Shown here in pieces: positions 1-64,000 of a stretch of 64,000 nucleotides of DNA (positions are counted from its first letter, which is position 1; every line of letters begins with the position of its first letter). Where the stretch lies: NCBI GenBank assembly GCA_040767085.1, contig JAXGPF010000014.1, positions 83,434 to 147,433 of the forward strand, written 5' to 3'. The position numbers were made by a program, and so were the translations under genes. Source of the DNA: Kiritimatiellia bacterium (GTDB lineage Bacteria; Verrucomicrobiota; Kiritimatiellia; JAAZAB01). The notes under the pieces were generated by a model, which worked only from the letters and a program-made list of their open reading frames with translations, did no database searches and had not been told where the DNA came from.

Positions 1-1200
1 CATTTCCAGGGATACCCCCAGCATGTCATTGCCCGCCAGAAGATTCCAGGCCCGTTTGCGCCTGATCGGCCATACGAGTTCGGCTTCGAGGCGCGCGGCA
101 GGGACCTGATTCCGGATGAAGGCAACCCGGGGTGGCACGCCTATGCCACGCTGCGCATGCATGACACCGGCGACAAGGTCATCGCCCAGGAAGCCTTCGG
201 GCTGGATCATGGCGACACCGATTGGCGGCGTTACGCGCGCGATTTCAGCGTGCCGCCGGCAACGGAATATATTTCCGTGATCATTGGTGATTATCGCAAT
301 AACGGTGCGGTCTGGCTGGATGATTTTTGCCTGAGCGCCGGAGAATTGGCCGCGCACCGCGCCGAGCCGTATGTGGACGCGTCTTTTAAATGCGGCGCCG
401 ACCGCATGACCCTGGCGGAAATGCAATCCGCCGGCATCACGGCCTTGACGCATGTGCCGCCGCACCCGGAAATGTATGCGGCGGCGCGCAAATACGGCAT
501 GCGTATTCTGCCGTACGTCTCCGCCATCAAGGTCGCCAAAAGCGACGCAGGCCCCTGGGGGCCATGCGTGCTCCGGCATCATTTCTGGAGGGAAATAGAC
601 GTGGTGCGCCACCCGGAATGGCAGGCCTGGCATCGCGACGGCAGCGGACGGGAGGCGGAATATGCGATGAATTATTATCCGTATTTCAAGCTTGGCTGCC
701 ATTACCAGGCCGGCTACCGCGCAGCGATCACCCGCGGCGTTTTAAATCTGCTGGAAGACGGCGCGGGAGGAGTGTTCGTGGATAATGTTTCGGAATACCG
801 GCATAATGCCCTGCCGTGTTCCGGTCCGGCCCTGGGAAAACATCAACATCCGGACGGCGGCCAGGATCAATTTGATTATTACCTGGCGACATTAAGCAAC
901 ATGTATGCCCGGGCCAAGGCGGCGGACCCGGATTTCCTGGTTTTCATCAATGCCGGCATGCTGGATGTGTATGGCGGCAACGGCGACCTCAGCATGCATG
1001 AAAACGTTCTGCAATTGCCCCTTGCGGGATACCGCGGCAATATTCCTCCCGATTATTCCGAGTTGGATCACCGCCATTTGAACTGGCGCCGGTTCTGGAC
1101 CATCCATCAGCAGTTGCAGGAATACCAGGCCCGCTACCAAACAGATGTGTTCACCTCCACCACCGCCGGCGATGTTTGCTCCGCGCACGAAAATCTTTTT
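1..1200 (+). pseudogene. 5' part of a large glycoside-hydrolase-like protein (CBM4/9-like N-terminus, TIM-barrel-like region), interrupted by ISL3; starts before the window
   Basis: Frame 1 is open from base 1 (HFQGYPQH...) through ORF 157..1263; GAVWLDDF CBM-like motif and GAGGVFVDN barrel-like motif. It ends at target duplication ATCTTTTT (1193-1200) and joins in frame to 2740..5427. Confidence 0.85.
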
Positions 1201-2731
1201 GTTTCCTCACCAGAATTTGTGGGTGATTACCGGTTCGGGCAATTGCCCAAGGGTATGATATAGCGCCATTTCCGCGCCATGAAAAGTTCTGAAGCCATAA
1301 GATCGTTTGGTAACCACTCGAGCTTTATTGTTCAAGCCCTCGGTTGCGCCAGTAAAAACCTCGTTTCTGGCTCTGATCCAGTTCAAAAGCAGCTCCTCGT
1401 GTTTAGCAATGGTTTTAGCCGCCTTAATGATTGGCGCAATGCGGCTACGACAGGCGCGCTTGACCCATGCCTGGAGATAATTACGCGCCCAGGTTGGGCT
1501 GTGATAGCTCCAAAAATGCTGAAAGCTTTCCTTGAACAAATAGGCGCGGCCGGTTTGCAGTCTTGTGCCCAATATCCGATCAAGCATTTCGCGAGCTTTG
1601 CCGCGCACGCGGTTTGCGGCGCAGCAAGGTCCAGCGCATTTTCTTGAGTTTTTGCTTGGCCGCCGGACGCGCTGTCATCGCCGCCATATCCCGGCGCCGG
1701 ACCTCGTCCACGGCGGCATTCAAGGTTTGCACGACATGGAAGCGGTCAATCATGTGGCAACCGTGGCTGAGGCTCGCAGCAATGACTTTCAGATAAGGTC
1801 GCCACATATCGCTACATATATGTCGAATGCCGGCCAGCACGGGTTTTCCCAAAGATTGCAACCCTTTACGCAGCGCGCGGCCCGGCGGGTTTGGCCGACC
1901 CAGAGCAATCGGCGGCATTGCGCATCAATCTGATAGATCAAGGTCAGATAGTTCTTGCTCTTTTTACCGTTGCCTACGTGGAGTTCATCAACACCAATCG
2001 CCGTTATATTGGCCAATTCCCGGTGCGCCAAGCCCCATTCCACCATCCACTCGACCGACCGATAAACCGCCTGCCAACTGACTTTGAAAATCAGCGCCGT
2101 CTCTTTCCAGGACAACCTCCGCGCCCAGTTCCCCAAAAAAAGCATCAGCGCCTTGCTGTAGGGTCGTTTGCCATCGCTCCAAGGCAGCGCTTCCACCACC
2201 ACGCCATGTTCGGGGCAATTTACCCGGCGCGGACTATAATGCAAAAAAGCCGGCACATTCAAAATGGGCACAAACGCCCATATCCGTTCAGGCAGAGTGT
2301 CGTATGTCGCCAGCGGTCGCCCGCAACGCGAGCAGCATGCCGCGCGTTGGCGATGCGGACGAATGCTTATATCCACTTTCCATTGGCCGCGACGATCCAA
2401 AACCATACAAGTTTCCTGATAAATAAAACGTTTCAAAGGTTGCAAACGATTCAAAATTGTTTTAAGTTTCACCTTGGGCTGGTCCTCCTTTTTTTGTGTT
2501 CACCCATTGCATACGCAATGGATTACGGAAAGGCCAGCCTATTTTTTTGCCGCCGCTTTATCTCCGTTCCGCCATCGCGCCAATCAGGAGTTATTAATCA
2601 GGCTGCTGCGGGGCCGCCAAACGCCCAAAGCGGCAGGCTGTTAATAACTCCACCATCTTTGGGCGCCATTGCTTGGAGAACTTCTTAAACTTTAAAACCT
2701 GTTTTTTACCCACAAATTCTGGTTAGGAGCC
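1201..2731 (-). mobile_element. ISL3-family insertion sequence (1531 bp) with frameshifted transposase
   Basis: Terminal IRs GTTTCCTCACCAGAATTTGTGGGT (1201-1224) and reverse complement of 2708-2731 GGCTCCTAACCAGAATTTGTGGGT match 21/24; 8-bp TSD ATCTTTTT at 1193-1200 and 2732-2739. Confidence 0.95.
1207..2472 (-). pseudogene. ISL3 transposase split by two frameshifts (~1878 and ~1611)
   Basis: Three overlapping ORFs (1789..2472, 1580..1918, 1207..1608) carry consecutive ISL3 motifs: CSRC..CPEHG zinc finger, IGVDE, CSDMWRPY, IDRFHVV, TEGLNNKARVVTKRSYGFR. Confidence 0.9.
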
Positions 2732-2739
2732 ATCTTTTT

Positions 2740-5427
2740 TATTCTTTTGTCTTTGCGCGGATGATCGGCTACAACCAGTGGGGAGCAGGCATTAAAGGGC
2801 CGTATCCCCACGGGCGCCGGTGGGGGCGCTTGCCCGGCATGTCCGCGTTGCGCGCCCTGTATCGCCAATGGCGGGGCATCGGCGCGCCCCTGGCGCCGCC
2901 GGTAATCACCGCCAACCATGGCAGCCAGGCTTTCGAAAAGGCCTGCCTGGTCATTAATCCCACGCTGGAGGAACAGGAGATAACTTTTTCGGTGCGGCAC
3001 CTGGAACTGCCGGCGGTGGATTTGTTTTCCGGCCGCCCGCTGGACGCGGCCGGGGATGGCGCGGTTTCCATGCGCCTGCCGTTTTATGCCGGGCGGATCA
3101 TTGTGTCCCGCGCGGACGCGCTGCGGAACGAACTCGCGGAATTGCGCGGGCAATTGGAAGCGGTTTATCAATATCTGCGCGACAACTCAAGCTTGTCCAA
3201 TCCGCAATTCAAGCAAGGGCCTGCTTTTGAAATCCTGGCGGATTTACGCCGGGCCATCGGAGCGTTGCCGGCCGAGCCCCTGGAGATCAAGGCGGAGGAT
3301 TTTAACCGTTTGACCATGCGCCTGGCGGAATTGTCGCCGGCCGATTTTCTGGACGAGCCCGGGGCGCAGCTATGCGCCGCCGGGGACAGCCTGGATGGCG
3401 ATGCCGTCCGCAAATTGCTGGCCGCGCCGGACAGCCGGTTGTCCCCGCCGGAAATATGGGAAAGCGGCGAGGCGCGATATGCCATTTTGCGTTCGGCCGG
3501 CGCGGCCTACAGTTTTGAGCCGCATTTGAATTACGGCGCGGATGCCTTCCATAACTATGGTTCGGCGCCCGTCGGGCATGTCTGCTGTTCCGCCGAACGC
3601 CCGACGGAATGGCTGGTGTATCCGCAGGTATCCGCTCTGCGGTTTCAAGCGAGCATTTCCGCGCCGGACAATAAAACCATCAGCATGACGCAAGGCCGCT
3701 TAAAAAGCATCGAAAAACTTGCCGGTTCCGCCCGGGAACAAAACGTGTTGCTGCGGTATGCCCTGGAACCACCCGCCGCCGGTCCGGTTGAGGAGGAGCA
3801 TCCGGATTTGACCGTCATGGCCGCGCTGCATCAAGGCTCCCCGGTGTTATCGCTGGAAATCGGCCTGGAAAACACAAGCGGGCCCGTCCCCGGCGCCTGG
3901 ATTGAGGTCGCGCACATGACGGGGGTAACTGCGCCGGGCAGCGCGCGGCGCGCGGTGTTCGGCAGAGGGGCGGATGGCGCAACCAATTGGTTTTACCTGC
4001 CGGAACCGGAAAACAACCGCGCCGGGGAATTGGTCATCGGCCGGCCGGACTTGCGTTTTTTGCGCGGCCGCCTGGCCGGCCAGCCTGGCGCAAAGTTGAA
4101 ATTCGACGTGGTGCGTCTGCATGCCCATGATCATTATTTTCTCGATGGACGTTTGCGATTCGCGCGGCTGGCCGCCGGACGCGCGGCGCAATTGTTGAAC
4201 AATATCTACCTGGAGGCGCGGCCGAGTCCGTCAAACAAGGCGTTTATCGGGGAAAACGTGGAACTGAAACTGACGGCGGCCGATGCCGCGGGCGCAAATC
4301 ATGCCGGCGCGGAGTTTGCGCTGCAGGCGGATTTGACCGTGGTCAGCCGCCCGGGCATGGTGCAACCGGTGGCGGCGGAACAAGCGACGCCCGGCGTTTT
4401 TAAGCTCGTGGAGTTGGCCGCAACGGAGGGCGATGTGCTCATGTTGAACGGATCGGCGGTCATCCCAACCCCGGCGGCTGGAACTTTTCATGCCGAAAAG
4501 GCATGGCTTTTACGCATGCATAATCCGGTTATAAGCCGGTTAACCCGTCTGCCGCCGGCCGCGCCGGGCCAATGCCGTTACGAATTGCGGGTTATCAACA
4601 ACAGCGCCAGCCGTGACTTCCAGGGGCTGGCCCGTTTGACGCCGCATAACCAGGCCTGGCCGGTGGCGCCCGCCCAACATGAACTGCACATTGCGCCCGC
4701 GGGCGAATTCATCGGGGAATTCAGCATTACCGGCGGATCCAACGCCATCAACACCCTGGCCAGCGGCCAACTGGAACTGCAGCGGGACGCAAAAGTGCTG
4801 GAGAATCAGCGTTGCGGCATACACTTCTCGCCCACGGCGCGCGTGCCCTTTCTGCGGCAACCGCCCAAGCTGGACGGCAAGCTGCAGGATGCCGAATGGG
4901 CAGCGGCGGTTTTGTTGCCGGGCTTCCGGCGCGCGCGCACGGGCGCGCCGGACCCGGATACGCAGGTCCGGCTGGGTTATGACCAAAAGCATTTATATCT
5001 TGCCTTCCATTGCGGTAATTTTAATAATGGCGGGAATAAGCAGGAAGTTGAACCGGCGGCGCAAAATGTTTATGACGACGCCGCCTTGCGGGACGACAGC
5101 GTGGAAATATATCTGCGGCCGGATTTCCGGAATCCCGCGGCCGCGCCGGAGCGGCTGGGCATCAATTATCAGGGCAATTATAAAACGGAAAGCATCGCGG
5201 AATTTTCCGCCGCGGCCGGCGGCGGCCCGGGATATTGGACGCTGGAAGTCGCCATTCCTTTCGAGTCCCTGGGGCGGAACGCCCCGGCTTCCGGCGATGT
5301 CTGGAGCGGCAATTTCTGCCGCACCTATCATGCGGCGGCCGCGCCGGAGCGTTATGGCGCGGCCTGGTCTTTTTTGAGCGGCGGATACAACCAGCCGGAA
5401 CAGTTCGGCTGGCTGCATTTTGAGTGA
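2740..5427 (+). pseudogene. 3' part of the ISL3-interrupted large carbohydrate-active protein, with C-terminal CBM9-like (DOMON-type) sugar-binding domain
   Basis: Removing the IS and one TSD gives ...HENLF|YSFVFARMIGYN...; C-terminus has PKLDGKLQDAEW, RLGYDQKHLYLAFHC, DDSVEIYL, WTLEVAIPF, WSGNFCR, typical of CBM9-like domains. Confidence 0.85.
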
Positions 5428-5464
5428 GGCGGCGGGGGCGGGAATTCAACCAGCGAGGTATGAC

Positions 5465-6898
5465 ATGTTAAAATATCGGAAATTAAAAGTTTGGCTGGCG
5501 GTTTTAGGCGCCGGCGCGCTGGCCGGCGCCCCGGCGGTGTTGGCGCAGACCACCTGGTATGTGGCGACCAATGGCGCCGGCGGGGGAACGGGGGGCTGGC
5601 CGGAGGCCACCAACAGCCTGCCGGGCGCGATCCGCGCGGCGGCGGGCGGCGATACGGTGCTGGTCAGCAACGGGATTTACATTTCCACCGGCGCCATGGG
5701 CAATCGCGCCATGCTGAATATCACCAACGGGATTGCCGTGCGCAGCCTGGACGGCCGTGAGGAAACAGTCCTGGACGGCAATGCGCCGACAAGGGAAAAC
5801 ACGGTGGTTTATCTGGGCCATCCCGAAGCGGTGCTGGAAGGATTCACCATCACGCGCGGCCTGGCCGTCGGCGGCAGCCAGGCCTATCGTTATGGCGGCG
5901 GCGTGCTCATCACCAATGGCGGCGCGGTGCGGGATTGCCTGATCACCGGCAATGCCGCGGGAAGAACCAACTCCAGTAGCGGCCGCGGCGGCGGAGTATA
6001 TGTTTGCGCCGCTTCCGCGGCGTCTATCAGCAATTGCGTCATTTCGAACAATGTCACGGATACCGACACCCTGGGCGGCAGCACCGGCGGAACCGGCGGC
6101 GGCGTTTATATCGATGGGAGCGATGATGGAGAGCATGCGGTGGAGATTGTAAACAGCCGGATTGTCCATAATCTGTGCGGCGGAACGCAAGGCGGCGGAT
6201 TATATGCCGCCCGGGGCGTTTTCACCGGCTGCTTGATCGCGTGGAACCAGGCGCCCAGCACCAATGCTAACAACGGTTTAGGCGGCGGGATGACCTTATC
6301 AAAAACCGCTGAAGCGCGCAATTGCGTGATAGCAAGCAATTATGCCTATAAAGTATCCGGTGTACGCATGTATTATGGCGGATTGCTGCGCAATTGTTTG
6401 ATTGAAGGCAATCGCAGCGATGTTGAACCGGCGATTTACTTTTCCCAGGACGGCATGATGCAAAATTGCACGGTAGTGAATAATGTCAACAGCAATGGCT
6501 TGACGGGCGGCATCCAGATAACTCTAGCCGAAGGGTTGGTCAGCCTGGAAAACAATATCGTCTGGATGAATGACGCCCCCAATGGAACTTACAGTAATTA
6601 CTACCGGGGTTCCGGAACCATGGCGATATCCAATAACTGCGTGGGCTCCACCTCCGCGGATTTTCACCTCGATGATCCCGCGTATGGCAATATCAATACG
6701 CCGCCATTGTTTATGGATGAGGCAGGCGACTACCGGCTGCAAGCGCCATCGCCCTGCATCAATGCCGGCCAAACCCATCCCTGGATGCGGGGCGCGGTGG
6801 ACCTGGCCGGCCACCGCCGGCTGGATTGGGTGACCGGCGTGGTGGATATGGGGGGTTATGAATACGCGCCGCCGGGCACCCTGATCCAATTGCGTTGA
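5465..6898 (+). CDS. Secreted right-handed beta-helix repeat protein with choice-of-anchor-Q-like C-terminal domain
   Basis: GAGG upstream of ATG 5465; signal-like N-terminus (MLKYRKLKVWLAVLGAGALAGAPAVLA); repeated GGGV / xNCxIxxN units; DYRLQAPSPCINAG..DLAG..R..VDMGGYE; ends PPGTLIQLR. Confidence 0.85.
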   Translation: MLKYRKLKVWLAVLGAGALAGAPAVLAQTTWYVATNGAGGGTGGWPEATNSLPGAIRAAAGGDTVLVSNGIYISTGAMGNRAMLNITNGIAVRSLDGREETVLDGNAPTRENTVVYLGHPEAVLEGFTITRGLAVGGSQAYRYGGGVLITNGGAVRDCLITGNAAGRTNSSSGRGGGVYVCAASAASISNCVISNNVTDTDTLGGSTGGTGGGVYIDGSDDGEHAVEIVNSRIVHNLCGGTQGGGLYAARGVFTGCLIAWNQAPSTNANNGLGGGMTLSKTAEARNCVIASNYAYKVSGVRMYYGGLLRNCLIEGNRSDVEPAIYFSQDGMMQNCTVVNNVNSNGLTGGIQITLAEGLVSLENNIVWMNDAPNGTYSNYYRGSGTMAISNNCVGSTSADFHLDDPAYGNINTPPLFMDEAGDYRLQAPSPCINAGQTHPWMRGAVDLAGHRRLDWVTGVVDMGGYEYAPPGTLIQLR

Positions 6899-7125
6899 TG
6901 CCGGTGTCACCGCTAGTTTGCAAATAGCCGCGGGCTTCGTCCTGAAGGTGAAGCGCGGAACAGCAGATACCACATCGCGGAATGTCGCGGGCAATGCCTG
7001 TTGATGGTGAACGGTTTGATTTAAAGCAATTTTTCTCTTATGCATCTGATCCATCCTGTTGTTTCTGTCTTGAATTAACAACGGCGTCGTATGGAGATAA
7101 CAAGCAACAATACCGGAAATGTTTC

Positions 7126-10100
7126 ATGAGTTACGAGTTTTATGATGATTTTGCCGTTTATTCGGAAGGCGAACACCCGATTAGTTGGTTGGTTGAAGAG
7201 CATACAGCGCATTCGCATCGGCATGGTTGTGTGCATAATGGCGCATATGCATTGCTTTTACGCGACAACAAACACATGCCTTGCATGCCGCCGCTGTGCG
7301 ATTTTATTCTAACATGCAATTGTCACGGAGATCCTGGCGTGACGGAAGCCGCGGTTTACGTGTTCTTCCGCTATGATCCGGAGATATTGACCGGTTATTT
7401 TCTCAAGTATCTTTGGAACCGGCAGAGTGCAGTGACAGAGTTTGGTTTGATTCATAACAATATCCCGCTGCTCATCGACAAATATGAGAAAGATTTAGTC
7501 TTTACGGCGGATCCCGCCGGTGCGGATAATCGGCTGCGCCTGGAAGTAAGAGGAAACTTATTTGCGTTTTATCACAATGATGTTAATGCCGGAGTTTTTA
7601 AAGATACGCAACGCGCGCTTAACGGCGCCGGGAAAATTGCTTTTGACCGGCCACATGCGCGTGCGCCTGATCGAGGAATGATTTGGCTGAAAAATGTGCG
7701 TATTTCCTCTGACGATGCGATTGGCCGCCGGCCCGTCTGGCAGCCGATATCGATCCTTTTCCCTTCGAGTTACAACGGCATGGTTTCGCCTTATAATTTT
7801 CACTTGCAATCGTCGGCTTTACCAGGTTGTTTCGAGTTGAAGGCGCGTTTGACAGGTGGACCGGCAGAACGTCACGACACATCTTTTGATGATTATAAAA
7901 AAGCGCGTCATTGGATGAACGAGCTGATGACCGGGCCCTATCTGCGGATTGAAAACGGCTCCGGTCGATCCCTTGGTAAGTTTTACCTGTGCCGCGGGAC
8001 GGTTGGCCTGAATGCCAATTGGGATCGTCAGGCCACAGCTTTGCCCCCGGCGCAGCATGAGTGTCCGATCGAAAGGACTTTTATGCTCCCGGCATTGCCG
8101 GCGGACGCTAATCTGATTTTCGGATACGACTGTTATGAGGCCGAAGAACGGCAAATTTTAAAAGGGGGTCCGACAGAAATAATTATAGATCCGAAAACTG
8201 GTGCCGTTTTACATGGCGGGCCAGCTCTCGAAAACCGCAAATATTACATTGAAATCCGATCGGGCGGCCAAAAACAAATCTGCGCGCTTATTCCCGGTGA
8301 TGAACCGCGTTACGCGGAGGCCCTGGCATTTGCCGAAAATAATCATTATTTTTATACATCAGAACCGGTTGTTTTTCAAATCTCGGCTTATTGCAGGAAC
8401 CACGGGGATAATCCGGCAATAATCAAGAAGATTAAAATATCGGCGCGTTTACTGGATGTGTTTGCCAGGCCGGTAGGAAGTTGGCGCCATTTGCCCATAG
8501 ATGGAGAAAATAACGCAAACGCGGATATTTTGTTGCGCATGGGTTTTAATACATTTACAGCCAGGTTGGACTGGGGCAACCGTCCTGTAGGAGTTTATCA
8601 TGCGGAACTGCGTTTGCAATTGGCTGATTCAACAATTGCTTCGCTTGTGCGCGCGTTTGAAGTGATGCCGGTTGATCAAGAAGCTATCCCGGCGCCGTTG
8701 GCTTCCGGTTTGCCTGAATTATTGTGCGCGGAATTCTTTGAGTGTCAATCGCCGGCGGCCGGATTCGACCCATGGGTTGGTCGTGATGTTGATGAATATC
8801 ATTATGTCTCGCATAATGTGTTTGACGGCGCGTTTGCCAGGCGGAACAAAACGCGGCGTGTATTGCGCTTGTATCGAAGACGCTGCATGTTGTGGCTGTT
8901 CCCGTGGATGCCGGAAGGCGTCAATCCTGAGTTGTATAAAGATTTTCTTGCGGAAGCAGATTTAATTTATTCAGCCGGGATTATGCTCCGGTTTGATTTA
9001 TGGCGGCGGAGCACTTACGCGTGCCGTAAAGGCGGGTGGAGTTTGTCGTGCGATCCGCGTTTTTTTGAATGTTTTTTGGAATTTTTGCGCAGTCCTGTAT
9101 TTTTAAAATCGAATCATTCCGTATTGTCGGCTGAAATCGTGGAATCGCGGGGCAGTATAACGGAAGAAGAATTCTCAATTCTGGTTGATCAACATTGGAA
9201 AATATGGCTGGAATATTTTAATCGTTGGTATTCTAATGTTTATGCGCCGGTTGAATGCCAGCGCATGAAGGCTCTGGCGCCAAAATCGCAATGGGGATGG
9301 TTTGGGCCGTATCCGCCATATGGGTCCATATACAAATCCGCATATTTCGCGCGTTATATGGGCCGTGATCTTACCCTAAACTGGCATAAGGCATTGCAGG
9401 GCCCGCTGCGATTTGAAAGTTATCCGTATATTTGCGATTATCCTGTTCAACGCGATGTCTTTATGCTTGCTTCCATGAAAATGGAGGCGCCGGAAATGCG
9501 GTTGTATCCCGAAATATACGGGCTGGTGGCCTGTCCGACCGACGGCCATGTAATGAAAGGCAGCCCGCCTTACGGCCGTATCCGGACGCCAGGCGCTTCC
9601 TTGACGAAACGTTTTTATGAATATGCCTATGCCGCCGTGTGGCATGACGGCTCAGAATTTCGATATTGGCAGGATAACGGATTTCAACCGACGCATTGGG
9701 CGCGCGATCATTTTGCCGCCTTGCTTGCTGCCTGGCCGACCATTCGCGAGGTACGGCCCCTAAAGCCGGCGCGCACAACAGCTTTTGTTTACAGCCGTGC
9801 CGCTTGCATCCGACACCCAGATTTCCATGATCGCCGCAACCCGACTTATAATGGTCGTTCCGCTATGCCCGATGACGTTTTTAATACGGCGGAAGAGGCA
9901 ATTGCGTTTGCCTATGAAAAAGCTCGGTTGGACGGACAATCCGCCGGATTTGTCACGGAATTGAGGCATTTAGCTACGCTTGACCCGGAAGATGTGGATA
10001 CGCTGGTATTGCCTCCATTGAGCGGCTTGCCGGTAGAAAGTATAGGTATGATCCGCCGTTGCCATGAGAATGGCATGAATTTGCTGGCATTCGAGGAGGT

Positions 10101-10752
10101 CAACGGCCTGGAAGATGTGTTTGGCGTGGTATCAACAGATTCCGTGGCGGTCAACGAAATATTTGTTGCGCCGGAGTATAGCTCGGATAAACGGTGGCAT
10201 GAATTAGCCGGATATCGAGAACATGCGGCGCATTCCCTTTGCCGGGCGCATTATCAATCAAACGGGTGCCGGATTATATTAAACGGCATATCTTCATGTG
10301 GAAATACTATTCCTGTTTTGACGTTCAATCAGACCCCGTTTGGTTCAACCGCCTTGTTTACAATTCCGCCGACCGTAGTCCGCCGCGAAGATGGCGCTGG
10401 AGTGTATACTTATGGCAGCGCCAGTATAAGCCAGCTGATTAATCGCGCCCTGGCTTTAATATTGCGCCAACTGGGTTCGCCGATAGTCGAAACCACATCC
10501 GGCATATTAATCGCATTTTGGGATACGCAAAAAGCATTGCGTATTATTGTGGAGGAGGCCGGCGCTCCGGAATCCATTGCTCCGCATGAAGCGTTTGTGA
10601 CAATACGAATTCCAAAGCACACAATCGATAATATAGAATCTGCGCATCAATATGACCTTATAAAACAAGACGGCGGGGAAGCATGTTTACGCTTGGAGCT
10701 TGGCCGCAATGAATGCGCGCTGATAACTATACATATGCATGATAACAAATAA
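7126..10752 (+). CDS. Large uncharacterised protein, putative glycoside hydrolase (paralog 1 of 3, 1208 aa)
   Basis: Long ORF; start set at ATG 7126 (MSYEFYDDF) by alignment with the N-termini of 48915..52541 and 60429..64000; shares GPYPPYGS, YPE(I/V)YG and NTAEE..AYE.ARLDGQ.AGF blocks with them. Confidence 0.8.
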   Translation: MSYEFYDDFAVYSEGEHPISWLVEEHTAHSHRHGCVHNGAYALLLRDNKHMPCMPPLCDFILTCNCHGDPGVTEAAVYVFFRYDPEILTGYFLKYLWNRQSAVTEFGLIHNNIPLLIDKYEKDLVFTADPAGADNRLRLEVRGNLFAFYHNDVNAGVFKDTQRALNGAGKIAFDRPHARAPDRGMIWLKNVRISSDDAIGRRPVWQPISILFPSSYNGMVSPYNFHLQSSALPGCFELKARLTGGPAERHDTSFDDYKKARHWMNELMTGPYLRIENGSGRSLGKFYLCRGTVGLNANWDRQATALPPAQHECPIERTFMLPALPADANLIFGYDCYEAEERQILKGGPTEIIIDPKTGAVLHGGPALENRKYYIEIRSGGQKQICALIPGDEPRYAEALAFAENNHYFYTSEPVVFQISAYCRNHGDNPAIIKKIKISARLLDVFARPVGSWRHLPIDGENNANADILLRMGFNTFTARLDWGNRPVGVYHAELRLQLADSTIASLVRAFEVMPVDQEAIPAPLASGLPELLCAEFFECQSPAAGFDPWVGRDVDEYHYVSHNVFDGAFARRNKTRRVLRLYRRRCMLWLFPWMPEGVNPELYKDFLAEADLIYSAGIMLRFDLWRRSTYACRKGGWSLSCDPRFFECFLEFLRSPVFLKSNHSVLSAEIVESRGSITEEEFSILVDQHWKIWLEYFNRWYSNVYAPVECQRMKALAPKSQWGWFGPYPPYGSIYKSAYFARYMGRDLTLNWHKALQGPLRFESYPYICDYPVQRDVFMLASMKMEAPEMRLYPEIYGLVACPTDGHVMKGSPPYGRIRTPGASLTKRFYEYAYAAVWHDGSEFRYWQDNGFQPTHWARDHFAALLAAWPTIREVRPLKPARTTAFVYSRAACIRHPDFHDRRNPTYNGRSAMPDDVFNTAEEAIAFAYEKARLDGQSAGFVTELRHLATLDPEDVDTLVLPPLSGLPVESIGMIRRCHENGMNLLAFEEVNGLEDVFGVVSTDSVAVNEIFVAPEYSSDKRWHELAGYREHAAHSLCRAHYQSNGCRIILNGISSCGNTIPVLTFNQTPFGSTALFTIPPTVVRREDGAGVYTYGSASISQLINRALALILRQLGSPIVETTSGILIAFWDTQKALRIIVEEAGAPESIAPHEAFVTIRIPKHTIDNIESAHQYDLIKQDGGEACLRLELGRNECALITIHMHDNK

Positions 10753-10818
10753 GAATTCCGGAATAAATATTTTGCCCAATTGCGGATTATCAGGATCACG
10801 GGCACATGATGGCATAAG

Positions 10819-11688
10819 ATGAACCCAGTAATTAACAGTCCGCGGGCGAATAATGTCGACAATATTGTGCGCCTTATTGTCGATAGTGCGAGATTTGACG
10901 TTGTCAATCACACGATTTATGTTGGCACGTTTTTCGGCAAGGGGCATAGACATCCGGAACATTATCAGATGAGTTATGTTATCAGCGGGCGATGTGATGT
11001 GGTAATTGACGGCCAACGTTGTCGTGTTTGCCCGGGACGTGTTATATGGATTCCTCCGAATACTTTGCATTATTCCTGCCGACCTGATGAGCGTGAGCGC
11101 TTTGAGCTTGCGCAGACCAAGTTTTATTTATCGCGTAAGCCGAGATTTCAATTCCCGGTCATGATGATGGTTCAGGCGCCACAGCAGTGGTTGACGCTCT
11201 TTCAGCAAATGTTAAACGAGTATTATAGCCAGCGGTATTGCCGTGAAACCGCTCTACGTCTATTGCTGGCCCAATTGGTGTTGTTGATGGCGGAGGAAAT
11301 GGCGAGCGGATACCGGCGCGGAATAATAAGCAGAACTTACGATAGGGCAAAAACGCTACGGCGGACGAAAATCAATCAAGCCATCAGTTATTTGCACAAT
11401 CATTATGGCGAATCATTAGGTTTAAAAGATATTGCCGCGCATGTCGGCATGTCGGTCAGCGCTTTAAGCCACGAATTCCGATTGGTAACCGGGCTTGCTC
11501 CGATTAATTATCTGATCAATTACCGTCTATCGCAGGCGGCTGTGCTGCTGGGCGACCCCCGTTTAAAAATCAGCGCGGTGGCTGATGCGGTTGGCTTTAA
11601 TTGTCCATATTATTTTTGCCGGCAGTTCAAAAAACGTTATCGTGCCTCGCCGCGCGCTTATTATCGTAAAATATCTCATGCAAGATAG
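10819..11688 (+). CDS. AraC-family transcriptional regulator with cupin sensor domain
   Basis: N-terminal HRHPEHYQMSYVISG..IWIPPNTLH cupin; C-terminal double HTH (LKDIAAHVGMS..; ISAVADAVGFNCPYYFCRQFKK). Confidence 0.95.
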   Translation: MNPVINSPRANNVDNIVRLIVDSARFDVVNHTIYVGTFFGKGHRHPEHYQMSYVISGRCDVVIDGQRCRVCPGRVIWIPPNTLHYSCRPDERERFELAQTKFYLSRKPRFQFPVMMMVQAPQQWLTLFQQMLNEYYSQRYCRETALRLLLAQLVLLMAEEMASGYRRGIISRTYDRAKTLRRTKINQAISYLHNHYGESLGLKDIAAHVGMSVSALSHEFRLVTGLAPINYLINYRLSQAAVLLGDPRLKISAVADAVGFNCPYYFCRQFKKRYRASPRAYYRKISHAR

Positions 11689-11761
11689 TATAATAAATAT
11701 GCGCGATCGTTCATTGAGCTTTTCCCGTGGCCTGATATAGATTTATGCCATAGGAGGAACC

Positions 11762-12781
11762 ATGGACAAAATAAATGTCGGGATGATCGGATGCGGAATG
11801 TTTGCACGTGTAATGCACGCGCCCAACCTGAAAAAGAATATCAAGTATAAAATTCACGCTGTTATGGATATTAATCCCCAAGCGGCGGAAAAAATGGCGC
11901 AGGATACCGGCGCCGCTTATGCCACGAATGACGTTAATAAAATATTTGCCGATAAGGACATTCACGCGGTCTTGATCACTACGCGCCACGATTCGCATGC
12001 GGCCCTGACAGTTCAGGCTGCCGCTGCCGGCAAACATGTTCTCTGTGAAAAACCCATGGGCTTAAACCGGGATGAGTGCCGAGCCGTTGCGGAGGCAATC
12101 GCTGAATATGGGGTCAAATATACAGTTGGTTATAACCGCAACTTGGCGCCGATGGTGCAAGAGGCTAAAATACTGTTGCGCCGGATTTCCGGCAAAAAAA
12201 TGATTTATCATCGATTGCAGGCGGCCTTTCCAGCAAATAGCTGGACACATGATCCCAAAGTAGGCGGCGGCCGTTTTGTCGGAGAGGGGTGCCATATATT
12301 CGATTTGTTATGCGAACTGATCGAAGCGCCTCCAGTATCTGTTTATGCAGCCGGCGGAATATTTTTGGATCCGGGGAAGGTCAACATACCGGACAGCGGG
12401 ATTATTACTATTGCCTTCGCGGATGGATCCGTTGGAACAACATTGATCGCAAGCGCCGGTTGCAAAACATTTCCCAAGGAGGCTACGGAAATATATTGCG
12501 ATGGTCGAGCCATTATTATCAATGATTTCAAGGAACTATCCTGGCATGGGTTTGAAGGCGCGATCAGCCGCAGCATGTCTGTTCCTGTCTCTGATAAAGG
12601 CCAGCAAATCGAAATAGATCTTTTTGCCGATGCCATTATAAACGATACTGCCAGTCCGAATGGGGTGGCGCAAGCCGCGCGCGCAGCGCTGATCAGTTTT
12701 ATGGTCAACGAGTCCATCGCGTCCGGACAGCCAATCCGGATCAGTGAAAAAGATTACATGTTGAAAAAGGGAATGTCATGA
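11762..12781 (+). CDS. Gfo/Idh/MocA-family oxidoreductase
   Basis: VGMIGCG Rossmann motif, GKHVLCEKP, VGYNR, GGGRFVGEGCHIFD; RBS AGGAGG. Confidence 0.95.
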   Translation: MDKINVGMIGCGMFARVMHAPNLKKNIKYKIHAVMDINPQAAEKMAQDTGAAYATNDVNKIFADKDIHAVLITTRHDSHAALTVQAAAAGKHVLCEKPMGLNRDECRAVAEAIAEYGVKYTVGYNRNLAPMVQEAKILLRRISGKKMIYHRLQAAFPANSWTHDPKVGGGRFVGEGCHIFDLLCELIEAPPVSVYAAGGIFLDPGKVNIPDSGIITIAFADGSVGTTLIASAGCKTFPKEATEIYCDGRAIIINDFKELSWHGFEGAISRSMSVPVSDKGQQIEIDLFADAIINDTASPNGVAQAARAALISFMVNESIASGQPIRISEKDYMLKKGMS

Positions 12782-13710
12782 TAAAGGCCGGTTGTATTAA
12801 TATCGACACATCACATCCGGGTAGCTTTGGCGCATATATGCTTCAAGGCCAGCGTATCCGCTATACGGCAGTTTATAATGATGGTTTTCGGACCGATGAA
12901 ATGGTCAATCAATTCATGGGCAAGTATAAGATTGCCGAAAGATGCGCATCTTTGGAAGAACTGGCTGACAAGGTAGATGTGGGATTTATCCATAGCTGCA
13001 ATTGGAATAAAAATATTCAGCTTGCCCTGCCGTTTATCCGAAAAAACAAACCTGTTTTCATTGATAAGCCGATTGCAGGTTCACTTGCCGAATGCCTTGA
13101 ACTGGAAGCGCTTGCCGCAAAAGGGGCAAAAATATATGGCAGCTCCTCGTTGCGTTATTGCCGTGAAGTAAGCGAGTTTATGGCCAAACCGGAAGAAGAG
13201 CGCGGCCGGATTATGACGGTCTTCGGCACGGTCGGTTCGGATGAATTTAATTATGCCGTGCATATTGTAGAGTTATTTGGGGCATTGCTTGGGACTGGCG
13301 CGCAATCCTGCCGTTTTCTGGGCCGGGCGCAGACGCCGGGGTTCGATTGCGAGCATTATTATGTTCAATACGCCAACGGGGCCACAGCAATCTATAATAT
13401 AGCGCCAGGATGCAGCCATCCGTTTGAGGTTGTGATTATGACCAGCAAAACAACCTTCCAATTCAGAGTAAATGTAAAACAGCTTTATAGCACATTGGTT
13501 GACCGGATTTGCGATGCGATTGAAAACAATGAAGAATGTATGGCCCGGGTTCCTGCTTTGACGGAATCAGTTAAAATCATGCTGGCGGGGCGCATATCGC
13601 GCGAGCGCGCCGGTATCCAAATCATGCTTTCTGAAATCCCTGGTAGTGATCCTGGGTATGATGGTTATGCCTTCGAAAAAGCCTATAGCAAGCGCTGCAT
13701 GAAGAAATGA
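12778..13710 (+). CDS. Gfo/Idh/MocA-like oxidoreductase (DTSH / FIDKP subtype)
   Basis: INIDTSHP, KPVFIDKPIAG, GSSSLRY and YAVH motifs; ATGA overlap with the upstream gene. Confidence 0.85.
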   Translation: MIKAGCINIDTSHPGSFGAYMLQGQRIRYTAVYNDGFRTDEMVNQFMGKYKIAERCASLEELADKVDVGFIHSCNWNKNIQLALPFIRKNKPVFIDKPIAGSLAECLELEALAAKGAKIYGSSSLRYCREVSEFMAKPEEERGRIMTVFGTVGSDEFNYAVHIVELFGALLGTGAQSCRFLGRAQTPGFDCEHYYVQYANGATAIYNIAPGCSHPFEVVIMTSKTTFQFRVNVKQLYSTLVDRICDAIENNEECMARVPALTESVKIMLAGRISRERAGIQIMLSEIPGSDPGYDGYAFEKAYSKRCMKK

Positions 13711-13746
13711 ATTCCTTAAATGGACGTGAAACATAAACGGTGAACA

Positions 13747-15369
13747 ATGGTTTTAACAAACAAGATTATCAGCCCACAACCGGATAATCAATCAAGCAGG
13801 TCAAATGACTTCACGCCTGAAATAAAGACGATTCTTTCAGGATTATCGCTTGAACAAAAGATCGGCCACCTGGTCATGGGCCGCGGCCTGTGCCGGTTCC
13901 CCGATGAAGTCATGGCCATGATCAAGTCCGGGCGCATGGGCGGCATCCAGGCCGGCATCGGCCCGGATGAGCCGCGCAAACTGGCCGAAATCCAGCATTC
14001 CCTGGCATTACCCCTGTTGGTGGGCGCGGATATGGAGTGGGGCTTTGCCGGCGCATTCCTGCCGGGCACGGCCATGCCCAACGCGCTGGCCATGGGCGCG
14101 CTGGATGACGAGCAGGCGGCCTATGACTGGGCGGCCCTGGCGGCGCGCGAAGCGCGCGCGTACGGCGTCAACATGGTTTACGGTCCAGTGGTGGATTTTG
14201 CCACCAATCCCGAAAACCCCATGGGAAATATCCGGCTGCTCGGCAGTGACCCGGACCTGGTGATCCGGCTGGGCGCCGCCATGATCCGCGGCTATCAGGA
14301 TAACGGCATGCTGGTTTCGGCCAAGCATTATCCCAACGCCGCCGGAAGGCCGGAAGTTGACAATCACATCCAGCAGGGAATCCTGAATTGCGACCGCCAT
14401 ACTTTCGAAAACGAAGAGTTGCGCGTGCATCGCGAACTGGTCCAGCGCGCCAACCTGTCCGGCGTGATGTCGGGCCACGTGCTTGTCCCGGCGCTCGACC
14501 CTCAGCATATGGCCACCACCTCCGCAATCCTGGTGCAGGCATTGCGCGCCCAGGGATTTGACGGCGTGCTGATGACCGATTCGCTCGCCATGAAAGGCAT
14601 CCGGTCGTTCATCCGGAAGGAAGCGTTGCTGCCGGCGGTGCTTGCTTCCGGCCATGACCTGATCCTGATTGACTACGCCCAGCCGCCGGAACAGCAGTTC
14701 CAGGAATTGCTGGAGACGGTGACGTCCGGCCGCGTGCCCGAGTGCATGATAGACGCGTCGGTTCGGCGCATCCTGCGCGCCAAGCTCCAGATTGCCCGCC
14801 ACACGCCGCCCGCGCCGGAGCGCCTCGCGCATCAGGCCGCCTCGCTGGCAATGAGCCGGCGCGCGGTTACCTTGCAAGGCGATTTTTCCGCTCCCCTGCC
14901 ATGCCGCGCAGCGCCGGGGCAGACGTTGTTCATCATCGCCCGGGAGGGCAACGTGCCGGAAGTTCTGACTGAGCTGGCCAACCAGGCCAGGTTTCACCTG
15001 GAAGAACACCTGCAAAAGCATTTCCCGCAATGCCCGCGGTTGAACATCAGCGACAACCCCACTCCCGTGGATATGGAACACACGCTGGACCAGGCGCTCA
15101 ATTACCGGCATATCGTATTTATCGCCTATGCCATGTTCCATTCTTACAAAGGGACGGCGGACCTGAGCCGGCCTTTGCTGGCGATGATCGGCGGGCTGGC
15201 GCACAAGCTGGACTGCCTGGTGCTCTTCGGCAATCCATTCGCGGCGCGGCATTTGCCGCCATTGCCCCGGATGATGTTCCCTTACTGGGGCGGCTGCGCC
15301 GAACAGGCGGCGGTGGAAACCCTGGCCGGGCTGAACGAAGCGACAGGGAAACTGCCGGTTACATGGTGA
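13747..15369 (+). CDS. Glycoside hydrolase family 3, beta-N-acetylhexosaminidase-like
   Basis: LSLEQKIG, ADMEWG, GVNMVYGPVVD, KHYPNAAGRPEVDNH (variant of KHFPGHG..DSH), GFDGVLMTDSLAM nucleophile region, and C-terminal GKLPV. Confidence 0.9.
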   Translation: MVLTNKIISPQPDNQSSRSNDFTPEIKTILSGLSLEQKIGHLVMGRGLCRFPDEVMAMIKSGRMGGIQAGIGPDEPRKLAEIQHSLALPLLVGADMEWGFAGAFLPGTAMPNALAMGALDDEQAAYDWAALAAREARAYGVNMVYGPVVDFATNPENPMGNIRLLGSDPDLVIRLGAAMIRGYQDNGMLVSAKHYPNAAGRPEVDNHIQQGILNCDRHTFENEELRVHRELVQRANLSGVMSGHVLVPALDPQHMATTSAILVQALRAQGFDGVLMTDSLAMKGIRSFIRKEALLPAVLASGHDLILIDYAQPPEQQFQELLETVTSGRVPECMIDASVRRILRAKLQIARHTPPAPERLAHQAASLAMSRRAVTLQGDFSAPLPCRAAPGQTLFIIAREGNVPEVLTELANQARFHLEEHLQKHFPQCPRLNISDNPTPVDMEHTLDQALNYRHIVFIAYAMFHSYKGTADLSRPLLAMIGGLAHKLDCLVLFGNPFAARHLPPLPRMMFPYWGGCAEQAAVETLAGLNEATGKLPVTW

Positions 15370-15420
15370 CGGATAAGGGATGCAGGCACATGCGCGATGA
15401 TGTTTGCATCGTAGAATAAT

Positions 15421-16779
15421 ATGTCAACAAGCAAAACACATGATGCGGAAATCAAGGTCGGTTGTTCGGAATCCGTCATAGATGCGCCGTTATTTACCGA
15501 ACTTTATGGCTATGGCCCTTTTATTGCGCGCCGGAATCGCGGGGTGCACGATCCGCTTTATTGCCGCTGTGCCAGTTTCAGCGATGGGCGCACGCGCATA
15601 TTGATCATCAGCAATGACTTGGTGACCATGGATCCGGAGCGCGCGTGGGAGGTGCGCGGGAAAATCGCATCTTCCGGTCAAATCCCCGCCGAAAATATCA
15701 TGCTTTGCGGCAGCCATACACATGCCGGGCCGACCATATCGCAGGGGATCGGGTGGGGGGAAGTTGACCCGGTATTTGTCAGCAACTGGCAGGATACCGC
15801 CTGTCGGACGGCGCTGGCGGCGATTGCGGATGAGACGCCCGCGGCGCTGGCATGCGGCGCGGCGGCATTGACCGGCAAATTGGGATATAACCGGGTCTGG
15901 CCGGACGGCCCCACTGATCCGGAAATACGCTGGGCGGCCTTCCGCGCGGCCGATGGGGTGGTCAAGTTGCTGCTGCACAACCATGCCATGCATGGGGTGG
16001 TGTTCGGCCGGAGCATGAAGCAAGTATCGGCGGATTGGCCCGGCGCGGTCAATGGCGCTTTGATTGAGCGTCAATATGCGCAACATGTTGTGTTTTTGCA
16101 GGGTGCCGCCGGGGATATTAACTCTGGTCCGCCCTGTTGTCTGTCGCTGGCGGATGGGGAAAAGGAACTTGCCAGAATTGCCGATATTTACCTGGAAAGC
16201 TTAAAGGCGGGCATGTCCGTCGGGGCGGGGGTTGCAGCGGTTCCCGTGCGGGCGCTGCTGAAAAAGGTGAAATTGCCGTCCGACCCGGCCAGTCCTTCCG
16301 AGTTGCGTGAAACGGCCGCCAAGCTCAGGACGCGGGAACTGCCGGATGCCGATAACCGCGTGGATTATCAAGCCAACCGTCTGGAAGAAATGGCGCTGAT
16401 GGCGGAACGCGGCGCGGATTTGAGCGTTACCACGGATTTACAAGTCTTGCGTATCGGCGAGTTGCTGATTCATGCCGTCGGCGGCGAGCCTTTCAATGAG
16501 TTGGGCCGTGAAATACTTGAACATAGCCCGGGCCGGCAGGCAATGCTGGCCAGCATTGCCAATGACAATTTGCGCTATATCCCGCCGCCCCGTGTCTTTC
16601 GCGCGCATCCGGATGTGTTCTCGCGTCAACGCGACCTTGGATATTATGAAGTCCATTTCGCCGGCCTGGGACGTTGCCGTGCAAAATACCGTCCAGAGAT
16701 CGGGCCGTTCTTGGTTGAACATTATTTTAAAATGGGCGCCGATATTTATGAGGGCGAGGAGGATAAAATTCTTCCATGA
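15421..16779 (+). CDS. Neutral/alkaline ceramidase-like amidohydrolase
   Basis: RGVHDPLY, CGSHTHAGP, GYNRV, NHAMHG, VSADWPG, FLQGAAGDI, GGEPF. Confidence 0.85.
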   Translation: MSTSKTHDAEIKVGCSESVIDAPLFTELYGYGPFIARRNRGVHDPLYCRCASFSDGRTRILIISNDLVTMDPERAWEVRGKIASSGQIPAENIMLCGSHTHAGPTISQGIGWGEVDPVFVSNWQDTACRTALAAIADETPAALACGAAALTGKLGYNRVWPDGPTDPEIRWAAFRAADGVVKLLLHNHAMHGVVFGRSMKQVSADWPGAVNGALIERQYAQHVVFLQGAAGDINSGPPCCLSLADGEKELARIADIYLESLKAGMSVGAGVAAVPVRALLKKVKLPSDPASPSELRETAAKLRTRELPDADNRVDYQANRLEEMALMAERGADLSVTTDLQVLRIGELLIHAVGGEPFNELGREILEHSPGRQAMLASIANDNLRYIPPPRVFRAHPDVFSRQRDLGYYEVHFAGLGRCRAKYRPEIGPFLVEHYFKMGADIYEGEEDKILP

Positions 16780-17567
16780 AGATCATGACATGCAATATTC
16801 GCACTTCTCTGGCCAGGCGCGATGGCGAGAATGCATGGTTGTGCCGCAAATCCCGGTTGGCGGCTGTGCTCCGGGAACAGAATGCCGACATTGTTTGTTT
16901 CCAGGAAATGACGGCGGATCAGTTCGGATACCTTTCGTCATCTTTCCCCGAATACAATGCTTTTGCCATGACCGATGAGCCCTGCGGCACACGCCCGCAA
17001 AATTGCATATTTTACCGCCAGGCGGCTTATGTGCAAGTCGCGGCGGGCGGCTACTGGTTGTCTGAAACTCCGCATTTGGCGGGGACGAAATCCTGGAACA
17101 GCGCGTGTATCCGCTTTGCGAACTGGGTGCGTCTGTTTGACCGGCGGGCGGGAACGGAATTCAGAGTGGTCAATACGCACTTGGATTGCGACAGCCAGTT
17201 GGCGCGCGAGAAACAGGCGGAAATCATTGTCGCCGATGCCGGCGCTTATCCGCGGGCGTATCCGCAATTGTTAACGGGTGACATGAACTGCGATTTCCGC
17301 AACGCCGCCATTGGCAATCTGAAGCGGGGCGGTTGGGTGGATACTTATGCGGCCGTGCATCAGGCGGAATATGCCGGCCATACCAGACACGATTATCTGG
17401 GCGCGACCTGCCGGTCCGAGGTCGGCAAAATAGATTGGATTTTCATGCGCGGCAAAATATCGGCAACGAGCGCCGCCGTGATTACAACGGCAGTGGACGG
17501 GAAATATCCCAGCGACCATTATTTTGTCAGCGCCACTTGTGCCGTTGAACGGGCTGGTAATCCGTGA
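16776..17567 (+). CDS. Endonuclease/exonuclease/phosphatase (EEP) family protein
   Basis: MTCNIR, DIVCFQE, VVNTHLD, TGDMN, KIDWIF and YPSDH motifs. Confidence 0.95.
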   Translation: MKIMTCNIRTSLARRDGENAWLCRKSRLAAVLREQNADIVCFQEMTADQFGYLSSSFPEYNAFAMTDEPCGTRPQNCIFYRQAAYVQVAAGGYWLSETPHLAGTKSWNSACIRFANWVRLFDRRAGTEFRVVNTHLDCDSQLAREKQAEIIVADAGAYPRAYPQLLTGDMNCDFRNAAIGNLKRGGWVDTYAAVHQAEYAGHTRHDYLGATCRSEVGKIDWIFMRGKISATSAAVITTAVDGKYPSDHYFVSATCAVERAGNP

Positions 17568-17607
17568 CGGCGCGCATGATCGGCGGATTGGCGTTTAAGG
17601 AGATAGA

Positions 17608-20600
17608 ATGATAATGATCAAGCATTTACCTGTCTGCATCAGTATAGCAGCCATGGTGATGATCGCCGAGGCGTCCAGCCTCCCTGAGCTAAGCCTGCCG
17701 TTTGTTGACCAGCCGCCGCTAATAGACGGCGTTCCGGACGAGCCGGTCTGGGATACCGCGGCTAAAGCAGACGGCTTTGTCAATTTAAAAACCAGGGAAA
17801 ATATCGGTAATGCGCGGATGCTCATGTATCGTGATCGGCATTGGTTATATCTGGCCGGATATTTTTCCAATGCGGCTATGTCGCATGTCGATTTCATGGT
17901 AACGGATCGCGACATGGATGCGCAACGCGATGAATCGGTGGAATATTATCTTGATCCTGGGACGGAAGGCAAATTTTATTACCACTTTGTGTTGAGCGCT
18001 GATAATGTGCAGGGCGAACAACGCGGACGCGACAAAGCGTGGTTTATTCCCTGGCGCTCGGCAACGCGCCGCTATGCGGATCATTGGACGTCAGAAATGG
18101 CGATTCCGCTTACGATATGTGCCGGATATGGCGCATTGGATAAAATCCGGATAAATATTCTCTACAATCAAATCAAGATTGCGATGGATGATTACGGCGC
18201 GTTGCTTGGCAGGGAACGCATGACGTATACATGGAGTTCAGCTATCAGCTCGCCGCATGAACCGGACAATTTCGGCAGATTGCTGGGATTGGGCGATAAA
18301 CCGATAGAAACGCCTTTCTTGGCCGCTTTGGACCAGGTGCGTGTTGAGCCGTTTAACATTAGGGAAAAAAGACGCAATTATGCAGTCTCCGGAATGGTGC
18401 GCAATTATTCATGTGTAAGCGGAGCGGTAAAGCTTGTTGTTGAGGAATGTTCAGCTTTGACTGATAATGTGTCGGAAATAACCAAGGATATCAACTTAGA
18501 TGGCCATGGACAGGTACCATTCCGGATGGAGGTCAAGGTTGAAGATTATACCCGTCGTACGGCGCGCGTGCGTCTCGAGGATTCAGCAACCGGAGAAATA
18601 TTAGCTTGGACAGATAAATTGGACATGACGGCGTTGACACTGGTAACGCATATAGGGGTCAGTCGTAATTATTACACGGACGAGCCGGAAGCAGTGGTCG
18701 AATGCCAGTTGGGGCTGCCGGCGGATGAATTAGCAAATATGCGGCTGAAAGTCTTTGACGAGAAGGAGAGGTGCATCGCGGCGTGCGCAGCTCCGGCGCA
18801 AAGATCATTTGTGTCTTTTGCAATCGCCAACGTGACGAATGGTGCGCACAATTATATGTTAGCGCTTGAGGATCAGGAAGGCACATATTTGTTTAAGGAA
18901 CCTTTTGAATATTGGAAGCGCGCTCCGCGTCCCGGCCATGAAGTTAAAATTGATCAATTTAACCAAACCTTGGTTAAAGATGGCCAAGCGATATTTCCGG
19001 TGGGGATTTATATGCATGGCGTTACGCATTGGCATGAAGAAATATTTCAAATGGTTGCGGACAAAGGGTTTAATTTGATGGTGCGGGCCGTCAAGGGGCA
19101 TGCAATGCCGGAAAGCAGAGCGGATAAATACATGGAGCTTGCGCTAAAACACAATTTGATGGTGTCCGAATGGTATGGGGTTGAGCCAAAAAATAATTCA
19201 TCGGCAAGCATGGCGGAGCAGGAAGAGATATGCCGCGCCGATTATGAGCGCATACTGCCTGGAGTGGAACGCGAGCTGAAAATAATGTCTCGATATCCAA
19301 ATTTTCTCTTCCACAAGAATGTGGATGAACCTAATCTGTTAAACTGGAATATCCGGATGATTGTTGCGGAATATTTTTATAGGACCGCGAGCGAACTCGA
19401 TTATTATCATCCGGTATATACTTTATTTGCGCGGCAGATACCGGATGTATCAAGCGCGTTCAAGGTTGGGGATATTTATACCTATGATATATATACATAT
19501 CCAGGTTGGGGGGGGTGGGCAAACGATCCGGTCAAACAAATGGCCAAATACACATCAGAACTGCGCGCGGCGACAAGGGCGCGACACAAAGCCATGATAG
19601 TAGCGCCGCTGGTTACGGCCGTGGATCCGGTCCGTACGCCCTTGCCGCTTTCTGTGAGCGACCAAAGGGCCCAGACCTACGCCGCGTTGATATATGGCGC
19701 AAAGGGATTGATATATTTTTGCTGGTCGAACATTTATGCCGGAGAAATGTGGGAAACTCTTGCTGCGTTAGCCAAGGAAATAAGCATTCTTGCTCCATCA
19801 TTATTGGCGCCTGAGCCGAGACAGGAAATTGTTTATTGTCCTGGACATTATGACGCCGCTCAATTGCGTTTCCCAATGCTGCATACGCGTCTGTTTTCTC
19901 ATCCAGACGGCGGATATGTATTGCTGGCAGTAAGCTGTTCGGAAAATCCGGTCCACGTCCAATACGTGATTGATGATTTGCCCGATTCAGCGACGGTGAG
20001 TAGAATATTCGGCGATCAGAAGAAATATGACGTTAAGACCAACAGGTATGATGACGAAATCGATAGTTACGGCACACGCGCTTACCGGATCGACACCGGC
20101 AATTTGCGCGGGACAGTTAAGCTAACCGTAAACATGCAAGCGGATGAAAGCCGGCGGCGCCCGCGAATTATGTTGCGTCCCGAAGTTGCTGAAATCGAAA
20201 AGCAAAAAAATCATATGCCTAATCCGGTATTTAAAAAACGCCGTATGTATGCGCAATTTCCGGATTTCATGCGTCCGGTGTCCGCAATGTTGCCGAATCT
20301 TGGCACGCCCGAATCGGGATGGTTTTTGGACGCCTCCAATGCCTGGCGCGGCTATCCGTCGCTATGCATGCGCTGGACCGAGCCATTTGCGAATATCCGG
20401 CATGTGGCCGTGCCGGGCAATTGTTGGGATCTCCCCACGGAGGAATATGGCGTATTAAATTCAGTTTCTCTGGCTTTCAGCGGTGTTACGTTGGTGGCAT
20501 ATCCGAAAATTATGCCGGCGCCTTCCGAATATGTCCTGTCGTTTTATGCCAAAGGGGGCAATAATGGCGATAAAATCAGCGTTTATTTGAGCGCCTTTGC

Positions 20601-20787
20601 TTCAAGCAAGAATATTACGCTTACCGATCAATGGGCGCGTTATGAGTTAGCAGGGCTGCTTAAGCCGCCGTCGAATTGGTGGCCTGGCACAACGGTTTTA
20701 ATAAGGCTTTTTCCCGGGGCAACAGTATGGATTAATGGTTTACAAATGGAACAGGGCAAGAAAGCGACAGAGTTTACGGAGAGATAA
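17608..20787 (+). CDS. Secreted multidomain carbohydrate-active protein (N-terminal CBM9-like domain, GH-like barrel, C-terminal CBM-like domain)
   Basis: RBS AGGAG; signal-like N-terminus; PLIDGVPDEPVW, ESVEYYLDP, WTSEMAIP; FPVGIY..NVDEP..DIY..ALIYGAKGLIYF barrel; ends VWINGLQMEQGKKATEF. Confidence 0.8.
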   Translation: MIMIKHLPVCISIAAMVMIAEASSLPELSLPFVDQPPLIDGVPDEPVWDTAAKADGFVNLKTRENIGNARMLMYRDRHWLYLAGYFSNAAMSHVDFMVTDRDMDAQRDESVEYYLDPGTEGKFYYHFVLSADNVQGEQRGRDKAWFIPWRSATRRYADHWTSEMAIPLTICAGYGALDKIRINILYNQIKIAMDDYGALLGRERMTYTWSSAISSPHEPDNFGRLLGLGDKPIETPFLAALDQVRVEPFNIREKRRNYAVSGMVRNYSCVSGAVKLVVEECSALTDNVSEITKDINLDGHGQVPFRMEVKVEDYTRRTARVRLEDSATGEILAWTDKLDMTALTLVTHIGVSRNYYTDEPEAVVECQLGLPADELANMRLKVFDEKERCIAACAAPAQRSFVSFAIANVTNGAHNYMLALEDQEGTYLFKEPFEYWKRAPRPGHEVKIDQFNQTLVKDGQAIFPVGIYMHGVTHWHEEIFQMVADKGFNLMVRAVKGHAMPESRADKYMELALKHNLMVSEWYGVEPKNNSSASMAEQEEICRADYERILPGVERELKIMSRYPNFLFHKNVDEPNLLNWNIRMIVAEYFYRTASELDYYHPVYTLFARQIPDVSSAFKVGDIYTYDIYTYPGWGGWANDPVKQMAKYTSELRAATRARHKAMIVAPLVTAVDPVRTPLPLSVSDQRAQTYAALIYGAKGLIYFCWSNIYAGEMWETLAALAKEISILAPSLLAPEPRQEIVYCPGHYDAAQLRFPMLHTRLFSHPDGGYVLLAVSCSENPVHVQYVIDDLPDSATVSRIFGDQKKYDVKTNRYDDEIDSYGTRAYRIDTGNLRGTVKLTVNMQADESRRRPRIMLRPEVAEIEKQKNHMPNPVFKKRRMYAQFPDFMRPVSAMLPNLGTPESGWFLDASNAWRGYPSLCMRWTEPFANIRHVAVPGNCWDLPTEEYGVLNSVSLAFSGVTLVAYPKIMPAPSEYVLSFYAKGGNNGDKISVYLSAFASSKNITLTDQWARYELAGLLKPPSNWWPGTTVLIRLFPGATVWINGLQMEQGKKATEFTER

Positions 20788-20790
20788 TGA

Positions 20791-21741
20791 ATGCGCCAGT
20801 TCCTGAAATATATATGGCTGCTAGGAATGGCGGGATTGTGTCCGGCGCCAGGTATGGCCGGGATTGAATATGATGCGGCACGAAATATAATATGGGTATC
20901 AGATTATCCGGTGTGGCGCCCTTGTGTTATGGATGATATATTGCGCCAGGACACCATAAATAAATGGAAACGAACAGCATACAATTATAATGAAGATTTG
21001 TACGAAGTTGTGGCGCATGTGTATATTGGAGATGCCAACGGGCGTGATACATATTTTCAGATTGGCGACCATACCCATCCGCAGGCAACCATCAAAATGC
21101 ACGGTAATCTTGTCGTTAGCCCGGATTTGCCATATAATCATACCGATAAATCGCGCATGGCTCAGAACGATACGTCTGGCGTAAATGCGCTTACCTTGGG
21201 GCGCCATGATAATCCGGAAATCCGTCCAAGGATTCAGTTTGCGCCGGGGTGCGGCTTGCAGGTCGGACCGGAAGAAGGAAATAGACAATGGTCCGGTGAA
21301 ATTTACGTGCATAATGCCGAAATATCCGGATTTACCGGGGAAACCGGCCGGGTGATCGGCATCCAGGGATGGCTTAACTTGCGGGGGCGTGTTGTGCATT
21401 TACTGAGTTCGCGCATTGCGGATGTGCAAAATGGCATTCGCGGCGTCATGGGCGGCGGGTGGAATCATAGAGTATATGATATGGTCTTTGAAAACATGGG
21501 AGTAGGAATGCGGGGGTATTGGGACAATCGGTACTTGAAAAAACCGCTAGATGCATGCTGTTTTATCAATTGCGAAACAGCTTTGGAAAATGTATACGGG
21601 CAAGTGCTTATGAAAGATTGTGTCTTTCGGAATAATCGCCAGAACTGGAGCTTTAACCGGAGTAGTTTAGAAAATATATTTTTGGAAAACTGTGAAATAG
21701 ATGGATGCAAAACCAATGGAAAGGTCCTAAACCTTAAATGA
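20791..21741 (+). CDS. Secreted hypothetical protein, probable beta-helix (pectin-lyase-like) fold
   Basis: Signal-like N-terminus; xxCxFxN / DCVFRNN / ENCEI repeats near the C-terminus. Confidence 0.65.
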   Translation: MRQFLKYIWLLGMAGLCPAPGMAGIEYDAARNIIWVSDYPVWRPCVMDDILRQDTINKWKRTAYNYNEDLYEVVAHVYIGDANGRDTYFQIGDHTHPQATIKMHGNLVVSPDLPYNHTDKSRMAQNDTSGVNALTLGRHDNPEIRPRIQFAPGCGLQVGPEEGNRQWSGEIYVHNAEISGFTGETGRVIGIQGWLNLRGRVVHLLSSRIADVQNGIRGVMGGGWNHRVYDMVFENMGVGMRGYWDNRYLKKPLDACCFINCETALENVYGQVLMKDCVFRNNRQNWSFNRSSLENIFLENCEIDGCKTNGKVLNLK

Positions 21742-22030
21742 AGCAAGGTACATGAAAGCATCAAGCAAAACCTGAGCACATCAAGTCAGCCAAGAATATA
21801 TACATGCTTTCTTGAAGCTAACTCATAATTAATAAAAACAGAGCAAGAAACCAAACAATATTTGATTGTAAAAATTCCATCGCATATTTGTCCCGCGGCG
21901 GCGGCGCGCGGGCGCCGGCTGCCGGATGTGGATGCGGTTCACTGGGGTTGAGCGGTGTCGGACGCCCGGGCTGGCGCCGGGAATTTATCCGCATTTCCCG
22001 CCATGCGGGAAACACATAGGAGCACAAGTC

Positions 22031-25000
22031 ATGTGGCGATCGATGATTAAAATTGCCTTGGCCGTTGTTTTTTCCGCCACTGCCTGCGCAGCCGCCGATT
22101 CCGGTCCGGGCTCGCCTCCCATGGACGAAATTTTCAGCCGTGCTCAGGAAATGATCCCGGGCGTGCAACGGGAGGAGCACGCGCTGCTGGCGGTCGCGCC
22201 CGGCGCGTGTAAAGGGGCCTCCTGCGCGGCGACGAATTCAGATGATGGCCGCCTGGAGTTTAAGATCGCACAGACCAATGCGGTCATCGCGGTGCGGAAC
22301 ATGGAATCGGGCCAGGTGTGGCCCTGGCATGACGGCCTGGAACGCGCGGCCAGGGTGACTTTGCCCTTCTGGTTCAAAATTGACATTACCGCCCCTGCCG
22401 ATATGACAGTGGAAGTTTGCCTGACGCATCCGGACGCGGCTTCCCATAAGATCATTTATTCCCCGGCATTTACGTTCAGCCTCACGCAGGGCGTCAACAC
22501 GGTCGCCGCGCGCCGACCGGTGAATTTTACCTGCCCGGCCGGCATTCAAATCAAATGCGCCGGCGGGGCCAGGCCCGGGCAATCCCTGCAAATTGATAAA
22601 ATATCGTTCAGCGCCGATGTGTGGAGCGCCTATTTCCGCCGGGAATTGGTCCTTCCCGCCGATGACCCCGTATGGCGGGCAATCGGCTCGGTCGAAGCGC
22701 TGGGCGGTCAATATTACGGAAACAACACCCTTTATATCAACGGGCGGGAGGCGGCGCCGGCCGGGCTGGTCCGCAAATTCACCTTTCATACCCAGTATAA
22801 TATTGAGCGCGTGGACATAGCGCCCTGGCTGCGGCCCGGGACAAATAGCATTGAGTTATGCGTGCGCATGGCGGGCAATCAGGCGTTTGCCTATGGCTGG
22901 TTCCAGGGCGCGGTGGTGTTGAATTCGGGCCGGCAGGTATTGCTGGACAGCGGCGCGGGCTGGAAATGGCGGGCGGATGGCCAAGCGGAATGGGCGGAGT
23001 TGCCGGTCTGGAATCGCGGCCAGCCCGCTCTTGCCGGCTATGTGCCGTCCGGGACCGCCGGCAATGATAGGCGTTTTACCACGAAGATAATTTACGACCG
23101 GCCGGCATCCGATGGCCGGCTGGTTGTGGAGCATCCGGCGGATAACAAGCTGTTCTTCCGCGCGGAAACCAATGCGACGGTTGCCGTCCGGATACCATCC
23201 GGGTACGCCGGAGCCAAGCCGGAGGTGAAATGGGAATTGCTGCATTACGTTCATTCAGAATCGCGGTTGGAACCCGCGCATGCGGACGCGGTGGATAAAT
23301 TCAGCCGGCAGGATGATTCGCTGGTCTTTCGCCTGGAATTGCCGGCTCTGCCGCCGGGGATATACCTTTTGCAGGCGGCCCTGGAATGCGGCGGCAAGCT
23401 GGTTGAACAAAATGATCCGGAGCCGCTGGTGTTCCTGGCGCCGTTGAAAATGGAGGCCGTGGCGGGCGACAGCTACGAGCAGGGGATGGATTTGGAGTTG
23501 GAAACAACCGTTGATTTCACCAATCCCGCGGATCCGCATCCCTCAATCGAGACGGATGCCGCGCCAGATTTGCTTAAAACCGCCATGCACAAGCGCCATG
23601 TGTTGTCATCGGAATTCATCAGCGCCGTAGAGACGCCCGCCATTGTCGAACGCCATGGCCTGAAATACCGGGAAACATCCACCAACAATTGGGCGCAGTT
23701 TTCCTGCCTGGTGGAATTCCAGCATCCGGGCGATTTTTACCTGCTGGCGCTGGAATATCCCGACGATGCCGAGCGCTGGATGGCCATGGCGTGCATTCCA
23801 TCAATTTATATTTACCGGGAGCCGACCAATGCCGTTTATGACAATATACCCAATCATCTGTCTTCCAAGTGCGCCCCCGGCGTGTGGACGGGCGGGAAAT
23901 ATCCGGTCAGCAATCGTATGCTCGATCTGAAATGGCTGTATGTGCCCGATCCGGGCGCCCATGCGCTAAATTTAATCAATCTCAAGCCCGGTTGCGCCGC
24001 CGCGGCGTCCCAGCTGAAAATCTACCATGTCCGGGGCCGGCTGCCGGCGTTGGCAACGCCGGCGCTACCACTGGCGCAACAACGCAAGATCGGGCAGCTG
24101 ACTGAGGCGGACTATGCCAATCATCCCAATCATTACCTGTACCTGATGAGTGGGCGCGGATTTTACAAGAATTTTGCCTGTTCCTGGCAGCGCGCGGATG
24201 TCTTCGCGCAACATAGACGCGCCTTGGGCGCCAAGGCCATGCCCGTGCTCGAAATGTGCGCTTTGCTCGCCAAATACAAGGAATCCTGCGAGCGGTTTGC
24301 CGAGTACATGCGGTTTGCCGGCCTCAACCTGCATGTCATGGGGTGTCTGCAATATAATAACGAAAACACTCCGTACCTGTCGCCGGACGGCAGCGCGCGG
24401 CTGACGCCCTGCCTCCGCGATTTCGCCGCGCGGGTATTTGACGTCAATGACATTGCATTTCTGGCCTCGGTGGAATTCATGCATACTACCGGACTCAAGG
24501 CGCGGCGTCAGCGCGGCGAGACCAATCTGCTGATGGCGGGCAGCACGGTTTTCGATTTCCGGCATCCGGATGTTGAAAGGGAAATGCTGCGGGTGGCGGA
24601 TGAATTGGGCGAGAAATTCAAATATTTACCCGGTTTCATGGGGATCAACTGGACCGCCGATGGGATCGTGATGATTCCGGCATATGGCCAACACAATACT
24701 TGCCACAGAAAGGGCGATGCCTGCGCCGGATACGATGACGCCGAAATTGACGCGTTTGAAAAGGAAACCGGGATGGCCGTGCCAGTCAGTCCGGATGATC
24801 CGGACCGGCGATTCAAGCGGCAGGATTATCTGAACGCGCCGGAACGCCGCGATGTCTGGCTGCAATGGCGCGCCGGCCGGTTCCAGCGGTTTTTCCGGAA
24901 AGTAGCGGAAGTCCTGAAAGCCAAACGCCCGGATTTGATATGCCATGCCTCCCCGCATTTTTATTACGATACTTTCATCGAATGGCGCAAGGCGCGGGAG

Positions 25001-26623
25001 CCGTTTGCCGATTTCATCCGCGGCCGGGGCTGGGATGCCGCTTTGTATGACGATGCGTCGGAAATCCGTTTTACCCCCTGGGCCTGCGCGGCGGCTGAAT
25101 ATGTGCCGGCTTATACCTGGGGGCATATGCGCCGGATTGAAAATTACGCCGCCGCCTGGCAAGCGAACGCGGATATGGATTTCTACGCCGCGTTTCAGAT
25201 GCTGCCGTATCGCTCGATCATGCTCCGGCATTGGTGGGTGGAGGTGGAACATGCGGCCGGCATGCTGCCCTTCCGGCCCGGCTGGCCCCGCCCGTTCCAG
25301 TCCACCTGCATGACCCAGCAGCGTGCGGATTATGCCCGCGAGCCTTACACGCAGGCCATGATTGGCTTCGATCCGCAGACCATCATGTTCGGATTCAACG
25401 ATGCTACGCTGTATACCGGCGAGGAGCAGCCGTTGCGCGAGTTTATCCCCGCTTTCAGGAGTCTGCCCGCCGAGCCGTTTGAGCCGGCGCTTGGCGCCGG
25501 TTTTTCCAACAATATCGCCGTGCGCAGCCTGCGCCGGGACGACGGGTATTATTTTTACGCCGCCAATCCGGGATATTGGCCGCTTGAGGGCGCTGTCATC
25601 GTTGCCGGCGCCGGTCAGATCATTGACCTGGCTTCCGGAAAAGTTGTGGCCGCTGCGCCCGGATCCACCGCCGGCACGATCGCGGTGCCGGTGAAATTAA
25701 AACCATACGGATTGGCGGCATTCAAGGCGGAGGCGCCCGGCGCCGAAATTATCGGATGTGAAAACCAGCCGGTGGCGGAAGCGGACCTGGCGCATATGCG
25801 CGGGATAATTGATGCGGCGGGAAAAATGCTGCGGAATGAAGACTTTAAGCAATTTCCCAATTACGGCTTTATCCGCCGGACAACGGAATCGGCCGGGCAG
25901 GCACTCCAGGAAGGCCGCTATGCGTTGGCCTGGTCGTTGCTGATCAATGACGAATTCTGGGATACCGTGTTCCGGAAAGGACCGCGCGCCGCGATCGAGG
26001 CGCCTTTTGAGAAGATACTGGCGGAAGACCGGTCGGTTACGGTTGTCCGGCTCGACGGCAATGCGGCGCCGGCGCTCGATGGCAAACTGGATGACGCCTT
26101 GTGGCAGGCAATTACGCCATTGCAAGGTTTTATGGGCATCGACAAAAAGGCGGCGGCGGATGAAACCAAAGTGTATCTCGCGCATGACGGTGAAAATATA
26201 TACATTGCATTCGATTGCCGGGATCAATCGCCGGACCGGATCAAATCCGTAGCCAAGCATGAATTGGACGTATCCCGGGACGATGTGGCGGCGGTGTTTC
26301 TGCGGCCGGACGGCGGAACGACCTATTACCAGTTGGCGGTCAACCCCGCCGGGGTGAAGCTCGATCAGAAATGCACACCCGGCGGCAAGGATTACATTTT
26401 TGACGCCAAGTGGGAGGCCGTTGCCGCGCGGCATGACCATGGCTGGAGCGTGGAAATGAAGGTGCCGGCGCATGCGCTGGATGCCGCTATCACGCCCGGC
26501 GCGGGGTGGAAAGTCAATTTCCACCGCGGCTATGCCGGCAACCGGCGTCCCGCCGCATCCTGGAGTTGGAATGCCGACTGGCATGATCTTGAGCGGCAGG
26601 GTCTCATGGTTTTTGCGGAATGA
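22031..26623 (+). CDS. Very large secreted carbohydrate-active protein (~1530 aa) with GH-like core and C-terminal CBM9-like domain
   Basis: AGGAG before ATG 22031; signal-like MWRSMIKIALAVVFSATACAAA; LYING..DIAPWLRPGTNSI sugar-binding-like module; GYDD..IDAFEKETG..WLQWR; PALDGKLDDALW..WSVEMKVP..WKVNFHR. Confidence 0.8.
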   Translation: MWRSMIKIALAVVFSATACAAADSGPGSPPMDEIFSRAQEMIPGVQREEHALLAVAPGACKGASCAATNSDDGRLEFKIAQTNAVIAVRNMESGQVWPWHDGLERAARVTLPFWFKIDITAPADMTVEVCLTHPDAASHKIIYSPAFTFSLTQGVNTVAARRPVNFTCPAGIQIKCAGGARPGQSLQIDKISFSADVWSAYFRRELVLPADDPVWRAIGSVEALGGQYYGNNTLYINGREAAPAGLVRKFTFHTQYNIERVDIAPWLRPGTNSIELCVRMAGNQAFAYGWFQGAVVLNSGRQVLLDSGAGWKWRADGQAEWAELPVWNRGQPALAGYVPSGTAGNDRRFTTKIIYDRPASDGRLVVEHPADNKLFFRAETNATVAVRIPSGYAGAKPEVKWELLHYVHSESRLEPAHADAVDKFSRQDDSLVFRLELPALPPGIYLLQAALECGGKLVEQNDPEPLVFLAPLKMEAVAGDSYEQGMDLELETTVDFTNPADPHPSIETDAAPDLLKTAMHKRHVLSSEFISAVETPAIVERHGLKYRETSTNNWAQFSCLVEFQHPGDFYLLALEYPDDAERWMAMACIPSIYIYREPTNAVYDNIPNHLSSKCAPGVWTGGKYPVSNRMLDLKWLYVPDPGAHALNLINLKPGCAAAASQLKIYHVRGRLPALATPALPLAQQRKIGQLTEADYANHPNHYLYLMSGRGFYKNFACSWQRADVFAQHRRALGAKAMPVLEMCALLAKYKESCERFAEYMRFAGLNLHVMGCLQYNNENTPYLSPDGSARLTPCLRDFAARVFDVNDIAFLASVEFMHTTGLKARRQRGETNLLMAGSTVFDFRHPDVEREMLRVADELGEKFKYLPGFMGINWTADGIVMIPAYGQHNTCHRKGDACAGYDDAEIDAFEKETGMAVPVSPDDPDRRFKRQDYLNAPERRDVWLQWRAGRFQRFFRKVAEVLKAKRPDLICHASPHFYYDTFIEWRKAREPFADFIRGRGWDAALYDDASEIRFTPWACAAAEYVPAYTWGHMRRIENYAAAWQANADMDFYAAFQMLPYRSIMLRHWWVEVEHAAGMLPFRPGWPRPFQSTCMTQQRADYAREPYTQAMIGFDPQTIMFGFNDATLYTGEEQPLREFIPAFRSLPAEPFEPALGAGFSNNIAVRSLRRDDGYYFYAANPGYWPLEGAVIVAGAGQIIDLASGKVVAAAPGSTAGTIAVPVKLKPYGLAAFKAEAPGAEIIGCENQPVAEADLAHMRGIIDAAGKMLRNEDFKQFPNYGFIRRTTESAGQALQEGRYALAWSLLINDEFWDTVFRKGPRAAIEAPFEKILAEDRSVTVVRLDGNAAPALDGKLDDALWQAITPLQGFMGIDKKAAADETKVYLAHDGENIYIAFDCRDQSPDRIKSVAKHELDVSRDDVAAVFLRPDGGTTYYQLAVNPAGVKLDQKCTPGGKDYIFDAKWEAVAARHDHGWSVEMKVPAHALDAAITPGAGWKVNFHRGYAGNRRPAASWSWNADWHDLERQGLMVFAE

Positions 26624-26659
26624 GTCTGGATTTTATCACTGCGAAAGAAGTAAAATAAA

Positions 26660-28135
26660 ATGATAAAAGCTGGTTTTTTTGAAGTAGATATTTGTCCCTC
26701 CGTCATGATGTCTGGCGTCGATTTCAATCTGGGATCACTTGGTAATATCGCCTCGCCACCGAAATTGACCGCCGGAGTCTGGCAGTCCGCGGACTTGAAA
26801 ATTGCCGTCGTGGGGATGGATATTTGCTCGATTCAGCGGCCGATATGGGAGAAGGCGCGCGATATATTGTATAATAAATTCAGGTATGACGGCCTGATCT
26901 GCGCCGCTTCGCACGCCCATTCCGCCGGGCCGGGTATCCGGGATCGGGTGTTGCCCCTTGAAGAAGTTGAAAAGATCAAAGATATCAAGCCGGAACTGAG
27001 AAGGCGGGTATACAGTATGCGCCGGCCCGGTGACAAGCGCGAGATTGTGCCGCCGGAAGTCAATCAGATATACCTGGATTTGCTGCCTTACCGTATTGTC
27101 GACGCCGTCGTATCAGCCGAAAAGCGCATGGAAGAAGTCCGCCTGATCAACGGCAAGGAACTTGTCCATGATGTCGGCCATAACCGCCGTCAGAAGATGA
27201 AGCAAGGCTGCACCTTTAGCCATGCCGGCAAGGGCAATCCTGATATTATAGGAGATGCCGGGCCGATTGACGAAGAAGTCACCGTGCTGGGGGCAGTGAA
27301 TAAATGCGGCCAGGTGATTGGAGTAATTGTCAATTACGGCTGCCATGCCACGGTAGCCGGACCGAAGGGGGGGTGTTCCGGCGATTGGCCGTATTATTTG
27401 CGTGAAACCATAAATAAAATGATCAATCCCTTGGCCGTCACGGTGTTTCTTAACGGCTGCTGCGGCGATGTCACACAGGTGGACAACATCAGTCTTGACC
27501 CGCATCGCTATGGCGAGCAATGGTGTAAAATACTCGGGCAGCGGGTGGCGTTTCCCGTGGTTGACATTTTGTCGCGCGAACCAGCGCGCGAATTTGATAT
27601 TTTGAACTATGCTTCAATTGATTTGCCGCTCAACTGGCGGGCAATCAGCGATGAAAAATACCGCCAGGCGCTGGAACTGGTGAACAATGAAAAACACGGC
27701 GTGCCCGGCTGCTGGTTCCCCATGGGAGTGGTTTTGCATTATTGGAAATCCAGATTGTATCCACATGCAGTATGCAACCTGAATGTCATTCAAATCGGCA
27801 ATCTGGTGATTGCCACCAATCCGACTGAAACCTTTACAAAAACAGGAATGGAACTCAAAAATACCTCGCCATTTCCTTTCACCATGCCGGTGGGATTGAC
27901 CAATGACTGGCTGGGTTACATGGCCACGGCCGACGCTTTTGGCCCGCATGGCGGCGGCTACGAGCCGCAATTGAATGGCACCGCGTTGGCAGTGGATGCC
28001 GCGGCCAAGGTGACGGAAATACTGTCGAAAATGATGAATGAGTTTAAGCCGGAGAAGGAGATTCCGCCGCCCCGGATTAATCAACCTGCAAAGACCGTTC
28101 AGAGTTGCTGGCATTCATCACCGAAAGATTTGTAA
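26660..28135 (+). CDS. Neutral/alkaline ceramidase-like amidohydrolase (second copy)
   Basis: AASHAHSAGP, GHNRR, VNYGCHATV, SGDWPY, FLNGCCGDV, GLTNDWLGY..FGPHGGGYE. Confidence 0.85.
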   Translation: MIKAGFFEVDICPSVMMSGVDFNLGSLGNIASPPKLTAGVWQSADLKIAVVGMDICSIQRPIWEKARDILYNKFRYDGLICAASHAHSAGPGIRDRVLPLEEVEKIKDIKPELRRRVYSMRRPGDKREIVPPEVNQIYLDLLPYRIVDAVVSAEKRMEEVRLINGKELVHDVGHNRRQKMKQGCTFSHAGKGNPDIIGDAGPIDEEVTVLGAVNKCGQVIGVIVNYGCHATVAGPKGGCSGDWPYYLRETINKMINPLAVTVFLNGCCGDVTQVDNISLDPHRYGEQWCKILGQRVAFPVVDILSREPAREFDILNYASIDLPLNWRAISDEKYRQALELVNNEKHGVPGCWFPMGVVLHYWKSRLYPHAVCNLNVIQIGNLVIATNPTETFTKTGMELKNTSPFPFTMPVGLTNDWLGYMATADAFGPHGGGYEPQLNGTALAVDAAAKVTEILSKMMNEFKPEKEIPPPRINQPAKTVQSCWHSSPKDL

Positions 28136-28199
28136 AAAGATTTTCCCCGCCGGGGGGAGATAGTTGGGAATACAAGGCAAAACTAAACGAGGTAACATT

Positions 28200-29272
28200 A
28201 TGTCTGCTCAACATCATTCGACTATTGTTGTGCTGTTGTCATGGGTATTTATGGCGAATTATTGTTTGTCGGTTGAAAGATATGTTTCATTGTATGGCAC
28301 AAACGACACTACGGGTGGTTATCAGAGTTGGTCCGGCGCGGCCACAACAATTCAGGCTGCCGTCGATGTATGTGGCGTCGGCGATATTGTCTGGGTGAGC
28401 AATGGGACGTATGCTGTAGGCGCAACAGTCTATAGCGGCGTGACAAACAGGGTGTATATAAACAAGGCAATTACCGTACGCAGCAGTGGCGACAATCGAG
28501 CTTTAACGATTATTAAGGGGGAAGCGGGGTATCGTCCAGTGTATATGGCGGCTGGTTCCAGTTTAATAGGTTTTACCATCACAAACGGGGATATAATGAC
28601 GGGCCATGGCGGCGGAATATGCTGCGCTTCTGCCAATGTGATTATATCCAATTGCTTGATTACTGGAAATACGAGCCCCAATAAAGCCGGTGGCGGGGTA
28701 TACAGAGGCACTCTATATAATTGCGATGTTATTGATAATATTGCGAGTAACGGCGGCGGTGTCTATGACGGCGTGTTGAATGGTTGCAAAGTGATAGGTA
28801 ATTATGCATATGCATATGGCGGCGGAGTGAACCGTTGTTTTGTTTATGACTCCGCAATAATATCAAACAAGGCCGAAAATGGCGGCGGGGGTGGTTATGG
28901 CGTAAATGCAGCATATTATATGACAAATTGCATCATAAATGAAAACGAGGTATCTAGTTCAGGCGGAGGAGTCGCCGAATATATTCTATATAATTGCGTT
29001 TTAAACGGCAACAATGCAACAAACAATGCCGGTGGAGCCAATGGTGGCGCTTTGTACAACTGCCTGGTTGCCAGCAATGCAGCAGCCAACGAAGGGGGTG
29101 GCGTCCGTAATAGTGATTTGTTTCATGCGAAGGTGTTCGGCAATCAGGCCGGAAAGGCTGGCGGTGGGTGTTGTTATTCAGGCATTAAAATTATTAATAA
29201 CTGTCTGATTGCCGGGAATCAGGCTGGCACGGAAGGCGGCGGAGTGTATGGCGCGACGTGGGTCAATATTTA
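28200..29272 (+). pseudogene. 5' part of a secreted beta-helix / choice-of-anchor-Q protein, interrupted by ISL3
   Basis: GAGG before ATG 28200; YVS..G..WSGAATTIQAAVD..GDIVWVSNGTY; GGGV..LYNC repeats; the IS junction creates TAG at 29271-29273. Confidence 0.9.
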
Positions 29273-30633
29273 GGGGCTTCAGACTTTTGAATGGGCACCC
29301 CCTACAGGTTGTGGTAATAGTGGTGAATGAATGCAAATACATTATACGCGAAATTGTTGGGATTGCGAGGGCCTTGGTTGGTTAGTCGGGTTGAGGTGAA
29401 CGAGAGTGCCCGTCGTGTGGACGTATGGGTTAAGCATGAACCGGGAGTGCAAGTGGCCTGTCCGGAATGTGGGCAATTTGGGCCAGTGTACGACCACACG
29501 GCGGAACGCGAATATCGGCATCTTAACAGTTGTGAAATGGCGACGTATGTGCATGTGCGACTGCCGCGTGCGCAGTGCGCTCGGCACGGGGTTAAGCAGA
29601 TTCTTTCGGAGTTTGGCGAGAATGGTTCGCCGATGACATATGCCTTTGAACGACAGATTATTACAGTGCTTGAGGAATGCAGCTTGAGTGGAGCTAGTCG
29701 ATTGACGGGGATTAGCTGGGAGCAGGCGTGGGCGGTGGTGGAACGTGGTGTAGCGCGCGGCTGGGATCGCAAGGAACATAAGTTGCCGGCACGGATCGGG
29801 GTGGACGAGAAATCGTTTGCAAAAGGCCACAAGTACGAGACGCTGGTCTATGATTTGGAGCAAGCGACGGTGGAATATGTGGCCGACAATCGGGAGCAGG
29901 GAAGCTTGGAAGGATATTACAAACAGTTCACGCTGGAAGAGCGCGCGGCGGTGGAAGCCGTGGCCATGGACATGTGGGATCCGTACATCGCGGCGACACG
30001 CGCTTGGATTTCCGCTGCCCACCAGAAGATCGTCTTTGATCGATACCATGTGACAGCCTATGTTTCCAAGGCAGTCGACGAGGTTCGCAAGATCGAACAC
30101 CGGCAATTGATGCAAGTGGGCCGAGAGGATTTGAAACACACGAAGTATCTTTGGCTTTGGAATGAAGAAAATATTCCCGATTGGCGTCGTGTGGAGTTCG
30201 AACAACTCAAATCCCAAGATTTGAAGGTTTGCCGGGCGTGGGCGATCAAGGAGAATCTGCGGCATCTGTGGTCGTATCGTTCGGTGGCCTGGGCGCGGAA
30301 GTTCTTTAAGCGGTGGTATCACTGGGCAACACACTCCCGGTTGCCTGCTATGGTCAAGGCGGCGAAGACCTTGATGGCACATATGGCTAACATCGTCACC
30401 TTTGCCAAACTCCGCGTTACCAACGCCATGGGCGAAAGCCTTAATAGCAAGATAGAAAAGGTCAAACGGATGGCCTGCGGTTTCCGCAACCGGGATCACT
30501 ATAAAAAAGCCATTTATTTTCATTGTGGAGGACTCGATCTCATGCCGAAAGCGCCCGCGTCTCCAATGATCCGCCTTTTCGCATGCTGACACCACTACAT
30601 ATGGGGGCTACCCACACAAAACCCGGAAGCGGC
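29273..30633 (+). mobile_element. ISL3-family insertion sequence (1361 bp), transposase apparently intact
   Basis: 8-bp TSD AATATTTA at 29265-29272 and 30634-30641; imperfect IRs GGGGCTTCAGACTTTTGAATGGG vs reverse complement GCCGCTTCCGGGTTTTGTGTGGG. Confidence 0.93.
29327..30589 (+). CDS. ISL3-family transposase
   Basis: CPECG..CARHG zinc finger, IGVDEKSF, VAMDMWDPY, IVFDRYHV, TNAMGESLNSKI..ACGFRN. Confidence 0.97.
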   Translation: MNANTLYAKLLGLRGPWLVSRVEVNESARRVDVWVKHEPGVQVACPECGQFGPVYDHTAEREYRHLNSCEMATYVHVRLPRAQCARHGVKQILSEFGENGSPMTYAFERQIITVLEECSLSGASRLTGISWEQAWAVVERGVARGWDRKEHKLPARIGVDEKSFAKGHKYETLVYDLEQATVEYVADNREQGSLEGYYKQFTLEERAAVEAVAMDMWDPYIAATRAWISAAHQKIVFDRYHVTAYVSKAVDEVRKIEHRQLMQVGREDLKHTKYLWLWNEENIPDWRRVEFEQLKSQDLKVCRAWAIKENLRHLWSYRSVAWARKFFKRWYHWATHSRLPAMVKAAKTLMAHMANIVTFAKLRVTNAMGESLNSKIEKVKRMACGFRNRDHYKKAIYFHCGGLDLMPKAPASPMIRLFAC

Positions 30634-30641
30634 AATATTTA

Positions 30642-31041
30642 TAACACAACCATCAGCGGGAATTCAGCGTCGAATTATGGCGGGATTTGTTATGTAGCTT
30701 CCATCTATAATTCCATTTCCTGGAATAATCACAGCGACGCCGGTGAAGACGACGGCGGTTACGCTGCATATTATTCATGCGGAGCGGGTTTTACTGGCAA
30801 CGGGTGCATATCCGAAGATCCGAAATATCTTGACGCGGGTATTGACTATGGGACAAACCATGTGTTTGGTAATTACCGTTTGCAGCCTGGATCGCCTTGC
30901 ATCAACAGGGGAACCAACGAACCGGCGATGGCTGAAAGCGTTGATCTGGATGGACGCGCGCGACAGGATCGTTTCAGCCGGCTGGTTGATATTGGCTGTT
31001 ATGAGCATGTGCCTGAAGGGAATTTATGGATTGTAAAATAA
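30642..31041 (+). pseudogene. 3' part (choice-of-anchor-Q-like domain) of the gene starting at 28200
   Basis: Rebuilt junction GATWVNIY|NTTISGNSA; NYRLQPGSPCINRG..DLDGRAR..VDIGCYE; ends PEGNLWIVK. Confidence 0.9.
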
Positions 31042-33335
31042 CAGGAATAGTGCCTGCAAGATCGGCCGCAAAGCCAAAAAATAATTTACCGGAAGAAGCG
31101 CGTTGGGTATGGAATGCGCGCTGGAGCAGCTACTGGTACGGAGATCGGGAGTTGTTTGAATCAAGCGCGGCGGATTTTAATCGTAAGGCCTCGGCATTGC
31201 GCAGGGCGGGGATCAATGCAGTGATAACATTTGGCGGGTTCCATTTTCGATGGAATTTCATTGCGGAGTGGCCGCAATTAATAAAAACGCTGAAATTAAT
31301 ATGCAAAAGCTGTCATCAACATGGAATACGAGTTGTCGAACATCATAGCGCAATATTACAGTCTTTTCCCATAGGTGCAAGGGAATGGGCGGATGTCGGG
31401 AAGTATTTTAATAACGGGGTTACTGATGCTTCTCCTGTGGAAATGAAACGGCATCCGTTGGTATTGCGCATGTTGGAAACCGGCGACTATGAGTTTAGCG
31501 GGGTTAAATTATCAAATATGCGGCAAATAGATCCGCGGACTGGCAGTTACGCCCGGACGGCGTATCAAGGTTGGGCGTTATGCTACAATAATCCAGATTG
31601 GCAGCGGATTTATTTTGAGCATTTGGAGAAACTATATGCTTGCGGGATTGATGGCATAATGACCGACGATATCGGGTTCTGGCCATCGGGTTACGGGTGC
31701 GGTTGTCTGCATTGCCGTCGTTTATTCGAGGAGGAAACAGGTTGTCGGATGCCGCCAAATGGGCAAGATGATTCTGATTATTACGGAAATTTTACTAATG
31801 CTGTTTATCGCCGGTGGCTGGACTGGAGGATCGGCCAGCAGCGCAAACATCAAGAACGCCTGTTTGCGCATTTCCGATCAAGGGGATATGAACTGGCAAG
31901 ACCTATCTATTCAAGTTCTGATACCAATTCCTATCGGCCTGTGGGCGTTGGTAGTTCTTTGTCCGCGATGGATGGATTGTTCAGCACGATATTTACCGAG
32001 GTCAATGCGAATGACTTGCAAGCGCATTGCTGGCTGCGCATTGGCGCGGAAGCTTCACAACGCAGCGCGCTGGCGCGGCGCAATGCGGCGCCAGCAATGT
32101 GTTTGTTCTATCCAAACAATAAAGTGGAGAATGAATTCTGCTGGGGTATGACCAAATTATGGGGGCAGAATTATTGGGGTACTAATCCGGCTTTAACATT
32201 ACATTCCGAGACGCGTATGCTGTCGCCTTATTTCCGGTTTGAAAAAAGCCATCCGGAGCTTTATGGACGTCCAGAATCAATTGCGGAAATAGGGATTGTA
32301 TATTCGGCCAGGACAGTACTATTTCACAGGGATGCGGACGCTGCGCCCGATCCAATCATAATGAGCGATCCATCCAGCACTGATTGCTGGGCTGGCTGGT
32401 GCGAAACAATTCTATTGCATGGCATGCCTTTTGACACTTTGCTCGAACGCGAAATGGAAGAAAACGATGAATGGATGCGTTATAAAGTGCTGGTTTTACC
32501 AAATGTAGTATGTATGTCGCATCGGGTAACGCAGGCATTGTTATATTATGTTCACAGCGGCGGGCGCTTGATCATAACGCATCAGACCGGAATGAAAGAT
32601 GAGACTGGAAAATGGAAATCCAAGCATCCATTTGAGAGGTTGTTGCATGCGGTTTATGGGGGGGTGCGGGAAAGCGATTCAGATTGGGTGCCGGCAGGGG
32701 GGCGCCGGGACTTAAGTATTTGTCGAGTCACAAAAATTCCCATTGTAGTTTGGCGAGAACAAAACGGAGTAGAAGTATTGATGCGCGTCGGCGGTAAATC
32801 GCTTGCTATCGGCCGGGTCCGGCACGGTAATGGCGAGGTTGTGTTCTTTGCCGGAAAACCGGGCCGGATTGTGTGCGTGAATCGCCACCGGCGTTATGAT
32901 CGCCATGGCCAACGCTATGCCGCGATTGCTTATCGCCGCAATGCAGCGGTGATGCGCGTTATGTGGCATGTCTTGGAGGAACTGAATCCGAAACCGTTAT
33001 TACGCATGTCTGAAAAACCGCGCCGCATTGCGGTTGGGCTATATCAGCATGGTGCACGGTTAGCGCTGCACATCATGAATATTGCCGGCGTGATGGCCGA
33101 TGACTCCAAAAAAGCGACCATTCCCGCGCCCTTGCGGTTCCCGCGTTTAGATAAATTGCCTGGCGGTTTGGATGAGATTGTTTTTGCAGTGCGCACATCT
33201 AAGCAGCATGCATATATGCATGCGCCTTCTGCACGTTGTGCAAAATCGTTGAAGGTGTCGCGCGCAGGAGAATACCTCGAAATATATGTTACGTCGCGCC
33301 ACCTCGGATGTTATCAGGTAATTGAGATTAAATGA
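31026..33335 (+). CDS. Putative glycoside hydrolase with GH42-like Cys cluster and beta-galactosidase trimerisation-like domain
   Basis: LCYNNPDW..GIDGIMTDD..CGCLHCRRLF; RYKVLVLPNVVCMS..YVHSGGRLI; no signal peptide. Confidence 0.7.
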   Translation: MDCKITGIVPARSAAKPKNNLPEEARWVWNARWSSYWYGDRELFESSAADFNRKASALRRAGINAVITFGGFHFRWNFIAEWPQLIKTLKLICKSCHQHGIRVVEHHSAILQSFPIGAREWADVGKYFNNGVTDASPVEMKRHPLVLRMLETGDYEFSGVKLSNMRQIDPRTGSYARTAYQGWALCYNNPDWQRIYFEHLEKLYACGIDGIMTDDIGFWPSGYGCGCLHCRRLFEEETGCRMPPNGQDDSDYYGNFTNAVYRRWLDWRIGQQRKHQERLFAHFRSRGYELARPIYSSSDTNSYRPVGVGSSLSAMDGLFSTIFTEVNANDLQAHCWLRIGAEASQRSALARRNAAPAMCLFYPNNKVENEFCWGMTKLWGQNYWGTNPALTLHSETRMLSPYFRFEKSHPELYGRPESIAEIGIVYSARTVLFHRDADAAPDPIIMSDPSSTDCWAGWCETILLHGMPFDTLLEREMEENDEWMRYKVLVLPNVVCMSHRVTQALLYYVHSGGRLIITHQTGMKDETGKWKSKHPFERLLHAVYGGVRESDSDWVPAGGRRDLSICRVTKIPIVVWREQNGVEVLMRVGGKSLAIGRVRHGNGEVVFFAGKPGRIVCVNRHRRYDRHGQRYAAIAYRRNAAVMRVMWHVLEELNPKPLLRMSEKPRRIAVGLYQHGARLALHIMNIAGVMADDSKKATIPAPLRFPRLDKLPGGLDEIVFAVRTSKQHAYMHAPSARCAKSLKVSRAGEYLEIYVTSRHLGCYQVIEIK

Positions 33336-33382
33336 TATTTCGATGTGATTATATGTAAGTGTCCAATCTCCCCGCCGTGCAA

Positions 33383-34021
33383 TCAGCCGCTTGCGCGCCG
33401 GCGCAGGGTGGAGACAAGGTATTCCAGGCCGCCGGCGAACAGGAACAGGTGCCCCAGGATTTCGATGGTTTCCTCGTTGACGCGTTTGACGTCGCGGATG
33501 AAACACTCCTTCAGCAGCGGCAGCCAGTAACGTTCATGGCCGGTCATTTGGGCGTAAATGACCGCGCAAATCCCCGCCCAGAACAGCGCGCAGGCGGGGT
33601 GGCCCAGGAAGGGCGCCGCCTGGGTTTTGATGGACTGGCGCCAATGCCACATCGTCCAGGCCACGGCGCCGACCATCAAGGCGAAGGGCAGTTTCCACTC
33701 CAGCTCCAGGAACGGGACCAGGCGGCAGAAAAACGCGTCGGACTCGCGGATGACCGCCAAACTCATTACGCCTGCCAGCGCCAGGGGAAGGCCCCGTTCG
33801 GCCGCCGGGGTCAGGCCGGCGGATAGCAGCAGCATCAAGGCGGCGGCCCCGGTCAGCGAAAGCTGAACATACTCCACCACCCCGCCTTCCTGGAATTGAT
33901 CCGGATCGCCGTGCTTAGCCGTCAGGTTGACGAAACCCGCCAGCAGGAAAAACATGGCGGTGTACAAAACAAACCGCGCGGCGGCATGTTTAACGAAGAA
34001 TTGCACGGGCGCCTCCTGCAC
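33383..34021 (-). CDS. Hypothetical integral membrane protein
   Basis: About six hydrophobic segments; EGGVVEYVQ, IRESDAF and KRVNEETIE motifs; directly downstream of the RND operon. Confidence 0.75.
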   Translation of the reverse strand: MQEAPVQFFVKHAAARFVLYTAMFFLLAGFVNLTAKHGDPDQFQEGGVVEYVQLSLTGAAALMLLLSAGLTPAAERGLPLALAGVMSLAVIRESDAFFCRLVPFLELEWKLPFALMVGAVAWTMWHWRQSIKTQAAPFLGHPACALFWAGICAVIYAQMTGHERYWLPLLKECFIRDVKRVNEETIEILGHLFLFAGGLEYLVSTLRRRASG

Positions 34022-34046
34022 TGGATAAGTGCGAAAGTTGTTTCAA

Positions 34047-35528
34047 TTATTCGTTCGTTTCCGCGGGGAGCGGCTGCGCCGGGGCGCCGCCGCCGCCCAA
34101 GGCTGAGTAAAGTTTAATGTCGTTGGCCAGTTTTGACAAGCGCAAAGTAATCAGCGCCTGCTGCGCGCCGTAGAGCGACCGCTGGGCGTCCAGCACGCTC
34201 AGGTAGCTGTCAATGCCGTTGGCATAACGCTTGTTCGAGAGCTCGTAAATTTTCCGGGCGGAATCCACCACCGCCTGCTGCGCCGACACCTGGAGGTCCG
34301 CCGTGCCGCGCACCGCCAGGGCGTCGGCCACTTCGCGGAAGGCCGCCTGGATGGCGCGTTCGTACTGCGTCAACAGGATTTTCCGGTGGACTTTGCTGAC
34401 GCGGTGCGCCGCCCAGACCCGGGCATCGAAGATCGGCAGAATAACCTGCGGGGTGAAATTCCACGCGCCCGATTCGGCGCCGAACAGGCCGGACAATTCA
34501 TCGCTGGCCGTGCCGATAGCCGTGGTCAAGCTGATGCGCGGGAAGAAGGCGGCGCGCGCCGCGCCGATCAGGGCGTAGGCGGCCTGCAACTGGTGTTCCG
34601 CGGCCATGATGTCCGGGCGTTGCAGCAGCGTTTCCGACGGCACGCCCGCGAAAACCTCCCGGACCGGATTGATGGCGGTCAGGGATGGAGGCAGTAATTC
34701 GTCCGACACGGACGCGCCGGCGAGCAGGTCCAGGGCGTTGCGGGTCTGGGCTGCCAGGTGGGTGTAGCGCGCGGCATCGGCGCGGGCGGTGTCCACCTGG
34801 GTGCGGGCGCGGAGCAGGTCAATTTCGTCCGCGAGTTGGGCTTCATATTGGCGCTGGATCAAATCATAAGTGCCCTGCTGCATCTTCAGGGTGGCTTGGG
34901 CCAGGTCGAGTTTTTCCAGGTCGGCCCCCAGCATCAGGTAAACCCGGGCAGTCTCGGAGATCAGCGCGATCTGCGCGCCGCGCTGGGCCTGTGCCGTGGC
35001 CAGGTATTCCTGCAGCGCCTGTTCCTTCAGGCTGCGGATGCGGCCGAAGAGATCGATTTCCCAGGAGGCCACGCCGAGATTGACGTCAAACCGCTGGGTG
35101 GTGCGGGGCGAACCGGCGGCGGTCAAATCCGCGGAGGCCTGCTGCTTCGATCCGCCGGCCGCGGCGTTGATGACGGGATATAATTCATCGCGTTGCAGGC
35201 CGTAAAGGGCGTGCGCCTTCTCGACATTCAGCGCCGCCAGGCGCAAGTCGCGGTTGTTGGCGAGGGCGATGTCAATCAAGTCTTGCAGTTTGGGGTCGGT
35301 GAAAAAATCGCGCCAGGGGATTTCCGCGGCGGCCGGGGCGTCCGCCGGGATCGCGGTCTCCTGGTACGACGGGCCGCGCGGCCATACCGGCGGCGTGGGC
35401 GCGTCCGGCCGGGAGTAATCCGGGGTCATGGTGCAGCCGGCCGGCAGCAGCGCCGCCAGCGCCAGCCATCCCAGCCAGCGCGCGCGCCGATCGTTGCCCA
35501 GCGGATTTTTGCCAGAAATGGTCAGCAT
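34047..35528 (-). CDS. oprM: RND efflux outer-membrane lipoprotein (OprM/NodT family)
   Basis: Lipobox LLPAGC; WRDFFTDPKLQDLIDIALANNRDLR, WEIDLFGR, LLQRPDI, GAARAAFFPRISLT, LYSALGGG. Confidence 0.93.
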   Translation of the reverse strand: MLTISGKNPLGNDRRARWLGWLALAALLPAGCTMTPDYSRPDAPTPPVWPRGPSYQETAIPADAPAAAEIPWRDFFTDPKLQDLIDIALANNRDLRLAALNVEKAHALYGLQRDELYPVINAAAGGSKQQASADLTAAGSPRTTQRFDVNLGVASWEIDLFGRIRSLKEQALQEYLATAQAQRGAQIALISETARVYLMLGADLEKLDLAQATLKMQQGTYDLIQRQYEAQLADEIDLLRARTQVDTARADAARYTHLAAQTRNALDLLAGASVSDELLPPSLTAINPVREVFAGVPSETLLQRPDIMAAEHQLQAAYALIGAARAAFFPRISLTTAIGTASDELSGLFGAESGAWNFTPQVILPIFDARVWAAHRVSKVHRKILLTQYERAIQAAFREVADALAVRGTADLQVSAQQAVVDSARKIYELSNKRYANGIDSYLSVLDAQRSLYGAQQALITLRLSKLANDIKLYSALGGGGAPAQPLPAETNE

Positions 35529-35532
35529 GGGT

Positions 35533-38500
35533 TCAAGCCTTTTTGTGTTTTCCGAAAGTATTTTCGATCAGCACGTAAAACAGCGGGGTGAACAGCACCA
35601 CCAGGATCGTGCCGGTGACCATGCCGCCGAGCACCACCGTGCCGATGGCGGTCATGGCGCCGGCGCCGGCGCCGGTGCTGAAAGCCATCGGCAGCACGGC
35701 AAATCCGGTGGTGGTGGAAGTCATCAGGATCGGCCGGAGCCGCAAGCGCACCGCCTGCAAGGCAGCGGCGGCTAGGCCGGCCCCCTGCGCGACCTCATTC
35801 ATGGCGAACTGCACAATCAGGATGGCGTTTTTTGTGGCCAGGCCGAGCGTGTTCAGCAGGCCGATCTGGAAATACACATCGCTCGACAAGCCGCGCCCCA
35901 TGGAAGCCGCGTAGCCGCCGACGACGCCCAGCGGGAGGATCAGCAGCACGGAGATGGGGATATCCCACTTGCCGTACAAAGCCGCCAGGAAAAGGAAAAC
36001 GATCAGGATGGAAAAGGCATAGAGCATGCCGGTCTGGGATTCCGCCTGTTTTTCCTGGAAAGACAAGCCGTTCCAGTCGTAGCCGAAGCCCTGCGGCAGA
36101 CGACCGGTTAATTGCTCCATTTCCCGCATGGCTTCGCCCGAGCTTTGGCCCGGGGCCGGTTCGCCCCAGAGGTTGATCGTCGGGAACCCGTTGAACCGTT
36201 CGAGCTGGGGCGACCCGGAAGTCCAGCGCCCGGCGGCAAAAGAGGCGTAGGGCACCATCCGGCCGGCCTGGTTGCGCACGTACAGTTTTTCCAGGTCCGA
36301 AGGCAGCATGCGGTAGGGCGCGTCCGCCTGCACGTACACGCGCTTGATCCGGCCGCCCTGGATAAAGTCGTTGACATAGGCGCTGCCGAACGCCGCGGCG
36401 ATGGTGTTGTGAATCGAACTGATGGGCAAGCCCAGCGCCCCGGCCTTGTCCCAGTCCACGTCCACCCGGTATTCCGGCACATCCTCCAGGCCGTTGGGCC
36501 GCACATTCCGCAGCCGCGGACTTTGCGCCGCCATGCCGAGCAGTTGGTTGCGGGCCTGCATCAGGGCGGCGTGGCCGTTCCCGCCGCGGTCCACCAGTTG
36601 GAAATCGAAGCCGATGGAAGTGCCCAGTTCGGCGATGGCGGGCGGCGGGAAGGCGAAGACCAGCGCCTCCCGGATTTGGGAAAACCGGGCCATGGCCCGG
36701 CCGGCGATGGCCTTGACACGCTGATCGGCGCGCTGGCGCAGGTGCCAGTCCTTGAGCTTGACGAACACCATGCTGTTGTTCTGCGCCCGCCCGGAAAAGC
36801 CGACGCCGGCGATGGTCATGCAGGATTCCACGACATCCGCTTCGTTTTCGGTGAAATGCTGCCGCACCTTCTCCGCCACTTTCAGAGTTTGCTCCATGGT
36901 CGAGCCGGTCGGCAGGATCACCTGGGCAAAGATGATGCCCTGATCTTCATCCGGCAGGTAACTGGTGGGCATGCGCAGCGCGATGTAACCGAGTCCGGCG
37001 CAGATGACCAGGTAAATCAAAACGAAACGGAACTTCCGGGCGAGCCCGTAGCCGATCAGGGTGACGAAGCCGTCGCGGAATTTATTGAAGCCGCGGTCGA
37101 ACCAGAGGAAAAACGGCCGCAGCAAACGCCAGCCGACTTCCGCCGCTTCATGCCCGGCGGCCACCGGCTTGAGAATATTGGCGCACAGCACGGGCGTCAG
37201 AATCAACGCCACCAGCACCGAGAGAATCATGGAGGTTACGACCGTCACGGAAAACTGCCGGTAAATGATGCCGGTCGAGCCGCTGAAAAACGCCATCGGG
37301 CCGAAGAGGGCGATCAAGACCAGGCAAAACCCGATCAAGGCGCCGGTGACCTGGTCCATGGATTTGGCGGTGGCCTCCCGGGGCGATAATCCTTCCGTGC
37401 TCATCAGGCGTTCGACGTTTTCCACCACCACGATGGTGTCGTCCACCAGCAGGCCGATGGCAATCACCATGCCGAACATGGTGAGCATGTTGACGGAGTA
37501 ACCCAGCGCGCCGAGCACGGCGCAGGTGCCGAGCAAGACCACCGGCACGGAAATAGTGGGGATCAGCGTCGCGCGGATATTGCCCATGAACAGCCACATC
37601 ACCAGGAAGACCAGCAGGATGGCCTGAAACAGCGAATTGACCGCCTCGGAAATCGCCGCCTTGACAAACGGCGTGGTGTCGTAGGGATAAATGACTTTCA
37701 ATCCCCGGGGAAAATTGGCGCTCATCTCCGCCATCTTGCGCTTGACGGCATTGGCGGTGTTCAGGGCGTTGGCGCCCGGCGTCTGGCGGATGGCCAGCGC
37801 GCCGGTCGGCAGGCCGTTGTAATTGACTTCAATATCGTAAAAAGCGGTGCCGAGTTCCGTGCGGCCCACGTCTTTAACCCGCACCATCGAGCCGTCCGGA
37901 TTGACGCGCAAGGGAATGGCCGCGAATTCATCGGGCGTCTGCAGCAGGTTCTGCACGACAATCGAAGCATTCAGGCGCTGGCCTTCCACCGCCGGCGCGC
38001 CGCCGAACTGTCCGGCCGAAACTTCCACGTTGTACGCCCGCAGGGCCGCGATCACATCCGCCACCGTCAGCCGGTAATTAACGAGCTTGTCCGGATTCAG
38101 CCAGACGCGCATGGCGTATTCCTTGGCGAAGAGCTCTACCTCGCCCACGCCCGGCACCCGCGCCAGCACGCCTTCCAGGTTGGACTTGGCGTAGTTGCCG
38201 ATGTCAATCGAATCCATGCTGCCGTCTTCGGATATCAGGCCGACGATGAGCAGGTAATTGCGGGTGGCCTTGTTGACCGTCACTCCCGTGCGCTGCACCA
38301 CTTCCGGCAGGCTGGCCGTCGCCGCCTGCAGCTTGTTCTGCACCTTGGTCCAGGCGATGTCCGGATCGACACCGGGCGCGAAAGTCAACTCAATCCGCGA
38401 GCTGCCGGCGGAATCGCTGGTGGACGACAGGTAAAGCATCCCGTCCAAGCCGGTCATTTTCTGCTCGATGATCTGGGTGACGCTGTTTTCCACCGTTTCG

Positions 38501-38664
38501 GCCGAGGCGCCGGGGTAGAAGGCGTCGATCACGATGGAGGGCGGGGCAATGTTCGGGTACTGGGCGATCGGCAGATTGTAAATCGCCAGCAACCCGAGCA
38601 GCATGATAAAAATAGCGATGACCCAGGCGAAGACCGGGCGGGCAAGAAAGAATTTTGAAAACAT
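35533..38664 (-). CDS. acrB: RND efflux permease (AcrB/MexB, HAE1 family)
   Basis: MFSKFFLARPVFAWV; proton-relay motifs AIGLLVDD, GLATKNAILI, RLRPILMTS; 1043 aa. Confidence 0.95.
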   Translation of the reverse strand: MFSKFFLARPVFAWVIAIFIMLLGLLAIYNLPIAQYPNIAPPSIVIDAFYPGASAETVENSVTQIIEQKMTGLDGMLYLSSTSDSAGSSRIELTFAPGVDPDIAWTKVQNKLQAATASLPEVVQRTGVTVNKATRNYLLIVGLISEDGSMDSIDIGNYAKSNLEGVLARVPGVGEVELFAKEYAMRVWLNPDKLVNYRLTVADVIAALRAYNVEVSAGQFGGAPAVEGQRLNASIVVQNLLQTPDEFAAIPLRVNPDGSMVRVKDVGRTELGTAFYDIEVNYNGLPTGALAIRQTPGANALNTANAVKRKMAEMSANFPRGLKVIYPYDTTPFVKAAISEAVNSLFQAILLVFLVMWLFMGNIRATLIPTISVPVVLLGTCAVLGALGYSVNMLTMFGMVIAIGLLVDDTIVVVENVERLMSTEGLSPREATAKSMDQVTGALIGFCLVLIALFGPMAFFSGSTGIIYRQFSVTVVTSMILSVLVALILTPVLCANILKPVAAGHEAAEVGWRLLRPFFLWFDRGFNKFRDGFVTLIGYGLARKFRFVLIYLVICAGLGYIALRMPTSYLPDEDQGIIFAQVILPTGSTMEQTLKVAEKVRQHFTENEADVVESCMTIAGVGFSGRAQNNSMVFVKLKDWHLRQRADQRVKAIAGRAMARFSQIREALVFAFPPPAIAELGTSIGFDFQLVDRGGNGHAALMQARNQLLGMAAQSPRLRNVRPNGLEDVPEYRVDVDWDKAGALGLPISSIHNTIAAAFGSAYVNDFIQGGRIKRVYVQADAPYRMLPSDLEKLYVRNQAGRMVPYASFAAGRWTSGSPQLERFNGFPTINLWGEPAPGQSSGEAMREMEQLTGRLPQGFGYDWNGLSFQEKQAESQTGMLYAFSILIVFLFLAALYGKWDIPISVLLILPLGVVGGYAASMGRGLSSDVYFQIGLLNTLGLATKNAILIVQFAMNEVAQGAGLAAAALQAVRLRLRPILMTSTTTGFAVLPMAFSTGAGAGAMTAIGTVVLGGMVTGTILVVLFTPLFYVLIENTFGKHKKA

Positions 38665-38676
38665 GGCGCGTCCCGT

Positions 38677-39912
38677 TTAGTGCAATTTTTCCGCCGGCGG
38701 CGCGCCGGATTGGGCGGATGCCGGCCCGGCGCCGCCGTTCAACGGAGCCGGCTTGACCGTCATGCCGGGCCTCACCCGCTGCATGCCTTCGACGATTACC
38801 CGGTCGCCCGCCGCCAGCCCGTCGGTGACCAGCCATTTGTCGCCGATGGCCCGGTCAAGCTGGAGCGGCCGCGGCTGCGCCTTGTCTTCCGCATCCACGA
38901 TCAGCGTGTAAGGCTCCCCGCGCGGATTGCGGGAAACGCTCTGCTGCGGCACCAGGATTGCCGTTTCCTTGACCCCGGTGGTGGCGACCATCCGGACAAA
39001 CATGCCCGGCAGCAGCACGCCGTCCGGGTTGGGGAATACCGCGCGCAAGGTCACGGAGCCCGTGGTTGGATCCACGGTGATGTCCTGGAATTGCAGTTCG
39101 CCTTCCCGGGCGTATGGCTTGTCTTCATCGAGCAGCAGTTTGACCTTGTTTTGATTGGCGTTGCCATGGTTCAGCCGGCCGTCCGCCAGCCGGCGGCGCA
39201 GCCGCTGCAGTTCGGTGGTGGATTGCGGCGCATCCACGTAAATCGGGTCCAGTTGCTGGATCGTCGCCAACGCCAGCGGCTGGTAGGCCACCACCAGCGC
39301 GCCGTCTGTGACGCTGGATTTGCCGATGCGGCCGGAAATCGGCGCGGTCACGCGCGTATATTCCAGGTTGATGCGGGAGGATTCCACCGCCGCCTCGTTG
39401 AACTTGATTTCCGCCTCGGCCTGCTGTAAAGCCGCCGTGGCGTCGTCGTAATCCTGGCGGCTGATGGCGTTGTCGGCCAGCAGCCCTTCGTAACGCTGCA
39501 CTCGCACCTTGATGGCGGCCAGTCCCGCCTGGGCCCGCGCCAGCGCCGCATTGGCGTTGTCCAAAGCCGCCTGGAAGGGATCGGGATCGATCTGGTAAAG
39601 CACCTGGCCAGCCTGGACTTCCGAGCCTTCCTCAAAGAGGCGTTTCTGAATAATACCGTTGACCTGGGGGCGGATTTCCGCCACCAGGAAGGCGGCGGTG
39701 CGGCCCGGCAATTCGGTTGTCATCACCACCGGCTCCGGTTGTATGACGGCGACGGCCACCTCCGGTGTCATCGGCGGCGGCGGGCCGCCCTGCGGCCGGC
39801 AGCCGCCCGCCGCCAGCAACAGGCCGCAAACCGCCGGCAGGTAAAAAAGATAAAACCGGCGGCCAGCATCAACAATCGCGTGACTATGTATTTGCATAAA
39901 ACTCCATTTCAA
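38677..39912 (-). CDS. acrA: RND efflux periplasmic adaptor (AcrA/MexA family)
   Basis: Lipobox AAGGC; ELPGRT..AEIRPQVNGII, APISGRIG, VDPTTGSVTLRAVFPNP..LLPGMFV. Exact start uncertain. Confidence 0.93.
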   Translation of the reverse strand: MKWSFMQIHSHAIVDAGRRFYLFYLPAVCGLLLAAGGCRPQGGPPPPMTPEVAVAVIQPEPVVMTTELPGRTAAFLVAEIRPQVNGIIQKRLFEEGSEVQAGQVLYQIDPDPFQAALDNANAALARAQAGLAAIKVRVQRYEGLLADNAISRQDYDDATAALQQAEAEIKFNEAAVESSRINLEYTRVTAPISGRIGKSSVTDGALVVAYQPLALATIQQLDPIYVDAPQSTTELQRLRRRLADGRLNHGNANQNKVKLLLDEDKPYAREGELQFQDITVDPTTGSVTLRAVFPNPDGVLLPGMFVRMVATTGVKETAILVPQQSVSRNPRGEPYTLIVDAEDKAQPRPLQLDRAIGDKWLVTDGLAAGDRVIVEGMQRVRPGMTVKPAPLNGGAGPASAQSGAPPAEKLH

Positions 39913-39928
39913 GACCGATATGAAAAAA

Positions 39929-40249
39929 TTAAGATTTCACTCTCTGGCCGGCGGCAACCGGCGTGTCCGGCTGATGCATGGCGACATATTCCCATACGCC
40001 GTGTTCCACCGCCCCAAAGCGGTTCAAATATTCCGCTATCGCCATCCCTTCACGGGTTTTGACCGGCTGACGGTCGTTTTGCCAGGTAAGAATCACCGCC
40101 AGGTCGCCGGGGTATAGCGTATGCCTGACGACAGACACCCCGGCCAGTTGTTCCGCCCGGCACAAAGCCAATTGCTCGTTCAGGGCAGGAATGTTCCATT
40201 CCATCCCTGCCGCTGAAGCGCGAACATGCACAAATTCCAGCCATTTCAT
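39929..40249 (-). CDS. Small hypothetical protein, first gene of the RND operon
   Basis: 106-aa ORF (MKWLEFVHVR...FGAVEHGVW) with AAGGA RBS, just downstream of a sigma54 promoter. Confidence 0.8.
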   Translation of the reverse strand: MKWLEFVHVRASAAGMEWNIPALNEQLALCRAEQLAGVSVVRHTLYPGDLAVILTWQNDRQPVKTREGMAIAEYLNRFGAVEHGVWEYVAMHQPDTPVAAGQRVKS

Positions 40250-40281
40250 CCGGTAATTCCTTCCAAGGGAGATTGATTATA

Positions 40282-40297
40282 AGCATTTAGCATGCCA
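40282..40297 (-). promoter_or_regulatory. Sigma54 (-24/-12) promoter for the RND operon
   Basis: Minus strand TGGCATGCTAAATGCT has exact GG-N10-GC spacing, about 33 bp upstream of ATG 40249; a divergent sigma54 activator gene is nearby. Confidence 0.8.
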
Positions 40298-40740
40298 AAT
40301 CGGAATCCAGTGCCGGCGCCGGCCGGGCACGACTGCGTCATTCACGGGAAAGACGGCGCGGTGCAGTTTGCCCTGTATAGCTTCAGCGAAGTCCGTCAAA
40401 ACTGGACGTAGCCTGCATGGAGACCGCGCCCTTCTACCATTTTCTATAATTTTGCCTTTGGTACGTCCCCGCTCAGAGCGGGGTGAACCTCCGGCTTGTC
40501 CCGCCTGGCGCGGGAGCGTGCCGCCGAGAATGACGCAGCCCTGGCATTGGTTGATGGCCAATGTTTTGCATTTTTTGCATAACCTTTCGTTCCTGCCACG
40601 CAAGGTGGCAGGGGACGACTTTTGAAATCAGCTCTTTTTTTAACCAGAAATTGACTGTTCGTAACAAGTCAAGTGTCCGCTTTTTGTAACAAGTGATCTG
40701 TCCGATTTGTTATTGTGTGTTGTTGCTCCTGGGGTGAGGA

Positions 40741-40766
40741 TTTTCCTCCCCCGCGGGGGAGGAAAA
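40741..40766. terminator. Intrinsic terminator-like hairpin just after the IS1202 transposase
   Basis: TTTTCCTCCCCC-GC-GGGGGAGGAAAA perfect inverted repeat 3 bp after the stop codon. Confidence 0.7.
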
Positions 40767-40769
40767 AGT

Positions 40770-41954
40770 TTATGCGACGTCCTCCAGCGACGCCGAAATG
40801 TTCAACGGTCCTTGGTAGCGGCCAACCACATGCGGGCCATAACGGATGGACACCGTGCCATCGAGGTGCTCGCAGACTTTAACCCGGCACTTGGCGAAGC
40901 TGAAACGCCATTTTGATGGTCCAATCTGCAAGCGGCGACTCCCGACAGCCACGGTATTGTCATTTTGAACCTCTCGCGCATGCTGCACACAGAAAATGCT
41001 GTCCAAATCCTGCTCACCGCAAGGCACGAAACACGTTCCTGTTTCCCGCGCCTTCACCTTCATGTTGCGATTGAAGGAAGGCAGAAACTGTTGTTGAATA
41101 TAGACGTTGGCCTCGGCCATCGTCCGGATTCCCGCCTGCCTTAATTCCTGCGGCAGGCGCCCTTGCCAGGTCTTAAACATCCGCTCTATTCGCCCACGTC
41201 CCTGGGGGCTATAGCTCGGAATATGTTCGATCCCCAACTGTTGCAACGCCCGTCCAATTTGCGTCAATTGACGCCGGTCCACCGCCCCGCCTTCTTTGGG
41301 CGTATAAAAGAAATGACTGCCACGATCCGTGTACAGACTGCAGAAAACCCCATGTTTAATAATGACTTCTTTCAACCCCTTCATCACCGTTAATGTCCCT
41401 TCCTGGGGCACAAGATAGGCCGTGTAGACTTCGCTGGTGGCATCGTCCATCACCAGGATCAGATCCTGCTTCTGGCCCGCCAGCAGGGGCAACCAGGCAT
41501 GGGTGCTGCCATCCACCATCAACATCATCCCCGCCATTGGTCGCCGTTCCCGCTGCTGCCGATGCGGCCCTCGTTTCCGGGCCTTCGCCACCAACCCGGC
41601 CGTCTGCAAGGCGCTCTTGACCCACTGATAACTGAGCTCGATCCCATGCTCCGCCTGCAGCTTCTCGTGAAAATGCCTCACATTGAAATCCATGTATTCT
41701 TCTCGGTACAACCTCAGCACCTGCTTCACCGTCGCAAGGGGCACGCGCCGCGGCCCCGGTATCTTCCGCCGACGATCCAGCAGCCCGTCGTAACCATACC
41801 GCTCGTAGCGCCCTTTCCAGCGCCGCATGGTCCGGTAGCTCACACCTAGTATCTCCGCCGCCTCCCACCACATTAACCGCCCTTCAATCGCACGCAAGAT
41901 CACTTCCTGTACCTTCATTGCCCGCTCCAGTGCTGCCTTCGGATATTCATCCAT
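40770..41954 (-). CDS. IS1202/IS481-like DDE transposase
   Basis: N-terminal HTH (EAAEILGVSYRTMRRW); DGSTHAW, VMDDATS, LYTDRGSHF, SPQGRGRIERMFKTWQGRL. Confidence 0.95.
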   Translation of the reverse strand: MDEYPKAALERAMKVQEVILRAIEGRLMWWEAAEILGVSYRTMRRWKGRYERYGYDGLLDRRRKIPGPRRVPLATVKQVLRLYREEYMDFNVRHFHEKLQAEHGIELSYQWVKSALQTAGLVAKARKRGPHRQQRERRPMAGMMLMVDGSTHAWLPLLAGQKQDLILVMDDATSEVYTAYLVPQEGTLTVMKGLKEVIIKHGVFCSLYTDRGSHFFYTPKEGGAVDRRQLTQIGRALQQLGIEHIPSYSPQGRGRIERMFKTWQGRLPQELRQAGIRTMAEANVYIQQQFLPSFNRNMKVKARETGTCFVPCGEQDLDSIFCVQHAREVQNDNTVAVGSRRLQIGPSKWRFSFAKCRVKVCEHLDGTVSIRYGPHVVGRYQGPLNISASLEDVA

Positions 41955-42052
41955 ATAACCCCCCTTTGAATGCACCATCCTGACAGCTTTAAGCGGACAA
42001 ATCATTTGTTAATTATGCGGCCAAGTCATTTGTTTACGACATTAACCAGAAA

Positions 42053-42116
42053 TTGACTTGCCTGCCTGGCGGTGATATGTTATGCGAAATATCGCGTTTG
42101 TATGGCGAATAGTCGC
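42053..42116 (+). promoter_or_regulatory. Sigma70-like promoter of the activator gene plus two GCGA-N4-TCGC palindromes (candidate enhancer sites)
   Basis: TTGACT (42053-42058), 17 bp, TATGTT (42076-42081); GCGAAATATCGC at 42084 and GCGAATAGTCGC at 42105, 21 bp apart. Confidence 0.55.
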
Positions 42117-42168
42117 GTTGACGTTTTTTATCGCAGTTTGTTTTGGTTGGTTCGAAGGAGCGGTTAGT

Positions 42169-43722
42169 ATGGAAATTGATCGTGATGAATTTTTCCGCGA
42201 GGTGACCTTGCGGGTCAGCAGCAGCCTGGACATAGTGGAGGCGCTGCGGAATCTGTTGGATTATCTGCAGCAGTTTATTCCCGTGGATACCATCGGGCTG
42301 CATCGGATTGACATGGAGCGCCGGAGCATTTTTGCCGTCGCGGAAGTGGCGCGCAGCGGCGCCGCGAAGCTGGTGCAGGAGGATTTCCAGGAATTTCCGA
42401 TAGATGCGGAGTTCCAGGCGTTGATCCAGCATGCGCGTGAAAGCAATCAACTGGTCACCATCAATAATAACGCCGAAACATTGCCGGCCTCGGTGCGGAA
42501 TTGTTTTCCTCATTTGATTACGCGTTCGGTGATCGGGTTGCATTTAAGCATCAAGGATGAGAATATCGGCGGCTTGGTGCTTTCCTCTGAAGGCCGCAAC
42601 CGGTACACCGACCGGCATGCCGTTCTGCTGGGGCAGGTCAAGGAGCCGATTTCGCTGGCCATGAGCAATGCCTGGCGGTTTCGGGAGTTGGAGCGGCTCC
42701 GGGACCAGTTGGCTGAGGAAAACCGCGCGCTATCCCTGGAAATGGAGCGCGCGGCCGGGGTGCAGGTGGTAGGCGTCGATTTCGGCCTGGCGCAGGTGAT
42801 GGAAATGGCGCGGCGGGTGGCGCCCATGACCAGCCCGGTGCTGCTGCTGGGCGAAACGGGCACAGGCAAGGAAGTCATCGCCAATATCATCCATCTGTTA
42901 TCGCCGCGCAACCAGGCGCCGATGGTCCGGGTGCAATGCGGGGCCATACCGGAAACGCTGCTGGACAGCGAACTTTTCGGCCATGACAAGGGCGCTTTTA
43001 CCGGAGCCATCGAGCGCAAGCGGGGCCGTTTTGAGCGCGCGGCTGGCGGCACGATTTTCCTGGATGAAATCGGCGAGTTATCGGCCGAAGCGCAAGTCAA
43101 AATGCTGCGCGTATTGCAGGACCATCAATTCGAACGCGTCGGCGGCACGGAAACCCTGACTGCCGACGTCCGGGTGATCGCCGCGACGCACCGCGACCTG
43201 GCGCAGATGGTCCGGGCCGGACGGTTCCGCGAGGATTTGTGGTACCGGCTGAACGTCTTCCCCATTCAAATTCCGCCGCTGCGCATGCGCCGCCAGGACA
43301 TTCCCCCGCTGATCCATCATTTCGTGAAGCGCAAGGCCCGCGAAATGAATCTGGACCGCACGCCGCCGGTCGCCCCCGCGGATATTGCGCGGCTGCAGGC
43401 CTATGAATGGCCGGGCAATGTGCGCGAGCTGCAGAACATCATCGAGCGGGCCATTATTCAAAACCGGGGCGGACCGTTGTTTTTCCCGCCGCTGGGCGCG
43501 CCCCTGGCGCCGCCGCCGGCGGGCGTGGCGGCGCCGGCGCCGGACCAGTTGCTGACGTTGGATGCCGTGGCGGCGGAACACATCCGGCGGACGCTGGCCG
43601 CCGCCGGCGGGCGCGTCGCAGGACGGGGCGGGGCGGCGGAAATGTTGGGTATTAATCCCAGCACTTTGCGGTCGCGGATGAAAAAGCTCGGCATCCGTAT
43701 TGCGCGCGCCTGCTCTCCCTGA
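42169..43722 (+). CDS. Sigma54-dependent enhancer-binding protein (GAF-AAA+-HTH, FhlA-like)
   Basis: RBS AAGGAG before ATG 42169; GETGTGKE, GAFTGA, FLDEIGEL, FREDLWYRLNVFPI, WPGNVRELQN, GAAEMLGINPSTLRSRMKKLGI. Confidence 0.95.
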   Translation: MEIDRDEFFREVTLRVSSSLDIVEALRNLLDYLQQFIPVDTIGLHRIDMERRSIFAVAEVARSGAAKLVQEDFQEFPIDAEFQALIQHARESNQLVTINNNAETLPASVRNCFPHLITRSVIGLHLSIKDENIGGLVLSSEGRNRYTDRHAVLLGQVKEPISLAMSNAWRFRELERLRDQLAEENRALSLEMERAAGVQVVGVDFGLAQVMEMARRVAPMTSPVLLLGETGTGKEVIANIIHLLSPRNQAPMVRVQCGAIPETLLDSELFGHDKGAFTGAIERKRGRFERAAGGTIFLDEIGELSAEAQVKMLRVLQDHQFERVGGTETLTADVRVIAATHRDLAQMVRAGRFREDLWYRLNVFPIQIPPLRMRRQDIPPLIHHFVKRKAREMNLDRTPPVAPADIARLQAYEWPGNVRELQNIIERAIIQNRGGPLFFPPLGAPLAPPPAGVAAPAPDQLLTLDAVAAEHIRRTLAAAGGRVAGRGGAAEMLGINPSTLRSRMKKLGIRIARACSP

Positions 43723-43734
43723 TGCCGGCGCCGT

Positions 43735-44730
43735 TCAACTTTCCGGCCGCGCGTCCCGTTCCAGCAGACTGCGGACGGCTTCCCGGGGCGTGGTTTGCCC
43801 GTGGATCAGGGCATGGACTTCGTCAATGATCGGTGTGCGGACGCGGTGTTCCCTTCCCAGCCGGCGGGCCGTGGCGCAGGTTGTAACGCCCTCGGCCACC
43901 TGGGCCATGCCGCCGGTGATCTGCTGGATGGTTTCGCCTTTGCCCAGGCGTTCGCCCACCGTCCGGTTGCGGCTCAGGCGGCTGGTGCAGGTGACGATCA
44001 GGTCGCCCATGCCGCTCAACCCCGCAAATGTTTCCCGGCGCGCGCCCAGGGCGCAGCCCAGCCGGGTCATTTCCACCAGGCCGCGGGTAATCAGGGCCGC
44101 GCGGGTGTTATCGCCGAATCCCAGGCCATCGCCGGCGCCCACCGCCAGGGCGATGACGTTCTTCAGCGCGCCGCCCAATTCCACGCCGATGATGTCGCTG
44201 GAAGTATAAATCCGGAACCGCGGCCCCATGAAGACCTTTTGCAGCCTCCGGGCCAGCGGGTCCGGGCCGGCGATCACCGCGGCCGTGGGCATTTGCCGCG
44301 CCACTTCGTCCGCCAGGCTGGGGCCGGACAAGGCTGCCAGGGGGTGGTTCGGGAAAAATTCCGCGGCCAGCTCGGTCAGGCGCCGTCCGGTTTCGGCGTC
44401 CAGTCCCTTGCTGACGCTCAGCAAGGGGCAATCATCGGGCAAGCGTCCGCGGAAGCGGTCGAAGACGGCGCGGCAGAATTTAGACGGCACCGCCAGCACG
44501 ATCAGGTCGGCATCCGCAGCCGCGGCATCGATGTCAGAGGTCCAGGCCAATTCCGGCGGCAGTTTAATGCCCGGCAGGTAAAGCTGGTTTTCGCCGCTTG
44601 TTTGTATTTTGCCAATGACCTCGGGGAAGGGGCCCCACAGGCGCACGTGCCGGCCCTGCTGGTGCAGGTGCAGTCCCAGGGCCGTGCCCCAACCGCCATC
44701 GCCGATGATGGTTATATTTTGCATGGTCAT
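43735..44730 (-). CDS. gpsA: NAD(P)H-dependent glycerol-3-phosphate dehydrogenase
   Basis: IIGDGGWGTAL, LSGPSLA, GVELGGALKNVIA, GDLIVTC.SRLSRN. Confidence 0.97.
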   Translation of the reverse strand: MTMQNITIIGDGGWGTALGLHLHQQGRHVRLWGPFPEVIGKIQTSGENQLYLPGIKLPPELAWTSDIDAAAADADLIVLAVPSKFCRAVFDRFRGRLPDDCPLLSVSKGLDAETGRRLTELAAEFFPNHPLAALSGPSLADEVARQMPTAAVIAGPDPLARRLQKVFMGPRFRIYTSSDIIGVELGGALKNVIALAVGAGDGLGFGDNTRAALITRGLVEMTRLGCALGARRETFAGLSGMGDLIVTCTSRLSRNRTVGERLGKGETIQQITGGMAQVAEGVTTCATARRLGREHRVRTPIIDEVHALIHGQTTPREAVRSLLERDARPES

Positions 44731-45365
44731 TTTGATTTCCGGAATTGAAACCGGTTTTCCGTGCCGGCGCGCAAGCGCTGGATGTTAGATTTATGCCGCC
44801 AGATGATCACCGCGCCCAGCACGGTCAGCAGCAGCGCCGTCGGCCAGGCCGCCAGGAACCAACCGGCGCCGGCCGCTGCGCCGACGGCGGCGATGGAAGC
44901 CACGGATACATAGCGCGTGGCCAGGAACACCAGCAGCCAGGTCAGCAAGCCCGCGCCGATGGCGGCGGGCGCCAACGCCAGGAGCGCGCCCGCGCTGGTG
45001 GCGACGCCCTTGCCGCCTTTAAACTTCAGGTAAATCGGCCAGTTATGGCCGGCTACCGCCAGGCCGGCGCAGGCTATCGCCAGGCCGGCGATGGAAATAT
45101 TCTCCGGGCTAAAGCGCGCTGCCAGTGCCGGGAAAAAATACGCCGGCAGAAATCCTTTCAGCGCATCGCAGAAGAACGTAAGGATGCCCCAGCCCTTGCC
45201 GATGGATCGAAATACGTTGGTGGCCCCGATATTGCCGCTGCCGACCCGGCGGATATCCACGCCGCGGAGCCGGGCGATCAGCCAGCCGAACGGGATGGCG
45301 CCGACCAGGTAAGCCGCCAAACCGGTGAAGATATACCAGAGCGCAATATATTGCATTGTCGTCAT
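44727..45365 (-). CDS. plsY: Glycerol-3-phosphate acyltransferase PlsY
   Basis: YLVGAIPFG, DIRRVGSGNIGATNVFR, DALKG, GHNWPIYLKFKGGKGVATSAG, HKSNIQRL..GTE. Start 45365 or 45356. Confidence 0.97.
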   Translation of the reverse strand: MTTMQYIALWYIFTGLAAYLVGAIPFGWLIARLRGVDIRRVGSGNIGATNVFRSIGKGWGILTFFCDALKGFLPAYFFPALAARFSPENISIAGLAIACAGLAVAGHNWPIYLKFKGGKGVATSAGALLALAPAAIGAGLLTWLLVFLATRYVSVASIAAVGAAAGAGWFLAAWPTALLLTVLGAVIIWRHKSNIQRLRAGTENRFQFRKSK

Positions 45366-45514
45366 AAGCGTAAACGGCGTCAAATGCGGCCGTATTTGTA
45401 AGTAGTGTATCGCAATGGAGGAGTATTTCAAAGCAAAATACGCGTCCTTGCGGATGTTCGGGAGGGCCTGGGTGGGGCGGGCTCCATCCGGCAAGGCAGG
45501 CGGAACGCCTGCAC

Positions 45515-45706
45515 ATCCGGATGTAGTGGCGCCACTGCGTGGCGCATTTCCGGATGCCGCACGCAGTGCGGCTACTACAGAAGAAGGGATCGGATCCGGA
45601 TGTAGTGGCGCCACTGCGTGGCGCATTCCGGATGCCGAACACCGTTCGGCTACTACAGAAGAGGGGAGCCGGGTGCCGCACACAGTGCGGCCGCTACGGA
45701 AGAAGG
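45515..45706. repeat. REP/BIME-like cluster: two 79-bp units plus a partial third
   Basis: ATCCGGATGTAGTGGCGCCACTGCGTGGCGCATT at 45515 and 45594, each followed by an inverted GCCG..CGGCTACTAC palindrome; GTAG feet. Confidence 0.85.
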
Positions 45707-45756
45707 GAAACTGGCGACACTGGAGCGCTTGTGCGCTGACGCCGCTGTAATGACGG

Positions 45757-47100
45757 CTACACCACGCCCTGATCGAGCATGGCGTTGGCGACTTTCCTGA
45801 AGCCGGCGATATTGGCGCCCTTGACGTAGTCCACCCAGCCGTCGTCCGCCCTGCCGTATTGCACGCAAGCGGCGTGGATGGCGCGCATGATTTCCTGAAG
45901 CCGGCGGTCAACCTCATCGCGCGGCCAGGACAAATGCATGGCATTTTGCGACATTTCCAGTCCGGAAGTCGCCACCCCGCCGGCATTGGCGGCCTTGCCG
46001 GGGCCGTACATGATCCTGGCGGCCAAAAATACATCCACGCCCTCGGCGGAGGTAGGCATGTTGGCGCCTTCGCACACGCACACGCAGCCCTGTTTGACCA
46101 GCGTCCGCGCGTCATCTGCCGTGATTTCGTTCTGGGTGGCGCAAGGGAAGGCCAGTTGGCAGGGGATGCGCCAGGGCGTTTGACCGGCCAGGAATTGGGC
46201 GCGGGGAAATTTTTGCGCGTATTCCGCCGCGCGCCCGCGCCGGATATTCTTCAATTCGATCAGCCAGGCCAGTTTCTCCCCGTCAATGCCGTCCGGATCG
46301 TAAATCGTGCCGGCCGAATCGGAGATGGTCAACACCCTGGCGCCGTTTTGCAGAAGCTTTTCGATGGTATATTGCGCCACATTGCCGGAACCGGAAACCA
46401 GCGCGGTTTTGCCGGCGAGTTGTTCGTGGCGGAGCGCGAGCATTTCCGCGGCGAAATACACCAGGCCGTAGCCGGTGGCTTCCTTGCGGACCAGCGAACC
46501 GCCCCAGCCCAGGCCCTTGCCGGTCAGCACGCCGCTGAAATCGCGGGTGAGTTTCTTGTACTGGCCGAACAGGTAGCCGATTTCGCGGGCGCCCACGCCG
46601 ATGTCGCCGGCCGGGACGTCGGTATTGGGTCCGAGGTGGCGGAAAAGTTCGTTCATGAACGACTGGCAGAACCGCATCACTTCGCCGTCGCTCTTGCCGT
46701 GCGGGTCGAAATCGGCGCCGCCTTTGCCGCCGCCCATGGGGAGGGTGGTGAGCGAATTTTTAAAGGTCTGTTCGAATGCCAGGAATTTCAGGATGCTCAG
46801 GTTGACCGAAGCGTGGAAGCGCAAGCCGCCCTTGTAGGGGCCGAGGGCGGAGTTCATTTCCACGCGGAAACCGCGGTTGATTTGCACCGCGCCCTGGTCG
46901 TCCACCCACGGCACGCGGAACATAATGACGCGTTCGGGTTCGACCAGGCGTTCGAGGATTTTTTCCGCCTTGTAAGCGGGGGTGGCCTCGACGATCGGCA
47001 TGATGCTGCCCAGCACTTCGCGCAGGGCCTGGAGAAATTCCGGCTCGCCGGGATTGCGGGCCCGGATCTGCTCCATGAAGGCATGGATGGAGTCGCGCAT
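45757..47100 (-). CDS. gdhA: NADP-specific glutamate dehydrogenase
   Basis: GPYKGGLRFH, KFLAFEQTFKNSLT, MGGGKGG, DVPAGDIGVG, SGSGNVAQ, EGANMP, KAANAGGVATSGLEM. Confidence 0.97.
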   Translation of the reverse strand: MRDSIHAFMEQIRARNPGEPEFLQALREVLGSIMPIVEATPAYKAEKILERLVEPERVIMFRVPWVDDQGAVQINRGFRVEMNSALGPYKGGLRFHASVNLSILKFLAFEQTFKNSLTTLPMGGGKGGADFDPHGKSDGEVMRFCQSFMNELFRHLGPNTDVPAGDIGVGAREIGYLFGQYKKLTRDFSGVLTGKGLGWGGSLVRKEATGYGLVYFAAEMLALRHEQLAGKTALVSGSGNVAQYTIEKLLQNGARVLTISDSAGTIYDPDGIDGEKLAWLIELKNIRRGRAAEYAQKFPRAQFLAGQTPWRIPCQLAFPCATQNEITADDARTLVKQGCVCVCEGANMPTSAEGVDVFLAARIMYGPGKAANAGGVATSGLEMSQNAMHLSWPRDEVDRRLQEIMRAIHAACVQYGRADDGWVDYVKGANIAGFRKVANAMLDQGVV

Positions 47101-47106
47101 ATGCAA

Positions 47107-48195
47107 TCAGCGCTGAACGCGGGCATTGCCTTTCCAGATGCTCCAGACCTGGTCTTCGTCGGCCGGCTGGGCGTAATCGGTCAGGTGCGTGGTGGCCAGC
47201 GCGCCGCAAGCCCATGCGAATTGAATCCACTGCTCCGGCTCCCATCCCTTGAGAATTGCGTAGAGCATCCCGCCGACGAATCCATCGCCGCCGCCGATCC
47301 GGTCCAGGACGGTGATCTCGCGCGGCTCGACCACATTCCAGGCCGATCCGGCGGACATGATGGCGCCCCAGAGATGGCGGTTGGCGTTCACCACCTCGCG
47401 CAGCGTCGTGCCGAAGGCCGATGCGTTGGGATAGGCCTTTTTGACTCGCTCGATCATGCCCTTGAATCCGTCAATCTTGGCCGCCAGCCCCTTGCCGCCG
47501 GCTTCGGGGCCTTCAATCCCAAGGCAAAGCTGAAAATCTTCCTCGTTGCCGACCAGGAAATCGGCCACGCCGGCGATTTCCGCGAAGATGCGGCGCAGTT
47601 CCGTCTCGCGCCCTTTCCAGAAGGTGGCCCGGTAATTCAAATCGAAGGCAATCCGCGTGCTGTATTTTTTCGCCGCGCGCGCCAACTCCAGGCAGAAATT
47701 GCCCGTCTCCGGCGAAAGCGCGGCGATCAGGCCGGAGAGATGCACGATTTGCACGCCTTCCTGTCCGAAAATCCGGTCCAAATCGAAATCCTTGACGTTC
47801 AAGGTCCGGCCGACTTCGCCGGCGCGGTCGTTATGCACGCGCGGTCCGCGCGAACCGTAACCGCTGTCGGCAATGTTGAATTGGTGGCGGTAACCCCAGG
47901 GACCGCCCTGGGGGACTTCCGGCCCCTCGTAGGACATATGGCGGCCGGCCAGGTTATCCTTGATGAACCGGGCGATCGGGCTGTCCTTGACGAAGGTGGT
48001 CAGCACCTTGACCGGCAGACCGAGGTAGGCGGCCACGCTGGCTACGTTGGTTTCCGCGCTGGTGGCCTGCATGTGGAAGGTGTCGCTGCAATGCACCGGC
48101 TGCCCGTTGACGGGCGTGATGCGCACCCCCATGCTGGTGGGCACGAGCAGGGCGGTGGCGCAGTTGGAACGCAATTCGATTTTTTTAGTGGACAT
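47107..48195 (-). CDS. kdgK: PfkB-family sugar kinase, 2-dehydro-3-deoxygluconokinase-like
   Basis: SAETNVA, FDLNYRATFW, GNEEDFQ, TTLREV, LDRIGGGDGF. Confidence 0.85.
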   Translation of the reverse strand: MSTKKIELRSNCATALLVPTSMGVRITPVNGQPVHCSDTFHMQATSAETNVASVAAYLGLPVKVLTTFVKDSPIARFIKDNLAGRHMSYEGPEVPQGGPWGYRHQFNIADSGYGSRGPRVHNDRAGEVGRTLNVKDFDLDRIFGQEGVQIVHLSGLIAALSPETGNFCLELARAAKKYSTRIAFDLNYRATFWKGRETELRRIFAEIAGVADFLVGNEEDFQLCLGIEGPEAGGKGLAAKIDGFKGMIERVKKAYPNASAFGTTLREVVNANRHLWGAIMSAGSAWNVVEPREITVLDRIGGGDGFVGGMLYAILKGWEPEQWIQFAWACGALATTHLTDYAQPADEDQVWSIWKGNARVQR

Positions 48196-48217
48196 ATCGA
48201 TCCTTTCGCAATGGGTA

Positions 48218-48261
48218 ATAAGTTGAAATCAACTTATATCATTTAATAATGCCATAAGCAA
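48218..48261 (-). promoter_or_regulatory. Promoter with overlapping perfect palindromic operator upstream of the kdgK-like gene
   Basis: ATAAGTTGA-AA-TCAACTTAT (48218-48237) overlaps -10 TATAAG (48233-48238); -35 TTGCTT (48256-48261); 17-bp spacer. Confidence 0.7.
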
Positions 48262-48444
48262 GCCCGATATATGCCGCGCCGGCGTCGGGCTTCCGTTGTT
48301 CCAGCGGAATTCGCCTTGCTGAACAAAAGGATTATGTTAGTTTGGACCGCGCACGGCATATCCCCCGGGAAAGGCCGGCAGACGGCCGGCAAATTACAGG
48401 CGGAGTTGTACCATAGGCATTGCACAGGATAGACGACCATATTT

Positions 48445-48906
48445 ATGACCACCAACACAACGGAACAGAAAACGCCGCCGGTGCCGGCCGACCACCCGCG
48501 CGGCGCCATACATGAGCTTTTGCGCCGCGGCGACCGGGAAGCCGCCGAACTTTTCCAGCGGCTGGTGCGTGAGCGCCGGCATGATCCGGCCGGCCTGCGC
48601 CGGATGCGGATTCTGTTTCAGGAACAGTCTTTTGAAACCGTGGCGAAGCCGGCGGAGGAATTGTTCGACATCCGGACTGCAACACCGGAATTTCCGGAAT
48701 ATGCGCCGATCGTCAATTCGGAAATTTGCGCCGGCTGCGGAGAGCAATTCATGGGGACCAAGCGCGCGGCCGGCCGGGATGCGCCCACTTGTTTGACCTG
48801 CGCCCAGGCCGATTGCCTGGCAGTGCTGGGCCGCGGCATCTGCGTGCTGCGCGGCGGGGGATACCCCCCCCGCGACCTGATGGACTCCCGGCGGCTTGAC
48901 GCATGA
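48445..48906 (-). other. Strand note: no credible minus-strand gene here; the coding feature is on + (next entry)
   Basis: Minus-strand ORFs 48394..48747, 48443..48685 and 48618..48839 are shadows of the + strand ORF. Confidence 0.3.
48445..48906 (+). CDS. FmdE/FwdE C-terminal-like protein with C4 zinc finger, lacking the N-terminal FmdE domain
   Basis: PAEELFDI..PEYAPIVNSEICAGCGEQFM..TCLTCA..LGRGI resembles FmdE C-termini; no FHGH-C-P N-terminal motif. Confidence 0.65.
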   Translation: MTTNTTEQKTPPVPADHPRGAIHELLRRGDREAAELFQRLVRERRHDPAGLRRMRILFQEQSFETVAKPAEELFDIRTATPEFPEYAPIVNSEICAGCGEQFMGTKRAAGRDAPTCLTCAQADCLAVLGRGICVLRGGGYPPRDLMDSRRLDA

Positions 48907-48914
48907 CCCAGCGG

Positions 48915-51900
48915 TTAACCCCGGTCATCCACCGTGATCATTGCGCAATCGTCACGGCGCAGGGCCAGGCGCAGCCGCACACAACCCGGCCGGGCGGACA
49001 TAACTTCGATGGCGCAGTCGCATTGAATGCGGTCCGGTTTAACCCGCGGCAATCGGATGGTGATTTCCGGCTGGATAGCGCCGCCTTCCGCCGGGTGGCT
49101 GTCTTCCGCCACCACGATTCGCGCCAGGCCTTGCGCGTCCCGGAACCCGATCAACTTCCCGGCCGTGGTTGCCGCCTCCGGGGCGCCCGCGTACCGCATG
49201 GCCAATGCCATGGCCCGGTTGGCCAGCCGGCTCAGACTGGCCTTGCCGTAGCTGATGACGGCGTCGCCTGCTTCGCGCCGGATGACCGTCGGCGGGATGG
49301 TCCACAGCGCTGTGCGCCCCCAGCGTGTCCGGTGAATCGCCAAAGCCGGCGCCCGGACGCGCCCGCGCCCGTCCACGCCCTCCAGCACGGCCTGCGCCCC
49401 GCGGCACTGGTAGGCTGCGCGGCACAGTGGATGATCGAACTCTTCCGATGCTCCGGCCAGTTCCCGCCAGGGCGCCTGACGCGCCATGGCGCGCGCAGTC
49501 CGGATGCCGCGGAGCGTCACCGGCTTTTTCCGCGGAACGACGCCGAACAAATCTTCCAGGCCGGGCACTGATTCAAAAGCCACCAGGGCAATGCCCCGGG
49601 CATGCGCCCGACGGATCATGGCGCGGTCGGCATCGCTCAGGCCGAGCAGCGGCGGCAATACGAGGGTATGGACATCCGCTGGTGATAAACGGCCCAGCAT
49701 CTCGAAAGCCGCCAGAAATCCGGCGCATTGCCCGTCCAGGCGCGCCTGTTCGTAGGCGTAGGCGACGCATTCCTCGGCGGTGTTGTAAATGTCGCCGAAA
49801 AACACCGGGCCCTTGCCGTCCTGGTAATAACGGTCAGGGTAGCGTTCCAGGGTGTCGGTATGCGCCAGGCAGGCTTGCCGGCTGTAAACGAATGCGGCGG
49901 TGCGCAATGGTTTTTTGGGGCGCACCCGCCGGATGACCGACCAGGCCGAAAGAAACTCGGCGAAATGGTCCCGATCCCAATGCTTGGGCTGGAACCCATT
50001 GTCATTCCAGAATTCGAATCCCCGGCGGCCAAACCACGCGGCGGCATAGGCATACTCAAAAAAACATTTCCGGAAACTGATGGCGGGCGGCCGGTTCCGG
50101 GCGTTGGGCGGGCTGCCCAGCAATACATGAAAATCGGCGGGAATACCGGTTAACCCATACACTTCCGGATAGAGCCGCAATTCCGGCGCTTCCAGTTTCA
50201 TGGCGGCGAGTTGAAACACATCGCGCTGGAGGGGGTAGCCGCACACCCGGGAATAACTTTCGAACCGCAGCGGACCGTCAAGATAACGCGTCCAGCCGCT
50301 CCGCAGATCGCGGCCCATGTAGTGCGCAAACCAGGCGGACTTGTACACCGACCCGTAAGGCGGATACGGCCCGAACCAGCCCCAGCGTCCCTGGAACCCC
50401 AGAGCTTGCAGCCGGGCGCGCGCGCGCGGCATGTAAACCCGGGCGTACCACCGGTTGAAAAATTTCAGCCAGGATTTCCAATGGTTTTCAACCAGTTCGA
50501 CAAATTGTGCTTTGGTAATCGCCCCGGCGGCGTGGATGTCATCATATTGCAGGCGGCGGCTGCCGCAGGCGGCGAAAGCCGGGCTTTGCAGAAACTGCAA
50601 AAACGCGTCGAAAACACTTGCGCCTGGTTGCCCGCCCGCCGGCCGGCGGTAGGCGGTTGGGTGCCACAAATCCAGCCGGCGCATCAAGGCGCCGGGATAC
50701 AAGATGTCGGCATGGCGGATCAGCCGGGCGTGATTTTCCGGATCGCCATGGGGTTGAGAGAGCCGCAGCCACCATTGCCGGCGGTACAGATGCACCAGGT
50801 CCCAGGTACGGTTTTTCCCCGCAAAGGACAAGCGGAATCCGTTGTGCGAAACGTAATGCCCTTCATCCACCGCGCGCCCCATCCACGGATCGAAGACATC
50901 GGCCGCGGAAACGAAATCGCTGGATTCGTAAAACAACAGTTCGGGCAGGCCGGAAATCAGCGGCGGCGCGGGCGCTCGGGGGTCGCGGGACAGCACTTCA
51001 AAGGCGCGGCGGACTTCCGCCATTACACGTGTGCCCTCGCGCAGCCGGGCGGCGACATGGTAAACTCCCGGCGGCAGACGGCCGGGCGACCATGCCGGTC
51101 CGGTCAACGACGCAGCGCCTAATCCGTGCCGCCACCGCCGCGCCGCGGGATCGGGCGCCGGCTGCAGGGGGCGTGCAACCGCCGGCTGCAGCGGTTGGCG
51201 GAAAACGTCTTCCAGCGTCCATTCCACCCGCAGGTCGCGCGCGCGGCATTCCGGCCGGCGATGCCGCGCCGCGATGTGGAAACGCACCCGTTCGTCTTCC
51301 ATGAAATAATGGTTGGCCCTGGCAAACGCCATGGCCGCGGCTTTCCGCCGCGTGTGCGCCGGGATCATCCGGCATATCATCTTGTCAGGCGGCGAACCAA
51401 TCTCGAGCAGGACATCATTTGCCTTCAAAGGCGCGCCGGAAGCGATGATCCGGCCGCGCGTCGGATCAATCCAGGCTTCAGTCGGCCCGCCTTTCATCCA
51501 GTTGCGTTCCTCGGCTTCGTAATATTCGTAGCCGACAAACACGTTGACCCGGGGCGGCAATGCGGGCAAACGCACAATTCGTTCCAGGGGGCATTCGATA
51601 TCCGACGGCGGCAGCCCGGTGGCCCGGCGATCCCAGTGCTCCTTCAGGCCGACCGATCCGCGGAACAGGTAATGGGTGCCGAGGTCGCCGCCGCCCGGCT
51701 GTTCCAGACGCAGATATGGGTTGATCAGGCATTCGTTCTGCCAGCGCATGCCGCCCGGGGCGCGCCCGCGCAGCAGCGCCGGGTCATCGCGCTTGGCCGG
51801 GCCGCCGGTCAGCCGCGCCGTGATCTGGATGTGGTTGGCGTAAGCCGCCGCCGTCAGTTCGTAAAAAAACGGCGAAACAATTCCGTTATGCTCCACGGGG

Positions 51901-52541
51901 AATTTGATGCGCAGGGGTTTCCATAATCCTGACGGCGCCGGCGCGCGGGATGTTGTCAGGTGGATGTGCCGCAGCCAGAACGGGCCGCGCGCGCCATTTT
52001 CCGTGGGGCGGTCGCGGTCGAACCCGATCTGACCGGCGCCGGGCAGCCGGGGATTCCGGGCCCGAAACCCGGCCACGGGGGAACCATTATGCAACACCCG
52101 GAAAATATCGCCCCGGACTTCCAGCCTGATTTCCGTCCATTCGGCTACGGGATATTGAGCCGGATCGGAGGCCGATGCCAGCACGCGGTCCCCGGCGGGA
52201 TCGCAGACGCCCAAAACCGTCGCACCGCCCGCGCCGGACCATTGCCGTTTGATGCAATATCCCGTTTGCCGCCGGGAATCATACCGGAAAAAGACATAAC
52301 AGCCGGCGGCCGCCGCCCCGGCATCGCCGCGGCATTGCAATGACAGGGTAAAATCCCGCAGAGGCGGCGTCAGGAGCAGGTGCTTGTTGCCCCGGCAGAG
52401 GATGTGATAAGCGCCGTTTTCCACCCGGCCGTGCAGGTGCGTCCGGTCAGTATGCCGTTCCACCAGCAAATCGCAAGGATGTTCGCCCTGCCCATAAAAA
52501 AGAAAGTCATCCGTAAAAGTATACGAGGAATTCGTGGGCAT
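48915..52541 (-). CDS. Large uncharacterised protein, putative glycoside hydrolase (paralog 2 of 3, 1208 aa)
   Basis: Colinear with 7126..10752: FTDDF..GEHP, LTGGP, GGPTE, FDPWMGRAVDE.HYVSHN, WGWFGPYPPYGSVYKSA, LYPEVYG, NTAEE..AYEQARLDGQ. Confidence 0.85.
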   Translation of the reverse strand: MPTNSSYTFTDDFLFYGQGEHPCDLLVERHTDRTHLHGRVENGAYHILCRGNKHLLLTPPLRDFTLSLQCRGDAGAAAAGCYVFFRYDSRRQTGYCIKRQWSGAGGATVLGVCDPAGDRVLASASDPAQYPVAEWTEIRLEVRGDIFRVLHNGSPVAGFRARNPRLPGAGQIGFDRDRPTENGARGPFWLRHIHLTTSRAPAPSGLWKPLRIKFPVEHNGIVSPFFYELTAAAYANHIQITARLTGGPAKRDDPALLRGRAPGGMRWQNECLINPYLRLEQPGGGDLGTHYLFRGSVGLKEHWDRRATGLPPSDIECPLERIVRLPALPPRVNVFVGYEYYEAEERNWMKGGPTEAWIDPTRGRIIASGAPLKANDVLLEIGSPPDKMICRMIPAHTRRKAAAMAFARANHYFMEDERVRFHIAARHRRPECRARDLRVEWTLEDVFRQPLQPAVARPLQPAPDPAARRWRHGLGAASLTGPAWSPGRLPPGVYHVAARLREGTRVMAEVRRAFEVLSRDPRAPAPPLISGLPELLFYESSDFVSAADVFDPWMGRAVDEGHYVSHNGFRLSFAGKNRTWDLVHLYRRQWWLRLSQPHGDPENHARLIRHADILYPGALMRRLDLWHPTAYRRPAGGQPGASVFDAFLQFLQSPAFAACGSRRLQYDDIHAAGAITKAQFVELVENHWKSWLKFFNRWYARVYMPRARARLQALGFQGRWGWFGPYPPYGSVYKSAWFAHYMGRDLRSGWTRYLDGPLRFESYSRVCGYPLQRDVFQLAAMKLEAPELRLYPEVYGLTGIPADFHVLLGSPPNARNRPPAISFRKCFFEYAYAAAWFGRRGFEFWNDNGFQPKHWDRDHFAEFLSAWSVIRRVRPKKPLRTAAFVYSRQACLAHTDTLERYPDRYYQDGKGPVFFGDIYNTAEECVAYAYEQARLDGQCAGFLAAFEMLGRLSPADVHTLVLPPLLGLSDADRAMIRRAHARGIALVAFESVPGLEDLFGVVPRKKPVTLRGIRTARAMARQAPWRELAGASEEFDHPLCRAAYQCRGAQAVLEGVDGRGRVRAPALAIHRTRWGRTALWTIPPTVIRREAGDAVISYGKASLSRLANRAMALAMRYAGAPEAATTAGKLIGFRDAQGLARIVVAEDSHPAEGGAIQPEITIRLPRVKPDRIQCDCAIEVMSARPGCVRLRLALRRDDCAMITVDDRG

Positions 52542-52936
52542 ATGGCTACGGGGTCAGATACCTGAATCCGTGACGGGCTTTGCCCGTCACGCTAATTTTT
52601 CCGGAATTGTGTTTTGCAATCAGCCATCGCCGGATTTTCAATGGCCCATTTCTAAATTCTCCGTCACCAACACATTTTTCTCACGTTTTTGCCAAATTAC
52701 CACATCCTTCGAGTAAGTCAACTGATTATTTTGCCTTTTTGGGCCTGGTTCATTTTCGGGTAACACTTTTCCGGTAAAATCGTCCGGTGTTTCCCGCAAA
52801 ATCACCATTCGTTTATGCGGGTTGTTCAGGCTGTGGACTGCCAAGCTCCGCCGGGAGCGCTGCCGCCATTCCCCCGAACCCCCGCGTTTCTCCAACCTGT
52901 TTTTTTGAAAGACAATTCCCCCAAAAAACTGGCGTA

Positions 52937-53088
52937 AGAATAGCCGCATTGGACGTCCGCTGTCAAGTAAAAAAAACGCGGAAAACCGGGGGGGGGTAAT
53001 TCGTTGATATTCAATCGGTTACGACAAGAAGAAAAATTTAATATTTTTTTAGAAAAATGTTGACGCCGCGGCGTTTTTTTTGTATCTT
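52937..53088. promoter_or_regulatory. Divergent sigma70-like promoters inside the IS left end
   Basis: Leftward: TTGACA (52966-52961), 18 bp, TATTCT (52942-52937). Rightward: TTGACG (53060-53065), 17 bp, TATCTT (53083-53088). AT-rich spacer between them. Confidence 0.6.
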
Positions 53089-53128
53089 GTGTCTTGTTGT
53101 AATAATCTAATCAGAAAGGAGTTGCCCC

Positions 53129-53491
53129 ATGTCCGCTACACGCATCGCCGAATCGAAACCAAAATCCCGCGCCATGGCGCTGGCATCCTGCCAGGGCCTT
53201 ATCAAAGCCTCGCTTTGCAAAACCCGTGTCCAGTGCGGCAAACCCACATGCCGCTGCGCTAAAAATTCTCGGTTCCGCCATACCGCTTTGACTTTCACCT
53301 ACAAGCACAAAGGCCGGAGCATGGGGCTGCACGTGCCGAAAAGCATGGAAGCGGAAGCCCGCCGGGCGGCGGAGGATTATCGGAAGTTGAAAAAACTTGT
53401 TCAGAGGATTTCAGATTCCAATCTGAAAAAGTTCCGTCGCGGAATTGCCGTGAAAACTAAATCGCGCCAACGGCGCAAATCACACGCTTGA
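53129..53491 (+). CDS. Small basic transposase-associated protein (DUF6788-like)
   Basis: RBS AAAGGAG; ASL....QCGKPTCRCA.....H motif followed by YKHKGRS..HVP. Confidence 0.8.
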   Translation: MSATRIAESKPKSRAMALASCQGLIKASLCKTRVQCGKPTCRCAKNSRFRHTALTFTYKHKGRSMGLHVPKSMEAEARRAAEDYRKLKKLVQRISDSNLKKFRRGIAVKTKSRQRRKSHA

Positions 53492-53497
53492 GGAGAC

Positions 53498-54991
53498 ATG
53501 CCCATGTTGACTGCGTCAAGAGATTGTCCGTCTTCCGCAAAAAATCTGCCGCCGCGCGCGCGCCAGGCATTGGCTGTCGCGGCGTTGTCGCGGAAAACAC
53601 CGGTCTCACGGCTGGCCGCCGCCAGCGGTGTCAGCCGGAAGTTTGTGTATCGGCAATCGGCAAAAGCGAACAATATTTTAGACCAAGCGTTCGACGACAA
53701 ATTCCCCGACGAGGAGGTCTTGTTTTATCTGCCGGTGACAAAGGCATGGCTCCGTAAAGCCGTTCTCGGTCTGGTTTTAATCTGTCACAGCTCATTCCGG
53801 GGCGTGGTGGAGTTCATGCGCGACCTGCTGGACTTCGATATTTCCATTGGCTCCGTGCATAACACGCTTATGGATGCCGTTGGCAAAGCTAAAACCGTTA
53901 ACGCCAACGAGCGTTTGGAGTCTGTCAGAGTCGGCGCCCATGATGAAATATTCCAGGCGCGGCAGCCGGTATTGGTCGGCGCGGACGCTGATTCCACATA
54001 TTGCTATCTTTTGAGTCTGGAAAACTCGCGCGATGGCGACACATGGGCATTGCGGCTGATGGAGCTCGGCGACAAAGGCCTTCAGCCGGATTACACTGTT
54101 GCCGACGGCGGCTTGGGACTCCGAGCCGGGCAAACGCTGGCATGGCCGGATATTCCATGCCGGGGAGATGTGTTTCACGCACTCTTGGATATGGGGCGAC
54201 TGACGGTATATCTGGAGAATCGCGCATTCGGCGCAATGTCGGCTCTCGAAAAAACGGAGGCAAAAATGACCAAAGCAAAAAGAAAAGGCAATGGCAACAA
54301 ATACTCGAAACGTCTCGCCGTGGCCGGTCAGGCCGAAGCCGCGGCTATCAATCTGGCCGATGATATAAGCACCTTGGCCGGATGGCTGCGCAACGATATT
54401 CTTTCTCTGGCGGGCGGCAACGTTGACACCCGCCGGCAACTGTTGGATTTCGTGATTGAATCGTTGCGGCAAAGAGAACATCTGCGTCCGCACAGAATCC
54501 AGCCGGTGCGTGTCATGTTGGAAAACCAACGCGACCTGCTCCTGGCCTTTGCGCAGGAAATAGACGATAGGCTCATTGCATCCGCCAACGAACTCAACTT
54601 GGATCCATCCGATATGCGCCGGCTCTTTAATCAGCGCATCAAGGAACGCGCGTCCGACCAGGACCACATTGCTGATGATATTCCGTGTGAACAATCAGAT
54701 GAACAATCAGGCGCCGCGGAGCAAAGCGTCCGGAAAATCATCGCCGGCGTTGTCCGCGCCAGCTCCATTATTGAGAACATCAACAGCCGTCTCCGGCGCT
54801 ACTTTTTCCTGCGCCGCCAGATCGGAAACGGCTATCTGGACCTACTCCGTTTCTTCTTCAACCATCGGCGATTCCTGCGCAGTGAACATCCCGAGCGCGT
54901 TGATAAAAGTCCCGCCGAATTACTATCCGGCAAAACTCATCCGCACTGGCTGGAATTGCTGGGGTTTGAAATGTTCAAGCGCGCGGCTTGA
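53498..54991 (+). CDS. Putative DDE transposase of an unclassified family
   Basis: N-terminal HTH (VSRLAAASGVSRKFVY); acidic motifs AHDEIF, TVADGGLGL, GDVFH, RASSIIENINSRLR; FFNHRRF..SPAELLSG; RBS GAGGAG. Confidence 0.8.
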   Translation: MPMLTASRDCPSSAKNLPPRARQALAVAALSRKTPVSRLAAASGVSRKFVYRQSAKANNILDQAFDDKFPDEEVLFYLPVTKAWLRKAVLGLVLICHSSFRGVVEFMRDLLDFDISIGSVHNTLMDAVGKAKTVNANERLESVRVGAHDEIFQARQPVLVGADADSTYCYLLSLENSRDGDTWALRLMELGDKGLQPDYTVADGGLGLRAGQTLAWPDIPCRGDVFHALLDMGRLTVYLENRAFGAMSALEKTEAKMTKAKRKGNGNKYSKRLAVAGQAEAAAINLADDISTLAGWLRNDILSLAGGNVDTRRQLLDFVIESLRQREHLRPHRIQPVRVMLENQRDLLLAFAQEIDDRLIASANELNLDPSDMRRLFNQRIKERASDQDHIADDIPCEQSDEQSGAAEQSVRKIIAGVVRASSIIENINSRLRRYFFLRRQIGNGYLDLLRFFFNHRRFLRSEHPERVDKSPAELLSGKTHPHWLELLGFEMFKRAA

Positions 54992-55048
54992 ACGACCATA
55001 ATCCCGCCCAAGTCCGATCAAATTCTTGCGCATTCATGCGTGACAGGC

Positions 55049-55233
55049 GTATACTGCCTTCTGTTACCCAAAAAGGCATGTTTTTGAACCATGCCAAAAA
55101 ACGGCATAAAACCGCTTTGCATATTTCCGGCATCCCCCTGAACGACCTGCCGCGGGAGGCGGTCATCATCAAACTGGCGTTTGACGATCGGCCGGCGGTG
55201 GCGGCGGAATATCTTTTCCATGGAGGCGTGTGA
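55049..55233 (+). pseudogene. Orphan 3' gene fragment abutting the IS right end
   Basis: Open frame ILPSVTQK..ALHISGIPLNDLPREAVIIKLAFDD..HGGV* whose TGA overlaps the next ATG (TGATG); no 5' part in the window. Confidence 0.5.
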
Positions 55234-56264
55234 TGAATCATCGCGAACGATTTCTGGCAACAGTGGAACGGCGGCCGGTGGACCGCCCCGCCGCCTGGCT
55301 GGGGTTGCCGGTGCCGGATGCCCTGCCGGCCTTGCTGCGATATTTCAAAGTCAAGGATATCGTCGAACTCAAGGCGGCGCTGGATGACGATGTTTTCCCG
55401 GTGGAAGTCCCTTACCGCCACCCGCCGGCCAACCACATCGCCTGCGCCTTCGATTTCGCCAAGGCGGCGCCCGGCGCCGGCACGACCGCGGAGCGCACCC
55501 TGACCGCCCGCGGCTGCTTCGCCGACTCCGCCGATCCGGCGGACATCCGCAATTTCGACTGGCCCGATCCGGAAAAACACATTGACTCCGACGCCTGCCG
55601 GCGCGCCCTGGACGAGGTCCCCGCTGGCTACGCCACGCTGGGCATGCTCTGGTCCGCGCATTTCCAGGACGCCTGCGCGGCCTTCGGCATGGAGGAGGCC
55701 TTCGTCAAGATGCTGACCGCGCCGGCGGTGTACCGGGCGGTGATTGACCGCATCACGGATTTTTACCTCGCGGCCAACGAAATATTTTACCGGGCCGCCG
55801 CGGACCGCCTGGACGCCGTGCTGATCGGCAACGATTTTGGCACGCAACGCGGGCTGATGGTGGCGCCGGACCAGTTGCGCGAGTTCGTCTTCCCCGGCAC
55901 GGGCAAGCTAGTGGCGCAGGCCAAAAGTTACGGTTTGAAAGTCATCCACCATTCCTGCGGCGCGATGCGCCCGGTGATTCCCGACCTGATCCGGCTGGGC
56001 GTGGACGCCATCCATCCCATGCAGGCGCTGGCGGCGGACATGCAGCCGGAAAAGCTCGCGCGCGAATTCGGCGGCCAGGTGGCCTTCTGCGGCGGCGTGG
56101 ACGTCCAGGAACTGCTGGTGCATGCCCAGCCGGCGGCCGTCAAGGCGGCAGTGCGCAAGCTGCGGAAACTGTTCCCCACCGGGCTGGTGTTCTCGCCCAG
56201 CCATGAGGCTATTTTGCCCGACGTCCGGCCGGCCAACCTGGCCGCCATGTTCGCCGCGCTTTAG
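55233..56264 (+). CDS. Uroporphyrinogen decarboxylase / MtaA-CmuA family protein
   Basis: MNHRERFLATVERRPVDRP, FDWPDP, GNDFGTQRGL, HHSCGA, GVDAIHPMQ, FCGGVDVQ, FSPSH. Confidence 0.92.
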   Translation: MNHRERFLATVERRPVDRPAAWLGLPVPDALPALLRYFKVKDIVELKAALDDDVFPVEVPYRHPPANHIACAFDFAKAAPGAGTTAERTLTARGCFADSADPADIRNFDWPDPEKHIDSDACRRALDEVPAGYATLGMLWSAHFQDACAAFGMEEAFVKMLTAPAVYRAVIDRITDFYLAANEIFYRAAADRLDAVLIGNDFGTQRGLMVAPDQLREFVFPGTGKLVAQAKSYGLKVIHHSCGAMRPVIPDLIRLGVDAIHPMQALAADMQPEKLAREFGGQVAFCGGVDVQELLVHAQPAAVKAAVRKLRKLFPTGLVFSPSHEAILPDVRPANLAAMFAAL

Positions 56265-57328
56265 CCGGCGGCGGCGCCGGCGCCGCGCGCCTGCGCCGCG
56301 GTTTCCAGGAGGTGCATCAGGCGCACCGCCGGCGGATGACGGTCAATGGGCTGGAGCTGGCGGCGGGCCCAGGCCAGCGTGTCCCCGGCCATCGCGGCAT
56401 CGGCATGCGGATTCTTCATCCGCATCCAGGCGAGCAAGCCGGCCGCCAGCCGCTCGACAATCAAGGCCGAACGGGCCAGGCCGGGGTCCGCGGCCAGCGC
56501 GGCGGCGCGGCGGGCGAACGACCGGCATTGCTGCAGCATGAGCCGCGCGGCATCCCGGCCTTCCTCGATTTCATCCAGCGGCTGCCCGCCGGTCAACAGC
56601 TCCAGACAGGCGTGGTATGTCACGTTATTGACGGCGCGCGTCAACCACGTCCCGGCGCCGGGCCGATCCCCCGCGGCCGCGGGAGCCGGGGGCAGGTTTG
56701 AAAAGACCAGCTCTGCCAGCGTCTCGCCGAAGACCCGGTTCCCTTCCAAGGTCAAATGCACGCCATCCGGACGGATGAGCCTGACCCATGCCTCCGGGTC
56801 CCGCGCCAGCCTGGCGTGAAAATCGGCGAACCGGTCATGCAGCGGGATTTTCCCGGCAGCCGCCGTCGCGCGGATGAAGGTATGCGCAAACTTTTCCAGG
56901 TGGGCTTCGAGGCCGCCGCCGCGGAGGATGTCTTCGCGGTCCCGCCACGCATGCCGGGCAGGATCCAGGCCGGGAAGCGTCTCGAGCACGCAGGCCGCCC
57001 GCGCCTGCGCGCGGATCGTGTCCAGTACGGCGGCATAGGCCGACATGAACGCTTCCCGGCTGGGCGCCCGGCCGGCGTCGTTGCCGCCGAAATTAACGAC
57101 AACGACATCCGGCGCATAGGCCAGCACATCGCGCGCGATGCGCGCCAGCCCTTCCGCGGCGGTATTGCCGCCTTCGCCGCAAGCGGCCACATCCGCCACC
57201 CAGTCATCGCCCAGCCGCGCTTGCAGGCCGGCTTCCAGGAAATCCGCGTAGCGTTTGCCGTAGGGCGCGCGGCTGGACCACGTCATCGAATCCCCGAACA
57301 GCACCACTTCCAAAAACTTTTTTGCCAT
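56261..57328 (-). CDS. SGNH/GDSL hydrolase (putative carbohydrate esterase) with C-terminal extension
   Basis: FGDSMT, GEGGNT, NFGGND, PDGVHL blocks. Confidence 0.92.
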   Translation of the reverse strand: MAKKFLEVVLFGDSMTWSSRAPYGKRYADFLEAGLQARLGDDWVADVAACGEGGNTAAEGLARIARDVLAYAPDVVVVNFGGNDAGRAPSREAFMSAYAAVLDTIRAQARAACVLETLPGLDPARHAWRDREDILRGGGLEAHLEKFAHTFIRATAAAGKIPLHDRFADFHARLARDPEAWVRLIRPDGVHLTLEGNRVFGETLAELVFSNLPPAPAAAGDRPGAGTWLTRAVNNVTYHACLELLTGGQPLDEIEEGRDAARLMLQQCRSFARRAAALAADPGLARSALIVERLAAGLLAWMRMKNPHADAAMAGDTLAWARRQLQPIDRHPPAVRLMHLLETAAQARGAGAAAG

Positions 57329-57451
57329 AACATCACTCGATTCTCTTTCAAAAGTGTTCAGTGTTCGGCGCCTGCAATTTTACCGCAATGCAAAACATTG
57401 ATCTTGAAATCAGATTGGTATCCGAACGAACACCCCGCTGACCGGCAGCAG

Positions 57452-57691
57452 ATTCACCACGGAGACAAGGAGGCACAGAGAAGCCCCGTCTACCCCATAC
57501 TCCTCCCTTGCTCCAGTGGAGGCGTTGCGCGAATTTGGCACAGGGCGATCATGCCATCCTGGCCTGAATGGATTAGATACAATGATCGCCCTGCGCCAAA
57601 TTCGCGAACACTCGTTCTGGGAGAGTACCGGAGCATGGCATAAAACGCGCCATACCTTTCCTCTCCGTGCCTCAGTGCCTCCGTGGTGAAT
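57452..57691. repeat. 240-bp nested inverted repeat (MITE/REP-like long hairpin)
   Basis: Outer arms ATTCACCACGGAG..GAGGCAC.GAG (57452-57480) and CTCCGTGCCTC..CTCCGTGGTGAAT (57663-57691); inner arms 57528-57552 and 57582-57606 match 24/25. Confidence 0.85.
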
Positions 57692-57838
57692 TCCCCGTTC
57701 AATCCACATATTCTGGCGAGGAACCATCATTCTGAATTCTGACTTCTGAGTCCTGCATTCATTCAAAACATGAGTTTTGAAATTTACATCGCTCGCATCG
57801 GCGTTTTAAAAACAGCCTGCGCCCGCGCGGAGCGGCGT

Positions 57839-59038
57839 TCAGGTGGACGCCAGGTCCGGCGGCAACATGTCCTTGAGTTCCACCCACGCGCCGCCGGGCA
57901 CGCGGTAGGCGGCGCAGCCGATCAATTCCGCCAGAAACGCCTGCTCCACCGTGGTGAAGGGTTGGGCGGCGCCATCCATCACGTCGCAAAAATGCCGCAC
58001 GACGGCGGGCGCGCCGTTATAATGAATCCGCTTGCCATAATCGAACCGGAATTCCTGGATGCGTCCCCGCGCTTCATGATAACGCGGCGTCAAGACAATG
58101 CGGCCGTCCACCGGCCCGTCCACCTGGGTGAAAATGATCCGCAGGCTGGCCTCCGTGCCGATCACCTGGTACTCCCGGCTGGTCAGGCCGCGGGTAAAAA
58201 AGCAATGCGAATAGACGCCGTAAGCGTTCTGATCCATCTGGATGGTGCAGGTTTCGTTGTCCGGCACGTCCACCGCCCTGGCGAAAACGCAGAGATCGTC
58301 CGTCGAGGCCACATCGCGCAACCCGCCGCGGCTGGAAGCGCCCCGGGCGCTGTATTCCGGGCAAGTCAAACGTTCCGCGCATTCGCAGCAGCGCAGGGTG
58401 TCGGGCTTGTCGCCCCCGTAGGCCTGCTGGAAACTCAGGGCCGAGACGCGCAGCGGCCGGCGGTCCATCAGGAACAGCATGACATCCAGGTCGTGCGTCG
58501 CTTTCTCGATCAACTGGCCGCCGCCAGTCTGCATGTTGCGCCGGAAATTATGGAACATGCCGCCGCCGATGGTCTGGGTGAAGTTTGCCGAGCAGACGCG
58601 CCCCAGCGCCCCGTTGGCAATCAATTCCCGCGCCTGGCGCACGATCGGGGCATAGCGCATCACATGATGCACCATGATCGGCGCCGGGTAGCGCCGCGCG
58701 AACCGCAACACTTCGCAAATCTTTTCGAACGTCGAATCGAGCGGCTTCTCCAACAGCAACGGGATGGCGGACGCGCCCAGGTCGCGCAGATTGTCCAGGT
58801 GGCAATGGTTGGGCGAAGCGATGATCAGGCCGTCCGGCCGTTCCCTGGCCAGCATGGCCTTGACCGAGTCGTAACGCGCCGGCTGGCAGCCGGTCCACTC
58901 GCAGCCTTCCGCATAGCGCGTGTCATCCGGCTCCACTACCGCCTGCAGCCGGACGCAGCCGCGGCTTAACTCGGCAAAGTCCTTGCCATGCCGTTTGCCC
59001 ATTTCTCCGAACCCAACGATTGCGATTTTTCTGGTCAT
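57839..59038 (-). CDS. Gfo/Idh/MocA-family oxidoreductase
   Basis: IAIVGFGEMG, IIASPNHCH, LLEKPL, GGQLIEKATHDLD, plus a Cys-rich insert (CCECAERLTC). Confidence 0.93.
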   Translation of the reverse strand: MTRKIAIVGFGEMGKRHGKDFAELSRGCVRLQAVVEPDDTRYAEGCEWTGCQPARYDSVKAMLARERPDGLIIASPNHCHLDNLRDLGASAIPLLLEKPLDSTFEKICEVLRFARRYPAPIMVHHVMRYAPIVRQARELIANGALGRVCSANFTQTIGGGMFHNFRRNMQTGGGQLIEKATHDLDVMLFLMDRRPLRVSALSFQQAYGGDKPDTLRCCECAERLTCPEYSARGASSRGGLRDVASTDDLCVFARAVDVPDNETCTIQMDQNAYGVYSHCFFTRGLTSREYQVIGTEASLRIIFTQVDGPVDGRIVLTPRYHEARGRIQEFRFDYGKRIHYNGAPAVVRHFCDVMDGAAQPFTTVEQAFLAELIGCAAYRVPGGAWVELKDMLPPDLAST

Positions 59039-59096
59039 TTTCCCTCAATGCCGCGGGCCCGGCGCCCGGGCCGGTCCTGGCCCAATTGGTTGATTA

Positions 59097-59149
59097 TTGT
59101 GCAACATTGCACAAACCGGAAAATCTAGCACAGCCGCCGCCCAAGTCAA
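59097..59149 (-). promoter_or_regulatory. Promoter with LacI-type palindromic operator upstream of the oxidoreductase
   Basis: TTGTGCAA-CA-TTGCACAA (59097-59114); extended -10 TGc-TAGATT (59122-59127); -35 TTGACT (59144-59149). Confidence 0.65.
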
Positions 59150-59166
59150 GGATTTGTTGGGGCAGA

Positions 59167-59489
59167 CGATGCTTGACACGGCTGCGTCATTCTTACGGCT
59201 CACCAGGGACGGTTCGCCCCACCTTGCATGCCGGGTGTTCGGCCGGTAGGGCGAACCCTCCGGGTGAGCCGGGCTGTTTCTGTGTGTGGCCGCTCCACGT
59301 TGCACTTAATCGCAGATGCGCCCGATGCTTGACACGGCTGCGTCATTCTTACGGCTCACCAGGGACGGTTCGCCCCACCTCAGGCAGCTATGGCCAAAAT
59401 GGTAGGGCGATGTCTCAGGCCGAGCCCGCCATGAGCCCTGCCGAATGGCCGTCTTTTCCGAGAATGACACAGCCGTAAGATGCTTGACA
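59167..59489. repeat. REP cluster with a perfect 58-bp direct repeat (period 156)
   Basis: 59167-59224 is identical to 59323-59380; inverted GTAG-type REP GGTAGGGCGAACCCTCCGGGTGAGCCG at 59245-59271; partial copies at 59401-59489. Confidence 0.88.
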
Positions 59490-59517
59490 ATCGGCAACGG
59501 CGGCTTATGTTATTTGC

Positions 59518-60159
59518 ATGTCGGCTGTCTCCCAAACCGCAATCGCGCAATTCGTCCGCGCCTGCCGCACGGCGGGCCGGCGCGGCCTGGTGCGGGCCAG
59601 CAGCGGCAACCTGTCCCTGCGGATTCCCGGCGGACGCATGCTGGTCACCGCTTCGCGCAGTTGGCTGGGCAACCTGACGCCCGCCGACGTGGCGGTCTGC
59701 CGCATCGCCGACGGCGCGCGGCTGGCGGGCAAAAAAGCATCCGTCGAGACGGGATTCCACGCGGGCATACTCCGGGCGCGGCCGGACGTGAACGTAGTGC
59801 TGCATTTTCAGGCGCCCTGCGCCACAACGCTGGCCTGCCGGCGGCGGGGCGCGGTCAATTTTTTTGTGATCCCCGAAATCCCGTTTTACATTGGGCCGGT
59901 GGCCACGGTTCCCTACCTGCCGCCCGGCTCGGACGAACTGGCCCGGGCGGTGATCGCGGCCATGCGCCGCCATGACCTGGTCCTGCTCGCCAATCACGGC
60001 CAGGTGACGGTTGCGCGCGACCTGGATCATGCCATCCAGAACGCCGAGTTTTTCGAACTGGCCTGCGAGATCATTCTCCGCGGCGGCAAACAAGTCCGGC
60101 CGCTGCCCGCAAAGGCGGCACAGGCGCTGCGGGCGGCCCGCCGCGCGGCCGGCTGCTAG
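59518..60159 (+). CDS. Class II aldolase/adducin family protein
   Basis: SSGNLSLR, ASVETGFHAGILRARPDVNVVLHFQ, VPYLPPGS, LLANHGQVTV. Confidence 0.93.
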   Translation: MSAVSQTAIAQFVRACRTAGRRGLVRASSGNLSLRIPGGRMLVTASRSWLGNLTPADVAVCRIADGARLAGKKASVETGFHAGILRARPDVNVVLHFQAPCATTLACRRRGAVNFFVIPEIPFYIGPVATVPYLPPGSDELARAVIAAMRRHDLVLLANHGQVTVARDLDHAIQNAEFFELACEIILRGGKQVRPLPAKAAQALRAARRAAGC

Positions 60160-60326
60160 GACCGGGGAAAGATTCTCTCACGAAGCCGCAAAGGCACCAA
60201 GACGGCTGCAAACCCACCCGAATGATTGATGGGCAATGATAGACCTGCCTGCGTGACTTTGTGAAAGAAAACTAGATGTTTTCGCGCCGCGAAAATAAGG
60301 TTCGCCATCGGCGAACAGCCTCTTCC

Positions 60327-60383
60327 TGGAGCCGGGACGCCCCCGTCCCGGTCTGCGGCCGGGGTGAGGGCACCCCGGCTCCA
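60327..60383. repeat. Inverted REP-like pair between convergent genes
   Basis: TGGAGCCGGGACG..CGTCCCGG followed by GCCGGGGTG..CACCCCGGCTCCA. Confidence 0.65.
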
Positions 60384-60428
60384 AGGGAAACGTTTGTACA
60401 ATTTCAGGTTAGATTTTTGCGCAAGAGA

Positions 60429-63400
60429 CTAATCGAACAAGCGCCTGCCAATGACCAAATGCGCGCTGGCATGCGGGGCCAAGGCCAGGCCGAGGCGCAA
60501 ATAATCGGCATGCTTTTCCACCAGGCTCCAGGCGCAATCACACTGGACATCGGCCGGATTCAGACCCGGCCGCCGGATGGTCAGCACCGGCCGGATCGCC
60601 GCCGCGGGCGCCGGATGGGCGTCTTCCATGACGATGACATTGATCCGCCCCTGCCGGTCGTAGAAGGCGATCACCTTGCCCGCGGTGGTCTCCGCCGCCG
60701 GGCGCCCGGTCCAGCGCAGCGCCAACGCCATGGCGCGGTTCATCAGGCAACTGCGGCTTTCCTTGCCATAAGAGACCAGGGTTTTCAAATCCAGGCGCTT
60801 GACCATGGTGGGCGGAATCGTGAAGAACGCCGTCCGGCCCCACTTGGTCTGCCGGCATACCAGCGCGGCCGCCAGTTTTTTACCGCCGGCATCCAAACCG
60901 TCAATTATCGCCGCGGCCGTTGCGGCATCGTAAGCCGCCCGACAATTGGGCGTTTCGCAGGTTTCGATCCCATCGGGCAAGCCGCGCCATTCGCCGCCGC
61001 GGCCGGCCGCCGGCCGCACGGCATGCAGTTGGCGCGGTTGCGCGAGACGCCGGACGCCGAACAGGTCGGCCAACCCGCCGGCTTCTTCAAACCCCACCAG
61101 GGCGACGCCGCGTTCGTGCAGGCGCCGGACAGCCGCCTGGACATCCGCGGAGACGCCGGTCAGCGGCGGCAACACCAGGGTATGGAGATCGGCCGGATCG
61201 AGTTTATCAACCGCCGCCAAATCCGCCACGAACCCGGCCTGCTGGCCGTCCAGACGCGCCTGTTCGTAGGCGAATGCCGGATTTTCCTCGGCCGTGTTGA
61301 CGACATCGTGATACTCAAGCTTCAACTCAAAGTCGGGATTGATCCGGGTTTCGGTGAAAATATCCGGATGCGCCAGGCAGGCCTCCCGGCTGACGGCAAA
61401 AGCCGCCGTCCGCAGCGGTTTGGCCGGCGGGTGTTTTTTGATCACGCGCCAGGAGCGGAGCATCTCGTTGTAATGCTCGCTGTTCCACGCCATGGCCTGA
61501 AAGCCGGCGTCATCCCAGTAATGGAATCCGCGCGCATCGAACCACGCCGCGGCGAAGGCGTATTCAAAGAACGTTTTGCGGAAGAAGGCCGGCGGCGTGT
61601 GCGAATGGGCATAGGGCGGGATGCCGTAAACCGGCCGCAAATCGCTGGCGCAGCCGTTCACGCCGTAAACTTCCGGATACTGCTTCAGGGCGGGCGCCTC
61701 CAGTTTCAGTGCTATGAGCATAAACACGGCGCGCTGGAGCGGGTAACCGCACATGTAGGGATAATCCTCCAGCAGCATCGGGCCGTTGTAAAACCGCTCC
61801 AGCCGGTTGCGCGGATCGCGGCCGGTATACCGCGCGAAATACGCGCCCTTGTAAGCCGAACCGTAGGGCGGGTAAATGCTGTAATTCACCCATTCCGCCC
61901 GGGGATTGACCGCGCGCAGGCGCGCATGCATGGCCGGTATATGCGCGGTAATCATCCATTGATTGAAAAATTCCACCCAGGCTTTCCAATGCCGGGTCAG
62001 CAATTCGCGATACATCGCGATGCTTAATTTGCCGTCTTTTTCAATGGCCGCCGCGTCCAGGCAAGTGCCCGCCGCATCCATTTGAAAGGCCGGACTTCTC
62101 AAAAATTTCAGCAACGCCTCCAAAACCACCTGGTCGTAACCGCCGTGCCACAAATCATGCCGCTGGTTCCAATAGATGCGGTCGGCATGCGGCAGGACAT
62201 CGGCATTCTCTTCCGGAGCCTTTTTCGGCGTCATGCGGCTGTGGAGTTCCACCACCCACTTGCGCCGGTAAAGATGCACGAGGTCCCAAATCCGGTCGCG
62301 CCGGGCGGGTAGAATCTGGTGACAGCTATTCGCCAGGTAATGGGCGGCATCCACCCCCCGCCCCACCCACGGATCGAAGGCGCCGGTTTCCGTGGCATAA
62401 TCCGGTATGTCCGGGATCAAGTCCGGCAGACCGGAGGCCAGCGGCGGGCATTTTTCCGCCGGATCGTCGGACATCACCTCGAACGCGCGGCGGGTCTCGA
62501 TCAGGATGTCCGCGCCGCGCCGCAATTCCGCGCGGATATGATACACGCCCACTTTTAAACCAGAAAATTTCAGCGGCGCGGATGTCAGGGTTTTAACCCC
62601 CATGCGCGCGTGCAGCTTTGCGGCTAATCGGGCGTCAGCGCCCGCGGCGGCCGGGAATGGCGCGGACAGTCCAAGGTTGCGCCGCTCGTTCAGCGGCGTT
62701 TGGAAGGCATCCTCCAAAGTCACCTGGAGCGACAAATCCTGATCGCGCAAGGCGGGTTGCCGATGCCGTAATCGCAGCGTAAAGGCGACGGGCTCGGACT
62801 CGAAGAAAAAGTGGTTGTTCTGCGCAAACGCCCGCGCCTGCTTCCGGCGTTTTTCGGTCCTGGAAATCATGCCGGCGATTCGCTTGTCCGCCGGCGACAG
62901 GATTTCCAGCACGGCCGCGCCGGGCGCCAGGGCCGGCCCGGAATAAATGACGGCGCCGGTCTTGGGGCTGACCAGCATTTCCGACGGTCCGCCGGCCAGC
63001 GCCAGGCGGTCTTCCGCCTCGTAATGTTCATACCCCAGCGCCAGCCAGGCGTCCGCCGGCAAGGTTTTCAACCGCAACTCGCGGCGCTCCGGACCCTCCG
63101 CATCGCACGGCAGATCGCCCGATGACCGCGGATTCCAATGTTCCTTGAGACCCAGGGCGCCCAGGTGCAGATAGTGCGGCGCCGCCGGGTCGCCGGATTC
63201 CACCCGCACATACGGACGGGTTAAGCGCGAGTTGCCGCGCAAGTCCCGGAAATCGCAGACCGACGGCGGCCGCCGCATCGGCCCGCCCTCAAGCGTCACC
63301 TCCAATTGCGCGCGCCGCGGACTGCGCCGGGCGCTGACGCGGAACCGCCAGGGATCGGTAATGCCGTTCAAATCGGCCGGTAACTCAAAGACGCGCGCCG

Positions 63401-64000
63401 GCCAGATTTTCCCGGAGGGTTCCGGCGCGGCAGACAGAATTTGAACCCGCGGGATATCCATCACGTAAAATTGCGGCATATAAGAGCGGTCCAGCGCCAT
63501 CAAGCCCGGCTGGTCAAACGTTTGCGCCCGATCGGCAAACTGCGCCACGCATTGATCCTGGTGATACAGCTTGAATTTGCCGTCGCCAATGTCCAAACAC
63601 AACCGGCAATCCTCCGCCACCGGCGCCCGCCGGCCGTCCGGGGCATGTTGCCGGCGATCCAATGTGGTAAAATCCCCGTTGCGGTAGATTCCGAACGCCG
63701 TTTGCATGCCGTGTTCGCCCCAATCATGGCTGATGCAATAGCCGGTCCGCTCCCGGGGATCGTAGCGGAAAAAAATCCGCAAGGCGCACCGGGCGCTGTA
63801 AAAATCGCTGCGCACGGTCAGTAACAGGCGGCCCGTGCGCAACGGCGGGATCAAGGGCAGGTGCAGATTCCCGGGGAACAGTATCCGCAGGGCGCCGGCG
63901 CGAATCTCCGACAGATCGTGAAACAGGTCGGCATGGCGCTCGATCTCCCAGCCGTGCGGCGCGGCGCCGTCGGGCTGCGCGCGGAAATCATCATTAAATA
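60429..64000 (-). CDS. Large uncharacterised protein, putative glycoside hydrolase (paralog 3 of 3; start just outside the window)
   Basis: The frame stays open from 63854 to the window end (FNDDFRAQPDGAAPHGWEIERH, matching the paralog N-termini); YPPYGSAYKGAYFARY.GRD, QYPEVYG, NTAEENPAFAYEQARLDGQQAGF. Confidence 0.85.
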   Translation of the reverse strand, partial: FNDDFRAQPDGAAPHGWEIERHADLFHDLSEIRAGALRILFPGNLHLPLIPPLRTGRLLLTVRSDFYSARCALRIFFRYDPRERTGYCISHDWGEHGMQTAFGIYRNGDFTTLDRRQHAPDGRRAPVAEDCRLCLDIGDGKFKLYHQDQCVAQFADRAQTFDQPGLMALDRSYMPQFYVMDIPRVQILSAAPEPSGKIWPARVFELPADLNGITDPWRFRVSARRSPRRAQLEVTLEGGPMRRPPSVCDFRDLRGNSRLTRPYVRVESGDPAAPHYLHLGALGLKEHWNPRSSGDLPCDAEGPERRELRLKTLPADAWLALGYEHYEAEDRLALAGGPSEMLVSPKTGAVIYSGPALAPGAAVLEILSPADKRIAGMISRTEKRRKQARAFAQNNHFFFESEPVAFTLRLRHRQPALRDQDLSLQVTLEDAFQTPLNERRNLGLSAPFPAAAGADARLAAKLHARMGVKTLTSAPLKFSGLKVGVYHIRAELRRGADILIETRRAFEVMSDDPAEKCPPLASGLPDLIPDIPDYATETGAFDPWVGRGVDAAHYLANSCHQILPARRDRIWDLVHLYRRKWVVELHSRMTPKKAPEENADVLPHADRIYWNQRHDLWHGGYDQVVLEALLKFLRSPAFQMDAAGTCLDAAAIEKDGKLSIAMYRELLTRHWKAWVEFFNQWMITAHIPAMHARLRAVNPRAEWVNYSIYPPYGSAYKGAYFARYTGRDPRNRLERFYNGPMLLEDYPYMCGYPLQRAVFMLIALKLEAPALKQYPEVYGVNGCASDLRPVYGIPPYAHSHTPPAFFRKTFFEYAFAAAWFDARGFHYWDDAGFQAMAWNSEHYNEMLRSWRVIKKHPPAKPLRTAAFAVSREACLAHPDIFTETRINPDFELKLEYHDVVNTAEENPAFAYEQARLDGQQAGFVADLAAVDKLDPADLHTLVLPPLTGVSADVQAAVRRLHERGVALVGFEEAGGLADLFGVRRLAQPRQLHAVRPAAGRGGEWRGLPDGIETCETPNCRAAYDAATAAAIIDGLDAGGKKLAAALVCRQTKWGRTAFFTIPPTMVKRLDLKTLVSYGKESRSCLMNRAMALALRWTGRPAAETTAGKVIAFYDRQGRINVIVMEDAHPAPAAAIRPVLTIRRPGLNPADVQCDCAWSLVEKHADYLRLGLALAPHASAHLVIGRRLFD

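Follow-up and report, generated by a model that had tools for sequence, protein, structure and literature searches.

Outward promoters of insertion sequences are exemplified by ISEcp1, ISAba1, IS481, and IS256 (hybrid promoters). For IS10/Tn10, work by Simons and Kleckner from 1983 reportedly described an outward promoter, pOUT, and antisense control by RNA-OUT; in this element the transcripts from pIN and pOUT share sequence, and RNA-OUT base-pairs with the 5' end of the transposase mRNA. Functional RNAs from insertion sequences form another group of described systems. Bridge or seek RNAs of IS110/IS1111 and omega RNAs of IS200/IS605 were reportedly described by Karvelis and Altae-Tran in 2021 and by Durrant, Hiraizumi, and Siddiquee in 2024. 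IS110/IS1111 elements encode a recombinase with a DEDD (RuvC-like) and a Tnp domain, have no terminal inverted repeats or target duplications of fixed length, and carry in their non-coding end a structured RNA whose loops are complementary to target and donor. IS200/IS605 elements encode the HUH enzyme Y1 TnpA and/or the RuvC protein TnpB, and have sub-terminal hairpins, no target duplication, and an RNA that overlaps the 3' end of tnpB. The target duplications of ISL3 and IS256 elements measure 8 bp and 8-9 bp, respectively (ISfinder figures). Outward-directed promoters of insertion sequences are a subject of three reviews (PMC9330008, PMC6161684, PMC12095673).

Here, we analyzed a window of 64,000 nucleotides from a Kiritimatiellia bacterium (contig JAXGPF010000014.1), in which an earlier note had proposed a discrete structured RNA of ~350 nt within positions 52569-52966. 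This interval consists of two mobile elements that are joined at a seam at 52741/52742. When window 52542-55229 was compared by BLAST with the window's own genome, it yielded five copies of 52742-55095 and, separately, five further copies of 52560-52743. The seam itself occurs in one of the five copies of the first unit, an insertion sequence that we refer to as IS-A, and in one of the six copies of the second, a repeat formed by the end of an IS1380-family element (IS-B). IS-A is complete at 2354 bp (52742-55095, plus strand) and comprises a left end, a DUF6788 gene, a transposase gene, and a right end. The genome contains four further copies with exactly the same boundaries, of which L002, L003, and L004 are 99.9-100% and L005 is 92% identical. 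All four are flanked by 8-bp direct repeats, i.e. target duplications, which the window copy lacks (flanks cctttttg versus aaaaaacg). In G022, a genome from the same genus, homology (97%) begins exactly at 55096, and to the left of that breakpoint no match to window 49000-55095 was found. Because the window copy has no duplication and synteny with the congener breaks exactly at 55096, the present analysis places the origin of the seam in a rearrangement.

On the other side of the seam lies a stump of 182 bp (52560-52741, minus strand). Window 52560-52743 is 100% identical to three genomic copies (L006, L007, and L008; start of identity 52560/1), which beyond 52743 run on identically to each other with other sequence. 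In these copies the 184-bp repeat continues into the gene for a 441-aa IS1380 transposase, and the corresponding open reading frame (L008, 1730-3055, minus strand) matches NF033539, the IS1380 transposase model, at E 4e-94 with 315.6 bits against a cut-off of 180. The stump belongs to the IS1380 family, as shown by this equivalog match and by the identity of its DNA with one end of the element that encodes the transposase. Three full copies of the element are found elsewhere in the genome; the stump shares their end and differs from them in that only the 182 bp downstream of the transposase gene are left, the remainder of the element, transposase gene included, being missing at this locus.

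These boundaries change how the proposed RNA has to be read. Its terminal hairpin, CGTGACGGGC-TTT-GCCCGTCACG (52569-52591; 10 pairs, loop of 3), is present and perfect, but it lies inside the IS1380 end and is no part of IS-A. It is the only perfect hairpin, is found in all five other repeat copies (in altered form in the diverged L009 and L010), has a T-run at its 3' side on the plus strand only, and looks like a terminator for transcription entering the IS1380 element. Complementary ends at 52912-52919 and 52603-52610 likewise exist and can be extended to 19 nt at 79%, but one of them is in the stump. This 8-nt complement pairs in the minimum-energy fold of 52569-52930 on the minus strand (z -3.6), and by a simple estimate (400^2/2/4^8) ~1.2 such complements are expected by chance within ~400 nt. 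The internal stem CCCGCA..TGCGGG (52793-52821) can be read in the sequence but is unused in the minimum-energy fold of IS-A's own 189 nt. The open reading frame of 103 aa listed in the earlier note does exist (52638-52949, minus strand); it is not a gene, as it crosses the seam, with its C-terminal third in the IS1380 end, and it has no Pfam or NCBIfam match. Since the paired ends, the terminal hairpin, and this reading frame straddle or lie beyond the seam, the long structured RNA is an artefact that results from wrongly set boundaries; the 3' half of the supposed transcript falls in an unrelated IS1380 remnant that adjoins IS-A in one copy only. Aligning left ends, as the earlier note had proposed, showed that relatives lack the middle part of the true left end (~52790-52880) or have other sequence in its place, and a search of 52300-55400 against all 4227 Rfam families gave no match at E <= 1. 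A role of the RNA in specifying the target is opposed by the four identical IS-A copies, which occupy four unrelated 8-bp targets. With this, a false lead is removed: the 'RNA with paired ends' was two mobile elements read as one.

With the true left end at 52742, the non-coding DNA before the first gene amounts to 387 bp (52742-53128) and not to the ~550 bp claimed. IS-A is bounded by terminal inverted repeats of 11 bp, GGCCTGGTTCA on the left (52742-52752, plus strand; followed by a conserved sub-terminal block to ~52786) and TGAACCATGCC on the right (55085-55095, plus strand). The end motif of the family is GGCNTGGTTCA; among 160 related loci, the left-end motif (at most one mismatch) was found upstream of the transposase gene in 132, the right-end motif downstream of the gene in 139, and both in 116. 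The left end contains an operon promoter for the DUF6788 and transposase genes, TTGACG-17-TATCTT (53060-53088, plus strand), which is conserved in the left-end alignment and is overlapped by a weak terminator-like GC hairpin with a T8 run (53062-53083, plus strand). Between this promoter and a divergent, outward one (Pout) lies a G9 tract followed by TAATTCG and the palindrome TTGATATTCAA (52988-53014), and the G-rich tract and TTGAT..(T)CAA are kept in 11/11 aligned left ends. The DUF6788 gene (53129-53491, plus strand) encodes a basic protein of 120 aa with CxxC..CxC that matches PF20586 (E 1.7e-12, 47.8 bits versus a gathering cut-off of 27.2). A small open reading frame at the equivalent place passes the PF20586 cut-off in 20/20 related loci, and the gene is present, as an extra gene, in a sub-clade of the transposase family. 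A search for DUF6788 in a library of papers gave no result.

The transposase (53498-54991, plus strand; 497 aa) is a DDE enzyme with an RNase-H fold that is interrupted by a long, all-helical insertion. Residues D149, D203, and E426 are likely catalytic: E150, D203, D224, H227, and E426 do not vary across 62 transposase sequences, at least 90% of which also have D149, a pattern that fits a D, D, E triad. The protein had no match in Pfam (E <= 0.1) or among the NCBIfam insertion sequence models (E <= 0.01), and its sequence profile found among PDB sequences a chance enolase match alone (E 0.68). The AF2 model (pLDDT 91.9) has the ISCth4 transposase as its best PDB match (E 5.4e-5), followed by Hermes. 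A profile search for the transposase returned 4225 clusters at 50% identity, with hosts in the Planctomycetota, Verrucomicrobiota/Kiritimatiellia, Cyanobacteria, Paraburkholderia, and other groups. Where this family carried a source name or a plasmid annotation, it was in every case 'hypothetical protein'; for the homologues on RefSeq plasmids this applied to 12 of 13 records, the remaining one having no annotated feature under the match. The family is very large, distantly ISL3/IS256-like, and annotated only as hypothetical. Its ends are sharply conserved. With a profile and an end motif for it, many genomes and MAGs could be annotated better.

The leftward promoter described in the earlier note is indeed there. 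Pout, an outward promoter of the sigma-70 type (52937-52966, minus strand), consists of a -35 TTGACA, an 18-nt spacer, and a -10 TATTCT, matches 10 of 12 consensus positions, and has a predicted start at ~52930. We compared it with related left ends from the clade with at least 70% transposase identity (12 left ends from ~8 lineages, in which kin are non-independent): the TTGA of the -35 is kept in 12/12, T1, A2, and T6 of the -10 in 12/12, 11/12, and 12/12, respectively, and the spacing is 17-18 nt in 12/12, with variable spacer sequence and downstream DNA. A T-tract just upstream of the -35 recurs in 10 of these 12. In more distant left ends that bear DUF6788 (n=10, inspected by eye) the Pout-like module was absent, with L122 as a possible exception. 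A search with the left-end DNA in 401 genomes of the phylum added one close copy (G042, 92%) and a 40-nt match at a contig end (G410), a set too small for statistics of the R-scape type. Pout and the operon promoter stand back to back and diverge, with their -35 hexamers 94 bp apart and no sequence shared by their transcripts. We found no terminator-like site on the minus strand of 52742-52930, and in a scan of 52400-55300 Pout was the last promoter-like site on the minus strand before the ATG at 52541. A peptide encoded by the leftward transcript was considered and rejected: the ATG frame, 17 codons in the window, has two non-synonymous changes in L022, and an upstream GTG start of L022 and L102 is GGG in the window (by eye).

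Contigs from RNA libraries contain a single segment of IS-A, namely 52742-52906. It is covered by X3 record 5 (52741-52906) and by X8 record 7 (52742-52903), the latter continuing into 158 nt of a different, foreign flank. Left-end contigs thus come from two of four RNA-library runs, both from one study; as contigs they carry neither strand nor start site, and DNA carry-over is possible. They end 24-27 nt short of the predicted Pout start, and depth over 52964-55200 was 0 in all four runs. Downstream of Pout, beyond the stump, lies a host gene of 1208 aa with a 3-keto-disaccharide hydrolase-like domain (48915-52541, minus strand), the ATG of which is 19 nt from the IS1380 stump. Its 5' part is present in RNA-library contigs from runs X1 (52400-52505) and X2 (52412-52560), which stop at the repeat boundary. 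X1 and X2 are without the IS-A left end, and X3 and X8 are without 52400-52493, with the proviso that lack of cover in contigs is not evidence of absence. The earlier note had offered, as an alternative, an outward promoter directed at ATG 52541. Comparative data and RNA-library contigs favour the promoter, but we only infer that it feeds the 1208-aa gene, and the X1 and X2 samples lend this step no support. Beside the other four IS-A copies, the leftward orientation of genes could not be read reliably from stop-to-stop frames, which are ambiguous in G+C-rich DNA, and with n=4 such a comparison has no power.

The account that we favour, and that we hold to be probable as a whole, combines the composite structure, the rearrangement, and read-out from an outward promoter. 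Our data establish the element boundaries, the chimeric nature of the interval, the rearrangement, the conserved promoter hexamers, and the fact that no other segment of IS-A occurs in the RNA libraries. An IS1380-family element would first have sat 19 nt upstream of the 1208-aa gene, and the 2354-bp IS-A would then have ended up within it. Later, IS-A would have mediated a rearrangement in which the rest of the IS1380 copy was lost together with the target duplication. The left end of IS-A would act as a divergent promoter region, the rightward promoter of which serves the DUF6788-transposase operon. We infer that Pout fires and starts a minus-strand transcript at ~52930, which would cover the 189 nt to the tip of the element without meeting a terminator and read out into neighbouring DNA, here the IS1380 stump and then the 1208-aa gene, and may drive the latter. 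A conserved outward promoter in the left end of an insertion sequence is a familiar route by which mobile DNA rewires neighbour genes, and in this case it points at the 1208-aa glycan-hydrolase-like gene, from which the IS1380 insertion had already displaced the original upstream region.

Conservation of the Pout hexamers could reflect protein-binding sites instead of a promoter. TTGAC, TAnnnT, the G-tract, and TTGATATTCAA would then be DNA sites for the transposase, the DUF6788 protein, or a host protein, and the contigs would stem from DNA carry-over or from read-through out of the flank. Promoter-like sites in 52400-55300 are indeed not enriched (3 versus 2.2 +/- 1.4 in shuffles), the nearby conserved palindrome and G-tract suggest protein binding, DNA may occur in RNA libraries and the contigs are strandless, and the join of flank and left end in X8 record 7 is also expected from flank read-in. 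Nevertheless, carry-over of multi-copy DNA should cover all 2354 bp and not 165 bp, read-in on the plus strand has no predicted stop near 52906, and the kept positions are the three most constrained ones of the -10 hexamer plus TTGA at a fixed spacing. We regard a silent motif as improbable. Somewhat less improbable, if still an unlikely reading, is that Pout is kept for the benefit of IS-A itself. Colliding with polymerases that read in and producing an RNA antisense to read-in transcripts, Pout would act together with the hairpin and T8 run at 53062-53083 to keep outside transcription off the transposase operon, and activation of a neighbour would be a by-product. That Pout is conserved across element lineages, hosts, and sites suggests selection on the element; the operon promoter, which the plus-strand terminator-like site overlaps, has Pout upstream of it in back-to-back orientation; and single-gene relatives carry hairpins that sequester the ribosome-binding site (by eye), which shows that the family does guard against read-in. 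On the other hand, the Pout RNA is not complementary to the operon mRNA, which limits any such effect to read-in transcripts, and more distant relatives with DUF6788 do without the Pout module.

It seems to us very unlikely that the left end encodes a functional RNA acting together with the transposase or the DUF6788 protein. The geometry of such an RNA would be omega-like, with a 5' stem-loop and the motif GGAGAAACGCGGG as a scaffold and a 3' part that runs through the inverted repeat into the flank. The Pout transcript is predicted to start with a stem-loop (U6-GGGGG-AAUUGU-CUUUC-A7; 52901-52928, minus strand; -8.6 kcal/mol, z -1.9), which is a weak feature in that it shows no covariation. 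In minimum-energy folds of the first 40 nt, a hairpin follows the conserved promoter at the equivalent place in 7/10 left ends (L117 is shifted in register; L023 and L106 differ), with the loop RAUUGU in seven, and a second conserved block comes after it. The RNA-library signal is limited to the left-end segment and crosses the element end, and the 189 nt that belong to IS-A alone fold with z -2.3, 4 of 200 shuffles being as stable. Against such an RNA, Rfam gave no match, the stability of the stem-loop relative to shuffles ranges from z -3.1 to +0.6 over the ten left ends, and a 10-sequence alignment of it contained 0 pairs with both sides changed, shuffled and slid controls scoring equal or higher. 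In 10/10 left ends the minus strand, which is rich in G and U, gives a better fold than the plus strand, an effect that G-U pairing alone could explain. Moreover, the 60-250 nt between stem-loop and inverted repeat are unconserved in sequence and length and nearly absent in L024, the targets of the identical copies are unrelated, IS-A, with its inverted repeats and target duplications, relies on a DDE transposase of the ordinary kind, and in 107 of the 132 relatives whose left end can be recognised the distance from tip to transposase start is at most 260 nt, which leaves no room. A bolder version, in which a sub-clade acquired the DUF6788 zinc-ribbon gene and a promoter-driven left-end RNA (RAUUGU loop, GGAGAAACGCGGG block) as a cofactor of the DDE transposase, is in our estimation very unlikely as well. 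If true, the RNA would begin with the 5' stem-loop, read through the inverted repeat into the flank, and might, for example, mark occupied sites or tether the transpososome to its own end; RNA assistance would then be known for the first time from a DDE insertion sequence of the Mutator-like group.

Among the described systems, IS-A shares with IS110/IS1111 and IS200/IS605 a promoter in a long non-coding end, and the Pout transcript would, like an omega RNA, run from the element into the flank. The IS-A transposase model best matches the DDE transposases ISCth4 and Hermes and not an IS110/IS1111 enzyme; its ends are 11-bp inverted repeats with 8-bp duplications at 4/4 other copies, identical copies sit in unrelated targets, and its left end showed no Rfam match, no conserved structure, and no covariation. 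Neither protein type of IS200/IS605 is encoded in IS-A, duplications are present, and the sole perfect hairpin belongs to the IS1380 stump. With IS10 pOUT it shares an outward promoter and, by prediction, a short transcript that begins with a stem-loop, but Pout and the operon promoter are divergent and non-overlapping, which does not allow antisense control of the IS10 type. In common with ISL3/IS256 (Mutator-like) elements, IS-A has 8-bp repeats at 4/4 other copies, ends starting with GG, and the transposase motifs D..D(G)..[C]xxD-x-F-H..E-N-x-N, and the closest structure to its transposase model is that of the IS256-family ISCth4. Of its 62 relatives, 19 weakly match DDE_Tnp_ISL3 (best E 2.9e-7) and 8 match Transposase_mut, whereas the window protein matches neither Pfam model (DDE_Tnp_ISL3 being PF01610) nor an NCBIfam ISL3 model, and a sub-clade has the extra DUF6788 gene. 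Compared with insertion sequences that carry outward promoters, IS-A differs in the position of its promoter, since Pout is located 189 nt inside the left end and diverges from the transposase operon that follows it, and in the conservation of Pout over ~8 lineages of an unclassified family. It shares with them a complete, here predicted, -35/-10 inside the element near one end, pointing out, with no terminator before the tip, and the RNA-library contig that crosses the end of IS-A indicates a transcript able to reach a neighbour gene.

We compared window 52542-55229 with the window's own genome (28 contigs, 4.08 Mb) by BLAST, which resolved the region into two independent repeats, 52742-55095 and 52560-52743. 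The first, an insertion sequence of 2354 bp that we call IS-A, has three further copies at 99.9-100% identity (L002, L003 and L004) and one at 92% (L005). In junction read-outs all other copies start with GGCCTGGTTCA and end with TGAACCATGCC, and all four stand between 8-bp direct repeats (AAAAATCA, GCAAGCAG, CAAAGTTT and CGTTTATC). IS-A holds a DUF6788 gene (53129-53491; PF20586, 47.8 bits against a cut-off of 27.2) and a gene for a 497-aa transposase (53498-54991), and its non-coding left end measures 387 bp, not the ~550 bp that an earlier note had placed before the first gene. The second repeat has three further copies at 100% (L006, L007 and L008) and two diverged ones (L009, 88%; L010, 79%). 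Past 52743, L006, L007 and L008 carry one identical sequence, absent from the window, that reaches a 441-aa ORF passing the NCBIfam IS1380 equivalog NF033539 (E 4e-94, 315.6 bits against 180). Since the 100% repeat continues into this transposase ORF, window 52560-52741 is a 182-bp stump of an IS1380-family element (IS-B), truncated by IS-A. This two-element composite is close to certain. The end of IS-B is separated by 19 nt (window 52542-52560) from the ATG of a downstream minus-strand gene, with which the IS-B transposase gene is co-oriented, and in L008 (1-1581) the ORF of the flanking gene enters the IS-B end on the same strand. An ORF at 52638-52949 (minus strand) was rejected as a coding unit; it spans the IS-B/IS-A seam and has no family match.

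Alone among the five IS-A copies, that of the window lacks a target duplication (left cctttttg, right aaaaaacg). In G022, a genome of the same genus, 97% homology begins exactly at window 55096, which makes the right IS-A boundary a synteny breakpoint; the G022 DNA to the left of that point had no match to window 49000-55095. We infer that the seam arose either by recombination of two IS-A copies, one within IS-B and the other located at what is now the right-hand site, or by an intramolecular transposition that deleted the intervening DNA. No reciprocal product was found among the assembled copies (genome 95% complete). By eye, the insertion sites of IS-A (flanks of the four other copies and window 55096-55120) are A+T-rich islands in a G+C-rich genome, several with CATAAAA near the duplication, a pattern that probably reflects a preference for intergenic A+T-rich DNA and not a specific target.

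The transposase matched no Pfam family at E <= 0.1 except HTH_29, below threshold (E 0.055), and no NCBIfam model at E <= 0.01. At least 6194 of 8000 scored candidates are relatives at E <= 1e-3, and a profile search gave 4225 clusters (50% identity) at E <= 1e-3 and 879 at E <= 1e-30. Among the 120 relatives listed, none had a precomputed Pfam domain and the only source name was 'hypothetical protein'. The same name stands on 12 of the 13 matched plasmid records in RefSeq (in two beside another gene), the last having no annotated feature there. Relatives occur in Planctomycetota, Verrucomicrobiota, Cyanobacteria, Paraburkholderia, Actinomycetota and Acidobacteriota. A full-text literature search for the term 'DUF6788' returned no papers. 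Judged from Pfam, NCBIfam and RefSeq plasmid annotation, this may be an IS family that has no name yet. An alignment of 62 relatives shows E150, D203, D224, H227 and E426 without any change and D149 conserved in 90% or more; weak matches to DDE_Tnp_ISL3 (19 of 62), Transposase_mut (8 of 62) and MULE (7 of 62) were seen, and in protein-atlas neighbours these families likewise mark a minority of the members. The AF2 model built on this alignment (pLDDT 91.9, pTM 0.83) has an RNase-H-like beta1-3/alpha/beta4/alpha/beta5 core (residues 145-223), a helical insertion of ~190 residues and a helix bearing E426; its top Foldseek match is the IS256-family ISCth4 transposase (E 5.4e-5, TM 0.32-0.52), followed by Hermes. 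As modelled, IS-A is a DDE element of the Mutator-like (IS256/ISL3) kind, beyond current family models, which agrees with its 8-bp duplications.

We then considered 160 related loci, 80 of them retained from 310 confirmed in genome contigs and 80 from 445 in metagenome contigs. Allowing one mismatch, 132 loci have the end motif upstream, 139 have it downstream and 116 have it on both sides, so that GGCNTGGTTCA/TGAACCANGCC form a sharply conserved pair of ends. Of the 132 loci with a left end, 107 have no more than 260 nt between tip and transposase start, giving single-gene elements of ~1.75 kb. An extra gene is found in a minority; small ORFs at the DUF6788 place pass the cut-off in 20 of 20 loci, and the non-coding left ends of these loci span 199-527 nt. 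Two DUF6788 forms (CGKPTCRCAKN... and NVCGNPNCRCKDPKKPKRHGPYYQLSF...) are swapped among transposases 79-84% identical to that of the window. The diverged copy L005 (G000:C22) is a mosaic pseudogene, with ends and promoter region 97-100% identical to window 52742-55095, a transposase gene ~96% identical with stops and frameshifts, and a DUF6788 gene only 72% identical. From these sequences the DUF6788 gene appears to be an exchangeable module.

Left ends were aligned for the 11 elements whose transposases are at least 70% identical to the window's, itself included (L022, L117, L102, L103, L105, L121, L024, L023, L149 and L106); L183, from genome G042, joined later as a twelfth and is the same as L117 over the stretch read. 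Five blocks are conserved: the terminal ~45 nt; a short CCCGCGTTT; on the minus strand, a T-tract followed by TTGAC[AGT], 17-18 nt and TAnnnT; a G7-11 tract followed by TAAnTCrTTGATnnTCAA; and the rightward operon promoter with its ribosome-binding site. The third block corresponds to the leftward promoter proposed earlier (Pout; window 52966-52937, minus strand). With the spacer read as 17 nt for L024, L023, L149 and L106, the minus-strand -35 is TTGACA in five left ends, TTGACG in five, and TTGACT and TTGATG in one each; the -10 is TATTCT in four, TAGTTT in three, TACTCT in two, and TATTTT, TGTTTT and TACTTT in one each. All 12 left ends thus retain TTGA, T1 and T6, and 11 of them retain A2, over mostly unlike spacers, a conservation that spans ~8 lineages and is not a formal test. 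Hexamers kept over differing spacers are what a working sigma-70 promoter should show, and they are the strongest support for this proposal. By eye, ten more distant DUF6788-bearing left ends showed no Pout module, with a possible TTGACC-17-TACGCT in L122. The G9 tract (window 52988-53014) varies, being G6 in L005 and G8-G11 in relatives; it is followed by the palindrome TTGATATTCAA, midway between the divergent promoters, and this arrangement, kept in 11 of 11 aligned left ends, could be a slippage-prone tract or a regulator site. Around Pout lies an imperfect inverted repeat of 19 nt (52871-52889 and 52974-52992, CCCCCGAACCCCCGCGTTT/AAACGCGGAAAACCGGGGG, 74%), whose core CCGCGTTT/AAACGCGG was seen by eye in several relatives.

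From a start at ~52930, the predicted Pout transcript would run 189 nt to the IS-A tip (87-328 nt in relatives), with no minus-strand terminator-like site in between. The earlier note had read a transcript from this start, speculatively, as a discrete ~350-nt structured RNA of an RNA-associated transposon. The perfect hairpin (52569-52591) taken as its end belongs to IS-B, where it is sub-terminal, and recurs in each of the other five copies of the IS-B repeat. Its complementary ends do pair in the MFE fold of 52569-52930 (minus strand; z -3.6); 52603-52610 is IS-B DNA and 52912-52919 IS-A DNA, and only one of five IS-A copies, and no related element that was examined, has this neighbourhood, which makes the pairing incidental. 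The internal stem CCCGCA..TGCGGG sits in a stretch (52790-52880) that L024 lacks, that differs in L102 and that other DNA replaces in L023, L149 and L106. Taken alone, the 189 nt that lie within IS-A fold with z -2.3 and matched nothing in Rfam. Their first 30 nt can form a stem-loop, U6-GGGGG/AAUUGU/CUUUC-A7 (-8.6 kcal/mol, z -1.9), found at the same place in the MFE fold of 7 of 10 left ends (shifted in register in L117, missing in L023 and L106). In the alignment of left ends no stem-loop pair changes on both sides, and shuffled and slid controls score equal or higher; since the stem also consists of low-complexity runs pairing in several registers, we do not claim a conserved structure. 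A left-end RNA that acts as a cofactor is improbable, as most tests speak against it: covariation is lacking, the middle of the left end is variable, identical IS-A copies sit in unrelated targets, the enzyme is an ordinary DDE transposase, and most relatives have no room for such an RNA.

The alternative in the earlier note, an outward promoter driving the 1208-aa gene (ATG 52541), is favoured as regards the promoter. A search of RNA runs found three with 5-8% of the sampled words of 52400-55200, and four runs were compared as contigs, in which strand and ends are unreadable. X3 has a 166-nt contig over 52741-52906; X8, from the same study, has one of 320 nt, with 162 nt on 52742-52903 and 158 nt of a different flank. 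None of the four covers 52964-55200. IS-A is 2354 bp long and multi-copy, yet the cover is confined to 165 nt downstream of Pout; judged on strandless contigs from one study, an abundant RNA read out leftward accounts for this better than carried-over DNA. In further contigs the IS-B end continues into intact IS-B (X1) or into other flanks (X3, X8). Of the 1208-aa gene, contigs cover the 5' portion (52400-52505 in X1 and 52412-52560 in X2) and stop at the repeat boundary, 52560 being the exact limit reached. The IS-A left end is uncovered in X1 and X2, so these samples give no sign of Pout feeding the gene; an intact IS-B transposase gene, in the same orientation, could read out instead. Taken as a whole, the earlier observation is partly confirmed, its main interpretation is not supported and its alternative is favoured.

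We consider it rather probable that the left end of the IS-A clade is a back-to-back promoter region in which Pout would send transcription out of the element. Selection may keep Pout because it activates neighbours or because it insulates the element from transcription that reads in. Insulation gains a little support from a terminator-like hairpin with a T8 run that overlaps the operon promoter, and a little from hairpins, seen by eye, that would sequester the ribosome-binding site in single-gene relatives; a start-site-sequestering hairpin is a classic device against translation of read-in transcripts. In L027, L115, L153, L168, L132, L055 and L042, ribosome-binding site and start codon appear by eye to lie within the 3' arm of such a hairpin (for example CCGACTCC...GGAGTCGGTATG and CTGTTTCC...GGAAACAGACATG).

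Pout is a candidate outward promoter, a known IS feature, on an IS family lacking annotation. IS-A is not of the IS110 or IS200/605 type, from whose RNA elements it differs in enzyme class, ends and duplications. Nor is it a system of IS10-type antisense control, since Pout and the operon promoter are divergent and do not overlap. The IS-B end, with its co-oriented adjoining gene in the window and in L008, recalls promoter donation of the ISEcp1 type. Outward promoters are described for many insertion sequences (reviews PMC9330008, PMC6161684, PMC12095673), and by analogy Pout would work likewise.
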